A stretch of 64,000 bases of DNA, from NCBI GenBank assembly GCA_021323755.1, contig JAJPKJ010000051.1:403-64402 (forward strand), in the 5' to 3' direction. Under the pieces are notes generated by a model, which saw only the letters and a program-made list of their open reading frames with translations, was not told where the DNA came from and did not search any database. Shown piece after piece: positions 1 through 64,000 of the stretch. How positions within the stretch are numbered: position 1 is the stretch's first letter; every line of letters starts with the position of its first letter. This DNA is from Chitinophagales bacterium (lineage in GTDB: Bacteria > Bacteroidota > Bacteroidia > Chitinophagales > Chitinophagaceae). A program made the translations under genes and the position numbers.

Positions 1-285
1 TTTGTTTTGTATAAGAATGCTGCTTAATAAAATCATAAAAGGCAAAAGGGTAGACTGCAATCCAACAACCAATATATCTTGTTGAATTTGCTATTGAACA
101 ACGATGGTTTGACCCTAACACAAGAGATGGACGAATCCCCCTCGTCCATGATCATAATGTGCTGGGAAGCCGCAAAGATGCCATTATAACCTACTTATTA
201 ACAACAAATTCACTTGTTAAAAATATTTTACCTTGGGATGCAACAAGGTTGAGAAATCGGTGACTTTATTATACAACATTCAAAA

Positions 286-855
286 ATGCAGACTTTTTTG
301 GAACAAACTGCACCAATACTACACGATGAACTGGTTGAAAGATGCAAGCACGGCGATGCCAAGGGCTATGCGGAGATCTACCAGAAATATGCAAAGGCGA
401 TGTATAATACCAGCCTGCGGATCGTGAACAATACAGGTGATGCAGAAGACGTACTGCAGGAAGCATTTGTGGATGCGTTCGGTTCTTTGGAAGCATTTCA
501 ATATAAATCAACATTTGGTGCATGGCTGAAAAAGATCGTTATCAATAAATCCATCAATCAATTGCGAAAAAGAAAAATGGATCTGATAGAGATTGAAAAA
601 ACAAATGTTGGCTATCTGCCGGAAGAAGAATCGCTTGATGAAAAAGAGGTGCAACTAAAAGTAGATGAAGTGAAAAAAGCAGTGAAGCAGTTGCCAAATG
701 GTTACCGGACAGTGTTGAGTTTGTATTTATTTGAAGGATACGATCACGAAGAGATAGCGGAAATTTTACGCGTTTCTCATGCTACAGTAAGGACGCAATA
801 TATGCGTGCAAAACAAAAATTATTGAGCTTAATTAAACAAGGAGGCTTATCATGA
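286..855 (+). CDS. RNA polymerase sigma factor, sigma-70 family, ECF subfamily
   Basis: 189-aa ORF. Region-2-like LQEAFVDAF...FGAWLKKIVINKSINQLRKRK and a C-terminal region-4 HTH (YRTVLSLYLFEGYDHEEIAEILRVSHATVRTQYMRAKQKL). Confidence 0.9.
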   Translation: MQTFLEQTAPILHDELVERCKHGDAKGYAEIYQKYAKAMYNTSLRIVNNTGDAEDVLQEAFVDAFGSLEAFQYKSTFGAWLKKIVINKSINQLRKRKMDLIEIEKTNVGYLPEEESLDEKEVQLKVDEVKKAVKQLPNGYRTVLSLYLFEGYDHEEIAEILRVSHATVRTQYMRAKQKLLSLIKQGGLS

Positions 856-1571
856 GCGGCCAATTAGAACAATTCATTAATGATCATCGCGATGAGTTTG
901 ATGCTGATGAACCAGCAAACAAAATTTGGGATGATATCCGGCAAAAACTGGAACCAGAAGTAAAAACGCAGACCCGCGTTGTGCGATTCAACTTTATGCG
1001 GTGGAGCGCAGCAGCATCAGTAGTGGTGTTACTCGGAGCAGGTACCTGGTATTTTTTGAGTAATGGCAAGGTTATTCCTGCTGACACAACAAATACCATT
1101 GCACAAAATAAACCGACTGAAAAAGCGCAAACCAAGCCTACCAATAATCTTCCGCAAATTGATACTACCAGCAATAAACAAAATCAACAGCAATTAGCGC
1201 AGGTTGATAAACAACGACCTGCTCAGACAAAAAGAAGTGGTGCTGATGCAGGCGGTATGGAATCTGAGGTAAAAAAGGAAATGTTCTACTATGCAAAAAT
1301 TGTAGAGATAAAACATGACGAATTAAAAAAGATCAAAAAAGATGAACCGTTATTATATAAACAGTTTGCGGGCGATGTTTATAAACTTGACAGCGTATAC
1401 CAGTCATTAAAGAAACAATTGCCTAAAAACCCCAATCGCGAACAACTGCTGGAAGCTATGATTCAAAATTTACAACTGCAGATGGAATTATTGAATCGCC
1501 AGTTAAACATTATCAAACAAATAAACAATTCAAAAAAATCAGCGTATGAACAAGCTTACAAATCTGCTTAA
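852..1571 (+). CDS. putative anti-sigma factor (single-pass membrane protein)
   Basis: Its ATG overlaps the sigma stop (ATGA at 852-855). Short N-terminal cytoplasmic segment, one TM helix (WSAAASVVVLLGAGTWYFL), Q/K-rich linker and a helical C-terminal domain. Position directly after an ECF sigma gene supports the call. Confidence 0.6.
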   Translation: MSGQLEQFINDHRDEFDADEPANKIWDDIRQKLEPEVKTQTRVVRFNFMRWSAAASVVVLLGAGTWYFLSNGKVIPADTTNTIAQNKPTEKAQTKPTNNLPQIDTTSNKQNQQQLAQVDKQRPAQTKRSGADAGGMESEVKKEMFYYAKIVEIKHDELKKIKKDEPLLYKQFAGDVYKLDSVYQSLKKQLPKNPNREQLLEAMIQNLQLQMELLNRQLNIIKQINNSKKSAYEQAYKSA

Positions 1572-2640
1572 TATTGTTTCCCTCATTGCATTATTGTCTG
1601 TGCCCGCATTCAGTTTTGCGGGAACCGGTGATGGTGGAGAGAAAAAGAAAAACATCAGCAAATCCTATAATGTCGGAGGCAGCGACAAATTATCAATTGA
1701 AAATTCGTTTGGCAGCGTCATCATCAACACCTGGGACAAAAGTGAATTCAAAGTTGATATTGAAATTTATGCAAAAGCAAAAACAGATGAACAGGCACAA
1801 AAAATTCTTGATAAAATAAAAGTTGATGATTCTCAATCCGGGGGCGAGGTGTCTTTTAAAACCACTGTTGGAAATATCGGTTCCAAACACAATAAGAATG
1901 ATGGCGATGACGACGATGATGATGGGGGCAATTCCAATCACGATTCTAATGGAAAGGACCAGGAATTTCATATCAACTATGTTGTGTACATGCCATCCAC
2001 AAATCCGCTTAAAATTATAAATCAGTTTGGTAAAACAACTGTTCCGGATTTCAAAGGAAATGCAGATATAACAAGCAAGTTCGGAGAATTGACTGCAGGT
2101 AACCTCGATAATGTTGAACAGGTAGATGTCGAATTTGGAAAAGGACAGATCGGCAATGTACATAATGGTAAAGTCAGTTTTAAGTTTGATGGAAGTTCAC
2201 TGGTTAAAAATGTCAGCGGTTCTGTAAAATTGAATGTGGAGTTTTCAGAAGCCCAGTTTGGGGTGTCTGATAATATCGATGAACTTTCTCTTAATAATTC
2301 CTATTCCTCAGTTAATTTGATCGTAACGAAAAATTTATCGGCAAGCTTTAATATTCACAACAGTTTTGGTGATTTTAATAATAAGACGGATTTTACCATT
2401 AAAGAACAAGGGGATGATGACGATGATAACAATGGTCCCAAGTTTGATAAAGATTGGAAAGGAATGGCAGGCGATGGAAAAGCAAAAATTAAAATTAAAA
2501 GCAGTTTTGGTGAAGTAAAGTTATCGCATGATTTTATGAAGCAAAGCGAGGAACAGAAAGAACATGCGGAGAAGAAAGAACGCAAAGAAAGAAAGGAAAA
2601 GAAAGAAAAGAAAGAAAAAGAGGAAGACAATGAATCTTAA
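1546..2640 (+). CDS. secreted beta-strand-repeat protein (DUF4097/putative-adhesin-like) with poly-Asp tracts and a Lys/Glu-rich tail
   Basis: Signal peptide MNKLTNLLNIVSLIALLSVPAFSFA. Repetitive G-x-V/I short-strand pattern. DGDDDDDDGG and GDDDDDNNG tracts. C-terminal KKERKERKEKKEKKEKEEDNES. Overlaps the upstream gene by 26 nt. The family name is from memory. Confidence 0.55.
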   Translation: MNKLTNLLNIVSLIALLSVPAFSFAGTGDGGEKKKNISKSYNVGGSDKLSIENSFGSVIINTWDKSEFKVDIEIYAKAKTDEQAQKILDKIKVDDSQSGGEVSFKTTVGNIGSKHNKNDGDDDDDDGGNSNHDSNGKDQEFHINYVVYMPSTNPLKIINQFGKTTVPDFKGNADITSKFGELTAGNLDNVEQVDVEFGKGQIGNVHNGKVSFKFDGSSLVKNVSGSVKLNVEFSEAQFGVSDNIDELSLNNSYSSVNLIVTKNLSASFNIHNSFGDFNNKTDFTIKEQGDDDDDNNGPKFDKDWKGMAGDGKAKIKIKSSFGEVKLSHDFMKQSEEQKEHAEKKERKERKEKKEKKEKEEDNES

Positions 2641-2706
2641 AAATTAGCAGTATCGTCAAACTTTACATACTGACTCCCGACATATTTTAAATTTTATTTG
2701 CAAACA

Positions 2707-2743
2707 AGAGACAACAACTTAAATTGTTGTCTCTTTTCTTTTT
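2707..2743 (+). terminator. rho-independent terminator
   Basis: 11-bp stem AGAGACAACAA/TTGTTGTCTCT with a 6-nt loop, followed by TTTCTTTTT. It overlaps the TTG at 2724, which argues for the downstream ATG at 2757. Confidence 0.75.
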
Positions 2744-2756
2744 AAAACGAACTGTC

Positions 2757-3155
2757 ATGAAAAAAATGATTTTGATCCTGCTGTCGGCTTTCGCTTTTAT
2801 TAACTGCTCTACGGCGCAGGACAGCACGGGAAATAAACCGGCTGGAGGAGTGGAGATAAAACAATATTTTTTTGTAATGCTCACCCGGGGACTTCACCGC
2901 GATCAGGATTCTGTGACCGCTGAAAAAATACAGAATGGGCATATGGCCAATATTCGCAGGCTTGCAGGCATGGGTAAGATCCTGGTTGCCGGCCCCTTTG
3001 GAGATGATATCAACTGGCGAGGTATTTTTATTTTCGATTGCAAAACAAAAGAAGAGGTGGAGGAATATTTAAAAACGGATCCGGCCGTCGCTGCAGGGAG
3101 ACTGGCTTATGAGATCCATCCCTGGCTCACCGGAAAAAATTGTTTGTTTAAATAA
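2757..3155 (+). CDS. YciI-like protein with signal peptide
   Basis: The ORF-track start at 2724 is a TTG inside the terminator. ATG at 2757 gives MKKMILILLSAFAFINCSTAQ (lipoprotein-type signal). The body KQYFFVMLTRG...VAGPFGD...AAGRLAYEIHPW resembles the YciI family. Confidence 0.65.
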   Translation: MKKMILILLSAFAFINCSTAQDSTGNKPAGGVEIKQYFFVMLTRGLHRDQDSVTAEKIQNGHMANIRRLAGMGKILVAGPFGDDINWRGIFIFDCKTKEEVEEYLKTDPAVAAGRLAYEIHPWLTGKNCLFK

Positions 3156-3167
3156 GATCACCAATAC

Positions 3168-4424
3168 ATGTTCAACGCAACATTATCATTTGCGCAGCAA
3201 AAAGATGCGCAGGACGAATTAAGGAAATTCAGCAATGAATTTTATTTCCCCCAGCATAATAACAGAAACGCAATTTATTTTTGCGGCAACTCACTTGGAT
3301 TGCAACCTAAAAATGTTGCATCTGCAATCCAACAGGAATTGAAAGACTGGCAAAACCTTGGCGTTGGCGGATATCTGCATGCCAAGAACCCATGGCTTTA
3401 TTATCAACATAATTTTAGTCAACCACTTGCCGGAATAGTGGGATCGAAGGAAAAGGAAGTAACGGTGATGAATACACTAACCGTTAACCTGCATTTGATC
3501 TTACTGTCTTTTTATCATCCAACAAAAAATAGGTTTAAGATCATGATGGAAGCGGGCGCTTTTCCTTCCGATCAATATGCGATAGAAACGCAGGTAAGAT
3601 TTTATGGGTTGGATCCCGATGAGGCAATAATTGAGATCACACCACGCGATGGAGAAAAATTGATCGGCGATGAAGATATTCTTGCAGCGATCGAAAAAAA
3701 CAAAGAATCCCTGGCATTAATATTATTTGGCGGCATCAATTATTATTCCGGGCAGGTATTTGATATGAAAGAAATTACCGGCGCAGCACATAGGGCGGGC
3801 GCGATCGCCGGATTTGATCTGGCACACGCTGTTGGTAATATTCCATTGCAATTGCACGATTGGGATATCGATTTTGCCGTTTGGTGTTCATATAAATATC
3901 TCAATGGTGGGCCGGGTGCAGTAGGCGGGGCGTATGTGCATGAACGTTATACTCAAAACAAGGATCATATCAGGCTGGCGGGCTGGTGGGGTAATGATGA
4001 AAAGACGCGGTTCAAAATGGAGAAAGGATTTGTTGCAAAACCTGATGCGAGTGGCTGGAACATTAGCACAGCCCAGGTATTTAATATGGTCTCATTAAAA
4101 GCATCTTTGGAAATATTTGAGCAAACCGACATCCAATCCTTAAGGGTTAAAAGTGAAGAGCTGACAGCCTATCTTGAATTTCTATTGAACAGTTTGGATA
4201 ATCTTGATTTCGAAATAATAACGCCGGCAGACAAAGAAAAAAGGGGAGCACAATTATCCCTATTTTTTAAAGAAGACGGGAAAGCTATCCATCAAAAAAT
4301 GATTGATGACGGAATTGTCCTTGATTACCGTGAACCAGGGGTGATCCGTGTAGCGCCGGCACCACTTTATAATTCATTTGAAGATGTATATCGCTTTTAT
4401 GAGATTTTGAAGAACTTTAAGTAA
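3168..4424 (+). CDS. kynU: kynureninase
   Basis: 418 aa. N-terminal FYFPQ...NAIYFCGNSLGLQPK and WCSYKYLNGGPG (PLP-lysine region) are typical of kynureninase. Confidence 0.9.
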   Translation: MFNATLSFAQQKDAQDELRKFSNEFYFPQHNNRNAIYFCGNSLGLQPKNVASAIQQELKDWQNLGVGGYLHAKNPWLYYQHNFSQPLAGIVGSKEKEVTVMNTLTVNLHLILLSFYHPTKNRFKIMMEAGAFPSDQYAIETQVRFYGLDPDEAIIEITPRDGEKLIGDEDILAAIEKNKESLALILFGGINYYSGQVFDMKEITGAAHRAGAIAGFDLAHAVGNIPLQLHDWDIDFAVWCSYKYLNGGPGAVGGAYVHERYTQNKDHIRLAGWWGNDEKTRFKMEKGFVAKPDASGWNISTAQVFNMVSLKASLEIFEQTDIQSLRVKSEELTAYLEFLLNSLDNLDFEIITPADKEKRGAQLSLFFKEDGKAIHQKMIDDGIVLDYREPGVIRVAPAPLYNSFEDVYRFYEILKNFK

Positions 4425-4454
4425 GACCCGGATATTTAATCGTAGTCGAGCAGT

Positions 4455-5675
4455 TTGGTTCACAAACATTTTAATAATAAGGTGAAAAAGAAAATTCCTG
4501 ATTTTTTTAAGCATTTGACTTTCTATGTACTCATTGCATTGGTGCTGGCGATTTTTCTGGGATATTTTTTTCCGGCTGTCGCCATTAAAATGGAGCCACT
4601 CGGAACATGGTTTGTAAAAGTGATCAAGTTTTTTATTCCGCCGATCATTTTTTTAACGATCGTTCTTGGTATAAGCGGTATGAGCGACCTGAAAAAAGTT
4701 GGAAGGATCGGCGTAAAATCATTATTGTATTTTGAAATAGTGACCACCATTTCTCTTGCTATTGGAATTTTACTGGCCAATATTATTAAGCCCGGAAAGA
4801 TCGGGAAGTCCGGTTTGCCGATTCAGGACGCGTCAAATTATACCAAGCATGCTGCCAAAGGCATTGACTGGACGGCATTTTTTCTTTCAAATCTTACCCT
4901 ACAGGTTTTGGTAGCTGCGATTATTGCTGGAATAATTCTCAGTCTGGTGAAAGAAAAAGGGAAAATGATCTTTTATCTGGATCTTGCTACCAAGTTTGTT
5001 TTTAAAGCTTTAAAATATGTGATGTATCTCGCGCCGGTTGGCGCTTTTGGCGGAATGGCATTTACCATCGGCAAATACGGAATCAATACTTTATTGCCAT
5101 TATTGAAATTGATGCTTACGGTTTATTGCACGATGGCTGTCTTTATTTTTCTCGTTCTCGGATCCGTTCTTCGTTATTATAAATTGAATATCTGGACTTA
5201 TTTAAAAAGAATTAAAGAAGAGATATTGTTTGTGCTGGGCACTTCTTCATCAGAAGCTGCGCTGCCATCATTAATGAATAAGCTTGAGCAAATGGGATGC
5301 AGCAAGTCTGTGGTTGGTCTCGTAGTGCCGACCGGTTATTCTTTTAACCTTGATGGCACTTCCATTTATCTTTCGATGGCGACGATTTTTTTGGCGCAGT
5401 TGTATAATGTACATCTTTCAGCAGGAGAGTTGATTTCTATTCTTGGCATTTTGATGATCACATCAAAAGGCGCTGCCGGTGTTACTGGCAGCGGGTTTAT
5501 TGTGCTTGCCTCCACATTGACGGCGATCCAAAAAATTCCCGTCGAAGGATTAGCGTTCCTGTTGGCGATCGATAAATTCATGAGTGAGGCAAGAGCGATC
5601 ACCAATATTATTGGTAATGGAGTTGCAACATTAGTCATTGCCAAGAGCGAAAATGATTTTACTGAAAAGAAATAA
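4455..5675 (+). CDS. dicarboxylate/amino acid:cation symporter (DctA/GltP family)
   Basis: About 8-10 TM segments and the conserved SSSEAALPSLM...PTGYSFNLDGTSIY motif. The start is uncertain: TTG at 4455 or GVG-type GTG at 4482, with no nearby ATG. Confidence 0.85.
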   Translation: MVHKHFNNKVKKKIPDFFKHLTFYVLIALVLAIFLGYFFPAVAIKMEPLGTWFVKVIKFFIPPIIFLTIVLGISGMSDLKKVGRIGVKSLLYFEIVTTISLAIGILLANIIKPGKIGKSGLPIQDASNYTKHAAKGIDWTAFFLSNLTLQVLVAAIIAGIILSLVKEKGKMIFYLDLATKFVFKALKYVMYLAPVGAFGGMAFTIGKYGINTLLPLLKLMLTVYCTMAVFIFLVLGSVLRYYKLNIWTYLKRIKEEILFVLGTSSSEAALPSLMNKLEQMGCSKSVVGLVVPTGYSFNLDGTSIYLSMATIFLAQLYNVHLSAGELISILGILMITSKGAAGVTGSGFIVLASTLTAIQKIPVEGLAFLLAIDKFMSEARAITNIIGNGVATLVIAKSENDFTEKK

Positions 5676-5687
5676 TGGCGCATCATT

Positions 5688-6197
5688 TTATCTGCTGCCA
5701 AAATCCTGCGTCCAATAAGTTCCATCTTTTCCCGATCCCATCTCTCTGAAGCCGGCATCCATAATATTCATGCAATGTCCTTCACTTTGCAGCCAGGCGT
5801 TCATTACGGATTGTTCATCCGGATAACCTTCTGCAATATTTTCTCCATATGAAGTCCAGATATAACCAGCAGCCGTGATGCGATCACCGGGAGAAGAGCC
5901 GTCAAGCCCGGTGTGGCTGAAATAATTATTGGTGAGCATATCCATGCTGTGGGCCAGAGCCACTTGCGCCAATGTATCATTCCACTTGAGGGCACCTACT
6001 GGAGGCATCAGGGTTGTTCCGCAAGTGCAACCTTTTGCCCGCGCTGCATTTACCAATTGCAACATTAATGGCTGACTATTATTGGTGGAACTGGAATCGG
6101 ATTTCGTGTTTGCTGGTAAGGAGGTATCTTTTTTACAGGAATAGAAAAAGACAGCAAAGACGAATAGGAATAATATCAGGATCTTGAGTGGTTTCAT
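5688..6197 (-). CDS. CAP (SCP/PR1-like) domain lipoprotein
   Basis: YFSHTGLDGSSPGDRI...YGENIA...WLQSEGHCMNIM is a CAP-domain signature. The ORF-track start at 6230 is TTG. ATG at 6197 gives MKPLKILILFLFVFAVFFYSC (lipobox). Confidence 0.8.
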   Translation of the reverse strand: MKPLKILILFLFVFAVFFYSCKKDTSLPANTKSDSSSTNNSQPLMLQLVNAARAKGCTCGTTLMPPVGALKWNDTLAQVALAHSMDMLTNNYFSHTGLDGSSPGDRITAAGYIWTSYGENIAEGYPDEQSVMNAWLQSEGHCMNIMDAGFREMGSGKDGTYWTQDFGSR

Positions 6198-6284
6198 AAG
6201 CGGATTTGCAGCAAATAAATCAAAAATCAAACCAATAATTATCGGAGAATAGTTAATGGTACCAAATAAATTGAGCGTGGCTTG

Positions 6285-7382
6285 TCAGAAATTACAGGCA
6301 AGACCAATGGCCGGGTATTGACCCAGTAGCTCGTATCTCCATTCGGCTTTAACATAGAAATTTTTGCTAAAATGCCCTTCGATTCCCACAGCCCCAATTG
6401 CAGATATTCCAAATTTATTTGAGCTGGTAGAGCCGGGAATACCAGAGTAGACACTGTAGGTAGATTGCTCCATCAAATAAGCTGCGGCAAAGCCTCCATA
6501 GACAAATGGCTGAACGATCCCACGAAGAAGATTATACTGGACGGTTAAAGGGATACTAAAAATTTCATCTTTGGTTACGCTAAGATCAACCGAGCTGCCA
6601 AAACCTTTTTCTCTATCATCATGGGAAGTGTATGAATAATGAGCGCCAATATTTATGGATAGATTTTTAGATAATTGCGGATACGTTATGCTCAGGGCTG
6701 CATCGGCGGTAAACTGGCTCCGGTTCTTCCCTAAAACAATGCCGCCAGCAAAAAACGTAACCCCCATGCGGGTCTTTGCTTTTTGATAATAATTTGTTGA
6801 TGATGTGTTCGGAGCAATGCAATTATTGAGCTTATTGACGAATGATGAAATTTCTTTTTCACTATAGGTGATCTCCAGCGAATGCAAACTGCGCTCGCTG
6901 CAGGACGCTGCTAGCAATTGAAGACGGGAGATATAGTTGCCTTCAATCTTTGTTTCGCCATTGGTATTTTCAACACTATTGTAAAGAAAGTTGGAAATAT
7001 TATTCCCCAATACGACAAAATACGTCTGTTCATTTTCAATATAACAGTACAGATTGTAAAAACCAGTCACCAATTGCAGCGCATAGCATGTTCTGCTGGA
7101 GGCGGAATCCGATAGTGTATTTTTGAAAGAAATTGATTTATAAAGATCTCCTGATCCGTATCGGAATGCAGTCACTTCTTGGGGAGTGAATGTCTGAATG
7201 GATGAACTGCTATTATCCGTTTTGAATTTTATGGTATTTACAATATCCGCTCTCAATTCTTCCTGAAGATATCCATTGAGGGTGTCTCCATTTGTTTTTA
7301 CAATAAAACCTGGAGAGAAAGTTTGGGCGAAAGAAGAAAATGAAATGGCGATTAACAGCACAGTGATAGTAATGCGTTTCAT
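6285..7382 (-). CDS. hypothetical secreted protein, probable outer-membrane beta-barrel C-terminal half
   Basis: Signal peptide MKRITITVLLIAISFSSFAQ. The C-terminal half has alternating-hydrophobic strands and an aromatic terminal residue (...GLACNF). Confidence 0.55.
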   Translation of the reverse strand: MKRITITVLLIAISFSSFAQTFSPGFIVKTNGDTLNGYLQEELRADIVNTIKFKTDNSSSSIQTFTPQEVTAFRYGSGDLYKSISFKNTLSDSASSRTCYALQLVTGFYNLYCYIENEQTYFVVLGNNISNFLYNSVENTNGETKIEGNYISRLQLLAASCSERSLHSLEITYSEKEISSFVNKLNNCIAPNTSSTNYYQKAKTRMGVTFFAGGIVLGKNRSQFTADAALSITYPQLSKNLSINIGAHYSYTSHDDREKGFGSSVDLSVTKDEIFSIPLTVQYNLLRGIVQPFVYGGFAAAYLMEQSTYSVYSGIPGSTSSNKFGISAIGAVGIEGHFSKNFYVKAEWRYELLGQYPAIGLACNF

Positions 7383-7456
7383 ATTAGCTAAGCAGTTTTA
7401 GAGGTTAATGCTTGAAAATAGCAAACTTTTCTTTATCATCAGCTAGGTAAAAACAC

Positions 7457-8260
7457 TTATGTTACATAGATCATCATTTCCTGATGATATTGCAGGGCTT
7501 TTATTGCCGCTCTTTCTATGAAATCTTCTTTATCGGAGCTATAGATGATATCTCGACTAACGTTGACCAGTATCCCACAGTCTTTTGTTATGGCTTTTTC
7601 GGAAATTTCTTTCAAACTTCCGCCTTGGGCGCCAACGCCGGGAACAAGATAAAAATGATCGGGACTTAGTTGCCTGATCTTTTCAAACTGACTGGACTGG
7701 GTAGCGCCAATCACAAACATGGTATTTTCAGGGGTGCCCCACCGGGAGATGGTTGAAATAACTTTTTCGTATAAAAATTCATCGCCGGTCTTTTGTAGTT
7801 CAAAATCTTTTGCGCCGGCGTTGGATGTTAACCCCAGAACAATCGCCCATTTATTTTCATATTCTAAAAATGGTCTTACGCTGTCTTCCCCCATATAAGG
7901 GGCAACGGTTATTGCATCAAAATTCAAGGTCTCAAAAAAGGCCTTCGCATATTGAGCCGATGTATTGCCAATATCACCGCGTTTGGCGTCAGCGATCTTA
8001 AAATGAGTTGAAGGGATATGAGCGATCGTTTTTTCCATCGCTTCCCAGCCGATCAGCCCCAAAGCTTCATAAAAAGCAGTGTTGAGTTTATACCCGACGC
8101 AATGATTTTTAGTCGCGTCAATTATTCTTTTATTGAATTCAAAGACAGGGTCGCTATAGGAGAGAAGATGACGGGGGATCCTGGTAATATCTGTATCCAA
8201 TCCAACGCAGAGATAGGATTTTTTTTGCCTGATGTTTTCAATCAATTGCGAACGCGTCAT
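7457..8260 (-). CDS. pyrF: orotidine 5'-phosphate decarboxylase (type 2)
   Basis: 267 aa. YLCVGLDTD...KIADAKRGDIGNT...VPGVGAQGG motifs. Confidence 0.9.
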   Translation of the reverse strand: MTRSQLIENIRQKKSYLCVGLDTDITRIPRHLLSYSDPVFEFNKRIIDATKNHCVGYKLNTAFYEALGLIGWEAMEKTIAHIPSTHFKIADAKRGDIGNTSAQYAKAFFETLNFDAITVAPYMGEDSVRPFLEYENKWAIVLGLTSNAGAKDFELQKTGDEFLYEKVISTISRWGTPENTMFVIGATQSSQFEKIRQLSPDHFYLVPGVGAQGGSLKEISEKAITKDCGILVNVSRDIIYSSDKEDFIERAAIKALQYHQEMMIYVT

Positions 8261-8321
8261 TAATAAATTTTTGCAAAGAAAAGAAATAAAGAATTGATAA
8301 TTGAAAAATGATAATCATCCG

Positions 8322-8978
8322 TCAATTGTCATTATTGTCATTTTTTTCATCGCCAAAAACAAATTTTTCTCTTTGGTGCATGACCGATGCAATATTTTTT
8401 GCATCCTCATCCTGTCTGCTCAATTCTTCAATGATGTTTTGATAGCTTTTTTTGTCCCGATTCTGACTCAACTTAAAAACATGTTCAACAGCAGTGATCT
8501 CTATTTCAAATGCAACGATCGCCTGCATGAGTTTTTCAACATAATCCTTTTCCATTTTATGCACTAGGGAAGGTGAATGCGGATTGCTTTCAAATTTTTC
8601 GGTCGGCCGGGTCAATACCTCCAATAATTTTTCCTGATCCAAAAACTTTAAAATTCCGTGTGCATGGACAGCCTGATAATTCCAGGTGCTGGCTGTTTTT
8701 TTATTTTCATACCAACTGGCGCTTACATAAGTATGTGCCCCGTGAAAAATGGCGAGTACATTTTGATTTTGTTCAAAGGCACTGGTGTGCGTTTGTTTTT
8801 TCATGACATGGGCGAGCAGAAATAATTTATCATCTCTTTCTTCAAAAAGAACAGGAATATGTGTCGCAACAGGCTTTTCAGTCTTATCGATTCCGCAGAG
8901 GATAATAAAGGGATGAGCATGCATAAACTCGATCACTTCCTTTTCATCGCTTGCTTTGAAATATGGGATATTGTACAT
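8322..8978 (-). CDS. FMN-binding negative transcriptional regulator (PaiB family)
   Basis: 218 aa. MYNIPYFKASDEKEVIEFMHAHPF...ATHIPVL...AHGILKF pattern typical of PaiB. Confidence 0.8.
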   Translation of the reverse strand: MYNIPYFKASDEKEVIEFMHAHPFIILCGIDKTEKPVATHIPVLFEERDDKLFLLAHVMKKQTHTSAFEQNQNVLAIFHGAHTYVSASWYENKKTASTWNYQAVHAHGILKFLDQEKLLEVLTRPTEKFESNPHSPSLVHKMEKDYVEKLMQAIVAFEIEITAVEHVFKLSQNRDKKSYQNIIEELSRQDEDAKNIASVMHQREKFVFGDEKNDNNDN

Positions 8979-9029
8979 AAAAATCTTTAGGGTTTACAAT
9001 CCTGAGTTCCTGAAACCAGGAGCTCAACA

Positions 9030-10127
9030 CTAAATGACCTCGGCAACTTTTGCCGTGTTGATATGTGCGTTTATCATGGCTGCACTGCGCACCGCATTGC
9101 CGGCAAATTCGATGAACGCATTTTTCGAGACTTCGTCATTACTGACCATCGCCGGTATTCCCATATCTCCTCCTTCACGAATACTTTGCACCAGCGGGAT
9201 TTGGCCGAGGAAAGGGATATCGTATTCATCGGCGAGTTTCTTTCCGCCATCTTTTCCGAAAATAAAATATTTATTACCCGGTAATTCTGCCGGCGTGAAG
9301 TAACTCATATTTTCTACCAATCCTATCAAGGGAACTTTCAACTGCGTTTGACCGAACATCGCAATTCCTTTTTTTGCATCAGCGAGTGCAACATCCTGCG
9401 GGGTTGTTACGATGATCACTCCGGTAACCGGAACAGTTTGCACCAGTGTCAAGTGAATATCGCCGGTGCCGGGAGGCATATCAATGACCAGGTAATCCAG
9501 TTCATCCCAATATACGTCCGAAACGAATTGACGAATGGCGCTGCTCACCATGGGTCCGCGCCAGACAACAGCGCTTTTTTCATCAACCAATAAACCGATA
9601 CTCATCAGTTTAATTCCAAACTTCTCTATCGGAATGATCTTGCCTTTTCCATCCACGTCCATCATTTTTGGTCTTTCGCCGCGAAGGCCAAACATGATCG
9701 GCAGACTTGGTCCGTAAATATCAGCGTCCATCAACCCCACCGATGCCCCGCCTTTCGCTAAGGCCAATGCAAAATTTGCAGCGACTGTACTTTTTCCGAC
9801 TCCACCTTTTCCGCTGACGACAGCAATAATGTTCTGGACTTTGGGTAATAATGCGTGTCCGTCTTTTCTTGCTGTTGTGGTGTTGGCAGTAAATTTTACA
9901 TTCACCACCGCCTCTTTATTGACCAATAATTTTATCGCGTTTATGCAGGCATTCTTGATCATATCCTTCATGGGACAGGCGGGAGTTGTCAGGACAACGG
10001 TGAATGAAATATAATTCCCTTCCACTTGAACATCCTTGACCATGTTCAATGTAACAATATCTTTTCCCAGATCTGGTTCCTGAACATTACTCAATGCCTC
10101 CAGTACTTTTTCTTTGCTCATGCTCAA
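9030..10127 (-). CDS. apbC: Mrp/NBP35 family Fe-S cluster carrier ATPase
   Basis: N-terminal DUF59-like domain, deviant Walker A VSGKGGVGKST and a CxxC-less Mrp signature. The start codon is TTG (forward caa at 10125-10127). Confidence 0.92.
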   Translation of the reverse strand: MSMSKEKVLEALSNVQEPDLGKDIVTLNMVKDVQVEGNYISFTVVLTTPACPMKDMIKNACINAIKLLVNKEAVVNVKFTANTTTARKDGHALLPKVQNIIAVVSGKGGVGKSTVAANFALALAKGGASVGLMDADIYGPSLPIMFGLRGERPKMMDVDGKGKIIPIEKFGIKLMSIGLLVDEKSAVVWRGPMVSSAIRQFVSDVYWDELDYLVIDMPPGTGDIHLTLVQTVPVTGVIIVTTPQDVALADAKKGIAMFGQTQLKVPLIGLVENMSYFTPAELPGNKYFIFGKDGGKKLADEYDIPFLGQIPLVQSIREGGDMGIPAMVSNDEVSKNAFIEFAGNAVRSAAMINAHINTAKVAEVI

Positions 10128-10377
10128 TTATTTGTTAAAAATTTATCCGCTGCAAAATTAACTAATGACCACTGTACTTTGTTTACTATTTTCGGTTTAT
10201 AAAGTTTATTTTTGAACCCGATTTTGGATTAAGAAATTTGGCATTGTTGCTGCATATTTCAACAGCGGGTAATTCTAAGGAGGGCTTTGATTGAATAGAA
10301 TTACAATGGTTGAAGTGGAACCCAATGGCAGGCAGTCGTGACAACAAAAGTTTAAAAGAATTTCAAAAGTTGACCGA

Positions 10378-11013
10378 ATGAAGAAAGTTTTACTGTATAT
10401 CATTGTATTGTCCTCTCCGTTTGTTGCGCATGCACAATTTGATAAGTTGCGTGATTCCGTTGTTGAGGTTTATGGGTTCGTAATGACTTCCGATAGTCTT
10501 AAAGGACTACCTGGCGTTACGGTCGCTGTTAAGGGTCGAAATCAGGGAGCTTTTACCAATGATCAGGGGGTATTTTCTATTGTCTTGCTGAAGGGAGATG
10601 TCGTCGAATTTACAAGCATCGGTTATAAACCGGTGGTGATAACGATTCCGCGAAATATCCAGGGCAATCAGTACAGCATGATTCAATTAATGACCGATAC
10701 GGCAATATATCTTCAGGCAACCATCATCAAACCTAGACCGACACGAGCGCAGTTTGACCGGGATTTTATCAATACGCCCGTGCCTGATGATCAGATCGAG
10801 ATTGCCCGACAAAATACCAGTGAAGCCAAACGAAGAATTCTGGCTAGGGCGTTGCCTGCCGATGCCAGAGAGGCTGCCAATACATATTTAAGAAATAGCG
10901 CAACGCGCTACTATTACCAGGGTCAGGCTCCGCCGCAAAATATTTTTAATCCGCTTGCCTGGGCAGATTTTATACAAGCCTGGAAACGCGGCGATTTTAA
11001 AAGCAGCAACTGA
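10378..11013 (+). CDS. carboxypeptidase-regulatory-like domain protein
   Basis: Signal peptide, then VYGFVMTSDSLKGLPGVTVAVKGRNQGAFTNDQGVFSI (CarboxypepD_reg-like fold signature). Confidence 0.65.
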   Translation: MKKVLLYIIVLSSPFVAHAQFDKLRDSVVEVYGFVMTSDSLKGLPGVTVAVKGRNQGAFTNDQGVFSIVLLKGDVVEFTSIGYKPVVITIPRNIQGNQYSMIQLMTDTAIYLQATIIKPRPTRAQFDRDFINTPVPDDQIEIARQNTSEAKRRILARALPADAREAANTYLRNSATRYYYQGQAPPQNIFNPLAWADFIQAWKRGDFKSSN

Positions 11014-11117
11014 TAAATTAATATTGAGCAATGAAGAATTATGCATGATAAAACATTCATGAACCTGATAATTCTTTCTAAATTGCTTCAATCCTTCTTA
11101 CTAAATTTCTTGGTACC

Positions 11118-12023
11118 ATGATTCAACATGTTTCTGTTATAGGCGCGGGCACAATGGGAAACGGCATCGCACATGTGTTTGCGGAAAATGGTTTTTTTGT
11201 TACGCTGATCGATGTAAATAAACTACAGTTAGAAAAAGCAATTCAAACCATTGATAAGAACCTTGAGCGCCAGATCAGCAAAGGCATTATTAATGCGGAT
11301 CAAAAAAAGAAAACTTTAGAAAAGATATCTTCCCAGACCGATCTGGAAAGTGGCGTTAAGCATGCCGAATTGATAATCGAAGCGGCAACAGAAAATACAG
11401 CGCTTAAATTAAAGATCTTTGAACAGCTCAGCCAAACAGCCCCGGCAAATTGTATTCTTGCTACAAATACTTCCTCTATTTCGATCACCAAAATCGCATC
11501 CATAACTGCTCGCCCGGAACTGGTGATCGGCATGCATTTTATGAATCCGGTTCCGGTAATGAAACTGGTTGAAGTGATCAATGGGTATTCCACAAAAAAA
11601 GAGGTCACTGAGATCATTGTTGAATTATGCAAGCAGTTAAAAAAGGTCCCTTGTGTTGTCAATGATTATCCCGGGTTTATTGCCAATCGAATATTGATGC
11701 CGATGATCAATGAAGCTATTTACAGTTTGCATGAAGGGGTTGCCGGTGTGGAAGAAATTGATACCATAATGAAACTCGGTATTGCTCATCCTATGGGTCC
11801 TTTGCAACTGGCCGATTTTATCGGATTGGATGTTTGTCATTCCATTCTTCAAGTTTTGTATCATGGTTTCGGTAATCCCAAATATGCGCCTTGTCCTTTA
11901 TTGGTCAGCATGGTCGATGCAGGACACCTTGGCGTAAAAACGGGGGAAGGTTTTTACAAATATGTTGCCGACAGTAAAGACTTACTGGTGAGTGAGCGGT
12001 TTCGAAAGGGGAGGGAGTCTTGA
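11118..12023 (+). CDS. hbd: 3-hydroxybutyryl-CoA / 3-hydroxyacyl-CoA dehydrogenase
   Basis: Rossmann VSVIGAGTMGNGIAHV, HFMNPVPVMKLVE and GFIANRILMPMINEA motifs. Confidence 0.88.
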   Translation: MIQHVSVIGAGTMGNGIAHVFAENGFFVTLIDVNKLQLEKAIQTIDKNLERQISKGIINADQKKKTLEKISSQTDLESGVKHAELIIEAATENTALKLKIFEQLSQTAPANCILATNTSSISITKIASITARPELVIGMHFMNPVPVMKLVEVINGYSTKKEVTEIIVELCKQLKKVPCVVNDYPGFIANRILMPMINEAIYSLHEGVAGVEEIDTIMKLGIAHPMGPLQLADFIGLDVCHSILQVLYHGFGNPKYAPCPLLVSMVDAGHLGVKTGEGFYKYVADSKDLLVSERFRKGRES

Positions 12024-12041
12024 TTAAATAGTGTAAATAAA

Positions 12042-12068
12042 AAAGGGTTTACACAATATAAACCCTTT
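12042..12068. terminator. bidirectional stem-loop between convergent genes
   Basis: AAAGGGTTTA/TAAACCCTTT (10 bp, 7-nt loop), flanked by an A-run upstream and T's downstream. Confidence 0.6.
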
Positions 12069-12085
12069 ACTGAACCCTGTTTGTT

Positions 12086-12511
12086 TTAAGCTGTCTTTTT
12101 TCCCATTCCTTTAACCCAGCCAATGACGGCGCCGGCAATGCCAGCCAGTATTGTAAAAGCAACAATATCGGCACCCATGCCTGCACCTGTAATGGTGTTG
12201 GCGGTTGCATAAACAATAAAATCGGTAGAGGCACTGGTCAACAATCCAATCGTTGCGCCCATGCCAAATCCTGCCCCGATTGAGGCAACGCCTGCTCTTC
12301 CAAAAATATAAGCCAACAGAAATCCATAAAGAACATTTGCAACAGCGATAAGCCATAACATATATTCATTCGGGTTTTTAGCGACACCGGTGGCTGTACC
12401 TGCATGATTTTTCATAAAATCACCAAGGAGAATTCCATAAATTAAATAGCCAAGGAGAAAAAAGACTACACTTCCGGCAATGCCGGAAAGGACAAATTTG
12501 TTGGAGTTCAT
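12086..12511 (-). CDS. small multi-pass membrane protein, function unknown
   Basis: Four predicted hydrophobic, Gly/Ala-rich helices. The ORF-track start at 12517 is TTG; ATG at 12511 gives MNSNKFVLSGIAG. Confidence 0.55.
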   Translation of the reverse strand: MNSNKFVLSGIAGSVVFFLLGYLIYGILLGDFMKNHAGTATGVAKNPNEYMLWLIAVANVLYGFLLAYIFGRAGVASIGAGFGMGATIGLLTSASTDFIVYATANTITGAGMGADIVAFTILAGIAGAVIGWVKGMGKKTA

Positions 12512-12643
12512 AAACAAAAGTTTTGGTTAGAAATGACAAGCAATCCCTACTAATTTAGTAGTTTATTATCTATTATTAAAATTTAATTTCCGTACCTATA
12601 TCATTGAAGATGTGTGATAAATAGCAAAGGTCTCAAATTTTTA

Positions 12644-13684
12644 TCAGGCATGATGATAGTACTGTATGCTATCGGTATTCAATTTTTCGGAAGAAAACTT
12701 GTTGTAATGAATTAGTGTTGGAGACGATAATCCATGGTCGATCATCAATTCCTCATTGGTAATGATCCGTGCTTCATCCCACATGCCTTCATCAATAAAG
12801 GACTGCAGCAATTTGGCGCCGCCTTCAACAATTACACTCTGTAATTGCAAATGATAAAGTGCATTGACGACCTGGCGTACAATGCTCAGATCACCGGTCA
12901 GCTGGTAATAGGTGAGGTTATTTTCTTTTCCATGTCTAATCGTATTGAATATTATCGTGTGTGCCTTGCCGTTAAAGATCTTCAATGCCGGCGGTAAACT
13001 AAGATCCATGTCGATGACCAAACGAACCGGGTTTTTTCCTTTCCATAAACGAACGGTCAGTTCGGGATCATCATGCAATGCCGTATTGGTGCCGATAAGT
13101 ATGGCGGCTTCCTCGCTTCTCCATTGATGCACCAAACGATCGGTAAATTCATTACTGATAAAAACTCTGCTAAGATCAGCGTTGGCAATTCTTGCATTAT
13201 TGCTTTGCGCCCATTTTAAAATGATATAGGGACGATGTTGCAGATGAAAATTGAAAAATCGTTTATTCAGATCAATCGATTCTTTTTCCAGAATATTCAG
13301 ATCAACTGTAAGGCCGGCACTTTTAAGTTTTTCAATTCCTCTTCCATTGACTTTAACATATGGATCTCTGCAGCCGATCACCACTCTCGGGATTTTTTTT
13401 TCAATGATCAGGTCCGCACAAGGCGGCGTTTTACCATGGTGCGCGCAGGGCTCGAGCGAAACATATAAAGTGGATCGATGTATAAATGGTTTGTCTTCCT
13501 CTTTAACGGAATTGATGCAGTTCACTTCCGCATGTTCGTGTCCAAAATGTTTATGATATCCTTCGCCAATAATTTTATCATGATGTACCAGGACAGCACC
13601 TACCATTGGGTTTGGCGCAACATGACCAGCGCCCAGTCTTGCGAGTTGCAGACAACGATGCATGTATGTTTCATCAATATTCAC
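12644..13684 (-). CDS. ribD: bifunctional riboflavin biosynthesis protein RibD (deaminase/reductase)
   Basis: YMHRCLQLA...PNPMVGAV...HAEVNC...PCAHHGKTPPC zinc-deaminase motifs plus a C-terminal reductase domain. GTG start. Confidence 0.92.
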   Translation of the reverse strand: MNIDETYMHRCLQLARLGAGHVAPNPMVGAVLVHHDKIIGEGYHKHFGHEHAEVNCINSVKEEDKPFIHRSTLYVSLEPCAHHGKTPPCADLIIEKKIPRVVIGCRDPYVKVNGRGIEKLKSAGLTVDLNILEKESIDLNKRFFNFHLQHRPYIILKWAQSNNARIANADLSRVFISNEFTDRLVHQWRSEEAAILIGTNTALHDDPELTVRLWKGKNPVRLVIDMDLSLPPALKIFNGKAHTIIFNTIRHGKENNLTYYQLTGDLSIVRQVVNALYHLQLQSVIVEGGAKLLQSFIDEGMWDEARIITNEELMIDHGLSSPTLIHYNKFSSEKLNTDSIQYYHHA

Positions 13685-13718
13685 GCTGGTAATTGAATAA
13701 ATACAAATGTAATTGAAT

Positions 13719-13726
13719 TAAGTTTG
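13719..13726 (+). promoter_or_regulatory. candidate Bacteroidota -7 box (TAAGTTTG)
   Basis: Matches TAnnTTTG and ends 4 nt before the prmC ATG at 13731, which implies a very short or absent leader. Confidence 0.3.
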
Positions 13727-13730
13727 TTGC

Positions 13731-14618
13731 ATGACAATTCACGAAGCCCAGCAAAAACTTTTGTTTCAGTTGTACCATATTTATGATAACGCTGAAGCTG
13801 CTGCTATTGTGAATTTAGTTATGGAAAATATTACTGACTGGAAAAAGGTTGACAGGATATTAAATAAAAATGTCCCCTTATCGAACCCTCAACTGGAATT
13901 ATTTGAAAAATATAGCGCAGCATTAATGATGCACGAACCGGTTCAATATGTCCTGCATGAGGCCTGGTTCTGCGGAATGAAATTCTATGTTGATGAGAAC
14001 GTATTGATACCAAGACCAGAAACGGAAGAATTGGTGGATTGGATAGTACAGGAACTCAGCAGTGAACAGCGGGGAATGGGAAATAATAAACAGGATCCCC
14101 CGCTCATTATGCTTGATATCGGCACGGGCAGTGGCTCTGTTCCGATTGCTTTAAAAAAGAAATTGGATCATGCAATTATTTATTCCTGCGACATCAGCAA
14201 AAATGCGCTGCAGGTTGCAAAACAAAATGCATCATCCAATGCTGCTGATGTGCATTTTATTGATCTCGATTTTTTAAATAAAGAAGACAGATCCCAATTA
14301 CCGTCTTGCCACATCATCGTTAGCAATCCGCCTTACATTCCTTTGCTCGAAAAAAATTCCCTGGCGGAACATGTTAAAAATTTTGAACCGCACACCGCGC
14401 TTTTTGTGAACGATAATGACCCCCTGGTCTTTTACAAGGCCATTGCGGATTTTGCCGCCGAAAAATTATTACTCCCCGGCAGGATCTACGTTGAAACGCA
14501 CGAAGAGCTCGCTGGCAATGTTAAGAAATTGTTTCTTCAAAAAGGATTCGATGAGGTAACAATAAAAAAAGACATTTACGGTAAAGACAGAATGCTAAAA
14601 GCAACAATGTTGCTATAA
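13731..14618 (+). CDS. prmC: peptide chain release factor N5-glutamine methyltransferase
   Basis: VLIPRPETE, SAM-binding LDIGTGSG and the catalytic NPPY (VSNPPYIP). Confidence 0.9.
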   Translation: MTIHEAQQKLLFQLYHIYDNAEAAAIVNLVMENITDWKKVDRILNKNVPLSNPQLELFEKYSAALMMHEPVQYVLHEAWFCGMKFYVDENVLIPRPETEELVDWIVQELSSEQRGMGNNKQDPPLIMLDIGTGSGSVPIALKKKLDHAIIYSCDISKNALQVAKQNASSNAADVHFIDLDFLNKEDRSQLPSCHIIVSNPPYIPLLEKNSLAEHVKNFEPHTALFVNDNDPLVFYKAIADFAAEKLLLPGRIYVETHEELAGNVKKLFLQKGFDEVTIKKDIYGKDRMLKATMLL

Positions 14619-14646
14619 TTAATTTGCGAAAACTTGCACTCCATTT

Positions 14647-14654
14647 TATTTTTG
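14647..14654 (+). promoter_or_regulatory. candidate -7 box (TATTTTTG)
   Basis: Matches TAnnTTTG, 20 nt upstream of the ATG at 14674. Confidence 0.35.
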
Positions 14655-14673
14655 CGCAGCTTGAAAAAATAAT

Positions 14674-16029
14674 ATGCACAAAAAGATATCATTTATTTGT
14701 TTTTTGATTTTGGTGAATAAGATATCACTGGTTGCCCAGGACAATAAAATGTTCATCCAGGACTCTGCGTACAGTTGTCATTTTCAGCTAACCGTAATTG
14801 GCCAGGCGCACGCAGGTTTTAAAGCAGCTTACAGTGGTGCAAACAGTTTATCAAACCAGGCAGAATCCGGAGCCACCAGTGTCACCTCAACTTTATTTTT
14901 GGGAAGAAGATTATGGAGTGGCGCTGCAGTTTATTTTGATCCGGAAATTTCCGGTGGCGCCGGTTTAAGTTATTCGCTCGGTGTGGCTGGCGCATTGAAC
15001 GGAGAAACCTATCGGATCGGTGATCCTTCTCCAGTAGCGTCCGTGGCGCGTGCGTATATTCAACAATATATTCCCCTAAAAGACGCGGACTATGAGACCG
15101 AAGAAGATAATAAGAACATCGTGCTCAATAAAAAAGTGCCAACAAACAGGATAATCATCACGATCGGAAAATTTTCGATGTCGGATTTTTTTGACAACAA
15201 TAACTATAGTCATGATCCCCGGACCCAATTCATGAACTGGAGCCTGATGAGCAATGGAACATGGGACTATCCGGCCAATACAAAAGGGTATACCGAGGGT
15301 GTTGTTATAGAACTCAGAAAACACAAGTGGGCTTTCCGAATATCGAGTGTTGCCGTACCTGTGGTTGCTAATCATTCTGCGATGGAATATGTATTTGGTA
15401 AAGCGCATTCGGAGACTGCTGAATTTGAAAAAAATATGGTCTTTAATAAAAGGCATGGCATTTTACGACTCTTATTTAGTTATACGGCCTCACGGGCTCC
15501 GTCCTACCAGCAGGGTTTGAATGCCATCACCGATCATGATACGACCTTACTGAATATAATATCTGGTAATGCCCGAAATCCTGATTATGGTGGAAACAAG
15601 ACCGCAGTCTGTCTTAATGCTGAACAGGAACTCACAGATGATTTTGGCGTTTTTGCGAGATTGGGATGGAACGATGGAAAACACGTATCGTGGGCATTTA
15701 CTGAAATAGATCAGACGGCACAACTAGGGTTCTCAATAAAAGGAACCAAATGGAGCAGGAGCAATGATGTTCTTGGGATTGCTGGCGTTGTCAATGGCAT
15801 CTCTTCAGAGCACCGCACTTTTTTAAAAGCTGGTGGTTATGGTTTTATAATTGGTGATGGAAATTTAAATTACGGTCATGAAGCAATTTTAGAGTTGTTT
15901 TACAATGCCAGACTTTTTAATTCACTTTGGCTCAGTGTTGATTATCAGCTTGTGGAAAATCCTGGATATAATAAAGACAGAGCAGGACCTGTTAATGTGT
16001 TTGGATTGCGAACTCATATTGAATTTTAA
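14674..16029 (+). CDS. outer-membrane porin (carbohydrate-selective OprB-like)
   Basis: Signal peptide, beta-strand-rich sequence and C-terminal ...FGLRTHIEF. Resembles the OprB-type porin family (from memory). Confidence 0.6.
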   Translation: MHKKISFICFLILVNKISLVAQDNKMFIQDSAYSCHFQLTVIGQAHAGFKAAYSGANSLSNQAESGATSVTSTLFLGRRLWSGAAVYFDPEISGGAGLSYSLGVAGALNGETYRIGDPSPVASVARAYIQQYIPLKDADYETEEDNKNIVLNKKVPTNRIIITIGKFSMSDFFDNNNYSHDPRTQFMNWSLMSNGTWDYPANTKGYTEGVVIELRKHKWAFRISSVAVPVVANHSAMEYVFGKAHSETAEFEKNMVFNKRHGILRLLFSYTASRAPSYQQGLNAITDHDTTLLNIISGNARNPDYGGNKTAVCLNAEQELTDDFGVFARLGWNDGKHVSWAFTEIDQTAQLGFSIKGTKWSRSNDVLGIAGVVNGISSEHRTFLKAGGYGFIIGDGNLNYGHEAILELFYNARLFNSLWLSVDYQLVENPGYNKDRAGPVNVFGLRTHIEF

Positions 16030-16073
16030 TTAGCAGTGTTATTTCCAAAATATTAAATTTCAAATCACAAGTA

Positions 16074-16478
16074 TTATTTCACCCCGTTTTTATCTACAGC
16101 CAAAACACTTTTTGCCCCGAGGTCGCGGGCAATGCGCATTACAGCCACGACGTCTTCAACCGGAACAGATTTGTCCGCATTAATTACGATCGAAGGCTGA
16201 TCAGGTTCCTTGGCCAGAAATGGTTGAAGCTTCGCTTTGAGTTCGTCGAGTGAAACTTTATTTGTACCAACGTAAAACTGTTTGTTGGCATCGATGGAAA
16301 CGACAACCGTTTGTTTTGATTTGGTGTCGCTTTTTGATTTGGGTTGAGAAAGTTTTATTACGTTCGGATTTGCCAGCGTAGAGACGATCAAAAAGAATAA
16401 TAATAATATAAAAAGAATGTCATTCAGTGGGCCTGTGTGCACTTCCCCTTCATCCTTATGTCTTTTTCTTAGATTCAT
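16074..16478 (-). CDS. exbD: biopolymer transporter ExbD/TolR
   Basis: 134 aa, N-terminal TM LNDILFILLLFFLIVS, periplasmic domain ending ...VVAVMRIARDLGA. Confidence 0.88.
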   Translation of the reverse strand: MNLRKRHKDEGEVHTGPLNDILFILLLFFLIVSTLANPNVIKLSQPKSKSDTKSKQTVVVSIDANKQFYVGTNKVSLDELKAKLQPFLAKEPDQPSIVINADKSVPVEDVVAVMRIARDLGAKSVLAVDKNGVK

Positions 16479-16581
16479 TTTTGTATCAGGAATTTTTTCG
16501 GACTATACGAATTAAATTTCAATATCTCGACCTCGCCAAATCCGTTACGCCACGCATCTGATTTTTCCGATCAGATTCAGA

Positions 16582-17286
16582 TCATCTCGTTGGTTCCTGC
16601 AAAATATCCACAAACTCAGCGCTTGCCGCCTCCATTTTGTTTGTTGTTTTATCAATTTGCGAATTGAGATAACGGTAACCCACATACGCGATGATGCCGA
16701 TGATCAATCCGGAAGCTGAGGAGATCATTTTTACGTAAATACCCCCGGCGATATTGGCAATGCTATATTCTCCAGTTGATGCGATGCTATAGAATAACTG
16801 GAACATCCCGATGATCGTTCCCAGGAATCCGAATAATGGTGCGATATAACCGATGACCGAAAGAATGGACACGTTTCGTTCCATTTTATATAATTCGAGT
16901 TTGCCCACATTTTCCATACTCCGTTCGATGGCATCAATGGGTTTTCCAATACGCTGAATACCCTTGTCAATCATTCGCGCAACAGCATTATTAGTATTTT
17001 TTGCCAAACTTCTTGCTGCACTAACATTTCCGGTAATGATGTGATCGCGGATGATGCTCATGAAGTTATCATCAACTTTTGATGCTTTATTGATTGCCAT
17101 TAATCTTTCAATGAAAAAGAAGATGGCAACTACCAATAGTAAGGCCAGCGGAATCATCAACGGCCCCCCGCGATGAAAAATATCCCACAAACTTTCTTCT
17201 TTTGGCGCTGTTGCTTGTGCAGCTAAAGCAAGACTGTCTTTTATTTTTGAAGAATCGACGGTGATCTGCAGAAAAAATAAGTTCAT
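16582..17286 (-). CDS. exbB: MotA/TolQ/ExbB proton-channel protein
   Basis: 234 aa, three TM segments, conserved IAPLFGFLGTIIGM motif. Confidence 0.88.
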   Translation of the reverse strand: MNLFFLQITVDSSKIKDSLALAAQATAPKEESLWDIFHRGGPLMIPLALLLVVAIFFFIERLMAINKASKVDDNFMSIIRDHIITGNVSAARSLAKNTNNAVARMIDKGIQRIGKPIDAIERSMENVGKLELYKMERNVSILSVIGYIAPLFGFLGTIIGMFQLFYSIASTGEYSIANIAGGIYVKMISSASGLIIGIIAYVGYRYLNSQIDKTTNKMEAASAEFVDILQEPTR

Positions 17287-17426
17287 CCAGAAGAGTTTAA
17301 TTAAGTAAAGTAAAGATATTGAGTAATAACGGCTGATGCACGCATCTATTTTTTAACAAAATGCTAAAGTGTGTGGAAACATTGATTTTACTGTAGAATA
17401 AGAAGAGGAAAAACAAGCAGGGATTC

Positions 17427-18479
17427 TTATTTGTATTCGATCTTCCGGATCTTGTTGATACCATTATCTGCCACATAAACAATCCCATTTTTCCCCACTG
17501 CAATTCCTGCTGGTTGATAAAAAGTTGCCCTGCTGCTATCTCCGTCTTGTTCAAGGCCGGTTCCCAATTCGCCCAAAATAGTAGCAGCCGTTCCGCCGGG
17601 AGTTATTTTTAGTATCGCATTTCTTCCGGCATCTACAACCCATAAATTACCGGAAGGATCGGTTGCCATTCCGAGTATATTGTCAAATTGAATGGTATTG
17701 GCAAATAAAGTGGCATTGCCTTGCGGATCAATTTTTTTAATCTTCTGATTGTAATCGGTCGTCATATATAAATTGCCTGAAGGATCTGCTGCAATGGCAT
17801 ACAGATAAAAATTACTTGTTGTCGGATCTCCTGAATATCCGGAACTGTCATTCAGGGCAAGGGTCGATACCTCGCCGGTTGGAGTTATTTTGCGTATCTG
17901 CGCATGATAGTTTTTATCATAATCCGGAAGAAAAAGATTTCCGTGCGCATCAATGGTCATATTGGCGATCATATTGAATGCCGCGCTGGTGCCCTGCGCG
18001 TCAATATAATCAACACTCATGCTCCCGGCGAAATCTAAAATATTCGTTGGAGAACTGATTCTTGCAACCAGATCATACTCGACAATGAACAGGTTGTTCT
18101 GCTCGTCGAAAGCCATTCCATAAATATTTCCCCAGCCAAATCCTGGATTTGCTATTGTTTTTCCCGCATAGGTTGAGACAATTCCTGAACTGTCAATTTT
18201 TCTGATGGCATAATTATTCACGTCTCCAACGTAAACATTTCCCAAATCATCAACCGCTATGCATTGCGGTCTGTTAAATTGGGCAAATGGTCCAATACTG
18301 TCAACAAAGCCAGCGTGTCCTGTACCTGCCAGCGTACTTACAATCCATGTTTTTGTGGTGTCTTGAAGGATAGGTTTTGGAGGGGCGCTGTTTTTAGAAC
18401 AGGAAGAAAATAAGAATGGCAAAATGGCCGTACACCCGATGAAATAAGACAGCCTTTGCGTGATTTTGGAGGATGACAT
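17427..18479 (-). CDS. NHL-repeat beta-propeller lipoprotein
   Basis: ATG at 18479 gives MSSSKITQRLSYFIGCTAILPFLFSSC (lipobox). Repeated P.GIAVD..GN.YV.D motifs. The ORF-track start at 18536 lies upstream of the terminator. Confidence 0.7.
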   Translation of the reverse strand: MSSSKITQRLSYFIGCTAILPFLFSSCSKNSAPPKPILQDTTKTWIVSTLAGTGHAGFVDSIGPFAQFNRPQCIAVDDLGNVYVGDVNNYAIRKIDSSGIVSTYAGKTIANPGFGWGNIYGMAFDEQNNLFIVEYDLVARISSPTNILDFAGSMSVDYIDAQGTSAAFNMIANMTIDAHGNLFLPDYDKNYHAQIRKITPTGEVSTLALNDSSGYSGDPTTSNFYLYAIAADPSGNLYMTTDYNQKIKKIDPQGNATLFANTIQFDNILGMATDPSGNLWVVDAGRNAILKITPGGTAATILGELGTGLEQDGDSSRATFYQPAGIAVGKNGIVYVADNGINKIRKIEYK

Positions 18480-18501
18480 AAAATTTTTGGGTTGCCTGAT
18501 T

Positions 18502-18544
18502 AAAAATAAAAATAAAAATGAGAAAGTAAAAGTCACTTTCTCAT
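18502..18544 (-). terminator. rho-independent terminator after the SPFH gene
   Basis: 10-bp stem ATGAGAAAGT/ACTTTCTCAT with a 7-nt loop. On the minus strand it is followed by TTTTATTTTTATTTTT. Confidence 0.75.
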
Positions 18545-18574
18545 TTTTAATTAATTATTTCTTTTGCCCCATTC

Positions 18575-19501
18575 TTATTGTGAATCCTGTTTGAGCATCA
18601 GGGCCTGAATTTGTTTCATCGTGGCTTCCATGCCTTGTGCGCTACCGTCAAGAAATATTACATTCCCTTTTCCCACCTCTGCAAAATTTTTCAATGCTTC
18701 GGTCCACATGCTAAATAATATTACGTTGGTATCCAGATTTGCTTTTTTCATTTGCTCCGCAGCTTCGCTCATGCCTTTTGCCACTTCTTCACGGAATAAC
18801 GCAACACCTTGTCCGCGCAGGCGTGCTGCCTCCTTCTCGGCTTCTGCAGAAATTCTAATGGCATTGCCTTCGGCTTCAGCGCCCTTTGTCTTGGTGATCA
18901 ATAAGGCCTGCCCTTCGTTTTCCGCAGCCGCTTTTAAATTATTGCTCGCAACAACTTTGCTCATCGAGTCCATGATCACTTTGTCAAAAGTGATGTCATT
19001 GATCTGAAGATCCAGCAAATGGTATCCCCATTCTTCCAGTGAATGATCGATCTGGTCTTTTACAAATTCAACGATATCTTTTCTTAATCCCAGGATCTCC
19101 GCCTGTTTTTTTGTTGCCACAAATGCGCGAATACTCCCTTCGATGGTCCTGGTGAGTGCCTGCATCAGATCCTTATCACTGATGAATTTGAACGCAACTT
19201 TTTTTATTGTTTCTTCATCGGCATTTTGAACTGCATATAGCAGCATACTTTTAAAATACACATTGGCCTGATCTACAGTAACGGCTTGGAATTCGAGCTC
19301 AACAGAACGATTTTGAATACTAATGCGTTTGGAAACCTGTTCAAGCCAGGGAATTTTGAAATTCAAACCAGGCAACATAATGCGCCGGTATTTTCCAAAC
19401 ATCGTGATCACGTTAACGTAACCTTGCGTTACGGTCACAAACCCGCTGAACAAAAGAAGGACGATCACAATGATCCACCAATAATTAACCAACTGGTCCA
19501 T
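18575..19501 (-). CDS. SPFH/band-7 (prohibitin-like) membrane protein
   Basis: N-terminal TM, SPFH core (VNVITMFGKYRRIMLPGLNFKIPW...) and an Ala/Glu-rich coiled-coil tail. Confidence 0.88.
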   Translation of the reverse strand: MDQLVNYWWIIVIVLLLFSGFVTVTQGYVNVITMFGKYRRIMLPGLNFKIPWLEQVSKRISIQNRSVELEFQAVTVDQANVYFKSMLLYAVQNADEETIKKVAFKFISDKDLMQALTRTIEGSIRAFVATKKQAEILGLRKDIVEFVKDQIDHSLEEWGYHLLDLQINDITFDKVIMDSMSKVVASNNLKAAAENEGQALLITKTKGAEAEGNAIRISAEAEKEAARLRGQGVALFREEVAKGMSEAAEQMKKANLDTNVILFSMWTEALKNFAEVGKGNVIFLDGSAQGMEATMKQIQALMLKQDSQ

Positions 19502-19760
19502 GCATTTAAAATTTAGACAATGAAAGTAGTACTTTTTAATTATTCCATTTCAAAATGACTCAATTGTGCTCTTGCGTAATTTTCAAAGTGGCTCGTTTCT
19601 TTTTTTTGTTCCCAGCATCACCATAATCCTGGCGTGACAGTCCGTTGATCGGTTTTGCTGCTGTGAGCACCTTACTATTTTCGGGTATACATAAATGTTA
19701 GTGCGTAACATCCATTCTTTATTATCCATTATCAATTAATTTGTTCGTAAATTTATCTCA

Positions 19761-20726
19761 ATGGAAACAACTTATGATATTGTCATTATCGGAGGGGGAC
19801 CAATTGGTCTTGCCTGCGGACTGGAGGCCAAGAAAGCCGGATTCAATTATTTGATTATTGAAAAAGGAAGTTTGGTGAACTCCCTATATAATTATCCAGC
19901 AAACATGACATTTTTTTCTACCTCAGAAAGAATTGAGATCGGCGGCGTTCCTTTTGTGAGTAATAATCCAAAGCCAACGAGACCCGAAGCACTTGAATAC
20001 TACAGAAGGATTGCCGTTTCAAACCATCTGAATATTCATTTGAAAGAAGAAGTGAAATCAATTTCCTCGGTTAATGGAAAATATGAACTGGTCACTTCGG
20101 CCCGAAAATATCTTACCACAAACATTATTATCGCAACCGGGTTTTATGATATCCCGGTTTTGATGAATGTCCCCGGCGAAGAACTCCCGAAGGTTACCCA
20201 TTATTACAAAGAACCGCATTTTTATGCCATGCAAAAAGTGATGGTGGTTGGAGCGAGCAACTCCGCTGTCGATGCTGCACTGGAAACATGGCGCAAAGGG
20301 GCGACTGTAACGATGGTAATCAAAGGAGAAGGAATCGGCAAGCGTGTAAAATACTGGGTGAAGCCTGATATTGAAAACCGGATCAAAGAAGGGAGCATCA
20401 AAGCCTACACCAACTCAACGGTGATGGCTATCCGTGAAAATGACGTCGATATTAAAACGCCTGATGGAATAGTTACTATTCCCAATGATTATGTAATTGC
20501 AATGACCGGTTACCAACCCAATTTTGATTTTTTGAGAAAAGCTGGAATTCAATTGTCAAATGATGAATTGCTGCAACCAGCCTACAATCCTGAAACGATG
20601 GAAACGAACATGAAGAATATTTACCTCGCCGGCGTGGTTTGTGGCGGAATGAACACGCATGTCTGGTTCATCGAAAATTCAAGAGAACATGCAGAAAAGA
20701 TACTGAGAAAGATCAAATCTCCATAA
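19761..20726 (+). CDS. YpdA-family FAD/NAD(P)-binding oxidoreductase (putative bacillithiol-disulfide reductase type)
   Basis: DIVIIGGGPIGLACG dinucleotide fold and a second VVGASNSAVDAA fold. The N-terminus closely resembles YpdA-family proteins. Confidence 0.8.
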   Translation: METTYDIVIIGGGPIGLACGLEAKKAGFNYLIIEKGSLVNSLYNYPANMTFFSTSERIEIGGVPFVSNNPKPTRPEALEYYRRIAVSNHLNIHLKEEVKSISSVNGKYELVTSARKYLTTNIIIATGFYDIPVLMNVPGEELPKVTHYYKEPHFYAMQKVMVVGASNSAVDAALETWRKGATVTMVIKGEGIGKRVKYWVKPDIENRIKEGSIKAYTNSTVMAIRENDVDIKTPDGIVTIPNDYVIAMTGYQPNFDFLRKAGIQLSNDELLQPAYNPETMETNMKNIYLAGVVCGGMNTHVWFIENSREHAEKILRKIKSP

Positions 20727-20736
20727 AACTCTAAAA

Positions 20737-21765
20737 ATGCGAATAGCTATATTTTTCTTTTTAATTATTGTAAGTTCTTGTACTACAAAAGAAAAATATA
20801 GTTATGCAATAAAAGATTTTAGAACTTCCCTTCATCCAGTCCTGGTCAATATTGTTGCTAAGAATATCGCAGGTTTCGACACTTCAATATCATATTTGCA
20901 AGATAATGCCACAGATGAGGAGTTGAAAAGATTAAGTCTTTCCGAACATCCTATATTACGCGCAGTGGCATTAACTTCTATGATAAAAAGAAAAACTTTT
21001 AATTCTTTCGACGTCCTAATGTCACACTTGGATGACACAGCAATTGTAAATACTGATGGAGGAGAATGGGGGATTTTCTATCAGACAGTCTCAGATTATT
21101 TAATCTCACAAAGTGAATGGGAAAATCAGACTTATAAAAATAAAACAATAGATGAGGTTCTCTTTAACCATAAGTCTTTAAAATCCGCATATAACGTAAT
21201 GCACGAACTTGAGGCGATTCCAAAATATCATGATGTTATTAAGGAAATGGTACAAAGAGATTGCCCTTTTGAAGAAAAAGAGGATGCTCTTTATGCTCTT
21301 GCTCAGTATCAACGAAAAGATGACATCAGAATCATTAAAAATATTTTAATCCAAAATACCGGGCGGATGAACACCCGATCTTTCCTATTAATGAAAAACT
21401 ATCCTGATTCAGCTTATCTGGATGTCTTGGATAAGTATTCTCAGCATGGGCTATACAAAGAAATTCGAAATAACGGAGCTTCCGCAGCCGACCTTTTCTT
21501 GCGGACTGTTGCGGCTTATGAAAACGAAAGAAGCGCTCAGATATTAAACAGGATTATAAATAAAAGGCCTTTTTTACATTCTGATTCTTCAGATTTGAAA
21601 AATGAAATTGGATATGTAATTCGGAATTATCAATGTGAAGCATATTCAAAACTCATTAAGGAACTAGAACCGGAGATAATACAATCAAAAAAAAATATGA
21701 TTCTTCAGGAAAAATTAGATACAACAAGTCCTGAAATGATTCTTTCAAAAGAAATTAGATGGTAA
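20737..21765 (+). CDS. hypothetical lipoprotein (alpha-helical repeat-like)
   Basis: MRIAIFFFLIIVSSC lipobox. No recognisable catalytic motif. Confidence 0.5.
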   Translation: MRIAIFFFLIIVSSCTTKEKYSYAIKDFRTSLHPVLVNIVAKNIAGFDTSISYLQDNATDEELKRLSLSEHPILRAVALTSMIKRKTFNSFDVLMSHLDDTAIVNTDGGEWGIFYQTVSDYLISQSEWENQTYKNKTIDEVLFNHKSLKSAYNVMHELEAIPKYHDVIKEMVQRDCPFEEKEDALYALAQYQRKDDIRIIKNILIQNTGRMNTRSFLLMKNYPDSAYLDVLDKYSQHGLYKEIRNNGASAADLFLRTVAAYENERSAQILNRIINKRPFLHSDSSDLKNEIGYVIRNYQCEAYSKLIKELEPEIIQSKKNMILQEKLDTTSPEMILSKEIRW

Positions 21766-21772
21766 CTTTTGT

Positions 21773-22882
21773 TCAATAGTGCGAATACAAATACACTTCC
21801 ACTCTTCTGTTTTTTTGTCTTCCTTCGTCTGTGCTATTTGAGGCAACTGGTTTGGTGCTTGCAAAAAATCTCGTGGTAATCTTATCATTGGTAAGAAATG
21901 TTTTTTGCTGGATATATTCTTTCACAGACTTTGCCCGATTTTCAGAAAGCTTTTCATTATAAACGATCCTGCCAATGCTGTCTGTATGTCCTTCAATAAT
22001 TAAAGAATCAACCATTCGCGTTCTTATTTTATTGCAAAAGCTGTCCAGCAATTCAATATTTTTTTGTGTGAGTTCATACTTCGCCGTTGCAAAAAAGATA
22101 TCGGGTATCAGTAGTGTATCTACCCGAATATTAATCGTACGCGTTAAATGTATTATAGCCGGCGGATTTTTTTTGTAGTAATACATTTTCCTTTCCATCA
22201 GATCGTGGCGGTCATTTTCATCATAAATGACCTTCTTCACACTATCGGCTTCGGCGCACAAATGTTCATTCGGATCCACGGGAATCAAAGAAACATCATC
22301 CAGGAAAAAATAAAAATTGTATTCAAATTCGGCATGTCCGGTCAATGTATATTCGCCATGCTTAAAATTGCCGATGGTAATGTATTGCTCAGTTCCATTT
22401 GCGGTGTAAATAAAATGAACTTTCTGCCACAACGATGGATCATACAATTTTGACTCAAGTCCGTCCTTTACATAAAGCTGTGGAGATATATCTTTAAAAT
22501 TTCTTCTTTCATACAAAAAATCGTTCGTCGAAAAATAGACAGCGATACTGTCGAAAACGGTATGGGTGGACCGAAGAAAAAATTCTACATAATATTGATG
22601 TCCCTGCTGCAAGCGACACAACAACTGTGTTCGGATAAAACTTCGCACCCCCCGTTGCACCTCGTTGCCGATGATTAAGCCGGTAAAATGGCTGCCAGTG
22701 TGGGCGTGCGCCTGGTCATCAAAATAATAATTTGCGCGAAGTGATGTAGCGATCCACGCTTCAGGCGCACAATTCTTTCCATATTCAGTGCAAATATTTT
22801 CATCTTCAAAGCCGCCGTTGGGAAGCAAATTTTGAGCGGAAGCGATAAAGGGCAAAAAAATAAAGATCAGAAAATATCGCAT
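21773..22882 (-). CDS. OmpA-family peptidoglycan-binding protein
   Basis: Signal peptide. C-terminal OmpA_C-like IEGHTDSIG...NEKLSENRAKSV...NRRVEV. Confidence 0.8.
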   Translation of the reverse strand: MRYFLIFIFLPFIASAQNLLPNGGFEDENICTEYGKNCAPEAWIATSLRANYYFDDQAHAHTGSHFTGLIIGNEVQRGVRSFIRTQLLCRLQQGHQYYVEFFLRSTHTVFDSIAVYFSTNDFLYERRNFKDISPQLYVKDGLESKLYDPSLWQKVHFIYTANGTEQYITIGNFKHGEYTLTGHAEFEYNFYFFLDDVSLIPVDPNEHLCAEADSVKKVIYDENDRHDLMERKMYYYKKNPPAIIHLTRTINIRVDTLLIPDIFFATAKYELTQKNIELLDSFCNKIRTRMVDSLIIEGHTDSIGRIVYNEKLSENRAKSVKEYIQQKTFLTNDKITTRFFASTKPVASNSTDEGRQKNRRVEVYLYSHY

Positions 22883-22899
22883 CGTGAATCGTTCTTTTT

Positions 22900-24150
22900 T
22901 TAATCGGTTTTTTCTTCCCAGATCAGGGAAAGATATACGATCGTTTCCACGCTTTTTTGCATGTCCCGGATGCTTACGTATTCATGTTTTCCATGAAAAG
23001 CCATTTCGCCCGTAAAAATATTCGGACAAGGTAATCCCATAAAAGATAACCTTGAACCGTCTGTTCCGCCCCGCGCACTTGAACGTTTTACGCTTACCCC
23101 TGATCGTTGTATGGCTTCAACTGCATATTCGGAAACCTGTGGGAAATCATCCAGCACTTCCTTCATATTCCGGTATTGTTCTTTAACGGTGAAATCGGCT
23201 CTTGCGCCGGGATATTTTTTTAATGCATCTTCCAATTTGTCGCGCAGATAATTTTCATAGGCTTCGAGCTTGCCGGTAATAAAATCGCGGATGATGAATT
23301 GCAATGTTGTTTTTTCAGCAATACCATTGATATTTATCGGATGAACAAAACCATATCGCCCATCGGTGGTTTCCGGCGACAGCTCCTCTTTTGGCAAGGA
23401 TTGCAAAAAAGAAGAGGCGACCTTTATAGCATTGATCAGTTTATCCTTTGCATAACCGGGATGCGCGCTAACTCCATAGAAAGTGATGGTTACTTCATCA
23501 GCGGAAAAAGTTTCATCCTCAAAACTTCCACGTTCCCCCGCATCGAGGGTGTAACCAAAGTTTGCGCCAAGTTTTTGCAGGTCGACCTTATTAACACCCC
23601 GGCCAATTTCTTCATCAGGCGTAAACAAAATCTTTATTGTGCCGTGTTTTATTTCAGGATTTGTCATCAAGAAATTGGCCGCATCCATGATCGCCGCAAT
23701 GCCGGATTTATCGTCAGCGCCAAGTAAGGTTGTGCCAGATGCCGTAATGATATCCTCGCCGATTTTTTCTTTTAAGTACGGATGATCATTTGAAGAAATG
23801 ATTTGTGTATGGTCATCGGGTAGTATGATATCCTGTCCATCATAATGCTTATGCACGATGGGTTTAACATTTGTGCCGCTGCAGTCCGGCGAGGTATCGA
23901 CATGCGAGCAGAAACAAATGACGGGAACATTTTTTTGCGTATTGGATGGAATTGTCGCATACACATAACCATAATCATCGAGGTGAGCATCGGTAATGCC
24001 CAGTTCCAATAATTCTTTTACCAGGACACGGCTAAGATCCTTTTGTTTTTCTGTGGATGGAAAACTGGTGGAATGCGGATCGCTTTGCGTATCAATCTGC
24101 ACATAATGCATAAATTTTTCGGCAACAGTAAAATTGTAACTTTGAAACAT
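22900..24150 (-). CDS. pepT: peptidase T (tripeptide aminopeptidase, M20B)
   Basis: 416 aa. FMHYVQIDTQSD...SHVDTSPD...GADDKSGIAAIM...FTPDEEIG motifs. Confidence 0.92.
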   Translation of the reverse strand: MFQSYNFTVAEKFMHYVQIDTQSDPHSTSFPSTEKQKDLSRVLVKELLELGITDAHLDDYGYVYATIPSNTQKNVPVICFCSHVDTSPDCSGTNVKPIVHKHYDGQDIILPDDHTQIISSNDHPYLKEKIGEDIITASGTTLLGADDKSGIAAIMDAANFLMTNPEIKHGTIKILFTPDEEIGRGVNKVDLQKLGANFGYTLDAGERGSFEDETFSADEVTITFYGVSAHPGYAKDKLINAIKVASSFLQSLPKEELSPETTDGRYGFVHPININGIAEKTTLQFIIRDFITGKLEAYENYLRDKLEDALKKYPGARADFTVKEQYRNMKEVLDDFPQVSEYAVEAIQRSGVSVKRSSARGGTDGSRLSFMGLPCPNIFTGEMAFHGKHEYVSIRDMQKSVETIVYLSLIWEEKTD

Positions 24151-24220
24151 GATTCGTGATTAATGATTTTAGTGATTATTTTTTGTCGCAAAATTGCAGA
24201 ACGATTCAATTAATAAATGT

Positions 24221-25111
24221 ATGACGGATATCGAGAATAAAAAACCGCTTATTAAACAAGGCTGGCTTCGCACTTTGTTATTCTGTATCGCCTATTTCCT
24301 GGTTGGCTTTTTTATCGCCATACCGGTTGTATTGGTCATTTCCTTATTAAAGAATGAACCTGTAACAGATATTGCTTCATTGATGAGCGGGAGCTTCTTG
24401 TGGCTCACCTTAATAATGACCGCGCTGGCATCTTTTATTACTGTTTTTATTTTTAGAAAATTTGTTGACCGCCAAAGCCTTGCCAGTATTGGATTTGGCA
24501 TTGACGGCTATTTTTCGGATGCGGCAGCCGGTTTTTTTCTTGCGCCGGTAATTTTAGGTGTCGGTTCGGTCATACTTTTCTTTTCGGGGCATTTGCAATG
24601 GGTTGATATGAACTTTGACGCCAATAATCTTTTCATTGCTTTTGGAATGTTGGTCATTGTTGCCTTCAGTGAAGAGCTTGTTTTCCGCGGCTATATTCTG
24701 AACAACCTGTTACAGTCTTTTAATAAATGGACTGCCCTGATCATTTCTGCAATTTTGTTTGCATTGGCCCACAGTCTTAATCCGAATGCAAACCTGCTCT
24801 CTGTTTTGGGATTGCTTCTCGCGGGAATTTTATTGGGAATAAATTATATCTACACAAAAAACCTTTGGTTTGCTATCTTATTTCATTTATGCTGGAATTT
24901 TCTGCAAGGTCCATTACTTGGTTACAAAGTAAGCGGGCTCAATCTTCCATCATTGTTGCAAACTGAAATAAAGGGAGATGCTATGATCACGGGCGGTGAT
25001 TTTGGATTTGAAGCATCCATCGTAAATATTTTATTATTACTGCTCACGGTCAGTGTTTTGTATTTTGTTTATGAAAAAAAATACAAAACAGCTTCCCTTA
25101 CTACGGCATAA
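24221..25111 (+). CDS. CPBP-family intramembrane glutamic endopeptidase (CAAX protease-like)
   Basis: EELVFRGY, FALAHSLNPN and FHLCWNF motifs. The ORF-track start at 24194 is TTG; the first ATG is at 24221. Confidence 0.8.
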   Translation: MTDIENKKPLIKQGWLRTLLFCIAYFLVGFFIAIPVVLVISLLKNEPVTDIASLMSGSFLWLTLIMTALASFITVFIFRKFVDRQSLASIGFGIDGYFSDAAAGFFLAPVILGVGSVILFFSGHLQWVDMNFDANNLFIAFGMLVIVAFSEELVFRGYILNNLLQSFNKWTALIISAILFALAHSLNPNANLLSVLGLLLAGILLGINYIYTKNLWFAILFHLCWNFLQGPLLGYKVSGLNLPSLLQTEIKGDAMITGGDFGFEASIVNILLLLLTVSVLYFVYEKKYKTASLTTA

Positions 25112-25553
25112 TAATTCTGGATGCGCCTTTGATCTCTACCAGTTCAATATCAAATATCAATTCTTTGCCTGCTAAAGGATGATTTGCATCGAGTAAGACG
25201 CTCTCTTCTTTCACTTCAGTGATCACCACCGGAAAACTATGACCGGCATTATCACGCATATTTAATTGCATGCCTACTTCGGGCTTCATATCTTCCGGAA
25301 AATTAACAATGGGGAATTCAATAATATTTTCCGGATCAGAAGCGCCATAAGCATCTTCTGCAGGAATAGAAATTGTTTTCTTTTCTCCAACAGTCATGTC
25401 TATCACGCCATCATCAAATCCTTTTATCATCATTCCGGCGCCAACTTCAAATTCAAGCGGGTCGCGGCCTGTAGAAGAATCGAAAGTGGTGCCGTCAGTT
25501 AACTTGCCATGATAATGAACTTTTACCGTATCTCCTTTTTTTACTTGTGCCAT
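25101..25553 (-). CDS. FKBP-type peptidyl-prolyl isomerase (SlyD-like)
   Basis: 150 aa. VKVHYHGKLTDGTTFDSS...PLEFEVGAGMMIKGFD with an inserted flap domain. Its 3' end overlaps the convergent CPBP gene by 11 nt. Confidence 0.88.
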   Translation of the reverse strand: MAQVKKGDTVKVHYHGKLTDGTTFDSSTGRDPLEFEVGAGMMIKGFDDGVIDMTVGEKKTISIPAEDAYGASDPENIIEFPIVNFPEDMKPEVGMQLNMRDNAGHSFPVVITEVKEESVLLDANHPLAGKELIFDIELVEIKGASRIIMP

Positions 25554-25856
25554 TGTTTATAATTTTCAACTTTTCTGTAATAATAGTTACCCGACAAAGT
25601 AAATACATAAATGGTCTTTCTCCAATAAAAGTTTTTAAGGAAATTTGAAGATTATTCTCTCTCTTGCTGCGCAGATTCTCTGGAAAGGATTTATCGAAAA
25701 AAAAAGAATCTGTGAAATCTGTGAGAAAGGGCACAACTTTGATAATGATGTTGATTGGTGCAATGGAGGAGGGTTGAATATTGCATTAACTGCTCAAGAT
25801 TGCGAGGACGGAATGATGGCAGGTGTAATTATGGGCGGCTCATAAAAAAACAGCGA

Positions 25857-27077
25857 ATGAAAAATTTTCTTTTTTTCTTTTTATTATTAGCGAATGGGAA
25901 TTGTTTTTCCCAATCAACCCCCATTGTTGCGGGTGCAGAACGGATGAACGTTTATATCCCTTTGCTGAAAGGCAGAACAGTGGCAGTTTTTGCCAATCAG
26001 ACCTCGATGGTCGGAAAAATGCATTTGGTTGATGCATTAATAAAGCAGCGAATTTTGGTGAAGAAGATTTTTGCTCCGGAGCATGGTTTTCGTGGTGCTG
26101 GTGATGCGGGAGAGAATATGAAGAATGCCGTTGATTCAGCAACCGGAGTTGCGGTCATTTCTCTTTATGGTGATAAGGTAAAACCTTCCGCAGATGATCT
26201 GAAAGATGTTGACATCATGATCTTCGATATCCAGGATGTTGGTGTTCGGTTTTACACCTATATTTCTTCATTGCAAAAATATATGGAGGCGGCGATGGAA
26301 AATCACAAGCCATTGTTGATCCTTGACCGCCCGAATCCCAATGGATTTTATGTCGATGGCCCGGTGCTCGAAAAAAAGTTTGCATCTTTTGTCGGTATGC
26401 AACCCGTTCCGGTTGTATATGGAATGACGATCGGGGAATATGCCATGATGATCGCGGGAGAAAAATGGTTATCGGAGAAAGCAAATGAAGTGTATAGCTA
26501 TTATAAAACGGCAGAGAATTCCGCAGATACGCCATTCCATTTTTTAGTGATAAAATGCGGGAACTATTCGCACAAGAGCAGGTATACATTGCCAGTAAAC
26601 CCATCCCCGAATTTGCAGAACATGCAGGCCGTTTACCTGTATCCTTCATTATGTTTTTTTGAAGGCACGGCAGTCAGTTTGGGAAGAGGAACTGACAAAC
26701 CTTTTGAACAGTTCGGCCATCCGTCCTTTCCTAAAAACCTATACAGTTTTACGCCACAGTCCACGCCGGGCGCAAAAAACCCGCCCTTGTTAAATCAAAC
26801 CTGTTATGGATTTGATCTGAGTACCCCTGATATTGAAAAAGATATTGACGGACATCTGCAATTAAAATGGTTATTAAAAGCGTACGGGCTTTTTCCAGAT
26901 AAGGATAAATTTTTCTTAGCGTCAAATTATTTTAACAAGCTCGCCGGAACCGATACATTAATGCAGGAAATAAAAGAAGGAAGGACAGCAATTGAGATCA
27001 GAAGAACCTGGGAACCTGCGTTAAGCGATTTTAAGAAGATCAGAAAGAAATATCTGATGTACGATGATTTTGAATAA
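25857..27077 (+). CDS. DUF1343 family protein (NamZ-like exo-beta-N-acetylmuramidase)
   Basis: ATG at 25857 gives the signal peptide MKNFLFFFLLLANGNCFSQ. VAVFANQTS...FAPEHGFRG...FDIQDVGVRFYTY is the DUF1343 signature. Confidence 0.8.
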   Translation: MKNFLFFFLLLANGNCFSQSTPIVAGAERMNVYIPLLKGRTVAVFANQTSMVGKMHLVDALIKQRILVKKIFAPEHGFRGAGDAGENMKNAVDSATGVAVISLYGDKVKPSADDLKDVDIMIFDIQDVGVRFYTYISSLQKYMEAAMENHKPLLILDRPNPNGFYVDGPVLEKKFASFVGMQPVPVVYGMTIGEYAMMIAGEKWLSEKANEVYSYYKTAENSADTPFHFLVIKCGNYSHKSRYTLPVNPSPNLQNMQAVYLYPSLCFFEGTAVSLGRGTDKPFEQFGHPSFPKNLYSFTPQSTPGAKNPPLLNQTCYGFDLSTPDIEKDIDGHLQLKWLLKAYGLFPDKDKFFLASNYFNKLAGTDTLMQEIKEGRTAIEIRRTWEPALSDFKKIRKKYLMYDDFE

Positions 27078-27097
27078 TGAATAATCAATAGTTGATA

Positions 27098-28039
27098 ATG
27101 AATTCAACGGTCAAAATAGTTTTTATGGGTACGCCGGAATTTGCCGTTGCATCACTGGATGCCCTGGTGAATGCAGGTTGCAATATTGTTGCGGTAATCA
27201 CTTCTCCGGATAAGCCCGCCGGTCGTGGAATGCAGGTGAGTCAAAGTGCAGTAAAAAAATACGCCCTGGAAAAAGGATTGAAAGTACTGCAACCCGAAAA
27301 ATTAAAGAATGAAGAATTCTTGAAAGAATTAAAATCGCTTAATGCAGATCTGCAGGTTGTAGTTGCATTTCGTATGTTGCCGGAACTGGTCTGGAACATG
27401 CCACCAATGGGAACGATTAATCTTCATGCATCATTATTACCTCAATATCGGGGTGCAGCGCCTATTAACTGGGCGATTATTAATGGAGAAAAGGAAACCG
27501 GCGCAACGGTTTTCAAATTGCAACAAGAAATTGATACCGGTAATATTTTGTTGCAGGAAAAAATCAAGATCAGGGATGATGAAACGGCGGGAGAATTACA
27601 TGACGAAATGAAAATTACAGGAGCGCGTCTTTTGGTCAGGGCCGTGAAAGGATTAACGGACGGCAGTTTGAAAGAAGTCAGTCAATCCTCAGTGGTGAAT
27701 GGATCACCGATTCAAGATCCACAGCTCCGACTGGCACCAAAGATTTTTACGGAAACCTGTAAAATAGATTGGCATAAGCCTGTTGACGAAATTTACAATC
27801 TGATTCGCGGACTTTCTCCTTATCCGACAGCATTTACCTACCTAAACGGAAGGATGTTAAAAATATACCGAGCCGAAAAAGAAATTATTTCGGTTAATGA
27901 TGAACGTGAGTATGAAACTGATGGCAGGTCCTATTTGAAATTTCCTGCTGCCGACGGATATATTGTCGTAAAAGAAATTCAACTGGAAGGGAAAAAGAAA
28001 ATGATGATCGATGAGTTTCTGAGGGGATGGAGGCCTTAG
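27098..28039 (+). CDS. fmt: methionyl-tRNA formyltransferase
   Basis: IVFMGTPEFAV...INLHASLLPQYRGAAPINWAIINGE. First ATG at 27098 (the ORF-track start at 27092 is TTG). Confidence 0.93.
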   Translation: MNSTVKIVFMGTPEFAVASLDALVNAGCNIVAVITSPDKPAGRGMQVSQSAVKKYALEKGLKVLQPEKLKNEEFLKELKSLNADLQVVVAFRMLPELVWNMPPMGTINLHASLLPQYRGAAPINWAIINGEKETGATVFKLQQEIDTGNILLQEKIKIRDDETAGELHDEMKITGARLLVRAVKGLTDGSLKEVSQSSVVNGSPIQDPQLRLAPKIFTETCKIDWHKPVDEIYNLIRGLSPYPTAFTYLNGRMLKIYRAEKEIISVNDEREYETDGRSYLKFPAADGYIVVKEIQLEGKKKMMIDEFLRGWRP

Positions 28040-28043
28040 ATTC

Positions 28044-29051
28044 TTACCTGATATTCACTTCTCTTTCTAATTGAACGCCAAATTTGTTTTTTACACTTTG
28101 CAGGATCTCTTCACTGAGATCGTAAATTTCTTTTCCTGGTGCCTTTCCGTAATTTACCAACACCAGGGCCTGCCTCTCGTAACAACCCGCATCACCTTTG
28201 CGATAACCTTTCCAGCCACATTGCTCTATAAGCCAGCCAGCAGCAAGTTTAACACTGCCGTCTTCATTATCATATCCGATAATATTTGGAAAATTATTCT
28301 TTAGTTCGGTGAATGTCTGACGAGATACCGAAGGGTTTTTGAAAAAGCTTCCAGCATTGCCAATAACCGCCGGATCGGCAAGTTTTGAGGTCCGGATATT
28401 AATGACTGCCTGCGAAATGGATTGGATGTTCAATTCTTTAACATTCATCTTTTGTAATTCCTGTTCGATAGCTCCATAACCAATATTGAATTTTGGGAAT
28501 TTGTTTAAACAATAGGTAACGCTCAAAATCACGAACTGATCTTTGAACCTATTCTTAAAAACGCTGTCGCGATAACCAAACTCGCAATCATTAACGCTGA
28601 ATGTATACACTTTTTTCTCCGCAATGCTATATGCTTCCAGTTCAAAGAACACTTCTTTGATTTCCACTCCATAAGCGCCGATATTCTGCATGGGGGTTGC
28701 CCCAACATTTCCGGGGATCAATGACAGGTTTTCAATTCCCGCCCAGTTTCTGCCAATACAATACAACACAAGCTGGTGCCAGTTTTCGCCCGCGCCTGCT
28801 TTTACGTAAATATGATCCTGATCCTCATCAATCAAATCAATTCCGCCGATTTCATTTTTTAGAACAATTCCGTCAAAATTCTTTGTAAAAAGAATATTGC
28901 TGCCACCGCCGAGAATAATTGACCTGTATCCGGCATTTTGAGTTAAGCATTCAGTGAGTTCGTCTGTATTTGAAAATGTGGCAAAATATCTTGCTGACAC
29001 ATCGATGCCGAATGTGTTAAACTTCTTTAGGGGGACATTTTCCTGGATCAT
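28044..29051 (-). CDS. murB: UDP-N-acetylenolpyruvoylglucosamine reductase
   Basis: 335 aa. LKKFNTFGIDV...ILGGGSNILF...GSFFKNP motifs. Confidence 0.93.
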   Translation of the reverse strand: MIQENVPLKKFNTFGIDVSARYFATFSNTDELTECLTQNAGYRSIILGGGSNILFTKNFDGIVLKNEIGGIDLIDEDQDHIYVKAGAGENWHQLVLYCIGRNWAGIENLSLIPGNVGATPMQNIGAYGVEIKEVFFELEAYSIAEKKVYTFSVNDCEFGYRDSVFKNRFKDQFVILSVTYCLNKFPKFNIGYGAIEQELQKMNVKELNIQSISQAVINIRTSKLADPAVIGNAGSFFKNPSVSRQTFTELKNNFPNIIGYDNEDGSVKLAAGWLIEQCGWKGYRKGDAGCYERQALVLVNYGKAPGKEIYDLSEEILQSVKNKFGVQLEREVNIR

Positions 29052-29131
29052 TTGATATTTACGATTTGATCAGTAAAATTTTATGAGGAGCCTTTCTTCT
29101 ATATTCAATATTTCTTCAGCAATATTAGCTA

Positions 29132-31579
29132 TTAAACGGCGTCCACATCAGCAATAATCACTACACTTCGAAATTTTTTATTGGCATGCAAAATAATGGT
29201 TTGTTGTTGTATCACTTGTTTTGCAAAATTAATCGTGGCAGTATCTTTCGGCAATTTGAAGAGTAGTTCCATGATGTATTGATTCCGGATTCGATTTACA
29301 ATTGGTTCTGCCGGACCGGATATATATTTTCCAAAATCATTTTTAATATTATTCGCGAAAACATTCGCAGCCGTTTCAACAATATCTTTTATTTTATGCT
29401 TGAAGGTTATTAAGATAATTCTTGAATAGGGGGGATAGAAGAAATTTTTTCTGCCTTCGATCTCGTGATCGTAAAAAAGCCTGTAATCATGTTTCTGTAC
29501 ATATTCTAAAACGGGATGCTTGGTATTGGCAGCCTGAATCAATACTTTTCCCTGTTTATCTTTTCTTCCCGCCCGACCGCTGACCTGCTCCATCACCTGG
29601 AATCCTCTTTCATTAACACGAAAGTCTGCAAAACTCAGGATGCTGTCGGCATCTACAATGCCGACGAGCTCTACATTGTCAAAGTCCAGACCTTTCACCA
29701 CCATTTGGGTGCCAACAAGTATGTCGATTCTCTTTTGTTCGAACAATTGAATGAGATTGTCATGTGCGGATTTTCCGCGGACACTGTCAATATCCATTCG
29801 TGCAACTTTCGCATCGGGGAAAATTTCTTCCAGGTGCTCTTCGATCTTTTCGGTTCCGAAATTCCGCTGCATGAATTGATGATTGCCACAGGCAAGGCAG
29901 GTATTCACCGGTGGATAAGTGGTTCCGCAATAATGGCATTGTAATTTGTTGGATAACTTATGATAGGTCAGTGATACATCGCAGTTTTCACAATGCGGGA
30001 TCCATCCGCATATTTGACAGATCTGGTAGGGGGAATATCCACGTCGATTTTGAAAAAGAATTACCTGTTTATTATTGGATAATGTCTCAACCATCGATTC
30101 TCTTAACTGAGGGGTAATAATGACCTTATTTTTTTCTTTGGTCACTAATTTTTTTGTGTCGGCGATCTCAATAACCGGTAATTCAATATTTCCGAACCGT
30201 TCATTCAATTCAACCAAAGCATATTTATTGGTTGTTGCATTAAAATAACTTTCGACAGAGGGAGTAGCGCTTCCCAATAAAGTTTTTGCATGGAATAGCG
30301 AAGCATAATAAACAGCAGCGTCGCGAGCATGATAACGTGGCGCCGGTTCCTGTTGCTTATATGATGCATCGTGTTCCTCATCAACGATGATCAGCCCCAA
30401 ATTTTCAAAAGGGAGAAATAAGGAAGACCGGACGCCAAGGACAATCTTTAATTCACTGCTTTTTATTTTATTCCATATTTCTATTCTTTCATTTTGGCTG
30501 AATTTGCTGTGGTAGATTCCGATATAACCACCAAAATGTTTTTGTAAGCGACGAATGATCTGTGATGTGAGCGCAATTTCAGGCAATAAGTACAAAACCT
30601 GCTTTCCATTTTTAATAAATTCATTGATCAGTGTAATGTATATCTGTGTCTTTCCGCTGGATGTCACGCCGTGCAGTAAACAAACCTGTTTTTCTTTGAA
30701 TGATCTGGTAATTGCATCGTATGTTTCCTGCTGTGCCGGAGTCAATGTGAAATCAATCTCTATATTTCGGGGCAAATATTTGAGCCGGTCGATATTTCTT
30801 TTTTCGATAAGCAGAATATTTTTATCGGCAAGTCCTTTTAACTGTGCATCACTGGCACCAGATTTTTTTAATAGTTCTGCTTTTGTTACCAGCCCTTCCG
30901 CCTTTGATAAATGCAAATAGGCAAGGAGCAATTCCATTTGCTTTTCTGCGCGCTGTAATTTTTTATCTTCATTCAGTAATGCGCTCAGATTTTCTTCATT
31001 ATCATATTGCTGATTCAGTAATACATAGGTTTCTTTTTTTGGCGAATATGTTTCTTTCAATGCTTCCCAGACAAAACAAACTTTTTTGTCTATGAGTTTT
31101 TTGATTATAGGATAGACATGCGAGGAGTCCAGGATTTGCTGCACTTCTGCCAGTTTCAATTCTTTTTTTAATAATAATGCTTCTGCAACCAGGTATTCAT
31201 CATGACCGAGCGCAGAAAATTCATCGCCATATTCTTCATTAAAGATTAAAATGGATTCACTGCTCAATTTAAAATGTGCAGGCAATGCGGCAGCCATTAC
31301 TTCACCTTCGCTGCACAAATAATAATTGGCGATCCATTCCCACAATAGTAATTGGTGAGGAAAAATAACAGGCTCAGTATCCAATAGATTTAAAATCTCT
31401 TTTGGATCAAATGCATGAGGTTTATCGGCGTGAATTTTTTTTATGATGCCGGCATATTTTTTGTTTTTTAAAGAAACTTCCGCACGGCAGCCGGGTTTAA
31501 CAAGGGATCGAAATTTTTCAGGAATAGCCCAGGTGTAATTTTTCGGTAATGCTAACGGTATGATAATTTCGGCGTACAA
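29132..31579 (-). CDS. priA: primosomal replication protein N' (PriA helicase)
   Basis: Walker A GVTSSGKT, DEEH box (IVDEEHD) and a Cys-rich zinc region (CQICGWIPHCENCDVSLTYH...CHYCG...CLACG). TTG start. Confidence 0.93.
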   Translation of the reverse strand: MYAEIIIPLALPKNYTWAIPEKFRSLVKPGCRAEVSLKNKKYAGIIKKIHADKPHAFDPKEILNLLDTEPVIFPHQLLLWEWIANYYLCSEGEVMAAALPAHFKLSSESILIFNEEYGDEFSALGHDEYLVAEALLLKKELKLAEVQQILDSSHVYPIIKKLIDKKVCFVWEALKETYSPKKETYVLLNQQYDNEENLSALLNEDKKLQRAEKQMELLLAYLHLSKAEGLVTKAELLKKSGASDAQLKGLADKNILLIEKRNIDRLKYLPRNIEIDFTLTPAQQETYDAITRSFKEKQVCLLHGVTSSGKTQIYITLINEFIKNGKQVLYLLPEIALTSQIIRRLQKHFGGYIGIYHSKFSQNERIEIWNKIKSSELKIVLGVRSSLFLPFENLGLIIVDEEHDASYKQQEPAPRYHARDAAVYYASLFHAKTLLGSATPSVESYFNATTNKYALVELNERFGNIELPVIEIADTKKLVTKEKNKVIITPQLRESMVETLSNNKQVILFQNRRGYSPYQICQICGWIPHCENCDVSLTYHKLSNKLQCHYCGTTYPPVNTCLACGNHQFMQRNFGTEKIEEHLEEIFPDAKVARMDIDSVRGKSAHDNLIQLFEQKRIDILVGTQMVVKGLDFDNVELVGIVDADSILSFADFRVNERGFQVMEQVSGRAGRKDKQGKVLIQAANTKHPVLEYVQKHDYRLFYDHEIEGRKNFFYPPYSRIILITFKHKIKDIVETAANVFANNIKNDFGKYISGPAEPIVNRIRNQYIMELLFKLPKDTATINFAKQVIQQQTIILHANKKFRSVVIIADVDAV

Positions 31580-31625
31580 ATTGAATTATTGAATATTCCT
31601 GCTCAATATACAATTATCATCATGA

Positions 31626-32393
31626 TTATGTTGTGATCCATGTTGCATTATATTTCGTCAATGCAGTCTCCATTTGTTGGTAAACTTTTTGTTTTAATCC
31701 CTGCAGATCACTCAGGGAATATTCACGCACATCAATCTCTTCCAGAAAAACAGCGTTGCATTTTCCGGGATTTAGGGTGAGCAGGCTTTTATAGTGCATT
31801 CTGTCGTAAGTATCCAAAAACAAAATTGGCTTTATCGCTGTCTTCGTTTCAATGGCAATGCGAAAAGCGCCGTCATAAAAATCTTTTAATGGATGATGGG
31901 TCTCATTAAAAGTTCCTTCAGGAAAAATAAAAATGGAGATACCTTTTTGTAAGACCGATTTTAATTGCCGCACACTTTTTGCCCGCGTAGTATGATTGCT
32001 TCTGTCGACCATTATCACAGCATTTTTATAGATGAAGCCAAATACCGGAACATTTTTCATTTCTATTTTTCCCAGCACCCTTATTTTTCTTTTCCGGATC
32101 GTTTTAAATATCATCGGAATATCCAGATAAGAAATGTGATTGGCGATGAAAATATATTGTTTATTCATTTCCGGCGGCGATAAAAAAATATTCTTGTGTT
32201 GAATGCCGACCGAAAACATCCAGGCATCTGCCCAGAATCGTGATGCGCGATAAATAAAATGGCCGCCTTTTACTTTTCCCCAAAAGGATGCGATGATTAC
32301 CGCCGGAAAGATAAATAGCATGATCACCACAAATGAAATAAAGGCATAAAGGCAATAAAGCAATCGAAAAGGGGCCAAAATAATTTTTATCAT
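31626..32393 (-). CDS. plsC: 1-acyl-sn-glycerol-3-phosphate acyltransferase
   Basis: H(X)4D motif (NHISYLD) and FPEGT. Confidence 0.85.
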   Translation of the reverse strand: MIKIILAPFRLLYCLYAFISFVVIMLFIFPAVIIASFWGKVKGGHFIYRASRFWADAWMFSVGIQHKNIFLSPPEMNKQYIFIANHISYLDIPMIFKTIRKRKIRVLGKIEMKNVPVFGFIYKNAVIMVDRSNHTTRAKSVRQLKSVLQKGISIFIFPEGTFNETHHPLKDFYDGAFRIAIETKTAIKPILFLDTYDRMHYKSLLTLNPGKCNAVFLEEIDVREYSLSDLQGLKQKVYQQMETALTKYNATWITT

Positions 32394-32417
32394 ACTAACA
32401 AGGGCTAACTAAAAAAA

Positions 32418-32777
32418 CTAATTGCAATCGCATTGCCATTCTACGCCAAGGTCAATACAGGTAACCACCACCAATCCCCGTTCACCAGTGGCAAATACCA
32501 CACGTAAATGCTGTCCTTCATTTGTGTATCCGTCCAATGCATATTTCGGATCGGGGTGACTATTGGGTTCGCTTTTATTATAATTGATCTCGCCTTTTTC
32601 TAAGATCTCCCTGATCTCGTTTTCAGTGATGTGCCGGCAATCCATTCTGCAGTGCGCGTGCTTTGTATAGATCAAATGCGTTTCATGACGGTTGATCGGT
32701 TGGGTTGCATTATTGGTTATTTGTCCGCAACCAATTATGATGAGCAGTAAGGAAAAAAATCTAAGCTGTCTGAACAC
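32418..32777 (-). CDS. DUF4258-domain lipoprotein, Cys-rich
   Basis: A GTG start gives MFRQLRFFSLLLIIIGCG (lipobox). HAHCRMDCRHITENEIREIL matches the HAxxRMxxRxI core I associate with DUF4258. Ends ...VEWQCDCN. Confidence 0.6.
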   Translation of the reverse strand: MFRQLRFFSLLLIIIGCGQITNNATQPINRHETHLIYTKHAHCRMDCRHITENEIREILEKGEINYNKSEPNSHPDPKYALDGYTNEGQHLRVVFATGERGLVVVTCIDLGVEWQCDCN

Positions 32778-32946
32778 CGGGTTATTTTTTCAAAGATACT
32801 TTATCCTTTGTTCAATCGTATTGACGTGGCTGAAGGCTGCGATACCATGGTGTCTGAGGGTAGCAATGGAGGCGGAACAGGAAATTTGTTTGGCTTTTGG
32901 TGTTAAGCTTTTAGCCAATAACGGTGAAACCGTATCTTTGCGGGCT

Positions 32947-34218
32947 ATGTCAGAAACGAGATCAGTTGCATTTCATACGTTGGGCTGTAAATTAAATTAC
33001 TCAGAAACTTCAACCATCTCGCGATTGTTGCAGAATGAAGGTTTTGCGAAAAAAGAATTTGATGAGATCGCTGATGTGTATGTCATTAATACTTGTTCTG
33101 TCACAGATAATGCGGATAAAGAATGCAGGCAATTGGTGAGAAGAATTCAACGGAAGTCCCCGGAAAGTTTGGTGGTGATCACCGGTTGCTATGCGCAACT
33201 TAAACCAAAGGAAATTGCGGAAATTCCGGGTGTTGACCTGGTATTGGGGGCTGCTGAAAAATTCAATATCACCCATCACCTAAAGGAACTTTCAAAAGGG
33301 AACTCTGCAAAAATTTGCAGTTGCGATATTGATGAAGTGGATTCGTTTCATTCTTCTTTTTCAATTGCTGACCGGACAAGAACATTTTTAAAAGTGCAGG
33401 ATGGCTGTGATTATAATTGTTCATTTTGCACCATTCCGATGGCCAGGGGGAAAAGCAGAAGCGATTCCATTAATAATGTGCTGCAAAATGTTCAGACCCT
33501 GTCCGGAACGGGAGTGAAAGAAATTGTGCTGACAGGTGTCAATCTTGGTGATTTCCGTACCAGCGATCTGGCAGGAGAAAAGCAAAACTTTTTTGACCTG
33601 ATCCAGGAGTTGGAAAAAGTTGATGGCATTGATCGTTATCGCATTTCTTCTATAGAACCTAATCTATTAACCAATGAGATCATTGAATTTGTGGCGAACA
33701 GCAAGAAGTTCATGCCGCATTTTCATATTCCTTTGCAAAGTGGAAGTAACCGCATTCTTGGATTGATGCGCAGAAGATATAAAAGAGAACTGTACACCGA
33801 GCGTGTTAATCTTATCAAAACATTAATGCCACATTGCGCAATTGGTGTTGATGTGATCGTTGGTTTCCCGGGCGAATCGGAAAATGATTTCAAGGAGACC
33901 TACGATTTTCTGCACTCCCTTGATATTTCCTACCTGCATGTGTTCACTTATTCTGAAAGAGACAATACCAAAGCGCTCGAAATAAAACCTGTTGTATCGA
34001 TGAATGTTCGTCATCAAAGAAATAAGATCCTGCGCAATCTCTCTTATATGAAAATGCAATACTTTACTGGTCTGCATCTGGGGCAAACACGAAAGATTTT
34101 ATTTGAATCGCAAAATAAAAACGGGATGATGGAAGGATATTCTGATAATTATATTAAAGTAACTGTTCCTTACCGGGAAGAGCTGGTTAATCATATTGTT
34201 GATTGGAAGATAAGTTGA
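32947..34218 (+). CDS. mtaB: tRNA t6A37 methylthiotransferase MtaB (radical SAM)
   Basis: ATG at 32947 gives MSETRSVAFHTLGCKLNYSE. Radical-SAM CDYNCSFCTIP. The ORF-track start at 32692 is an upstream extension that overlaps the divergent gene. Confidence 0.9.
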   Translation: MSETRSVAFHTLGCKLNYSETSTISRLLQNEGFAKKEFDEIADVYVINTCSVTDNADKECRQLVRRIQRKSPESLVVITGCYAQLKPKEIAEIPGVDLVLGAAEKFNITHHLKELSKGNSAKICSCDIDEVDSFHSSFSIADRTRTFLKVQDGCDYNCSFCTIPMARGKSRSDSINNVLQNVQTLSGTGVKEIVLTGVNLGDFRTSDLAGEKQNFFDLIQELEKVDGIDRYRISSIEPNLLTNEIIEFVANSKKFMPHFHIPLQSGSNRILGLMRRRYKRELYTERVNLIKTLMPHCAIGVDVIVGFPGESENDFKETYDFLHSLDISYLHVFTYSERDNTKALEIKPVVSMNVRHQRNKILRNLSYMKMQYFTGLHLGQTRKILFESQNKNGMMEGYSDNYIKVTVPYREELVNHIVDWKIS

Positions 34219-34239
34219 TCCGTTGAATTTCTCTCGGGT

Positions 34240-34818
34240 TCAGTAAAATACCATATACTTATAAAATGCAAAAAATTCCCGGATCACAGCAAACCAGTCC
34301 TTGCTTAAAAAAATCGCATCAGAGGAAACACCACGCACATTTTTAAATCCAAGTTTTTTAATAATATATTTTGTTCGGGTGATGTGATAAAAACTGGTCA
34401 CCGCAATTGCCGATAAAAAATGCAGAGAATCATTCAATGCTAAAAAGTCCTTCGCCGTAAAATAAGTGTTCTTCCCTTTGTTGTCAGCAATAATATCTTC
34501 AGCAGGAACATTTCTTTTTATCAGATAAGCCTTCATGGCATCACCTTCTGCAACACCAAATTCACCGGGACCGCCACTGGCAAAGATCTTTTTTACACGC
34601 TTTTGCTGATAAAGCTCCAAAGCTTTGTCCACTCTGCCTTTCAGCCAGGGTGATAATGAGCTGTCGGCATAGACTTCATTACCTAAAATAATCGCCACCT
34701 CAGCATTGCCTCTGTAATTATGCAATCCATCGTAACAAACATAAGCGGTATGCAAAACAAACCACGCTATTAATAAATAGAAAGCGGCTTTTATTTTTTT
34801 GTTCAGCCTGATCTTCAT
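34240..34818 (-). CDS. YdcF/ElyC (DUF218) family protein
   Basis: N-terminal TM, then AIILGNEV...RVDKALELYQQKRVKKIFASGG. Confidence 0.8.
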   Translation of the reverse strand: MKIRLNKKIKAAFYLLIAWFVLHTAYVCYDGLHNYRGNAEVAIILGNEVYADSSLSPWLKGRVDKALELYQQKRVKKIFASGGPGEFGVAEGDAMKAYLIKRNVPAEDIIADNKGKNTYFTAKDFLALNDSLHFLSAIAVTSFYHITRTKYIIKKLGFKNVRGVSSDAIFLSKDWFAVIREFFAFYKYMVFY

Positions 34819-34980
34819 TACGATTATTTTTACCTGAGTTTAATTGTTCATTGAACATTATTGCCTTCGAATCTTACGCCGGAACATCCATGTTTTCACG
34901 CAGCAGATCCAATGTTCAGCGTAAAGTAAATATTTTTTCAAACTTTAACTATTTGCAATTCTTCGTTTATCAATTGCCGG

Positions 34981-34988
34981 TATATTTG
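34981..34988 (+). promoter_or_regulatory. candidate -7 box (TATATTTG)
   Basis: Exact TAnnTTTG match, 18 nt upstream of the ATG at 35007. Confidence 0.35.
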
Positions 34989-35006
34989 TAATCTAAAAAA
35001 ATCTTT

Positions 35007-37832
35007 ATGAAAAAGATACGCACCTTATCCATACCTCATTTGCTATTGCCGCTATTGATGTTCATGCTTTCGCAGTCGCTTTTCTCACAATTCAATCTTA
35101 CCGATAAATTGCCTGTAGATCCGAATATTAAAATCGGTAAACTTCCAAACGGATTAACTTATTACATCCGAAAAAATGCGAAGCCGGAAAAAAAAGTTCA
35201 GCTGCGTCTTGTGGTGAATGCCGGATCGATACTGGAGGACAAGGACCAGCAAGGACTGGCGCATATGATGGAACACATGAACTTTAACGGGCTGCAGCAT
35301 TTTCCTAAAAATGAACTGGTGAATTATCTGCAGTCTATCGGTGTTGAATTTGGCGCGGATCTTAATGCCTATACCGGATTTGATGAAACTGTTTATATCC
35401 TGCCAATTCCATCAGATAATGCAGATAAGATCGATAAAGGCTTTACCATCCTCGAAGATTGGTCTGGTAATGCGTTGCTGGATACCACAGAAATAAATAA
35501 AGAGAGGGGAGTGGTGCTGGAGGAATCGCGGCTTGGAAAAGGAGCAAGTGAAAGGATGCGCAATAAATATTTTCCGAAATTAATGAATGGGTCGAAATAT
35601 GCAGAACGATTACCGATTGGAAAAGATGACACGATAAGATATTTCAAATACAAAACATTAAAACATTTTTATCATGATTGGTACCGCCCGGATTTGGAAG
35701 CCGTGATCGTAGTTGGTGATATCGATCCGGCAGTTGCCGAACAGGAGGTAATAAAACATTTCAGTCATTTTAAAAATCCGGTCAATGAAAGAAAGCGGCC
35801 ATCGATAATTCCAATTGCCAACAGAACCATAAGTGAAGGCATGGTGCTTACAGATAAAGAAGAGACAAACACGATCCTTCAGATCTATAATTACATCGAA
35901 AAAGAGAAACCTGTTTTAACCTGGGCAGATTACCGCGAGACAATTATTGAAGGGTTATTCTCTGCCATCATTAATCAGCGATTAACTGAATTAACGGAGC
36001 AGGCAGATCCGCCTTTTATATTTGGGAATGCCGGATTTGGTAATTTTTTACGCGGCTATCGTTCATTCAATTCCTTTGCTTTTCTTGGTGATAAACCTGC
36101 AAAGGCTGCTGTGGATGCATTGATAACCACTACTGAAGCTGTACGCAAATTCGGATTTCTTCAATCTGAACTTGATCGGGCAAAAAGTAATTTGATGAAT
36201 CAGACTGAACGCGCATTCAAAGACAAGGATAAAACAGAATCTGACCGCTATGTGCAGGGCTATGTAAATAATTTTTTGGAAAGTAGCCCGGTCACGGGTA
36301 TTGATAACCGTTATAAATTTATTCAGCAGGTATTGCCGACGATCACTTTACAGGAAGTGAACGCGCTGGCTTCAAAGATGGAAAACGCGCAGGGAAAATT
36401 TGTATTACTCACCGCGCCGCAAAAAGATCTTTCAAAATTACCGGGCGACAAACAATTACTGGATGATTTGGCGGCTGCGCATAAGATCCCGGTAAAAGCT
36501 TATGAAGAAAAAGCTGTTGCAAAATCATTAATCGATAAGATGCCGCTTGCCGGTACGATAACCGAAGAAACAACAAATGCTGCCCTGGGCACCATTAACC
36601 TTGCCCTAAGCAATGGAGTAACGATAACGCTTCGTCCTACTGATTTTAAAAACGACGAAATAAGCATGGATTCATGGCGATGGGGTGGCTTTACGAATTA
36701 TGGAATTAATAAAAAGATGGATGCGCAAAATGCCGGAACGATAGTGAGTCAAATGGGAGTGAAAGATATGTCGGCCATGGATCTGCGAAAATTCATGGCG
36801 GGCAAGACCATTTCAGCTACGCCCTATCTCAACGAATACGATGAAGGAATTCAGGGCAGCAGCAGTGTAAAAGATTTTGAAACGTTTTTGCAATTGGTGT
36901 ATTTGTATTTTACCCAACCGCGACGAGACGAAAAATTGTTTCAGTCATTTATCACCACGCAGAAAAGTTTCCTGCAGAATATTTCGGCAAACCCAAATGC
37001 GTATTTTGCCGATACGGTGGCAAAGATCGAGTATAACAATAATCCATGGGCAGGCGCATTTCCAAAAGCAAGCGATTTTGATAAAATCAATCTCGACACC
37101 GTTTTATCGATTTACAAGAATATATTCGGGAACGTTTATGGCTGGCATTTTACTTTTGTCGGTAATATCGATGTAGAAAAAATAAAACCACTTCTTGCAA
37201 CCTATCTTGGTGGTCTCCCATCTTCACAAAAAGAAAATAAGTTTACTGATGAAGGATTAAGACCGGTGAAAGGAATCCTCAATGTTGCCATTAAGAAAGG
37301 TGCCGAGAAAAAAAGTCTCGTCAATGTGATATTTAATGGCGAAGCGCAGTATAGTCCGGAAGATGCGTTAAAACTACAAGTGCTCGATGAAGTACTTAAT
37401 ATAAAGATCACAGAAAAACTGCGTGAAGATATGAGCGGCATTTATGGAGGCGGGATGCGCGGTTCCTTAATTAACCGGCCATATAATCATTATTCCGTGG
37501 TGCTGAGTTTTCCCTGTGGACCGGAGAATGTTGACAAATTGATTGCTGCAGCATTTGATATCATTAAGAATGCGCAGGAAAAGGGAGTCGAACAAAAAGA
37601 TCTGGATAAAGTAAAAGAAACCTTGAAAAAGCAAAATGAAGATGCCATGAAAGATAATGATCATTGGCTGGACGGGCTTACTTACTCCTGGATTGAACGA
37701 TATGACCCCATCTGGATCCTGGACTATTCAAAAAAAGTGGAAGCACTCACCACCCAGGATATTCAGGATGCCGCAAAAAAATATCTCAACATGCAGAATT
37801 ATATAAAGGCCGTATTGTATCCGGAGAAATAA
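35007..37832 (+). CDS. M16-family zinc metallopeptidase (insulinase-like, two-unit fusion)
   Basis: 941 aa, signal peptide, inverted zinc motif HMMEHMNFNG (HxxEH) and a second inactive M16 half. Confidence 0.9.
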   Translation: MKKIRTLSIPHLLLPLLMFMLSQSLFSQFNLTDKLPVDPNIKIGKLPNGLTYYIRKNAKPEKKVQLRLVVNAGSILEDKDQQGLAHMMEHMNFNGLQHFPKNELVNYLQSIGVEFGADLNAYTGFDETVYILPIPSDNADKIDKGFTILEDWSGNALLDTTEINKERGVVLEESRLGKGASERMRNKYFPKLMNGSKYAERLPIGKDDTIRYFKYKTLKHFYHDWYRPDLEAVIVVGDIDPAVAEQEVIKHFSHFKNPVNERKRPSIIPIANRTISEGMVLTDKEETNTILQIYNYIEKEKPVLTWADYRETIIEGLFSAIINQRLTELTEQADPPFIFGNAGFGNFLRGYRSFNSFAFLGDKPAKAAVDALITTTEAVRKFGFLQSELDRAKSNLMNQTERAFKDKDKTESDRYVQGYVNNFLESSPVTGIDNRYKFIQQVLPTITLQEVNALASKMENAQGKFVLLTAPQKDLSKLPGDKQLLDDLAAAHKIPVKAYEEKAVAKSLIDKMPLAGTITEETTNAALGTINLALSNGVTITLRPTDFKNDEISMDSWRWGGFTNYGINKKMDAQNAGTIVSQMGVKDMSAMDLRKFMAGKTISATPYLNEYDEGIQGSSSVKDFETFLQLVYLYFTQPRRDEKLFQSFITTQKSFLQNISANPNAYFADTVAKIEYNNNPWAGAFPKASDFDKINLDTVLSIYKNIFGNVYGWHFTFVGNIDVEKIKPLLATYLGGLPSSQKENKFTDEGLRPVKGILNVAIKKGAEKKSLVNVIFNGEAQYSPEDALKLQVLDEVLNIKITEKLREDMSGIYGGGMRGSLINRPYNHYSVVLSFPCGPENVDKLIAAAFDIIKNAQEKGVEQKDLDKVKETLKKQNEDAMKDNDHWLDGLTYSWIERYDPIWILDYSKKVEALTTQDIQDAAKKYLNMQNYIKAVLYPEK

Positions 37833-37845
37833 TCTTTTAGCAGGG

Positions 37846-37892
37846 TTAAAAATAAAGATGCCATGTATTCTCAACATGGCATCTTGTTATTT
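37846..37892. terminator. bidirectional rho-independent terminator
   Basis: 11-bp stem AAGATGCCATG/CATGGCATCTT with a 9-nt loop. A-run before and T-rich tail after. Lies between convergent genes. Confidence 0.75.
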
Positions 37893-37907
37893 AGCGTTTG
37901 CCCGGGA

Positions 37908-38966
37908 TCAGGCAACCGTGATTTCATTATCTAAATATACATCCTGTGTCGCATTCAGCAGTTGAACGCCTTCATTAAAAGGACGCTGAAATGCCTTTCT
38001 TCCCAATATCAAACCCATACCACCTGCGCGTTTATTGATAACGGCCGTGTAAACGGAATCTGCAAGATCAGAAGCGCCTTTACTTTCACCGCCGCTGTTT
38101 ATTAATCCAACTCTTCCGCTATAACAATTCAGGACCTGGTAACGACAAAGATCAATGGGATGATCCGTTGTCAATTTTTCATAAACCAGGGGAGAGGTTT
38201 TCCCCTGCTTGATTGCAAGATAACCACCATTATTAGTAGGCAACTTCTGTTTGATGATATCCGCCTGGATGGTGACACCAAGATGATTCGCCTGCCCGGT
38301 CAGATCCGCTGAGGTATGATAATCCACGCCATCGACTTTAAAACCATTATTACGGGTGTAGCACCATAAAATGGTTGCCATTCCCAGTTCATGGGCCAGT
38401 TCAAATGCTTCGGCAATTTCTTTTAATTGACGGATACTTTCTTCGGAACCCCAATACACAGTTGCCCCCACAGCAACCGCTCCCATGTTCCATGCACTTC
38501 TCACTGTTCCAAAAAGCGTTTGATCATACCTGTTAGGAATACTTAATAATTCATTATGATTTATTTTTACCACAAAAGGAATTCGGTGTGCATATTTACG
38601 ACTCATGATCCCTAAAACGCCGAAAGTTGAAGCCACGGCATTACAGCCTCCTTCAATGGCAAGTTTGATAATATTTTCAGGATCAAAATAGATCGGATTG
38701 GGCGAAAATGCAGAGCCAGCGCTATGTTCAATGCCCTGGTCTACAGGAAAAATTGAAATATAACCGGTGTTTGCCAAACGTCCATTGCAAATAAGTGTTT
38801 GCAAACTTCTTAAAACCTGGTTGCTCCTATTGGAATTGATCCAGATTTCTTCCACATGATTTGGAGATGGCAGGGTGAGTGTGGTCTTATCAACTGTTTT
38901 ACATTGATGATTTAACAGAAATTCGGCTTTGTCGCCTAAAAGATCAAGGATTTTCTTTGAAGCCAT
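37908..38966 (-). CDS. fbaB: class I fructose-bisphosphate aldolase (FbaB/DhnA type)
   Basis: Near-colinear similarity to E. coli FbaB as I recall it (GRLA.TGY.SI.PVDQG.EHSAG...[14 protein letters not shown]...DLTGQANHL...[17 protein letters not shown]). Confidence 0.93.
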
Positions 38967-39064
38967 GTTTGTTTTATTTACGATTTTAATAGCAATTAGC
39001 TAATAGCTGTTGGCTGATAGCTATGGTAGTTGTTTTTAAAGGCCGCAAAGATACATTTAGTTTG

Positions 39065-39862
39065 TTATTTTCCTATTTCGGTCATTAGTTGCCGGAAATA
39101 TTGAGGCGCTTTGATTAATCTGCTTCCATACCAACTGAACATTTCTCCATCAACCAAAATTATTTTTACCTTTTGTAATTTGTTCTGTAATTCTTTCAGG
39201 TGGTTCTCTTTAAATGGGAATGGCTCAGATGATAACAATAGCAATTCGCAGTTTTCCCTGGATAGATCTGCCTCCGTAATGGTTGGATAACGATCCCGAT
39301 CTTCAAAAATATTCTTCATCCCGCAGCATGTCATCATCTCATGGATGAATGTATCTCCGCCAACAGACATGTAGGGATCCTGCCAAATCAAATAAGCTGT
39401 TCTGCGTATGTTGTTCGCATCTTGTTGTTTTATAAATGAGCTGAAATTATCTATTATTTCCGCGATTATTTTTTTTGCGCCCCCTTCTTTGTTTGTGATC
39501 TGTCCAACTGATCCTATCATTTCAAGTGCATCATTCAAAGTTGAAATATCACTCACCCAAACCGGAAAGGATCCAGCTAATTCAGCGATTTGTTCTTTTG
39601 TATTTTCCTCTTTATTGGCAATGATCAGATCAGGATCTAATTCAGCAATGGTTTTAAAGTTGATTTGTTTTGTTCCGCCAACCCTGGTCTTATTTCTGAT
39701 CCATTTTTCCGGGTGCACGCAAAATTTGGTAATGCCAACCACTTGTTCATCTAATCCCAGGTCAAATAATAATTCCGTTTGCGAAGGGACCAAAGAAATG
39801 ATGCGCTGGGGAAAATCCTTTAACGAAATGTTTCTGCCTAATTGATCGATAAAAACAGGCAT
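39065..39862 (-). CDS. BtuF/TroA-like periplasmic-binding-fold protein (cobalamin/metal-chelate binding type), no signal peptide
   Basis: RIISLVPSQTELLFDLGL...VVGITKFC...PDLIIAN pattern of the helical-backbone binding-protein family. Confidence 0.75.
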   Translation of the reverse strand: MPVFIDQLGRNISLKDFPQRIISLVPSQTELLFDLGLDEQVVGITKFCVHPEKWIRNKTRVGGTKQINFKTIAELDPDLIIANKEENTKEQIAELAGSFPVWVSDISTLNDALEMIGSVGQITNKEGGAKKIIAEIIDNFSSFIKQQDANNIRRTAYLIWQDPYMSVGGDTFIHEMMTCCGMKNIFEDRDRYPTITEADLSRENCELLLLSSEPFPFKENHLKELQNKLQKVKIILVDGEMFSWYGSRLIKAPQYFRQLMTEIGK

Positions 39863-39930
39863 TTAAAAATTTTCATGCAAGATAAAGAGAAGAGAATTGT
39901 GTGGAAGAAGTGGAAGTTCCGTCGTTAATA

Positions 39931-39968
39931 CCCCCTGCTAAATAACTTTTTTACATTTAGCAGGAGGG
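39931..39968. promoter_or_regulatory. strong stem-loop of unknown role
   Basis: CCCCCTGCTAAAT/ATTTAGCAGG(A)GGG, 13 bp with one bulge and an 11-nt loop, 69-106 nt upstream of the BtuF-like ATG. No clear U-tract on either strand. Confidence 0.5.
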
Positions 39969-39970
39969 CA

Positions 39971-40188
39971 TTGGAATTTAGCAGTAGGCTTTGGAAAGGT
40001 TATTGGATACTGCTGGTTTTGTTTGGAATTTGGATTTTATGGTTTCTTTAGATATTGGAAAAACACCGGGACTAATCAAACAGCTTTACAAGGATATGAA
40101 CTAAAAATGAGTTGATTGATATTGGATTTTTTAAGTCCGGAATTTCTTAGGATTGGATAGTCTTAGTTCGGTTTTCTTTGGATATTGG
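39971..40188 (+). repeat. TTGGA-rich degenerate repeat region
   Basis: TTGGA at 39971, 39991, 40003, 40023, 40030, 40055, 40122, 40153 and 40178, all on the same strand. GATATTGG at 40051, 40118 and 40181. TTTCTTT(A/G)GATATTGG at 40043 and 40173. Confidence 0.7.
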
Positions 40189-40211
40189 TGATTGATTATA
40201 TCAATCAACTC
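40109..40211. repeat. 13-bp perfect inverted repeat pair flanking 77 bp
   Basis: GAGTTGATTGATA (40109-40121) and TATCAATCAACTC (40199-40211). Nested palindrome TGATTGAT-tat-ATCAATCA at 40189-40207. Confidence 0.7.
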
Positions 40212-40362
40212 TTAGACAAAAGTATACTGCGGAGCATATTTAGACAAGAGCGGTTTTGCTCTATTTTCTTTTACAGTAATTACTGCAATCCTAGTAATGT
40301 TACGAACAGTATTTCGTATTGTTTCGAATCACCTGGATAATTTTGGTAGAAGTAAATATCTA

Positions 40363-41724
40363 TCAATTACCAAGTGCTTGTATTACGTCGTATTTGGTAA
40401 CTATGTGATAATTACCGCTGTCATCTTTTGAAAGAACGGCGCCGTTTTCTTTGTTGATGAGCGAGCTCAATCGTTCAACGGGGGTATCAAAAGCAACAAT
40501 GGGATATGCAGGTTCCAGCACATCGGCGATCTTTTTTGCTTTAATATCTTGTCCGTTGTTCAGCATCTTATTGAATAATCCGCTTTCGCTGATTGCGCCT
40601 ACGACATTATTGTTCTTAATGACCGGCAAATTTTCAATATTGTATTTCTGCATCAGGTCCACCGCCTCGCTCACCGTTAATTCCGGCTCGATGGTGATGA
40701 GTTTTTTTGTTCCCCTTCCGCTTACGATGTCCTTGAAAGTCTTTACGTCCAGGAATCCGCGCTCCATCATCCACTGATCGTTATAAATCTTGGCGACATA
40801 CCGACTGCCATGATCGTGGAAAATGCAAACAACCAGGTCGCCTTTCTTTAATTTGTCTTTCAATTGCATCAATCCCTGCAAACAACTTCCTGCACTGTAT
40901 CCGCAAAACAATCCTTCTTCTTTTGCCAAACGCCTGGCCATGATTGCCCCATCCTTATCCGTTACCTGCTCGAAATGATCGATTACGCTCATGTCATAAT
41001 TTTTGGGCACAAAATCTTCACCAAAACCTTCGGATATATAGGGATGAACTTCGTTCATATCGATCTCGCCGGTTCTAAAATATTTGGTGAGTAATGAGCC
41101 GTAGACGTCAATCGCCCAGACCTGGATGTCCGGATTTTTTTCTTTTAAGAACATGGCTGTCCCGGTAATGGTTCCCCCTGTTCCTGCGGTGCAAACCAGA
41201 TGGGTGATCTTTCCATCAGTCTGATTCCAGATCTCGGGACCTGTTGTTTCATAATGCGCCAATCGATTGGCAAGATTATCATATTGGTTCATGTGATAGG
41301 AGTTAGGCACTTCGGTCGCCAGTCTTTTAGCCACGCTGTAATAGCTTCTGGGGTCTTCCGGTGTAACATTGGTTGGACATACAATAACTTCGGCACCCAC
41401 GGCTTTCAGTATATCCGCTTTTTCCTTTGACTGTTTATCTGTTGTTACGAAAATGCATTTGTATCCTTTTACACATGCTGCCAGCGCAAGTCCCATTCCG
41501 GTATTGCCGCTGGTGCCTTCTATAATGGTTCCACCCGGTTTTAATTTTCCTTCCTGTTCAGCCACTTCGATCATCTTCAAAGCCATGCGGTCTTTAATGG
41601 AATTGCCGGGATTAAAATAATCCACCTTTGCAAGCACGGTGCAGGGAAAATCCTTGGTGATTTTATTTAGGCGGATGAGCGGGGTGTTGCCGATTGTTTC
41701 AAGAATATTGTTCTTAATGTCCAT
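40363..41724 (-). CDS. cystathionine beta-synthase-like PLP enzyme with C-terminal CBS-domain pair
   Basis: GNTPLIRL...NPGNSIKDR (PLP lysine)...GTSGNTG. The C-terminal ~120 aa have the two-CBS (Bateman) pattern. Confidence 0.88.
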   Translation of the reverse strand: MDIKNNILETIGNTPLIRLNKITKDFPCTVLAKVDYFNPGNSIKDRMALKMIEVAEQEGKLKPGGTIIEGTSGNTGMGLALAACVKGYKCIFVTTDKQSKEKADILKAVGAEVIVCPTNVTPEDPRSYYSVAKRLATEVPNSYHMNQYDNLANRLAHYETTGPEIWNQTDGKITHLVCTAGTGGTITGTAMFLKEKNPDIQVWAIDVYGSLLTKYFRTGEIDMNEVHPYISEGFGEDFVPKNYDMSVIDHFEQVTDKDGAIMARRLAKEEGLFCGYSAGSCLQGLMQLKDKLKKGDLVVCIFHDHGSRYVAKIYNDQWMMERGFLDVKTFKDIVSGRGTKKLITIEPELTVSEAVDLMQKYNIENLPVIKNNNVVGAISESGLFNKMLNNGQDIKAKKIADVLEPAYPIVAFDTPVERLSSLINKENGAVLSKDDSGNYHIVTKYDVIQALGN

Positions 41725-41852
41725 AAATAATTTATTGCCGCGAAGTTAGGATTTAATCCGGTCACCGGCGACGGATCCCCGCTTACCATTGCCGGTTTCA
41801 AAGTAATTTCTTTGCCATTTTTTTTCATTTCCTCAGCAGCTGTTAGGCTTCA

Positions 41853-42117
41853 TCATTTTTTGTCTTCTTCAGGCATGTAGTACAGGTTACTGATCTTATC
41901 TTCTGTTGCTTTAGCACAATAAGTGGGTTGGTATTCTTTGGTATCATTTTTTATTGCAGAAGATTTTTCCGTTAACTGCGCGCGGGTAACTGCAATATTT
42001 TTACTACATCTGTTTTTGATAAAGGAACATGATTGGTTTGCGAATAAACGAGGGAGCCCAAAGCAGTGATCAATAGAATCGAAATTATATTTTCACGGAA
42101 TGGCCTTGTAAATTCAT
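41853..42117 (-). pseudogene. possible frameshifted small secreted-protein gene
   Basis: Three collinear open segments on the minus strand. MNLQGHSVKI (ATG at 42117). Then ..NIISILLITALGSLVYSQTNHVPLSKTDVVKI in the -1 frame. Then ..IAVTRAQLTEKSSAIKNDTKEYQPTYCAKATEDKISNLYYMPEEDKK* in a further -1 frame. Hand-translated. Confidence 0.3.
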
Positions 42118-42140
42118 TTACCCTTTACATTTTCTAAAAA

Positions 42141-42184
42141 GGGAAAAACAAAAAACCTCTCCAAACTTGGCAGCAGGAGAGGTT
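42141..42184 (-). terminator. rho-independent terminator after the anti-sigma gene
   Basis: 9-bp stem AACCTCTCC/GGAGAGGTT. On the minus strand it is followed by TTTTTTGTTTTTCCC. Confidence 0.75.
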
Positions 42185-42208
42185 ACCGGACTTAATGATA
42201 CATGATCA

Positions 42209-42739
42209 TCAAGCTTCTTTTTGTTTGGATTGATCTTTTTTGCGATGTAAATATTTATCAAAGAACAACAATCCCAAAACGACATTGATCATGATAAAAA
42301 CATTTACATAAGTATTTGAAAAGTATTTGGTCCATGGCACATTGCCAGGGTTGTATTTGTTGATGACTCCTGATACACCGGAGTCTCCGCCAGATGAAGT
42401 CAAATGAATCTGCACAAAAGCATAAATAAGAATGCCGATTATCATGGTGAGAAAAAATGTTCCGATCCCCCAGATGATTTTCTTATCGATATAGTTCTTT
42501 GCAGCCGGGGCGACCTGGAATCTGGCAATTTCTTCCATCACATTTTTTGTAAAACGCATCGAGGGAACTTCCAGGTCAGAACTATTGATGATTTCATTGA
42601 GCTGAAGCAGCTCGCGGTATTTGTGCTGCCATTCTATATTGCTGTCAATAAGCTTTTCAATGGCCGATTTTTCTTCAGCGTTGCAAACACCATCAATATA
42701 ATTCCACAATCTTTCTTCGGTATCCTGTAGCGTGTCCAT
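42209..42739 (-). CDS. putative anti-sigma factor (membrane protein)
   Basis: ATG at 42739 gives MDTLQDTEERLWNYIDGVCNAEEKSAIEKLI (anti-sigma N-terminal helix pattern), followed by two TM segments. The ORF-track start at 42841 would overlap the sigma gene by 29 nt. Confidence 0.65.
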   Translation of the reverse strand: MDTLQDTEERLWNYIDGVCNAEEKSAIEKLIDSNIEWQHKYRELLQLNEIINSSDLEVPSMRFTKNVMEEIARFQVAPAAKNYIDKKIIWGIGTFFLTMIIGILIYAFVQIHLTSSGGDSGVSGVINKYNPGNVPWTKYFSNTYVNVFIMINVVLGLLFFDKYLHRKKDQSKQKEA

Positions 42740-42812
42740 AATCTTTTGTTTAATTAATTGAATATTATTGTTGCCAAGTTCTGCCCAATTATTTTGGTCA
42801 TCCGTTAAATTA

Positions 42813-43400
42813 TTAATCGTTTTGTAATTCCCGTACTTCATTGCTAAAATGTTTTTCCATTTTTTCTTTTAATCTATGCCTGGCACGATGCAATTTTACT
42901 TTTATGGTATTCGGTTCCATGCCTAAGATCTGCCCCATTTCTTCCAGTGATTGTTCGGCCTTATAGAATAACGTTATTATCTGTGCATCATCGGGACTCA
43001 ATAATTGAATGGCTTCATTGACCATTGCTGTTCTCGATTTTTGCTCGATGATATTGGCCTTGAATGAGGATTCCTGATTTTCCAGCTGAACCATGGTCCT
43101 CTCGTTATCAATGGAAGTGGTTTCCAATTTCTTTTTTCTCAAAAATGTGATGCAGGTCGTCCTGGCAATGGTATAAAGCCAGGTGGTGAATTTTGAATCG
43201 CCTCTGAAATCAGCCAGAGAGCGATAGGTTTTCACAAACACATCCTGCGAAACTTCTTCTGCGTCCTCCCGGTTATCGGTGAAACGTAAGACCAGCGTGA
43301 ACACATAATTCTGATAACGGGTAACCAGCTCACTGAAAAGCTGTCGCTCGCCTTTAAGAACTCTGCCAATGATTTCTGTATCTGTCAGTCCGGTGTGCAT
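42813..43400 (-). CDS. RNA polymerase sigma factor, ECF subfamily
   Basis: 195 aa. Region 2 (YQNYVFTLVLRFTDNREDAEEVSQDVFVKTYRSLADFRGDSKFTTWLYTIARTTCITFLRKKK) and a region 4 HTH (IITLFYKAEQSLEEMGQILGMEPNTIKVKLHRARHRLKE). Confidence 0.9.
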   Translation of the reverse strand: MHTGLTDTEIIGRVLKGERQLFSELVTRYQNYVFTLVLRFTDNREDAEEVSQDVFVKTYRSLADFRGDSKFTTWLYTIARTTCITFLRKKKLETTSIDNERTMVQLENQESSFKANIIEQKSRTAMVNEAIQLLSPDDAQIITLFYKAEQSLEEMGQILGMEPNTIKVKLHRARHRLKEKMEKHFSNEVRELQND

Positions 43401-43404
43401 GACG

Positions 43405-43440
43405 TTAATAAGACTAGTCCCCGCTGCCTGAGGTTACAGG
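43405..43440 (-). promoter_or_regulatory. candidate ECF-type promoter P1 (autoregulatory)
   Basis: The minus strand reads CCTGTAACC-N15-TAGTCTTATTAA. TAGTC ends 11 nt before the sigma ATG at 43400. Confidence 0.55.
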
Positions 43441-43565
43441 GAAGATACATTATTATATTGTCTCCGTTTTGCAGGGATTTCGCCGATTTTCACATCTGGA
43501 TACCATATATACTGACCGGGGAATCCCCCGGACAATATCTTCTGCCAGAAAAATTGATGAGGGAA

Positions 43566-43594
43566 CCTGTAACCTGTTCTGATCTTCATTAGTC
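43566..43594 (+). promoter_or_regulatory. candidate ECF-type promoter P2
   Basis: CCTGTAACC-N15-TAGTC on the plus strand, 117 nt upstream of the ATG at 43711. Confidence 0.5.
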
Positions 43595-43645
43595 ATAGTT
43601 TGTGAAATGACGCTGAAATGAAGTTCGAAAGGAAAATTTCAACCA

Positions 43646-43680
43646 TGTAACCCGAAAACAATTTCAGTAGTCTTATTAAA
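43646..43680 (+). promoter_or_regulatory. candidate ECF-type promoter P3
   Basis: TGTAACC-N15-TAGTCTTATTAA on the plus strand, with TAGTC 39 nt upstream of the ATG at 43711. The extended -10 region is identical to P1. Confidence 0.55.
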
Positions 43681-43710
43681 CAACATACATTAAACAATAA
43701 AACAATTTTT

Positions 43711-44091
43711 ATGGGACCGGAAGTTATTGGCGTGTTTATACCGATCTTATTAGGTCTGGGAGCATTTGCCATGGTATTTGGAATAAGATATTTTCAAAAC
43801 AAGGAAAATATTGCCATGATCGAAAAAGGGATGAATCCCAAGTTGATTGAAAAAAGACCTACCCCTTACCGTAACCTGAAATGGGGTCTGTTATTACTTG
43901 GCGCAGGGCTGGGTCTGTTTGCAGCCTATTTGTTAGACAATTTTGTTTTCTATCGAATTCATAACGGATTTGATAACGACGCAAATGTTGCCATTTACTT
44001 CGCACTCATTGCGGTCGGCGGCGGATTTGGCTTAATAAGCTCATACCGCATCGAAAAAAGAGAATTATTGGATAAACAGAACAAAGAATAA
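43711..44091 (+). CDS. small membrane protein (DUF6249-like), divergent from the ECF sigma gene
   Basis: 126 aa with 3-4 TM helices (VIGVFIPILLGLGAFAMVFGI, WGLLLLGAGLGLFAAYLL, IYFALIAVGGGFGLI). The family name is from memory. Confidence 0.7.
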   Translation: MGPEVIGVFIPILLGLGAFAMVFGIRYFQNKENIAMIEKGMNPKLIEKRPTPYRNLKWGLLLLGAGLGLFAAYLLDNFVFYRIHNGFDNDANVAIYFALIAVGGGFGLISSYRIEKRELLDKQNKE

Positions 44092-44116
44092 TATCCATTC
44101 TCCATCTATATAACTA

Positions 44117-44147
44117 AGGCCCCGCTCTTTGCGGGGCTTTTTGTTTT
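44117..44147 (+). terminator. rho-independent terminator
   Basis: GGCCCCGC-tcttt-GCGGGGCC-like GC stem (GCCCCGC/GCGGGGC) followed by TTTTTGTTTT. Confidence 0.8.
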
Positions 44148-44300
44148 GGTGAACAAACCGCAGTGTTAAATGTTCTGTATCTTTTTGACCCGCTCAACAA
44201 TCAGTTTAACTTTTTTCGGTAAAATTGCTGATAATGACAGATTTTTGCAGCACTCATACTTGACTTTAAACATATTGATTCATTTTGAAATTATTTTGAC

Positions 44301-45626
44301 ATGAAAAATTTACCGCAAAAAGCCGATGGCACGCTGGGGATCCTGATTCCGGGCTTAGGTGCTGTGGCTACAACATTTATTGCCGGCGTTGAGGCTGTAA
44401 AAAAAGGATTGGCGCAACCTTTTGGCTCATTAACCCAAATGAGCAATATCAGGCTGGGCAAAAGAACCGAAAACAGGTTTCCGAAAATCAAAGAATTTGT
44501 GCCGCTGGCAGAACTGGACCAGATTAAGTTTGGAGGATGGGATCTTTATTCAGACAATGTCTATGAGGCTGCAAGCAAGGCCCGCGTTCTCGAACCGGCC
44601 TTACTGCAGGCAGTGAAGCCGGAACTGGAAGCCATCAAGCCGATGAAAGCGGTTTTTGATAAATCTTTCGTCGCCAATCTTGATGGAACCAACGTCAAGC
44701 AAGCCACTACAAAATATGATCTGGCAGAAGCCGTGATGAATGATATTGAGAATTTTAAAGACGCCAACGATTGTGACCGCATTGTGATGGTCTGGTGCGG
44801 TTCTACAGAAAAATATATCGAAGCAGGTGATGTACATAGCTCATTGGAAAAATTTGAAAAAGGATTGCATAGTAATGATCCGGAAATTTCTCCGAGTATG
44901 ATCTACGCTTATGCAGCGTTAAAACTGGGGATACCATTTGCCAACGGTGCTCCCAATCTCACCTGCGATATTGACGCATTGCTTGAATTGGCAAAAGAAA
45001 CGGAAACACCCATTGGCGGCAAGGATTTCAAAACCGGACAGACATTGATGAAAACGATACTGGCTCCGGGTTTGGCTGCACGCGCATTGGGGATCCGTGG
45101 TTGGTTTTCTTCAAATATCCTGGGGAATCGAGATGGTCTGGTCTTAGATCATCCGGATAATTTCAAAACAAAGGAAGTTTCCAAATTGAGTGTACTGGAA
45201 GATATTCTTCAACCCGACATCAATCCGGAATTATACGGGGATCTATATCATAAAGTGCGCATCAATTACTATCCTCCTCACGGTGATAATAAGGAAAGCT
45301 GGGATAATATTGACATCTTCGGATGGCTTGGTTACCAGATGCAGATAAAAATAAATTTCCTTTGCCGCGATTCCATTCTTGCTGCGCCGATCGTTCTTGA
45401 TCTTGCATTATTTATTGATCTGGCAAAAAGATCGGGAATGTATGGAATTCAGGAATGGTTGTCTTTTTATTTTAAATCGCCGCAAACAGCTCCGGGATTA
45501 AGACCAGAGCATGATATTTTTAAACAATTAATAAAGCTTCAGAATACGTTGCGCCATTTAATGGGCGAAGATCTGATAACGCATTTAGGTTTGGACTATT
45601 ACCAGGAACTCATCGAGGCTCTATGA
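44301..45626 (+). CDS. ino1: myo-inositol-1-phosphate synthase
   Basis: 441 aa. GILIPGLGAVATTFIAG (NAD fold)...GGKDFKTGQTLMKT...SNILGNRDG motifs typical of bacterial/archaeal MIPS. Confidence 0.92.
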   Translation: MKNLPQKADGTLGILIPGLGAVATTFIAGVEAVKKGLAQPFGSLTQMSNIRLGKRTENRFPKIKEFVPLAELDQIKFGGWDLYSDNVYEAASKARVLEPALLQAVKPELEAIKPMKAVFDKSFVANLDGTNVKQATTKYDLAEAVMNDIENFKDANDCDRIVMVWCGSTEKYIEAGDVHSSLEKFEKGLHSNDPEISPSMIYAYAALKLGIPFANGAPNLTCDIDALLELAKETETPIGGKDFKTGQTLMKTILAPGLAARALGIRGWFSSNILGNRDGLVLDHPDNFKTKEVSKLSVLEDILQPDINPELYGDLYHKVRINYYPPHGDNKESWDNIDIFGWLGYQMQIKINFLCRDSILAAPIVLDLALFIDLAKRSGMYGIQEWLSFYFKSPQTAPGLRPEHDIFKQLIKLQNTLRHLMGEDLITHLGLDYYQELIEAL

Positions 45627-46084
45627 TTTTGTCTTTAGCCAAAATCATTTCCAGCTGTGCGGGGATCGGCTACATAAAAAAAGGTTCCGGCTCGGTGGCG
45701 GCCCTGGTTACTTGTCTGGTCTGGTATTTTGCGTTACACAATCAAAGCACGAACAATATTTTGATCGCAGCTGTTATCGTTGCGATTTTTATAATGGGAA
45801 TCTGGTCGGCTAATGTAGTAGAAAAAATATGGGGAAAGGACAGCAGCCGTGTTGTAATTGATGAAATGGGCGGGATGTGTGTGTGTTTGTTTTTGGTGCC
45901 CGTTTGTTTACCGTATATTTTTATTGGCTTTATATTGTTCCGCTTTTTTGATATTGCCAAACCATTCTATATCCGTAAATCAGAAGCTTTGCCCGGCGGA
46001 TGGGGAGTAATGATCGACGATCTGCTTGCAGGTATTTGCAGTAATCTGCTTTTGCAGCTTATTGCAAAGTTTAATCTATGCTAA
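45623..46084 (+). CDS. pgpA: phosphatidylglycerophosphatase A family protein (candidate phosphatidylinositol-phosphate phosphatase)
   Basis: Its ATG overlaps the MIPS stop (ATGA). GIGYIKKGSGSVAAL...DSSRVVIDEMGG...FRFFDIAKP...GGWGVMIDDL are PgpA motifs. Confidence 0.8.
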   Translation: MILSLAKIISSCAGIGYIKKGSGSVAALVTCLVWYFALHNQSTNNILIAAVIVAIFIMGIWSANVVEKIWGKDSSRVVIDEMGGMCVCLFLVPVCLPYIFIGFILFRFFDIAKPFYIRKSEALPGGWGVMIDDLLAGICSNLLLQLIAKFNLC

Positions 46085-46234
46085 GACACCATTTACTTTT
46101 CGATACAACTTTTTATATGGTTAGTAACGTAAGTATATTATCAACACATAAAATAGTGTGTAACATAAAATATTTAGTCAGCCTTATCGTCATTAGTAAA
46201 AAAACAAGGCTTAGTTAAAAAGACAGTATTAATA

Positions 46235-48802
46235 ATGAAGAAGATCAAGTTCATCGCACTGGCTGTTATTTGTTTATGTATCGGGCTTAACGGCATTGCT
46301 CAAACCATTACTATTACCGGTACGGTAAAAGATGCCGTTACCAAGCAACCTATGTCTGGCGTCAGTGTTTACATTCGCGGTGGTAAAGGAGTCAGCACTG
46401 ATTCTTCGGGAATTTATACGATCACCACTGAAAGGGAAATGATCCCCCTGGTATTTTCGATAGTTGATTACCGTGCTCAAACGATAATGGTGAAAAAAAA
46501 TGAGAACAGGGCGATAAAACAGCTGGATGTTTTCATGGACCCGAGCACAACGACCTTAAAAAACTTCGTGGTGACTTCAAAGAAGAAACCGAAATATCAC
46601 AACAAGGATAATCCGGCGGTTGAATTCATTCGTCACGTAATTGAAAACAAGGAAAAGAACCGCCCCACCCATTATGATTTTCTCGAATACGAACGCTACG
46701 AAAAATTACAGGTCTCTTTAAGTAAGGTCTCAGTCAAAATAACCAACAGTAAACTGTTTAAGAATTATCGTTTTTTGCTGGAGAATGTCGACACGTCAAA
46801 AGTTGAAGGTAAGTCCCTGGTGCCGGTTTATCTGGAAGAAAGATTGTCAAATGATTATTACAAGAAAAATCCTGAACGTGAAAAATCCTTTGTCCTTGCA
46901 AGTAAAAAAGTGGATTATGGTCAGTTCATAGATACCAAAGGGGTTGGTACTTTTTTGAAAAGATTTTATGAGAATATTGATATCTACGAAAACAATATTT
47001 CCTTATTCACCAATACATTCCTGAGTCCCATCGCAGAAAGTGCTCCTTCATTCTACATGTTTTTCATACGCGATACCATTGTTGATGATTCGGGACACAA
47101 ACTTCTTCAAATGTATTTCACACCCAGAAATACCGGTGACATGTTATTTCGCGGAACTATGTATGTTACCCTTGACAGCACTTATGCCATTACCCGTTTA
47201 AGCATGACCGTTAGTAAGAACAGCAATTTGAATTTTGTTCGCGAATTGCGCGTTGAACAAAACTTTGAACGGGGTTTTGACGGCAGGTATAATATTACCA
47301 AAAGCGATGTGCTGGCAGAGGCGGGGATCAGTAAACAAAGAGGCGGTGGTATTTTTGGAGAGCGAAGTATTTCCTACAAAAATTATAGATTCAACACTCC
47401 TCATCCCGAAGATTTTTATAATGGAGCCAACGAAATTATAATGGACGGTGCGGAAAAAAAGAACGATAGCTTCTGGCTTAATAATCGCCACGATACACTG
47501 ACGCTTGCCGAATCGAAAGTGTACAAAAATATAGACAGTCTTACCGGGATGTCATCCTACAAAAGATTACTGCTTTATATCAACCTGTTTTTAGCCGGCT
47601 ATGCCACTTTTGACAAGTTTGAAATAGGACCTGCAGGTTCGTTTTATAGTTTTAACCCTGTCGAAGGTTTTCGGTTGCGGTTTGGCGGAAGAACAACAAC
47701 CGGTTTAAGTAAACGCCTTTATTTTGAGACCTACGGCGCTTATGGATTTAAAGATGAAAAATGGAAAGGTTATCTGGGCGTGACTTATTCATTAAATGAT
47801 AAATCAATTTATTCCTATCCCTTAAATTATATTCGGGTAAGTGCGCAACGGGAGACCAAGATCCCCGGCGAAGAGCTGCAGTTTGTTGAAGAGGACAATT
47901 TCTTTTTGTCATTCAAACATGGCGATAATAAAAAATGGCTGTACAATGATTATTATCGTGTTGATTACGTGCACGAGTTTTCCAATCATTTGTCCTATAC
48001 ACTGGGATTTAAAAATTGGAGACAAACACCCGCAGGAGATATTCAATACACAAAGATCGTCAACGCGGATTCGATCAATGTCCAGTCCTTGACCACCTCT
48101 GAATTGTCGTTTTCATTACGCTGGGCGCCTAACGAACAATTTTACCAGGGCAGGGTGTATCGCACCCCCATCATTAATAAATATCCGATATTTACACTCC
48201 GGTATATCGCCGGTGTAAAGGGATTATTTGGCGGAGAATATAATTATCAGGATATCAATTTGCGCGTTGAAAAGAGGTTCTATTATCCGCAGATCGGTTA
48301 TACGGACGCGATTTTTGAAGGTGGCTATATTTTCAATCAATTGCCTTATCCGTTGCTTACCATCCATCGTGCCAACCAAACCTATGCCTACCAGCTGAAT
48401 TCCTATAACCTCATGAATTTCCTTGAATTTGTGAGCGATCACTACGCAAGTGCAACATTAGATCATCATTTCAATGGATTTATTTTTAACAGAGTACCTT
48501 TGTTGAGGAAACTGAAATTAAGGGAAGTGGTATCAGCAAAAGTCCTGTTCGGAGGTTTACGTAGTGAAAATGATCCTTCAAAAAACCCTTCGCTGTATCA
48601 ATTTTCGAAGTATTCGAGCGGGCAGTATATTGGACAGTCAGAAACTTATTCTTTAAACCACGGACCCTATGTTGAAGGAAGTGTTGGAGTATCCAATATA
48701 TTTAAACTTTTGCGCGTGGACCTGGTTAGAAGATTTACTTACCTGAACGATCCTTTTGCCGTAAAATGGGGCGTTCGTGCATTGGTAAGATTTGATTTTT
48801 AA
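46235..48802 (+). CDS. CarboxypepD_reg-like + DUF5686-type large outer-membrane protein, function unknown
   Basis: 855 aa. Signal peptide, then N-terminal ITITGTVKDAVTKQPMSGVSVYIRGGKGVSTDSSGIY. Long beta-rich C-terminal region ending ...ALVRFDF (OMP-like terminal Phe). Confidence 0.7.
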   Translation: MKKIKFIALAVICLCIGLNGIAQTITITGTVKDAVTKQPMSGVSVYIRGGKGVSTDSSGIYTITTEREMIPLVFSIVDYRAQTIMVKKNENRAIKQLDVFMDPSTTTLKNFVVTSKKKPKYHNKDNPAVEFIRHVIENKEKNRPTHYDFLEYERYEKLQVSLSKVSVKITNSKLFKNYRFLLENVDTSKVEGKSLVPVYLEERLSNDYYKKNPEREKSFVLASKKVDYGQFIDTKGVGTFLKRFYENIDIYENNISLFTNTFLSPIAESAPSFYMFFIRDTIVDDSGHKLLQMYFTPRNTGDMLFRGTMYVTLDSTYAITRLSMTVSKNSNLNFVRELRVEQNFERGFDGRYNITKSDVLAEAGISKQRGGGIFGERSISYKNYRFNTPHPEDFYNGANEIIMDGAEKKNDSFWLNNRHDTLTLAESKVYKNIDSLTGMSSYKRLLLYINLFLAGYATFDKFEIGPAGSFYSFNPVEGFRLRFGGRTTTGLSKRLYFETYGAYGFKDEKWKGYLGVTYSLNDKSIYSYPLNYIRVSAQRETKIPGEELQFVEEDNFFLSFKHGDNKKWLYNDYYRVDYVHEFSNHLSYTLGFKNWRQTPAGDIQYTKIVNADSINVQSLTTSELSFSLRWAPNEQFYQGRVYRTPIINKYPIFTLRYIAGVKGLFGGEYNYQDINLRVEKRFYYPQIGYTDAIFEGGYIFNQLPYPLLTIHRANQTYAYQLNSYNLMNFLEFVSDHYASATLDHHFNGFIFNRVPLLRKLKLREVVSAKVLFGGLRSENDPSKNPSLYQFSKYSSGQYIGQSETYSLNHGPYVEGSVGVSNIFKLLRVDLVRRFTYLNDPFAVKWGVRALVRFDF

Positions 48803-48821
48803 TTTGTATTTAGACTTTGGT

Positions 48822-49583
48822 ATGAACAAAAAAACTTTTCGTGATGGCTTGCAGCAGGGGATCTATAAGGTGATCGATCCTTTTGTAAGATTATTATTGA
48901 AAATAGGATTTACTCCAAACACTGTTACTGCAACTGGTTTTTTATTGAACATCGGGGTGGCCATTATTTTTATAATGGGTGGTGAAGAAGGAAATCGCGG
49001 CGATTTTTCTTATGTTGGGTGGGCTGGTGCGTTGATTCTTTTTGCCGGATTGTTTGATATGCTGGATGGCCAGGTGGCAAGACTGGGGAAAATGAGTTCC
49101 TCTTTCGGCGCCTTATTCGATTCTGTTTTGGACAGGTACAGCGAACTATTTTTATTTCTCGGTATTTGTTATTATCTCATCGCACATCACTATTTCATGA
49201 GCTCGCTCATTGCATTTATTGCACTGATCGGCTCAATGATGGTGAGCTATACGCGCGCCCGCGCAGAAAGTCTCGGCATTGAATGCAAGAACGGATTGAT
49301 GCAAAGACCTGAAAGAGTAGTGTTGATTGGTGTTGCAGCGCTTGCCTGTGGCATCACCGCTCATTACATCGGCGGGAATTACAAGTTGTTCATCAAAGGA
49401 ATTCCTTTTCACGTTTTTGAACCGATGTCAATTTTTACGATTCCTATCGCGGTGATGGCGGTGCTCACCAATATCACGGCAGTTGGCAGATTGCGGGATG
49501 CAAAAAAAGAACTTGATAAAAAAGATAAAGAAAGGCAAAAACCAGAACAGCCTGTAAAAATGCAAAGAGTAAAAGCGCTCTGA
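48822..49583 (+). CDS. CDP-alcohol phosphatidyltransferase (candidate phosphatidylinositol-phosphate synthase)
   Basis: Complete D-x2-D-G-x2-A-R-x8-G-x3-D-x3-D motif (FDMLDGQVARLGKMSSSFGALFDSVLD). ATG at 48822 (the ORF-track start at 48792 is TTG). Confidence 0.88.
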   Translation: MNKKTFRDGLQQGIYKVIDPFVRLLLKIGFTPNTVTATGFLLNIGVAIIFIMGGEEGNRGDFSYVGWAGALILFAGLFDMLDGQVARLGKMSSSFGALFDSVLDRYSELFLFLGICYYLIAHHYFMSSLIAFIALIGSMMVSYTRARAESLGIECKNGLMQRPERVVLIGVAALACGITAHYIGGNYKLFIKGIPFHVFEPMSIFTIPIAVMAVLTNITAVGRLRDAKKELDKKDKERQKPEQPVKMQRVKAL

Positions 49584-49589
49584 TCAATA

Positions 49590-50546
49590 ATGCCTGATAA
49601 AATAAATCATTCTTCTGCTAAGATCTCTGCTGATCTATATTCATCGCGCAGCATTGCTTTCGCCATTGGCACATCCAGTATTTATTTATTGCTCTCCATT
49701 TTCCTGCTCGGTTTTAGATCAGACCAGTTAATCCTGATCGCATTATTCAATGCCATGTATTTTCTTTCATCGCTGACAAGAAAATTCATATTGGCATTTT
49801 CTGTCTTTATCATTTACTGGATCATTTTCGATTACATGAAAGCATTTCCCAATTATAAATACAACGCTGTTCATATCGGCTCTCTGTACAACGCCGAGAA
49901 ATCTCTTTTTGGAATTCATTATCAGCATAATTTATTAACGCCCAATGAATTTTTATTAATTCATCAACAAACCTGGTTGAATGTGCTCACCGGTTTTTTT
50001 TATTTGTGCTGGGTTCCCTTACCGTTGATATTTTCCGCTATTTTGTTTTTTAAGAACCGCAAATATTTTTTTTATTTTTCATTGAGTTTTCTGCTCGTCA
50101 ACTTTCTCGGGTTCATTGTTTATTATGCATACCCGGCGGCGCCTCCCTGGTATGTTCAACAATATGGCTTTGATTTTATTCCTTCAACACCGGGTAACAC
50201 GGCGGGTCTGGGAAGATTTGATGTTTTTTTTCACACCCATATTTTTGCCGGGATCTATAGCAAAAGCTCAAATGTTTTCGCTGCGATGCCTTCATTGCAC
50301 GCATCATATCCCTTGCTGGTATTTTTCTACGGGCTCAAATACAAGTTCGGGCTTTGGAATATTTTTTTCTTTATCATCATGACGGGGATCTGGTTTGCTG
50401 CGGTATATAACAGTCACCATTATGTGCTTGATATTTTGGCCGGCATTTTTTGCGGTATTACAGGACTTGTTCTTTTCTTATTTTTCGCAGAAAAAACTTC
50501 TTTCGGAAAGAAGATGATTGAAGGAATGGTGAATAACGTAAAATGA
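49590..50546 (+). CDS. PAP2-superfamily membrane protein, Aur1/inositol-phosphorylceramide-synthase-like
   Basis: Multi-pass membrane protein. C2-like AMPSLHASYP and C3-like NSHHYVLDILAG (HxxxD) motifs, as in the PAP2_3/Aur1 family. Confidence 0.7.
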   Translation: MPDKINHSSAKISADLYSSRSIAFAIGTSSIYLLLSIFLLGFRSDQLILIALFNAMYFLSSLTRKFILAFSVFIIYWIIFDYMKAFPNYKYNAVHIGSLYNAEKSLFGIHYQHNLLTPNEFLLIHQQTWLNVLTGFFYLCWVPLPLIFSAILFFKNRKYFFYFSLSFLLVNFLGFIVYYAYPAAPPWYVQQYGFDFIPSTPGNTAGLGRFDVFFHTHIFAGIYSKSSNVFAAMPSLHASYPLLVFFYGLKYKFGLWNIFFFIIMTGIWFAAVYNSHHYVLDILAGIFCGITGLVLFLFFAEKTSFGKKMIEGMVNNVK

Positions 50547-50549
50547 TCT

Positions 50550-52166
50550 TTAACGCTTTTTTGCCATGGGAAGCGGATCTTCTTTGGTCATTACTTCAAG
50601 CGCTTTTTTAATTGCAGGATCGAAAGAATTCACCACTTGAAAATATCCTTGTAACTGCCACATTTGCCGTGCGAGCAGCGCCTTGGTCTGTTGTTGCAGG
50701 ATTGTCTTATCGCCTGCCGGAATATTTTTTATGTTGATGGTGTCCTTGGCGGCATAGTTCACCAGACTGCCCCATAAATTATCATTGCTGTTAAAATTAG
50801 AGACAAAATCTTCAGGGGTTTTATATTGGTTTAGTGTTGATTGATTCTGCATATAATACAAATACACAAATCGAGTAAGCATGCCTGTTACATATAAGGA
50901 TGTAAGACTTTTTGAAATGGTATTGGTATCGAAGGGAACAAAAATATCTGGTGTGATGCCGCCGCCACCATACACCGTTCTTCCGCCTTTTGTTTTGTAG
51001 GCGATCCCCAAATGGTTGGTGGTGGTATCGCCATGCAATACTTCACCATCGTGAAAACGTTTCAATAATTCTTCATTATAGGCTTCATGGTCATCTTTAT
51101 TATAAGGCTTTTGAATGCTGCGACCGATGGGTGTGTAATACCTGGCGATCGTCAGCCGCAGGGCCGAGCCATCACTCAAAGGATATTGTTCCTGCACTAA
51201 CCCCTTACCAAATGTTCTTCTGCCAATGATCGTGGCACGATCCCAATCCTGCAAAGCACCGACGAGAATTTCGCTGGCAGAGGCGGTGCGCTCGTCAACC
51301 AAGACGATCAACTTGCCTTTTTCAAAAAGCCCATCACGCATGCAGCGATATTCTGTTTTTTGGGAATGCAATCCCTGGGTGTAAACGATCAATTTGTCCT
51401 CATCCAAAAAGTCATCGGCAATATCAACGGCCTCCTGTAAAATCCCACCGCCATTATCACGCAGATCAAGAATCAGTTTCTTTAAACCCTGCTGCTGCAA
51501 TTTTGTGACGGCATTTACAAATTCGCTATGCGTGGTCTCTGAAAATTTATTGATCCGGATATATCCCGTTTCTTTATCGACCATATAAAATGCGTCAATG
51601 GAAAGGAGCGGGATGGAACCACGGGAGATCGTAAATTGTTTTAGAACGTTATTACGCATAACCGTTGCGGTCACGTTACTGGCGCCAGGCCCCCGTAAAA
51701 ACTTTTTTATTCTTTCTGAGGTGATGCCATTTCCTGCCACCACCGAATCATTTACTTTAATGAACTTGTCGCCCACGGCCAATCCTGCCTTATCGCTTGG
51801 TCCGTTTGCCAAAACGCTCGTGACATTCACGGTATCATCAAAAATCTGAAACTCCACGCCGATGCCTTCAAAATTTCCTTCAAGGTCTTCGTTTATTTCA
51901 CCCAGGTCAGTCGCTGGAATGAAAACGGAATGCGGATCAAGATGCGCCAGCATACCTTCTATAGCCTCGTCACTCAGGGAATCCATATTAACGGGGTCAA
52001 CATATTTTTGATTGACCAGGTCAATTACCTGTTGCACCGGCACGCGCTTGGCGGTCTTAAAAAAACCGGCAGTGCCAATTTCAGGATACAACCGATAACC
52101 GATCAACATTCCGAACACCATCACCATTGCGAAGAGCAGCGGTAGCCAAACTTGTAATTTCTTCAT
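50550..52166 (-). CDS. S41-family C-terminal processing peptidase with PDZ domain
   Basis: FEGIGVEF..., PDZ (GPSDKAGLAVGDKFIKVN), LILDLRDNGGG and the catalytic ASASEI...GRRTFGKG. Confidence 0.9.
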   Translation of the reverse strand: MKKLQVWLPLLFAMVMVFGMLIGYRLYPEIGTAGFFKTAKRVPVQQVIDLVNQKYVDPVNMDSLSDEAIEGMLAHLDPHSVFIPATDLGEINEDLEGNFEGIGVEFQIFDDTVNVTSVLANGPSDKAGLAVGDKFIKVNDSVVAGNGITSERIKKFLRGPGASNVTATVMRNNVLKQFTISRGSIPLLSIDAFYMVDKETGYIRINKFSETTHSEFVNAVTKLQQQGLKKLILDLRDNGGGILQEAVDIADDFLDEDKLIVYTQGLHSQKTEYRCMRDGLFEKGKLIVLVDERTASASEILVGALQDWDRATIIGRRTFGKGLVQEQYPLSDGSALRLTIARYYTPIGRSIQKPYNKDDHEAYNEELLKRFHDGEVLHGDTTTNHLGIAYKTKGGRTVYGGGGITPDIFVPFDTNTISKSLTSLYVTGMLTRFVYLYYMQNQSTLNQYKTPEDFVSNFNSNDNLWGSLVNYAAKDTINIKNIPAGDKTILQQQTKALLARQMWQLQGYFQVVNSFDPAIKKALEVMTKEDPLPMAKKR

Positions 52167-52378
52167 TTGAATTTCATTAAATAAACAACCCGCAAATTAA
52201 GCAATGGTAGTGAATGGTCAATAATGAATGATGAATAAGTGATAATTGGCAGCTTTGCTTGCCCATTTCCGGTTGAGTATAGGGAACTCATGATTCAAAA
52301 TGACTAGTAATTATTGTGATGAGTGATGCTTTAAAAGAACCATAAACTACAAACTCAAAACTCTGCTATCTTCGCTTC

Positions 52379-53221
52379 ATGAATATCCTGATCGCAGACA
52401 GCGGGGCAACAAAATGTGAATGGTGCCTGTTACAAAACGGCAAGAAAAAAATTATTAGTACACAAGGCATCAGCCCCTATTTTTTAAGCGACTTGCAAAT
52501 TGAAAGTTTATTAAGAAATGAGTTGCTTCCGAAATTAAAAAAATGGCAGGTTGACAAGGTGTTTTATTACGGCACTGGTTTGGCAAGCGCTGCCAATGTT
52601 AGCATGCTAAAGAAAGTTTTAAAAAAAGTTTTTACAGAGGCAAAAGTGGAAGCTACTGATGACCTGACCGCCGCTGCAAGGGGTGTATGTGGTAAAGAAA
52701 AAGGCATTGTGGCTAATTTAGGGACCGGTTCTTTTGCATGTTTTTATAATGGGAAAAGAATAGTGAGTCAAATTCCGGGATTAGGCTATGTGCTCGGCGA
52801 TGAAGGAAGCGGCGCTTATCTCGGCAAAAAGGTTTTGCAATATTATTTGTATAATACTTTTGATGAAGATCTTCGCTATCGTTTCGATGCGAAATATGTT
52901 ACTGATCGTTCCGAGATTTTAGAGAATGTTTACAAAAAGCCATTGCCCAATCGTTATCTCGCATCGTTCACTATCTTTCTTGCAGAAAATCGCGGACATT
53001 ATATGATCGAGAATATTATTGAAGATGGATTGAATGATTTTTTCTTTGTGCATCTCTGCAAGTTCAGTGAGATTTGGAAATATCCCGTTCATTTTGTTGG
53101 CGGGGTTGCAGGTGGCTTTGGTGACGTGATAAAAGAATTGTGCAGTGCTTATGAATTTCAACTGGGAAAGATTTTACAGAAACCGATGGAAGGATTGATC
53201 GAATATCATCAGGAGAAATAG
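52379..53221 (+). CDS. BadF/BadG/BcrA/BcrD-type ATPase (GlcNAc/MurNAc kinase-like)
   Basis: ILIADSGATKCEW...GTGS...GYVLGDEGSGAYLG sugar-kinase/ASKHA motifs. Lies immediately upstream of murQ. Confidence 0.8.
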   Translation: MNILIADSGATKCEWCLLQNGKKKIISTQGISPYFLSDLQIESLLRNELLPKLKKWQVDKVFYYGTGLASAANVSMLKKVLKKVFTEAKVEATDDLTAAARGVCGKEKGIVANLGTGSFACFYNGKRIVSQIPGLGYVLGDEGSGAYLGKKVLQYYLYNTFDEDLRYRFDAKYVTDRSEILENVYKKPLPNRYLASFTIFLAENRGHYMIENIIEDGLNDFFFVHLCKFSEIWKYPVHFVGGVAGGFGDVIKELCSAYEFQLGKILQKPMEGLIEYHQEK

Positions 53222-53288
53222 AATTTTCGGTCATTATCGATAATTTATGGGCCGCTCAATTCTTATTTAATGATTCTTAATAAATAAA

Positions 53289-54101
53289 ATGTCTTTCGAG
53301 AAAATTACAGAAGAACCGGGCAGGTATCGTCATTTGGAAAAAATGACCATACATGAAATTCTCACGAACATCAATCATGAGGATAACGAAGTGCCTGCAG
53401 CCGTGGGCAAAGCGATTCCACAAATTGAAAAATTAGTGAGTGTTATCAGCGATAAAATGCTGAAAGGAGGAAGGCTGTTCTATGTCGGCGCAGGAACTAG
53501 TGGGAGACTGGGAATACTTGATGCCAGTGAGATCCCGCCGACTTACGGGATGCCGTATGGATTAATAATCGGCATTATTGCCGGTGGTGAAGAAGCCATT
53601 CAAAAGCCTGTTGAAAATGCTGAAGATGATAAAGAACAAGGATGGCTTGACTTGCAGGAATATTCTGTCAGTGAAAAAGATGTGGTGATCGGAATTGCCG
53701 CAAGCGGAACTACTCCTTATGTTATCGGCGCACTGGAAGAAAGCAGAAAAAACAAGATTATTACGGGATGCATTACCTGTAATCCCGGTTCCCCCATATC
53801 AAAGCAGGCAGATTACCCGATCGAAGTGGTTGTCGGTCCAGAATTTGTCACAGCAAGCACCCGTATGAAAAGCGGCACAGCACAAAAATTGGTGTTGAAT
53901 ATGATTTCAACGACGGTGATGATCCAAATCGGAAGAGTGGAGGATAATAAGATGGTGAACATGCAACTGACCAACAGCAAGCTCATCGATCGGGGCACAA
54001 AAATGCTGATGGAAAAAGCCGGCATCAAAGATTATCAAAAAGCAAAAGAGCTTTTGTTGAAATATGGGAGCGTGAAGAAAGCGGAAGAGTCTGTGAAATG
54101 A
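53289..54101 (+). CDS. murQ: N-acetylmuramic acid 6-phosphate etherase
   Basis: SIS domain GRLFYVGAGTSGRLGILDASE.PPTYG...IAASGTTPYV...TASTRMKSGTAQK. Confidence 0.92.
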   Translation: MSFEKITEEPGRYRHLEKMTIHEILTNINHEDNEVPAAVGKAIPQIEKLVSVISDKMLKGGRLFYVGAGTSGRLGILDASEIPPTYGMPYGLIIGIIAGGEEAIQKPVENAEDDKEQGWLDLQEYSVSEKDVVIGIAASGTTPYVIGALEESRKNKIITGCITCNPGSPISKQADYPIEVVVGPEFVTASTRMKSGTAQKLVLNMISTTVMIQIGRVEDNKMVNMQLTNSKLIDRGTKMLMEKAGIKDYQKAKELLLKYGSVKKAEESVK

Positions 54102-54278
54102 TAATTAGTTAACCATCAGCGGCAGGCTATCAGCAGGAGAGATTGTCCACCATTTTTCTTCACCATTACACAATAAATTTTATTTGGAAATGGTTTTCGT
54201 GTTATTGTAAATTGCTGTTTTAAGGACCGGGATGAGTAATTGCGATCTGCATTTAACCAGCAACTATGAACACTAATT

Positions 54279-54842
54279 ATGCATGATATAGAACCATTTT
54301 ATAACTGGCGTCATATTTACGTGAGCGAAGAAGATGAGCGCTCGCCATTCTACGGTCGCGTATATTCGGAATTTCAATTCACGCAAACGATCTACAATTA
54401 TTATATCCATCCGCAGTGGGATGATTTTGGTTCCCGCACTTTATATATGAAAGTGCTGATGGCGGATTATGAAGAACATTATGTGGTCATTGAAATGATC
54501 GGTGAATGGAATGATGCGATCGAAAATGATATTATGGAATTGAAACGCGAAGTGATGGATGTTTTTTCTGCAGAAGGTATTAATAAATTTATTTTGATTG
54601 CTGAGAATGTCCTGAATTTTCACAGCGGCGACAGAGATTATTACGAAGAATGGTATGATGAAGTGAGCGAATCCGGCGGATGGATCGCCTGTCTGAATAT
54701 GCCTGAACAGACACAATATGATTTCCGGCGTGCAAAACTGAATCGTTTTATTGAATTGGTTGAGATCGAAAACTGGCGCGTTTACAGACCGATTCATTTG
54801 TTCAGAAAAATTGATGAACAGATCACCAAGCGTTTGCAGTAG
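54279..54842 (+). CDS. hypothetical cytoplasmic protein
   Basis: 187-aa ORF with ordinary, acidic, W/Y-rich composition. No motif recognised. The antisense ORFs over it look like shadow ORFs. Confidence 0.55.
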   Translation: MHDIEPFYNWRHIYVSEEDERSPFYGRVYSEFQFTQTIYNYYIHPQWDDFGSRTLYMKVLMADYEEHYVVIEMIGEWNDAIENDIMELKREVMDVFSAEGINKFILIAENVLNFHSGDRDYYEEWYDEVSESGGWIACLNMPEQTQYDFRRAKLNRFIELVEIENWRVYRPIHLFRKIDEQITKRLQ

Positions 54843-55011
54843 TGAGAAGGGGAGCTCAGTCGCAGCGTATATTGTTTTTTGCAGACCGGAGGAAATTGAT
54901 TGGGGGCAATCGGCCTGCGGGTTAGACTTCGATGCAAAAAAATGATCATTCCGAAGAAATCGCCTGACACCTGAACCGGGACTGACCAACACATTTTGAG
55001 TAAGCCGGAAC

Positions 55012-55052
55012 CCGCCCCGGCAGAAGATCTTATGAGTATGGGCGGTTGTTGG
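55012..55052 (+). terminator. weak terminator-like hairpin
   Basis: CCGCCC (55012-55017) pairs with GGGCGG (55040-55045), 22-nt loop, followed by TTGTTGG. About 170 nt after the upstream stop. Confidence 0.3.
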
Positions 55053-55079
55053 TGAACGTAATTATTTAAAAAAATAATT

Positions 55080-55108
55080 TTTGGTTTTAAAATAAGTCTA
55101 TATTTTTG
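55080..55108 (+). promoter_or_regulatory. candidate Bacteroidota promoter for the phe/tyr leader
   Basis: TTTG (55080-55083), a 17-nt spacer, then TATTTTTG (55101-55108, TAnnTTTG). It ends 5 nt before the leader ATG. Confidence 0.35.
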
Positions 55109-55113
55109 ATGGA

Positions 55114-55206
55114 ATGATTACAACAAAGGCATACCGTTATTTTTACTTTTATTATTTTTTTTACTTTACCAGTAAACCGGGAATGCTTTTGTTAACAACT
55201 AAATAA
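55114..55206 (+). CDS. Phe/Tyr-rich leader peptide (30 aa)
   Basis: ATG ATT ACA ACA AAG GCA TAC CGT TAT TTT TAC TTT TAT TAT TTT TTT TAC TTT ACC ... TAA = MITTKAYRYFYFYYFFYFTSKPGMLLLTTK. Sits directly upstream of a terminator and pheA. Confidence 0.55.
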   Translation: MITTKAYRYFYFYYFFYFTSKPGMLLLTTK

Positions 55207-55228
55207 ATTTATAACTTAACAAATACAG

Positions 55229-55260
55229 AATCCCGGTCAAAAGCCGGGATTTTTATTTTT
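55229..55260 (+). terminator. attenuator terminator preceding pheA
   Basis: 8-bp stem AATCCCGG/CCGGGATT (55229-55236 / 55244-55251) with a 7-nt loop, then TTTTTATTTTT. It ends 3 nt before the pheA ATG at 55264. Confidence 0.75.
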
Positions 55261-55263
55261 ACT

Positions 55264-56094
55264 ATGAGCAAGAAAGTCTCCATACAAGGTTACGAAGGAA
55301 GTTTTCACCAGGAAGCGGCTCGTCAGTTTTTCGGGAAACAGGTAGCGGTGATTCCCTGTGCCACTTTTCGAGAAGTAGTAAAGATCGCTGCTAATAAAAA
55401 AGAAAGTGATGGAGGAGTAATGGCCATTGAAAACTCCATTGCCGGAAGCATATTGCCCAATTACAACCTGCTGCAAAAAAGCAATTTGAAGATCATCGGT
55501 GAAATTTATTTGCATATCAGCCAGAACCTGATGGTGAACCCGGGTGTAACGTTGAAGGATATACGGGAAGTGCACTCTCATCCGATGGCGATTCAGCAAT
55601 GCCTCGAATATCTTGATAAATTTGATTGGAAATTGGTAGAAACAGAAGATACTGCCCTGAGCGCAAAACAGGTGCATCAACACCGGAGCAAACATATTGC
55701 TGCCATCGCCAGTAAGTTGGCTGCAGAGCTTTTCCACCTGCAATTGATCGCGCCAAATATTCAAACGATGAAAAAAAATTACACCCGTTTTTTAATTGTA
55801 CAACCAGAAGCTGCGGCAGCAAAAATTGATAATGCTGATAAAGCTTCTGTCAATTTTCATACGGATCATTCGCGCGGAAGTCTGGCAAGGGTGCTCACCA
55901 AGATTGCGGATGCCGGCATTAATCTCAGCAAACTGCAATCTTTTCCAATTCCCGGCAGTGACTGGGAATATTCTTTTCACGCAGATATGGAATTTGACAC
56001 GATGGAACAATTCAACAACGTAATTGAAAATATCAAACCGATTACAGCAGGTTTGAAAATTTATGGTGTATATAAAAAAGGAAAAACGGTCTGA
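55264..56094 (+). CDS. pheA: prephenate dehydratase
   Basis: IQGYEGSFHQEAA, TRF motif (NYTRFLIV) and a C-terminal ACT domain (GSLARVLTKIADAGINLSKLQSFP). Confidence 0.92.
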   Translation: MSKKVSIQGYEGSFHQEAARQFFGKQVAVIPCATFREVVKIAANKKESDGGVMAIENSIAGSILPNYNLLQKSNLKIIGEIYLHISQNLMVNPGVTLKDIREVHSHPMAIQQCLEYLDKFDWKLVETEDTALSAKQVHQHRSKHIAAIASKLAAELFHLQLIAPNIQTMKKNYTRFLIVQPEAAAAKIDNADKASVNFHTDHSRGSLARVLTKIADAGINLSKLQSFPIPGSDWEYSFHADMEFDTMEQFNNVIENIKPITAGLKIYGVYKKGKTV

Positions 56095-56148
56095 TCCTCG
56101 AATTCAGCCAGGCAAAGTGTAGGTTGATAAGGAAAACAAATTCTTGAA

Positions 56149-57375
56149 ATGATTAAAAATTCAGATAATAAAATGAATGAATTAAAGACTTCCAGCAGGC
56201 TCGATGGCATCGGGGAATATTATTTCTCTCAAAAGCTGCGAGAGATCGACGATCTCAACAAGCAGGGAAAAAATATTATCAATCTCGGCATTGGCAGCCC
56301 CGATCTGCCGCCGCATCCGGAGGTGATCAGGACATTGCAGGAGGAAAGTGCAAAGACTAACGTGCATGCATACCAGAGTTATAAGGGCTCGCCAATTTTA
56401 CGAAATGCCATTGCCGACTGGTATAAAAAATGGTATGGCGTGGAATTGAATCCAGATGCAGAAATTTTACCCCTGATCGGAAGCAAGGAAGGCATTATGC
56501 ATATCTGCATGACTTATTTTGAAGGGGGAGTTGGCGTGCTCGTTCCCAATCCCGGTTATCCGACTTATTCAAGTGCGATCAAACTCTCAGGAGCAACGCC
56601 GGTCTATTATGAATTACAGGAAGAGCAGAATTATTTCCCCGATTTTATAGAGCTTAAAAAGCTGATTGTAGAACATGCCCGGTCAAGTCCAATAAAAGGG
56701 ATTTTTGTCAATTATCCGCAAATGCCCACGGGACAACTGCCGACAAAGCAATTTTTTGAAGAGCTGGTTGCATTTGCAAAAGCAAATAATATTTTGGTCA
56801 TTCATGATAATCCATACAGTTTTATTTTAAATGAAGAACCGATGAGTTTATTGAGTGTTGATGGAGCAAAAGAGGTGGTGATTGAATTAAACTCACTCAG
56901 TAAGTCGCAAAATATGGCGGGCTGGCGCGTAGGAATGCTCGTTGGCGCAAAACAAAGAGTAGACGAAGTTTTGCGCTTCAAAAGCAATATGGATAGCGGC
57001 ATGTTTTTACCTGTTCAGCTGGCGGCAGCAAAAGCTCTTTCGCTTGGTAAGGATTGGTACGACAGCGTTAATGTCATATACAGAAAAAGAAGAGAAAAGG
57101 TCTTTGAATTGCTAGACCTGATTCATTGTGTTTATTCGACCCAGCAAGTTGGGATGTTTGTGTGGGCAAAGATCCCGGCGAAATATAAAACCGGGTTTGA
57201 GCTGAGTGATGAAGTGTTATACCATGCAAATGTGTTCATCACACCTGGCGGCATATTTGGAAGTGCCGGGGAAAAATATGTGAGGGTAAGTCTTTGTACC
57301 ACAGAAGAGAAGTTTTCCGAAAGTATAAGAAGAGTAAAAGAATTTCTAGCCATTAAAACAACAGCAAATGTTTGA
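56149..57375 (+). CDS. class I/II PLP-dependent aminotransferase (aromatic/prephenate aminotransferase candidate)
   Basis: NLGIGSPDLPP...NPGYPTY...NSLSKSQNMAGWRVG (PLP lysine). An alternative ATG at 56173 gives MNELKTS. Confidence 0.88.
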   Translation: MIKNSDNKMNELKTSSRLDGIGEYYFSQKLREIDDLNKQGKNIINLGIGSPDLPPHPEVIRTLQEESAKTNVHAYQSYKGSPILRNAIADWYKKWYGVELNPDAEILPLIGSKEGIMHICMTYFEGGVGVLVPNPGYPTYSSAIKLSGATPVYYELQEEQNYFPDFIELKKLIVEHARSSPIKGIFVNYPQMPTGQLPTKQFFEELVAFAKANNILVIHDNPYSFILNEEPMSLLSVDGAKEVVIELNSLSKSQNMAGWRVGMLVGAKQRVDEVLRFKSNMDSGMFLPVQLAAAKALSLGKDWYDSVNVIYRKRREKVFELLDLIHCVYSTQQVGMFVWAKIPAKYKTGFELSDEVLYHANVFITPGGIFGSAGEKYVRVSLCTTEEKFSESIRRVKEFLAIKTTANV

Positions 57376-58216
57376 TTCGATTACCATTGTTGGTGTTGGA
57401 TTGATAAGTGGTTCATTCAGTCTGGCCTTAAAGCAGAAAGGCCTGGTGAAAAATGTGATTGGCATCAGCCGCACCGAAGCCAGCATCAAAAAAGCATTGG
57501 AACTTGGACTGATAGACGAGTCTTTGCCTTTAAAAGAAGCAGTGGAAAAAAGTGATTTGATCTATGTGGCGATCCCGGTGGATGTAACGATAACGGTTAT
57601 GCGTGAAATAATGGACATGATCAATGAAAAACAAATTGTTGCGGATGCCGGTTCGACAAAATACGCGCTATGTTCATCCTTGGCTGATCATCCGATGCGC
57701 AGCAGGTTTGTTGCCACCCACCCGATGTGGGGAACTGAGTATAGCGGACCGGAAGCTGCGGTGAAAGATGCCTTCGTTGGTCGTAGCTGCGTCATCTGTG
57801 AAAAAGAAAAAAGTGATAAAGATGCTGTCGAAACCATTGAAAATATTTACCGGCAACTGGGGATGCATTTGGTATACATGGATGCATACGCGCATGACGT
57901 GCATGCTGCTTATGTGAGCCATATTTCTCACATCACTTCTTTTGCGCTGGCAAACACGGTCCTGGAAAAAGAAAAAGAGGAAGATGCGATCTTTGAATTG
58001 GCAGGGGGCGGCTTTGAAAGCACGGTGCGTTTGGCGAAAAGTAGTCCGGCAATGTGGGCTCCTGTTTTTATGCAAAACAGAGAAAATGTTTTGGATGTCT
58101 TGAATGAACATATTTCTCAGTTGCGGAAATTTAAGAGCTGTCTGGAAAAAGAGAATTACGAATACTTGTGGGAGTTAATGGTAAATGCAAATAAGATCAA
58201 GAAGTTAATAAAATGA
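57368..58216 (+). CDS. tyrA: prephenate dehydrogenase
   Basis: ITIVGVGLISGSFSLALK (NAD fold)...DAGSTK...HPMWGTE...SHISHITSFAL. Overlaps the upstream gene by 8 nt. Confidence 0.9.
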   Translation: MFDSITIVGVGLISGSFSLALKQKGLVKNVIGISRTEASIKKALELGLIDESLPLKEAVEKSDLIYVAIPVDVTITVMREIMDMINEKQIVADAGSTKYALCSSLADHPMRSRFVATHPMWGTEYSGPEAAVKDAFVGRSCVICEKEKSDKDAVETIENIYRQLGMHLVYMDAYAHDVHAAYVSHISHITSFALANTVLEKEKEEDAIFELAGGGFESTVRLAKSSPAMWAPVFMQNRENVLDVLNEHISQLRKFKSCLEKENYEYLWELMVNANKIKKLIK

Positions 58217-58342
58217 GGGATGATCCGGGGATTGATCAATGGTGAAAGAAGTTCTACATGGGGTGCGGGATGGGATGTCTGGCTGGATAGTATGCTGGGA
58301 ACGCTCGGCAGACCGCTAAAATCAGACATCGTACATTAATCG

Positions 58343-58350
58343 TACCTTTG
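58343..58350 (+). promoter_or_regulatory. candidate -7 box (TACCTTTG)
   Basis: TAnnTTTG match, 19 nt upstream of the helicase ATG at 58370. Confidence 0.35.
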
Positions 58351-58369
58351 CGCAAAATTTTAAAAATAT

Positions 58370-60055
58370 ATGATGACTTTTGAAGGGCTTGGATTGGATG
58401 CAAAATTAGTTCAGGCAACGGATGCGCTGGGATATAAGAATCCAACGCCAATCCAGGAACAGGCGATCCCTGTTTTATTAAGTGGTACAAAAGACCTGGT
58501 TGGTCTCGCTCAAACAGGCACCGGTAAAACAGCAGCATTCGGATTACCATTGCTGCAATTGATCTCGGTGGAGCAAAAATTTCCGCAGGCGTTGGTGGTT
58601 TGTCCAACGAGAGAACTGTGTCTGCAGATCGTAAGTGAAGTGGAATTGTTTAAAAAGTTTTTGCCGGGAATGCATGTTGTTGCCGTTTATGGCGGCGCTT
58701 CCATTGGCATGCAGATAAGAGATTTGAAAAGAGGCGTTCAGATCGTTGTGGCGACGCCGGGTAGACTGATTGATTTGATAGAAAGAAAAGCGATCAATCT
58801 TGAACAGATAAAATATGTTGTGCTTGATGAGGCCGATGAAATGCTGAACATGGGTTTCCAGGACGACATCGAATTTATTTTGCAGAATACGCCAAAAAGA
58901 GAGGCAACATGGCTTTTCAGCGCCACCATGCCGGCTGAGATCAAGCGGGTAAGCAGAAAATACATGAAGCAGCCGATCGAGATCACGGTTGGCAAAGTAA
59001 ATACCGCAAATAAGAATATTGACCATCAATTTTATGTTACGTCTGCGCATCACCGTTATGATACACTAAAAAGAATCATTGATTTCAACCCGGGTATTTA
59101 TGGGATCATTTTTACCCGGACAAAAGCAGACGCTCAAAACATTGCGGAAAAATTGACCAGGGAAGGATATGATATTGATGCGCTCCACGGCGATTTGACG
59201 CAGCAGCAGCGCGATAAAGTGATGGGAGAATTCCGGGAAAGAGCTTTGCAGTTATTGATCGCCACGGATGTGGCAGCAAGAGGAATTGATGTGCAGGGGA
59301 TCACGCATGTTATCAATTATGAATTGCCGGATGATGTGGAAGTGTATACGCATCGCAGCGGAAGAACGGGAAGAGCCGGCAACACCGGAATTTGTTTATC
59401 GATCATACATAGCCGGGAGATCGGGAAGCTCCGACAGATAGAAAGGATTGTACAGGTTCCTTTTCACAAATTGGAAATACCCAGTGGAAAAGATGTTTGT
59501 CGAAAACAGTTCTTCTATTTTATGGAGAAGTTATTACAGGCAGATATCAGTCATGGAGATTATGAATCTTATGTGCCGATGCTGGAAGAAAAATTTGCAG
59601 ACATCAGTAAGGAAGAGGTGCTGAAGCGAATGGCAGCGATGGAATTCAACAGGTTCTTAAAATCCTATGAAAATGCGGAAGACCTGAATGTGAGAGAACG
59701 TGTTCGCGAATTCAGAACCGAGGAGAGGGCAGGGGCAAGACAAAGGAGAGAACCGGCATCCTCGCAGGCAAGAAGTTTCAGAGACACCAGAGGACGAGAA
59801 TTCAATGGTAATGGTGATTACACCAAACTGTTCGTGAACCTTGGAACGAAGGACGGTTTTTATAAAGCAAGCTTTTTACAGTTCATTCTTGACATGAGCG
59901 ATCTGAGAAAAGAAGTGCTCGGAAGAATTGACATGAAAGAAATGAACAGTTGGATCGAAGTGGACAGAAATGCGGCAACGCAAATGATCCGGTCGATCGA
60001 TGGGAAAAATTATAAAGGTAGAAGGATCAGGATGAATGAAGCGAACAGCAGATAG
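58370..60055 (+). CDS. DEAD-box ATP-dependent RNA helicase with C-terminal DbpA-type RNA-binding domain
   Basis: Q motif (GYKNPTPIQ), AQTGTGKT, PTRELC, DEAD (VLDEADEM), SAT, HRSGRTGRAG. An Arg-rich linker is followed by a DbpA-like tail. Confidence 0.93.
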   Translation: MMTFEGLGLDAKLVQATDALGYKNPTPIQEQAIPVLLSGTKDLVGLAQTGTGKTAAFGLPLLQLISVEQKFPQALVVCPTRELCLQIVSEVELFKKFLPGMHVVAVYGGASIGMQIRDLKRGVQIVVATPGRLIDLIERKAINLEQIKYVVLDEADEMLNMGFQDDIEFILQNTPKREATWLFSATMPAEIKRVSRKYMKQPIEITVGKVNTANKNIDHQFYVTSAHHRYDTLKRIIDFNPGIYGIIFTRTKADAQNIAEKLTREGYDIDALHGDLTQQQRDKVMGEFRERALQLLIATDVAARGIDVQGITHVINYELPDDVEVYTHRSGRTGRAGNTGICLSIIHSREIGKLRQIERIVQVPFHKLEIPSGKDVCRKQFFYFMEKLLQADISHGDYESYVPMLEEKFADISKEEVLKRMAAMEFNRFLKSYENAEDLNVRERVREFRTEERAGARQRREPASSQARSFRDTRGREFNGNGDYTKLFVNLGTKDGFYKASFLQFILDMSDLRKEVLGRIDMKEMNSWIEVDRNAATQMIRSIDGKNYKGRRIRMNEANSR

Positions 60056-60186
60056 CATTTCGGTTTTTCCGTTCAGCTTATGGTTCTGATATCAAACTGA
60101 CCCCAAGGGAAATAATTAATAATTAAAATGGATGTAAGATTTGAACAGATCCTACATCTCATAATCGTAAATCTTAAATTGTTATC

Positions 60187-61275
60187 ATGGAAGCAACAGC
60201 ATCAAAAATGAAGGAAGTGGTTCAGGAAAAATGGAAGAAACGCCCATTAATCATTTCGGGACCATGTAGTGCGGAGACGGAAGAACAGGTGGTTGAAACT
60301 GCAGTTCGTTTACATAAGACCGGTAAAGTGGATATTATGCGTGCAGGAATTTGGAAGCCGCGCACGCGCCCCGGAAGTTTTGAAGGCGTGGGCGCAAAGG
60401 GCTTGCCCTGGCTGCAGCATGCGAAAAAACTCACCGGCATTCCGGTCGCTGTGGAAGTTGCAACCGGCAAGCAAGTGGAAGATGCATTGACCTTTGAAGT
60501 AGATGTACTCTGGATTGGCGCGCGCACCACCGTGAATCCTTTTAGCGTGCAGGAAGTTGCAGATGCCCTTCGTGGTGTTGATGTTCCGGTGCTCATAAAA
60601 AACCCGATCAATCCAGACCTGGAATTGTGGACCGGAGCGGTAGAGCGTGTAGCAAAAGCGGGCATCAAACAAATCGGATTGATACATCGTGGATTTTCTT
60701 CTTACGGGAATACCGAATATCGCAATGCACCGATGTGGCACCTGGCCATTGAAATGAAACGCCGCAATCCCGGATTGCTTTTTATCAATGACCCATCTCA
60801 TATTTGCGGACGCAGGGATATCCTGCAGGATGTCGCACAGGAGGCGATCGACCTTGATTATGATGGATTGATCATCGAAAGTCATATTGACCCCGACAAT
60901 GCCTGGAGCGACGCAAAACAACAGATCACTCCGGAGCGTCTGGCTGAAATGCTCAGTAGCATTCGCTGGAGAAAAGAAGATATTGCCTCCGAAGAATATC
61001 ATGCGGCAATGGAAAAGATGCGCCAGCAGATCAATCAGCTGGATGATGAGTTGATGCAAATCCTGAGCACCAGGATGAAAGTGTCTGAAAAGATCGGACA
61101 GTATAAAAAAGACAATAACATCACCATTTTGCAAACCAACAGGTGGAACGCAATATTGGAGCGGGCTTATGCAAAAGGTGAAAAGCTCGGATTAAGTAAA
61201 GAGTTCATCACCAAATATTTTGACGCCGTGCATATGGAAAGCATTAATCATCAGAACAAGATCCTGAATTCGTGA
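60187..61275 (+). CDS. bifunctional 3-deoxy-7-phosphoheptulonate synthase (type I-beta) / chorismate mutase
   Basis: N-terminal KDSA-like DAHPS (IISGPCSAE...KPRT.PGSFEG...DPSH) and a C-terminal AroQ-type chorismate mutase (QINQLDDELMQILSTRMKVSEKIGQYK). Confidence 0.9.
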   Translation: MEATASKMKEVVQEKWKKRPLIISGPCSAETEEQVVETAVRLHKTGKVDIMRAGIWKPRTRPGSFEGVGAKGLPWLQHAKKLTGIPVAVEVATGKQVEDALTFEVDVLWIGARTTVNPFSVQEVADALRGVDVPVLIKNPINPDLELWTGAVERVAKAGIKQIGLIHRGFSSYGNTEYRNAPMWHLAIEMKRRNPGLLFINDPSHICGRRDILQDVAQEAIDLDYDGLIIESHIDPDNAWSDAKQQITPERLAEMLSSIRWRKEDIASEEYHAAMEKMRQQINQLDDELMQILSTRMKVSEKIGQYKKDNNITILQTNRWNAILERAYAKGEKLGLSKEFITKYFDAVHMESINHQNKILNS

Positions 61276-61342
61276 ATGGTGAATGGTCAATCGGGAATAG
61301 TGCCCTTCCACTCGCGACTGACCATTGACGAAACAATTGCCA

Positions 61343-62374
61343 ATGCAAAAAAAAATACTTCAATTTTCATCAAAAAGAGTCAGCTATTATTTCGATGCAG
61401 ATTTTAGCTTCCTGGAAAAAATTGTTGACAAAAAATATGCAGCGATCATTACTGACGAAAATATCTTCAAAACTTTTAAAAAGAAATTTGACGGCTGGAA
61501 TGTGATTTTGATCAAAGCCGGGGAAGAATATAAAGTGCAGGATACTGTTGACAAGATCGTCAATCAGCTGATCGGTATGGAAGCTGATCGTAAGACCTTT
61601 TTGATCGGCGTCGGTGGCGGAATCGTTACCGATATCACCGGTTATGTCGGTTCGGTATATATGCGCGGCATCAAATTTGGATTTGTGCCCACCTCATTGC
61701 TCGCCATGGTGGATGCATCCATCGGTGGAAAAAACGGGATAGATGTTGGCGTATATAAAAATTTAGTCGGCACCATCAACCAACCTGATTTTTTGTTGTA
61801 TGATATTTCTTTTTTAAAATCTTTGCCGCAACACGAATGGGCAAATGGATTTGCAGAGATCATCAAGCACGCGTGTATAAAAGATGCGAAACTTTTTAAA
61901 GAGCTGGAAAAGAACAAACTTGCACATTATCAAAAAAACAAACCGGCCTTGGTGGGTCTTATCCAACGCAATGCATTGTTGAAATCAATTATTGTTCAAA
62001 AGGATGAGTTTGAAACGGGCGAAAGGCAATTGTTGAATTTCGGTCACACACTGGGTCATGCTATCGAAAAAATTTATGATCTCCCGCATGGTCAGGCTAT
62101 TTCGATCGGTATGGCCACGGCATGCATCCTTTCAGAGCACTACCTCGACTTTAAAGAAACTTCCAGAATAATATCAACACTTGATAAATACGGTTTGCCA
62201 ACATTAGCGGAATTTGAACCCAAAAAGGTTTTTGATATGATGAAGATGGACAAGAAAAAAGTGAAAGAGTCTATCAATTATGTTCTGCTGAAAAAAATAG
62301 GGGAGGCACAAACAAAATCAATCGCCATTAATGATCTGGAGAAAATCATTTATTCGATTATCAGGGCGAGATGA
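61343..62374 (+). CDS. aroB: 3-dehydroquinate synthase
   Basis: GVGGGIVTDITG...VPTSLLAMVDASIGGKNG...NFGHTLGHAIE. ATG at 61343 (the ORF-track start at 61325 is TTG). Confidence 0.92.
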   Translation: MQKKILQFSSKRVSYYFDADFSFLEKIVDKKYAAIITDENIFKTFKKKFDGWNVILIKAGEEYKVQDTVDKIVNQLIGMEADRKTFLIGVGGGIVTDITGYVGSVYMRGIKFGFVPTSLLAMVDASIGGKNGIDVGVYKNLVGTINQPDFLLYDISFLKSLPQHEWANGFAEIIKHACIKDAKLFKELEKNKLAHYQKNKPALVGLIQRNALLKSIIVQKDEFETGERQLLNFGHTLGHAIEKIYDLPHGQAISIGMATACILSEHYLDFKETSRIISTLDKYGLPTLAEFEPKKVFDMMKMDKKKVKESINYVLLKKIGEAQTKSIAINDLEKIIYSIIRAR

Positions 62375-62462
62375 TCACACCAGGTGGTCCAGAGCGGAGA
62401 CGGAGAATATGATCATCGGGTTTCATATTTAAGATCCCCGGTTTTTTGAAAAATTGTAAAGC

Positions 62463-63773
62463 ATGCAAGCGATTATTCATCCATCTATATTAACGGGAAC
62501 AATACAGGCGCCAGCTTCCAAGAGTTCGATGCAGCGTGCATGCGCCGCAGCATTGATCTCAAAAAATAAAAGTATTATCCATAATCCCGGCCATTCAAAT
62601 GATGATAAAGCAGCTCTTGGCATATTAAGGTCGTTGGGGTGTGCATGGTCGATGGTGAATGGTGAATTGGTGGTTGAGCCTGGCAATACTTTTTTGAACC
62701 CGATACCGGTCGCTCACCACGCACCGCTCAGGGTAAATTGCGGTGAAAGTGGTCTTGGCATCCGCATGTTTGCGCCGATATTGGCATTGAGTAAAAATCA
62801 GATCATTATTGACGGGCAGGGGAGTCTACTGAGCCGTCCGATGGATTTCTTTGATGATGTGCTTCCGCAATTGGGAGTGGAAATTATTTCAAACAATGGG
62901 AAGCTGCCGCTGAAAATCAAAGGGCCGCTGCAGCCAAAAAATATTGAAATTGATGGTTCCCTGAGTTCGCAATTCTTAACCGGATTGCTATTTGCATTTT
63001 CGGCAAGCGACACCAATGATGTCAGGATTGAAGTGAACAATCTCAAAAGCAAACCCTATATTGATCTAACCCTGAAGGTTATGCGTGATTTCGGTTTGCG
63101 CGTCCCGGAAAATAGAAATTATCAGGAATTTTATTTTTATTCAGTCACAAACAGCCAACCCCAGACGACAAACTATATTGTCGAAGGCGATTGGAGCGGA
63201 GGTGCATTCTTATTGGTCGCCGGCGCTATCGCCGGAAATATTGTGGTGAAGGGATTGGATGTGCATTCAACCCAGGCTGATAAAAAAATCATTGACGCAT
63301 TGAAAGAATCAAATGCAAAAATGATTCTTAACTATAACGAAATTCAGCTGCAGCAAAGCGAGCTGAAATCCTTTAATTTTGATGCAACGGACTGCCCGGA
63401 TCTATTTCCGCCTCTGGTCGCACTCGCCGCAAACTGTAAAGGGGAAACAAGGATAAAAGGGGCGAAAAGATTAACGCATAAAGAGAGTAATCGCGCAATA
63501 ACATTACAGGATGAGTTTGGAAAAATGGAGGTAGAAATCATTTTGCAGGATGATGACATGATCGTGAAGGGAGCAAATGAAATAAAAGGGGCAAAGGTTC
63601 ATTCACATCATGATCATCGCATTGCGATGGCCTGTGCGGTGGCGGCATTAACAGCAAGAGGCGAGACAATCATTGAAGAGGCCGAGGCGATCGATAAATC
63701 ATATCCTGATTTTTATGCGCATTTGAAATCCTTAGGTGCCTTAATTCAGACAAAACAACTAATCAACCAATAA
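62463..63773 (+). CDS. aroA: 3-phosphoshikimate 1-carboxyvinyltransferase (EPSP synthase)
   Basis: APASKSSMQRA...LSSQFLTGLL...HKESNRA...HHDHRIAMA motifs. Confidence 0.93.
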   Translation: MQAIIHPSILTGTIQAPASKSSMQRACAAALISKNKSIIHNPGHSNDDKAALGILRSLGCAWSMVNGELVVEPGNTFLNPIPVAHHAPLRVNCGESGLGIRMFAPILALSKNQIIIDGQGSLLSRPMDFFDDVLPQLGVEIISNNGKLPLKIKGPLQPKNIEIDGSLSSQFLTGLLFAFSASDTNDVRIEVNNLKSKPYIDLTLKVMRDFGLRVPENRNYQEFYFYSVTNSQPQTTNYIVEGDWSGGAFLLVAGAIAGNIVVKGLDVHSTQADKKIIDALKESNAKMILNYNEIQLQQSELKSFNFDATDCPDLFPPLVALAANCKGETRIKGAKRLTHKESNRAITLQDEFGKMEVEIILQDDDMIVKGANEIKGAKVHSHHDHRIAMACAVAALTARGETIIEEAEAIDKSYPDFYAHLKSLGALIQTKQLINQ

Positions 63774-63783
63774 ATTTTTCACC

Positions 63784-64000
63784 TTGAATTCATTCGGTCG
63801 CATATTTCGGGCAAGCATTTTCGGAGAATCTCACGGAGATGGTGTCGGCGTTATTGTGGATGGATGTCCGGCAGGATTATCTTTAACTGGGGAAGATTTT
63901 TTAGAGGACCTGGAAAGAAGAAAGGGCGGCATGCAAAAAGGGACAACGCCCCGGAAAGAGGATGATCTGCCGATTTTTAAGAGCGGGATTTTTAATGATA
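63784..64000 (+). CDS. aroC: chorismate synthase, 5' part (truncated by the window end)
   Basis: TTG start at 63784. Translation (M)NSFGRIFRASIFGESHGDGVGVIVDGCPAGL is the canonical AroC N-terminus. Not in the ORF track because no stop lies within the window. Confidence 0.85.
   Translation, partial: MNSFGRIFRASIFGESHGDGVGVIVDGCPAGLSLTGEDFLEDLERRKGGMQKGTTPRKEDDLPIFKSGIFND

Follow-up and report, generated by a model that had tools for sequence, protein, structure and literature searches.

The pheA-aminotransferase-tyrA operon of a Chitinophagales bacterium is very probably controlled by a ribosome-mediated (leader-peptide) transcription attenuator, which would sense how much charged tRNA-Phe and tRNA-Tyr is available. 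This possibility was raised in a first-pass annotation of the window, i.e., the whole 64,000-nt stretch of DNA that was analyzed, and all the sequence statements and coordinates in that annotation were correct when the window was re-read. The attenuator is strongly supported by a short open reading frame (ORF) rich in Phe and Tyr codons, constraint on these codons, an intrinsic terminator, and a covarying antiterminator. The element is real, strongly conserved across Bacteroidota, and its mechanism is of a known kind. Its parts and the geometry that relates them were read directly from the window (Table 1), and their conservation and covariation from related loci.

Table 1. Positions of the candidate attenuator, its promoter elements, and the downstream operon
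Feature	Position	Strand	Basis or remark
-33-type TTTG promoter element (Bacteroidota sigma-A)	55080..55083	+	Read directly; consensus from PMC7366714
-7 box TATTTTTG (TAnnTTTG consensus)	55101..55108	+	Ends 5 nt before leader ATG
Leader ORF, 30 codons, MITTKAYRYFYFYYFFYFTSKPGMLLLTTK	55114..55206	+	Direct translation
Region 1, 5' arm of anti-antiterminator hairpin, codons 3-8	55122..55136	+	Minimum free energy (MFE) fold, alignment
Regulatory run, 10 consecutive Phe/Tyr codons	55138..55167	+	Translation, relatives, shuffles
Region 2 (ACCGGGA ... TTGTTAA)	55176..55195	+	Alternative pairing with region 1 or region 3
Region 3 (TTAACAA ... TCCCGGT), 3' strand of antiterminator	55216..55237	+	Fold, covariation
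Intrinsic terminator hairpin, 11 bp, loop CAAAA	55227..55253	+	Folding; 55227-55237 pairs with 55243-55253
Region 4, terminator 3' arm	55243-55253	+	Terminator fold
Terminator U-tract TTTTTATTTTT	55250..55260	+	First four U also close the stem
Genes under proposed control: pheA, aminotransferase, tyrA	55264..58216	+	Pfam, synteny
pheA, prephenate dehydratase + ACT	55264-56094	+	Pfam PDT+ACT
Aminotransferase, class I/II	56149-57375	+	Pfam Aminotran_1_2
tyrA, prephenate dehydrogenase	57368-58216	+	Pfam PDH_N+PDH_C

A Conserved Leader ORF with a Run of Phe and Tyr Codons

Translation of the ORF, which ends with a stop codon at 55204-55206, confirmed the ten consecutive Phe/Tyr codons and the one earlier Tyr that had been noticed originally: codons 9-18 read YFYFYYFFYF (five Tyr and five Phe), and the extra Tyr is codon 7 (55132-55134). 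There are no Trp codons in this ORF. In the whole window, considering any frame, the leader run is the only one with more than five consecutive Phe/Tyr codons.

We compared 80 Chitinophagaceae pheA loci, encoding PheA proteins that are 76-91% identical, 79 of which entered an alignment. Conservation of the short ORF and its run, one of the checks named with the original reading, was complete. All 80 loci display an ATG-started short ORF upstream of pheA, with 6-10 Phe/Tyr within a stretch of 10 codons. Cultured relatives with the element include Puia dinghuensis CGMCC 1.15448, Foetidibacter luteolus YG09, Pinibacter aurantiacus, and Terrimonas pollutisoli. The run is 7-12 codons long in these relatives, and every locus has at least three Phe and at least two Tyr. 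The gene order pheA-aminotransferase-tyrA is kept in all loci with enough flank, and with PheA and TyrA both encoded in it, the operon matches the mixed Phe and Tyr codons of its leader.

Three Alternative Helices in the Leader

The terminator core, AATCCCGG (55229-55236) paired with CCGGGATT (55244-55251), begins 22 nt past the leader stop. This is the 8-bp hairpin described originally, whose stem is lengthened to 11 bp by wobble pairs, and the T-run that follows reaches 55260, leaving 3 nt to the pheA ATG (55264). Using a strict criterion, in which a GC-rich stem must be followed at once by at least five T in eight nucleotides, we found such a terminator in 79/80 Chitinophagaceae relatives. 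RNAalifold on a MAFFT alignment called the terminator alone and no other helix, with a consensus of 10 pairs, five of which show compensatory changes. The non-terminator helices were specified by hand and then tested against slid and shuffled controls.

The complementarity between ACCGGGA (55176-55182) and TCCCGGT (55231-55237), on which the original proposal of an antiterminator was based, is genuine, and the helix is kept in relatives with compensatory changes. While this 7-bp helix stands, the antiterminator extends further than had been recognized, since a second, distal helix (TTGTTAA at 55189-55195 with TTAACAA at 55216-55222) covaries too, as illustrated by column pair 88-117 (GC in 45 sequences, AU in 21). 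The last 11 nt of region 3 double as the terminator 5' arm. In the window, the antiterminator formed by regions 2 and 3 has a dG of -17.8 kcal/mol (z = -4.03). In the MAFFT alignment, 78.5% of its cells are paired versus at most 54% with slid partners, with a covariation score of 0.119 versus at most 0.045 for slid partners, which was reached by 0/500 shuffles. A second test, on an alignment made with a covariance model (CM) of the competing conformer, gave 82.8% paired versus at most 52.8% for slid partners, a score of 0.136 versus at most 0.039, and double changes in nine pairs, a number reached by 0/500 shuffles. Both pairings are seen at column 142 of alignment A1, which lies in region 3 and in the terminator 5' arm, and where G and C switch together with both partners: CG in 67 and GC in 10 sequences with region 2 column 72, GC in 62 and CG in 11 with region 4 column 156.

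In the MFE fold, 55122-55136 pairs with 55178-55193 to form an anti-antiterminator hairpin that surrounds the Phe/Tyr run. This hairpin, absent from the first-pass annotation, supplies the last part of a classical four-region architecture. In 76/79 relatives, too, a hairpin encloses the run. In alignment A1, 79.2% of the region 1:2 cells are paired versus at most 55.9% in slid controls, and the covariation score is 0.206 versus 0.157 for the best slid control. Double changes occur in eight pairs, which 33/500 shuffles reached; covariation support for this hairpin is thus moderate. Taken together, three alternative helices are conserved: the terminator, the antiterminator, and the run-enclosing hairpin. 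A search with covariance model R1, a kind of check proposed together with the original reading, gave 129 bits at the leader ORF and at no other place in the window.

Since the hairpin lies so close to pheA, the switch might act mainly on translation of this gene, with the hairpin occluding the initiation region and stall-induced pairing opening it. The U-tract in the window stops just 3 nt ahead of the pheA ATG, the hairpin ends 7-20 nt before pheA in many relatives, and in Bacteroidota initiation is not led by a Shine-Dalgarno (SD) site but relies on unstructured A/U-rich upstream sequence. However, the hairpin in 79/80 loci is a canonical intrinsic terminator, and its estimated distance to pheA across relatives ranges from 3 to 258 nt (some distances being inflated where the PheA match began after residue 1), which means that the function conserved in these loci cannot be start-site occlusion. 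Moreover, in Flavobacterium psychrophilum the expression levels of the pheA 5' region and of the operon separate, which is consistent with termination and read-through (PMC9723704). We therefore consider this reading improbable, and an effect on translation would be at most an added layer in the lineage of the window.

The Aromatic Tract Is Conserved as Codons

Rather than a series of codons, the aromatic tract could be a T/A-rich binding site in an untranslated riboregulator that binds a protein, a tRNA, or a metabolite. T-boxes or RNA-binding proteins such as TRAP run aromatic amino-acid operons in other phyla, and all systems of this sort share the use of alternative terminator and antiterminator folds. 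Yet, no Rfam family matches at gathering score anywhere in the window, T-box and riboswitch families included, and an E-value scan of 54850-55350 returned only subthreshold, terminator-driven matches. In addition, the tract shows a strict 3-nt periodicity. In the run, T occupies codon position 1 in 91% of cases, A or T occupies position 2 in 91%, and C or T occupies position 3 in 99%, with the synonymous codons TTT/TTC and TAT/TAC all in use. Almost all length changes preserve the frame (of the 156 gaps in the alignment through the end of the run, 155 have a length divisible by 3), which has a conserved in-frame ATG and no stop. An untranslated riboregulator is thus very improbable.

If the ORF is translated, its product could be a functional small hydrophobic, aromatic-rich peptide, the hairpin just its terminator, and any regulation of pheA incidental. 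The ORF is indeed conserved, the N-terminal residues of the peptide fairly so (M-x-T-T-K-A-Y-R), and trans-acting leader peptides exist, peTrpL being an example outlined in PMC7298713. Nevertheless, a 1-nt indel right after the run rewrites the C-terminal half between clades, producing two unrelated C termini (..PGMLLL.. and ..GCFC*) while leaving the nucleotide sequence and the pairing intact, which shows that the tail is conserved as RNA and not as peptide. The conserved N-terminal codons, for their part, coincide with RNA region 1. The element always lies directly upstream of pheA, even in distant lineages where the peptide ends differently, and a functional peptide would give the covariation of the antiterminator no role. 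We regard this explanation as highly implausible and, on the basis of the indel, the covariation, and the codon periodicity, reject both the small protein and the untranslated riboregulator.

Finally, a chance ORF beside an ordinary terminator, conceivable in an AT-rich intergenic leader region (27% GC) where T-rich sequence readily gives Phe/Tyr codons and in a window with runs of five elsewhere, has a practically nil probability and is refuted by the conservation data, since 80/80 relatives and other orders carry the element, a promoter lies between the upstream gene and the leader, and a 10-codon run was reached by 0/200 dinucleotide shuffles of the window and 0/2000 shuffles of 55040-55263.

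A Model for Attenuation by Phe and Tyr Supply

The element combines the hallmarks of trpL/pheL-type attenuators, i.e., an ORF rich in codons for the end products, a terminator, an exclusive antiterminator, and a region 1:2 anti-antiterminator (with moderate covariation). Its folding energetics are in line with this design. The leader folds better than shuffled sequence (z = -4.08), and a comparison of terminator and antiterminator energies, as suggested in the first-pass annotation, found both alternative folds. In the window, the full-length MFE structure (-32.7) consists of the region 1:2 hairpin plus the terminator, and the nascent transcript to 55242 folds as the antiterminator (-19.4). 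In 78/79 leaders, a transcript that ends before region 4 has 5 nt or more of the terminator 5' arm paired with the 3' part of the ORF. Over the 79 leaders, the mean dG is -20.9 for the antiterminator (z = -4.5), -17.3 for the run-enclosing hairpin (z = -2.4), and -18.2 for the terminator. Anti-termination in trpL is kinetic. In the modeled window leader, with region 4 present, the 11-bp terminator is thermodynamically favored over the proximal antiterminator helix of 7 bp, and masking region 1 does not change this; anti-termination would therefore have to be kinetic here as well.

The spacing between the codons and the helices also fits. In 72/79 loci, the [CG]GGG core of region 2 begins 9-10 nt past the last Phe/Tyr codon, a distance that, from what is known of toeprints, corresponds roughly to how far a ribosome extends in the 3' direction when its A site is on that codon. 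A ribosome stalled anywhere in the run would therefore leave region 2 free.

From the sequence and these folds, we propose the following scheme, in which the point where transcription starts, translation of the leader ORF, ribosome stalling, and the effect on the operon are all predictions. Transcription would start at the leader AUG or a few nucleotides away. When Phe and Tyr are both ample, the ribosome would pass the ten Phe/Tyr codons, reach the stop codon, and cover or pass region 2. Region 3 would then pair with region 4, the terminator would form, and the polymerase would halt at the U-tract before pheA. Without a ribosome, pairing of regions 1 and 2 would let the terminator form too. 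When Phe or Tyr is scarce, the ribosome would stall in the run and either mask region 1 or part it from region 2, leaving region 2 exposed to pair with region 3 once the latter has been transcribed. The resulting bipartite antiterminator would sequester the terminator 5' arm, and the polymerase would read into pheA. Region 1 lies upstream of the run, the regulatory codons being outside it; a ribosome stalled late in the run would no longer cover region 1 and is argued to still block its pairing with region 2. Because Phe and Tyr codons are interleaved, a shortage of either amino acid would derepress an operon that makes both, i.e., this would be multivalent attenuation in which sensing of Phe and Tyr is matched to the products of the operon.

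Promoter and Predicted 5' End of the Leader Transcript

The upstream gene ends at 54842, and the promoter falls in the interval separating it from the leader. In 76/81 loci, a strict TAnnTTTG precedes the leader ATG, and 68 of these have a box-to-ATG spacing of 4-9 nt. The TTTG of the -33-type element is 17 nt upstream of the -7 box in the window, and 38 of the 76 loci with a strict -7 box have a TTTG 17-20 nt upstream of it. Because the start sites mapped in F. psychrophilum place the -7 box at -12 to -5 (PMC9723704), transcription in the window is predicted to start at ~55113, which would give a 5' untranslated region (5'UTR) of ~1 nt. The original suggestion that the leader is translated from a nearly leaderless transcript, which remains a reading of the sequence, fits this conserved promoter spacing.

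It is possible, although we would stop short of calling it probable, that the mRNA from which Chitinophagaceae translate the leader peptide is truly leaderless, with transcription starting at the A of the AUG or 1-5 nt before it. Efficient translation of the ORF from such a 0-5 nt leader is an assumption, as leaderless initiation is rare in Bacteroidota: just 3.7% of the 5'UTRs in B. thetaiotaomicron are shorter than 10 nt (PMC7366714), and 5.5% of mRNAs in F. psychrophilum are leaderless (PMC9723704, where the absence of SD sequences is also remarked upon). Other Bacteroidota retain a leader of 17-55 nt on this device: spacing between the -7 box and the ATG is 17-55 nt in Alistipes and other gut-metagenome loci, and the mapped F. 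psychrophilum start site is 20 nt from the AUG. Were the Chitinophagaceae transcript leaderless, the decision to transcribe pheA and tyrA would hinge on leaderless initiation, region 1 would start just 8 nt into the transcript, and Bacteroidota would have, in this element, its first leaderless ribosome-mediated transcription attenuator, as well as a compact natural reporter for the efficiency of leaderless initiation. In Chitinophagaceae, translation of a leader peptide from a leaderless transcript could be put to the test.

A parallel may exist in mycobacteria, where leaderless polycysteine short ORFs are outlined in a preprint as attenuating operonic expression in response to cysteine (bioRxiv 10.1101/834739). 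As summarized there, these regulatory ORFs are at or next to the transcript 5' end, as would be the case in the window, but they belong to another phylum and their leaderless status was measured, whereas it is predicted from promoter spacing in the window.

Relation to Known Attenuators and Distribution in Bacteroidota

Multivalent attenuators are known in Enterobacteria, e.g., the thr leader (Thr and Ile codons) and the ilvGMEDA leader (Ile, Leu, and Val codons). As in the window, one leader responds to several amino acids via interleaved codons that match a multiproduct operon or pathway, but the amino acids and the lineage are different and there is no sequence relationship. In E. coli, tyrA is regulated separately from pheA. 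The gammaproteobacterial pheL-pheA system (Rfam Phe_leader RF01859; PMC3082878) shares with the window a short ORF with Phe codons, antiterminator and terminator hairpins, and the same enzyme gene. However, it uses only Phe codons, controls pheA alone, and is SD-led, whereas in the window Tyr is as conserved as Phe and TyrA is encoded in the operon. Scoring 20.9 bits (E = 0.48) against a gathering score of 55, the window is not a member of RF01859. Similarly, the Bacteroid-trp leader (RF01692; Weinberg et al. 2010, PMC2864571) is a candidate leader-peptide attenuator of an aromatic operon in the same phylum, but its regulatory codons are Trp and its operon is trp, whereas the window has a Trp-free leader and a pheA/tyrA operon; RF01692 gave no match in the local Rfam scan with E up to 10.

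The first-pass annotation knew of no mixed Phe and Tyr leader described for this lineage. This holds for Chitinophagales only and not for the phylum, since a 2021 transcriptome study of F. psychrophilum (ISME Commun, PMC9723704, SI Appendix D9, Table S7) reports a Phe/Tyr/Trp leader-peptide attenuator of pheA-aspC3, with a mapped start site in the pheA 5' region and both read-through and operon induction in nutrient-poor media. That supplement was the only description found by a literature search on Bacteroidetes Phe/Tyr leaders. The two elements occur in the same phylum, ahead of the same operon head (pheA and then an aminotransferase), and neither has an Rfam match. The F. psychrophilum leader ORF MNTNNTFYSNNSFYFYWNIGRDCYMVI has interleaved Phe/Tyr codons followed by a terminator with a GGGA/TCCC core, as in the window. 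The folds are alike too, comprising a hairpin enclosing the aromatic codons, a region 2 GGGAUUGU that pairs with ACAAUCCC of the terminator 5' arm, and the terminator. The differences are that the F. psychrophilum aromatic codons are fewer, interrupted (FY..FYFYW), and include one Trp, versus ten consecutive codons and no Trp in the window; that its start site was mapped 20 nt upstream of the AUG, versus a predicted 0-5 nt; and that it has transcriptome support, while the window element is known from its sequence. An nhmmer comparison with the F. psychrophilum sequence gave 18 bits with a high compositional bias, mostly contributed by the terminator. Common descent of the two elements is plausible, but convergence on Phe/Tyr codons plus a terminator could be the source of such weak similarity scores.

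More distant pheA loci were gathered by searching representatives, by scanning metagenomes, and by a further homologue search. Phe/Tyr leaders and terminators were found upstream of pheA in Alistipes (Bacteroidales) metagenome-assembled genomes and in other distant lineages. A short Phe/Tyr ORF followed by a terminator, with alternative pairing among four regions, thus immediately precedes pheA-aminotransferase in the window, in F. psychrophilum, in Alistipes, and at other distant loci, and its presence in Alistipes indicates that the device is phylum-wide. With a covariance model trained only on Chitinophagaceae, leaders of the Alistipes type score 29-52 bits, and those of other lineages score 72-131 bits. 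Vitreschak et al., in 2004 (FEMS Microbiol Lett), reportedly predicted some attenuators in Bacteroidetes/Chlorobi.

These findings alter no concept, the class of mechanism being textbook, but they add to Bacteroidota a well-supported, currently uncurated family of cis-regulatory RNAs. The regulation of amino-acid biosynthesis is poorly charted in this phylum, where SD-independent translation makes the workings of classical attenuation uncertain. An alignment of 79 sequences with three covarying helices, together with matches in Chitinophagales, Bacteroidales, and unplaced lineages, would be enough for a curated model, which would improve genome annotation.

Other Sites in the Window

A window-wide scan for other short ORFs with amino-acid runs plus a terminator yielded no further candidate attenuator. 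No leader or attenuator was found upstream of the DEAD-box helicase (gap 58217-58369) or of the DAHP synthase/chorismate mutase (gap 60056-60186). With 25.9 bits, 44058-44149 is the second-best covariance model match in the window; it is an ordinary terminator that follows the ORF at 43711-44091 and not a second leader. PheA as called in the window is 276 residues long; some of the PheA proteins in databases exceed this length by 14-25 residues, and their start codons may have been miscalled upstream.

Conservation of the leader ORF

The element ahead of the pheA-aminotransferase-tyrA operon is real, and its reading as an attenuator is, by comparative sequence evidence, very well supported. 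Its ORF holds a long run of Phe and Tyr (F/Y) codons (see the table), with an extra Tyr at codon 7, and this is the only run of more than five such codons in the window in any frame. A run of 10 occurred in 0 of 200 dinucleotide shuffles of the window and 0 of 2000 shuffles of the local region; AT-richness is not its source. The positions that the first-pass annotation gave for ACCGGGA (55176-55182), TCCCGGT (55231-55237) and the TAnnTTTG box (55101-55108) were right.

Features of the pheA leader and its surroundings (window positions)
Feature	Position	Strand	Remarks
Intrinsic terminator	44107-44145		GGCCCCGC tctt tGCGGGGCTTTTTG; matched by the leader covariance model purely via hairpin and T-run
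187-aa ORF directly 5' of leader	54279-54842	+	no Pfam match
Leader ORF	55114-55206	+	translation MITTKAYRYFYFYYFFYFTSKPGMLLLTTK
F/Y run, codons 9-18	55138-55167	+	5 Phe and 5 Tyr, uninterrupted
Region 1	55122-55136
Region 2	55176-55195
Region 3	55216-55237
Region 4	55243-55253
Hairpin core	begins 22 nt 3' of leader stop codon	+	AATCCCGG/CCGGGATT; read from sequence
Hairpin with wobble pairs, 11 bp	55227-55237 with 55243-55253	+	loop CAAAA; from folding
pheA	55264-56094		prephenate dehydratase with ACT domain
Aminotransferase	56149-57375		class I/II
tyrA	57368-58216		prephenate dehydrogenase
DEAD-box/DbpA-type RNA helicase	58370-60055		between tyrA and the fusion gene
DAHP synthase/chorismate mutase fusion	60187-61275

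The first-pass annotation had proposed looking for the short ORF and its run in related genomes. Scanning the PheA protein against one genome per species gave 80 loci, all Chitinophagaceae-like (including Puia, Flavitalea, Terrimonas, Pinibacter and Foetidibacter), whose PheA shares 76-91% identity with that of the window. Puia-like loci are nearest to it, and the window thus probably comes from a Puia relative within the Chitinophagaceae. All 80 have, 5' of pheA, a short ORF that begins with ATG and contains an F/Y run; in 79 a GC-rich hairpin and T-run follow this ORF, and the gene order pheA-aminotransferase-tyrA is kept wherever the flank is long enough. A covariance model of these leaders gave a single leader match in the window (129 bits) and one per locus, 5' of pheA. 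Its second-best window match (25.9 bits) is not a leader and was rejected: it is a strong intrinsic terminator after the ORF at 43711-44091. About 2.2 kb 5' of the pheA leader of one relative (L065:418-582), the model also matched, on both strands (~42 bits), a hairpin of palindromic sequence (AAATTCCGGCC aatt GGCCGGAATTT) that has T-runs on either strand and is apparently a terminator in both directions.

The codons of the run have T at position 1 in 91% of cases, A or T at position 2 in 91% and C or T at position 3 in 99%; both Phe and both Tyr codons occur, with at least three Phe and two Tyr codons at every locus. Between the ATG and the end of the run, 155 of 156 alignment gaps are multiples of three. 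Directly 3' of the run, a 1-nt indel divides two clades, whose peptides end in ..PGMLLLxxx* and ..RGCFC*, and the nucleotides past the run are nearly invariant despite these unlike ends. The 5' two-thirds of the ORF thus evolves like coding sequence and its 3' third like structured RNA, the pattern to be expected of a leader peptide with no function of its own.

Some leaders carry a single Trp codon just before or inside the run (L012, L016, L045, L057, L062, L070, L073, L075, L076 and L080, and likewise L103, L104, L105, L107 and L114; for example AYRWFYFYYFF and HSLFWGYYFYF), as does that of F. psychrophilum (FYFYW). The window's leader has none. Such a lone codon may add a weak Trp input. 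One metagenomic leader (L102:1318-1462) lacks an in-frame ATG and still matches the model with 84 bits; it reads GTG ATT TCT AAA GCA AAC ACC GGT TTT TTC TAC ... and appears to begin at GTG.

Competing RNA structures

Terminator and antiterminator energies were compared by folding, as the first-pass annotation had suggested, and both conformers are predicted, depending on transcript length. Folded at full length, the leader forms two hairpins that together amount to -32.7 kcal/mol, one pairing region 1 (55122-55136) with region 2 (55178-55193) around the F/Y run, an anti-antiterminator, the other pairing regions 3 and 4 as the terminator, whose T-run follows directly and ends at 55260, 3 nt short of the pheA ATG. 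When the transcript ends before region 4, region 2 pairs with region 3 instead (-17.8 to -19.4 kcal/mol, z = -4.03), forming an antiterminator of two helices: ACCGGGA with TCCCGGT, and distal TTGTTAA (55189-55195) with TTAACAA (55216-55222). The proposal of a ribosome-mediated attenuator was essentially right, although it had missed the region 1 hairpin, the distal antiterminator helix and an earlier description of such an element.

Pairing and covariation were assessed across 79 distinct leaders, with slid partners and 500 shuffles as controls for the antiterminator and region 1:2 helices. The terminator has 10 consensus pairs, 5 of them with compensatory changes. In a MAFFT alignment, 78.5% of antiterminator cells are paired, versus at most 54% with slid partners, and the covariation score is 0.119 versus at most 0.045, a value reached by 0 of 500 shuffles. 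When the leaders are aligned by a covariance model fitted to the rival conformer, and therefore without bias towards the antiterminator, 82.8% of cells are paired (at most 52.8% with slid partners) and 9 pairs show double changes, again reached by 0 of 500 shuffles. The region 1:2 hairpin has 79.2% of cells paired (at most 55.9% with slid partners), and its covariation is weaker. Two findings stand out: 1) one column of the terminator 5' arm changes from G to C in ~10 genomes, and both its partners go from C to G (region 2, CG:67, GC:10; region 4, GC:62, CG:11), and 2) at the distal antiterminator pair, 45 leaders have G-C and 21 have A-U.

In 78 of the 79 shortened transcripts, the terminator 5' arm pairs with the ORF's 3' portion. 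Mean energies are -20.9 kcal/mol for the antiterminator, -17.3 for region 1:2 and -18.2 for the terminator. Once region 4 is present the terminator wins thermodynamically, even with region 1 masked, so anti-termination would have to be kinetic, as it is in trpL.

Proposed switch

In 72 of 79 leaders, region 2 has its GGG core beginning 9-10 nt past the final F/Y codon. Toeprinting places the 3' edge of a ribosome ~15-16 nt from the first P-site base, or 9-10 nt past the A-site codon. The switch would follow the classical attenuation logic. A ribosome held up anywhere in the run for want of Phe-tRNA or Tyr-tRNA would thus leave region 2 just free while hiding region 1 or keeping it apart from region 2, and 2:3 pairing would give read-through. 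A ribosome at the stop codon, which in the ..GCFC* clade lies within the distal half of region 2, would cover that half; with translation absent or complete, 1:2 and/or 3:4 pairing would lead to termination. With Phe and Tyr codons interleaved, a lack of one or the other amino acid would work the switch, which matches an operon with both PheA and TyrA. Multivalent leaders are established for thr and ilvGMEDA.

A phylum-wide family

No Rfam family matched the element: Phe_leader reached 20.9 bits, short of its gathering score of 55, and Bacteroid-trp was absent from the matches. The family to which the element belongs is uncurated, spans the Bacteroidota and had been noticed once before, in supplementary material to Guerin et al. 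2021 (PMC9723704), the nearest earlier account. The F. psychrophilum pheA leader described there has a mapped start site and read-through under some conditions, its operon is induced in nutrient-poor media, and it is kept in other Flavobacteriaceae with no Rfam match. Folded here, its sequence has the same four-region design as the window, with a GGGA/TCCC core.

We also scanned a 53% identical PheA representative against metagenomes. Where the upstream sequence was long enough, nearly all loci have short ORFs rich in F/Y(W) codons (for example MKNYSPFYANYFYYYFSISGRTRIAI and MGQYSPFFGYYFYFYFTKSGLGLHC), mostly followed by terminators. The human-gut group is Alistipes/Rikenellaceae, and three named Alistipes MAGs carry the element 5' of pheA-aminotransferase. 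The Chitinophagaceae-trained model scored these leaders, on which it was not trained, at 29-131 bits. Together with the published Flavobacteriales, the Chitinophagales and Bacteroidales loci make the device phylum-wide, through either shared ancestry or repeated convergence on this pairing of F/Y codons with a terminator.

Predicted leaderless start

In 76 of 81 loci there is a -7 box of the Bacteroidota type (TAnnTTTG) ahead of the leader, and in 68 of those 76 it ends just 4-9 nt before the ATG (5 nt in the window). Since the box lies at -12..-5 relative to mapped start sites in F. psychrophilum (PMC9723704), the predicted 5'UTR is 0-5 nt; for the window it is ~1 nt, with a start near 55113. 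Few transcripts in the phylum are leaderless or have very short leaders: 5'UTRs under 10 nt make up just 3.7% in B. thetaiotaomicron (PMC7366714), and leaderless mRNAs 5.5% in F. psychrophilum (PMC9723704). In Alistipes-type and other gut-metagenome leaders the box-to-ATG distance is 17-55 nt, and the F. psychrophilum pheA leader has its mapped start 20 nt upstream (PMC9723704), so the predicted leaderless layout appears restricted to Chitinophagaceae-like lineages. This predicted layout is the element's most distinctive feature, and the predicted leaderless translation of the peptide is the one aspect meriting experiment. Mycobacterial polycysteine ORFs (bioRxiv 10.1101/834739) offer a precedent for leaderless attenuator ORFs. 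The element is of use for annotation and for studying how attenuation works in this phylum, which lacks Shine-Dalgarno-led initiation.

Neighbouring genes

Many database PheA proteins of close relatives (P0002, P0005, P0011, P0015, P0045 and others) have 290-301 aa, versus 276 aa. Their extra N-terminal residues would come from the terminator/leader region, which suggests start codons mis-called owing to the unannotated leader. The helicase gene carries a TAnnTTTG-like box of its own (TACCTTTG, about 58345-58352). The layout tyrA, helicase, DAHP synthase/chorismate mutase recurs in ~38 relatives, the fusion gene directly follows tyrA in ~23, and the helicase lies 5' of pheA in 8; the helicase gene has thus split the aromatic cluster more than once. 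The synteny of a SIS-domain gene, the 187-aa ORF and the pheA leader is found in about half of the relatives.
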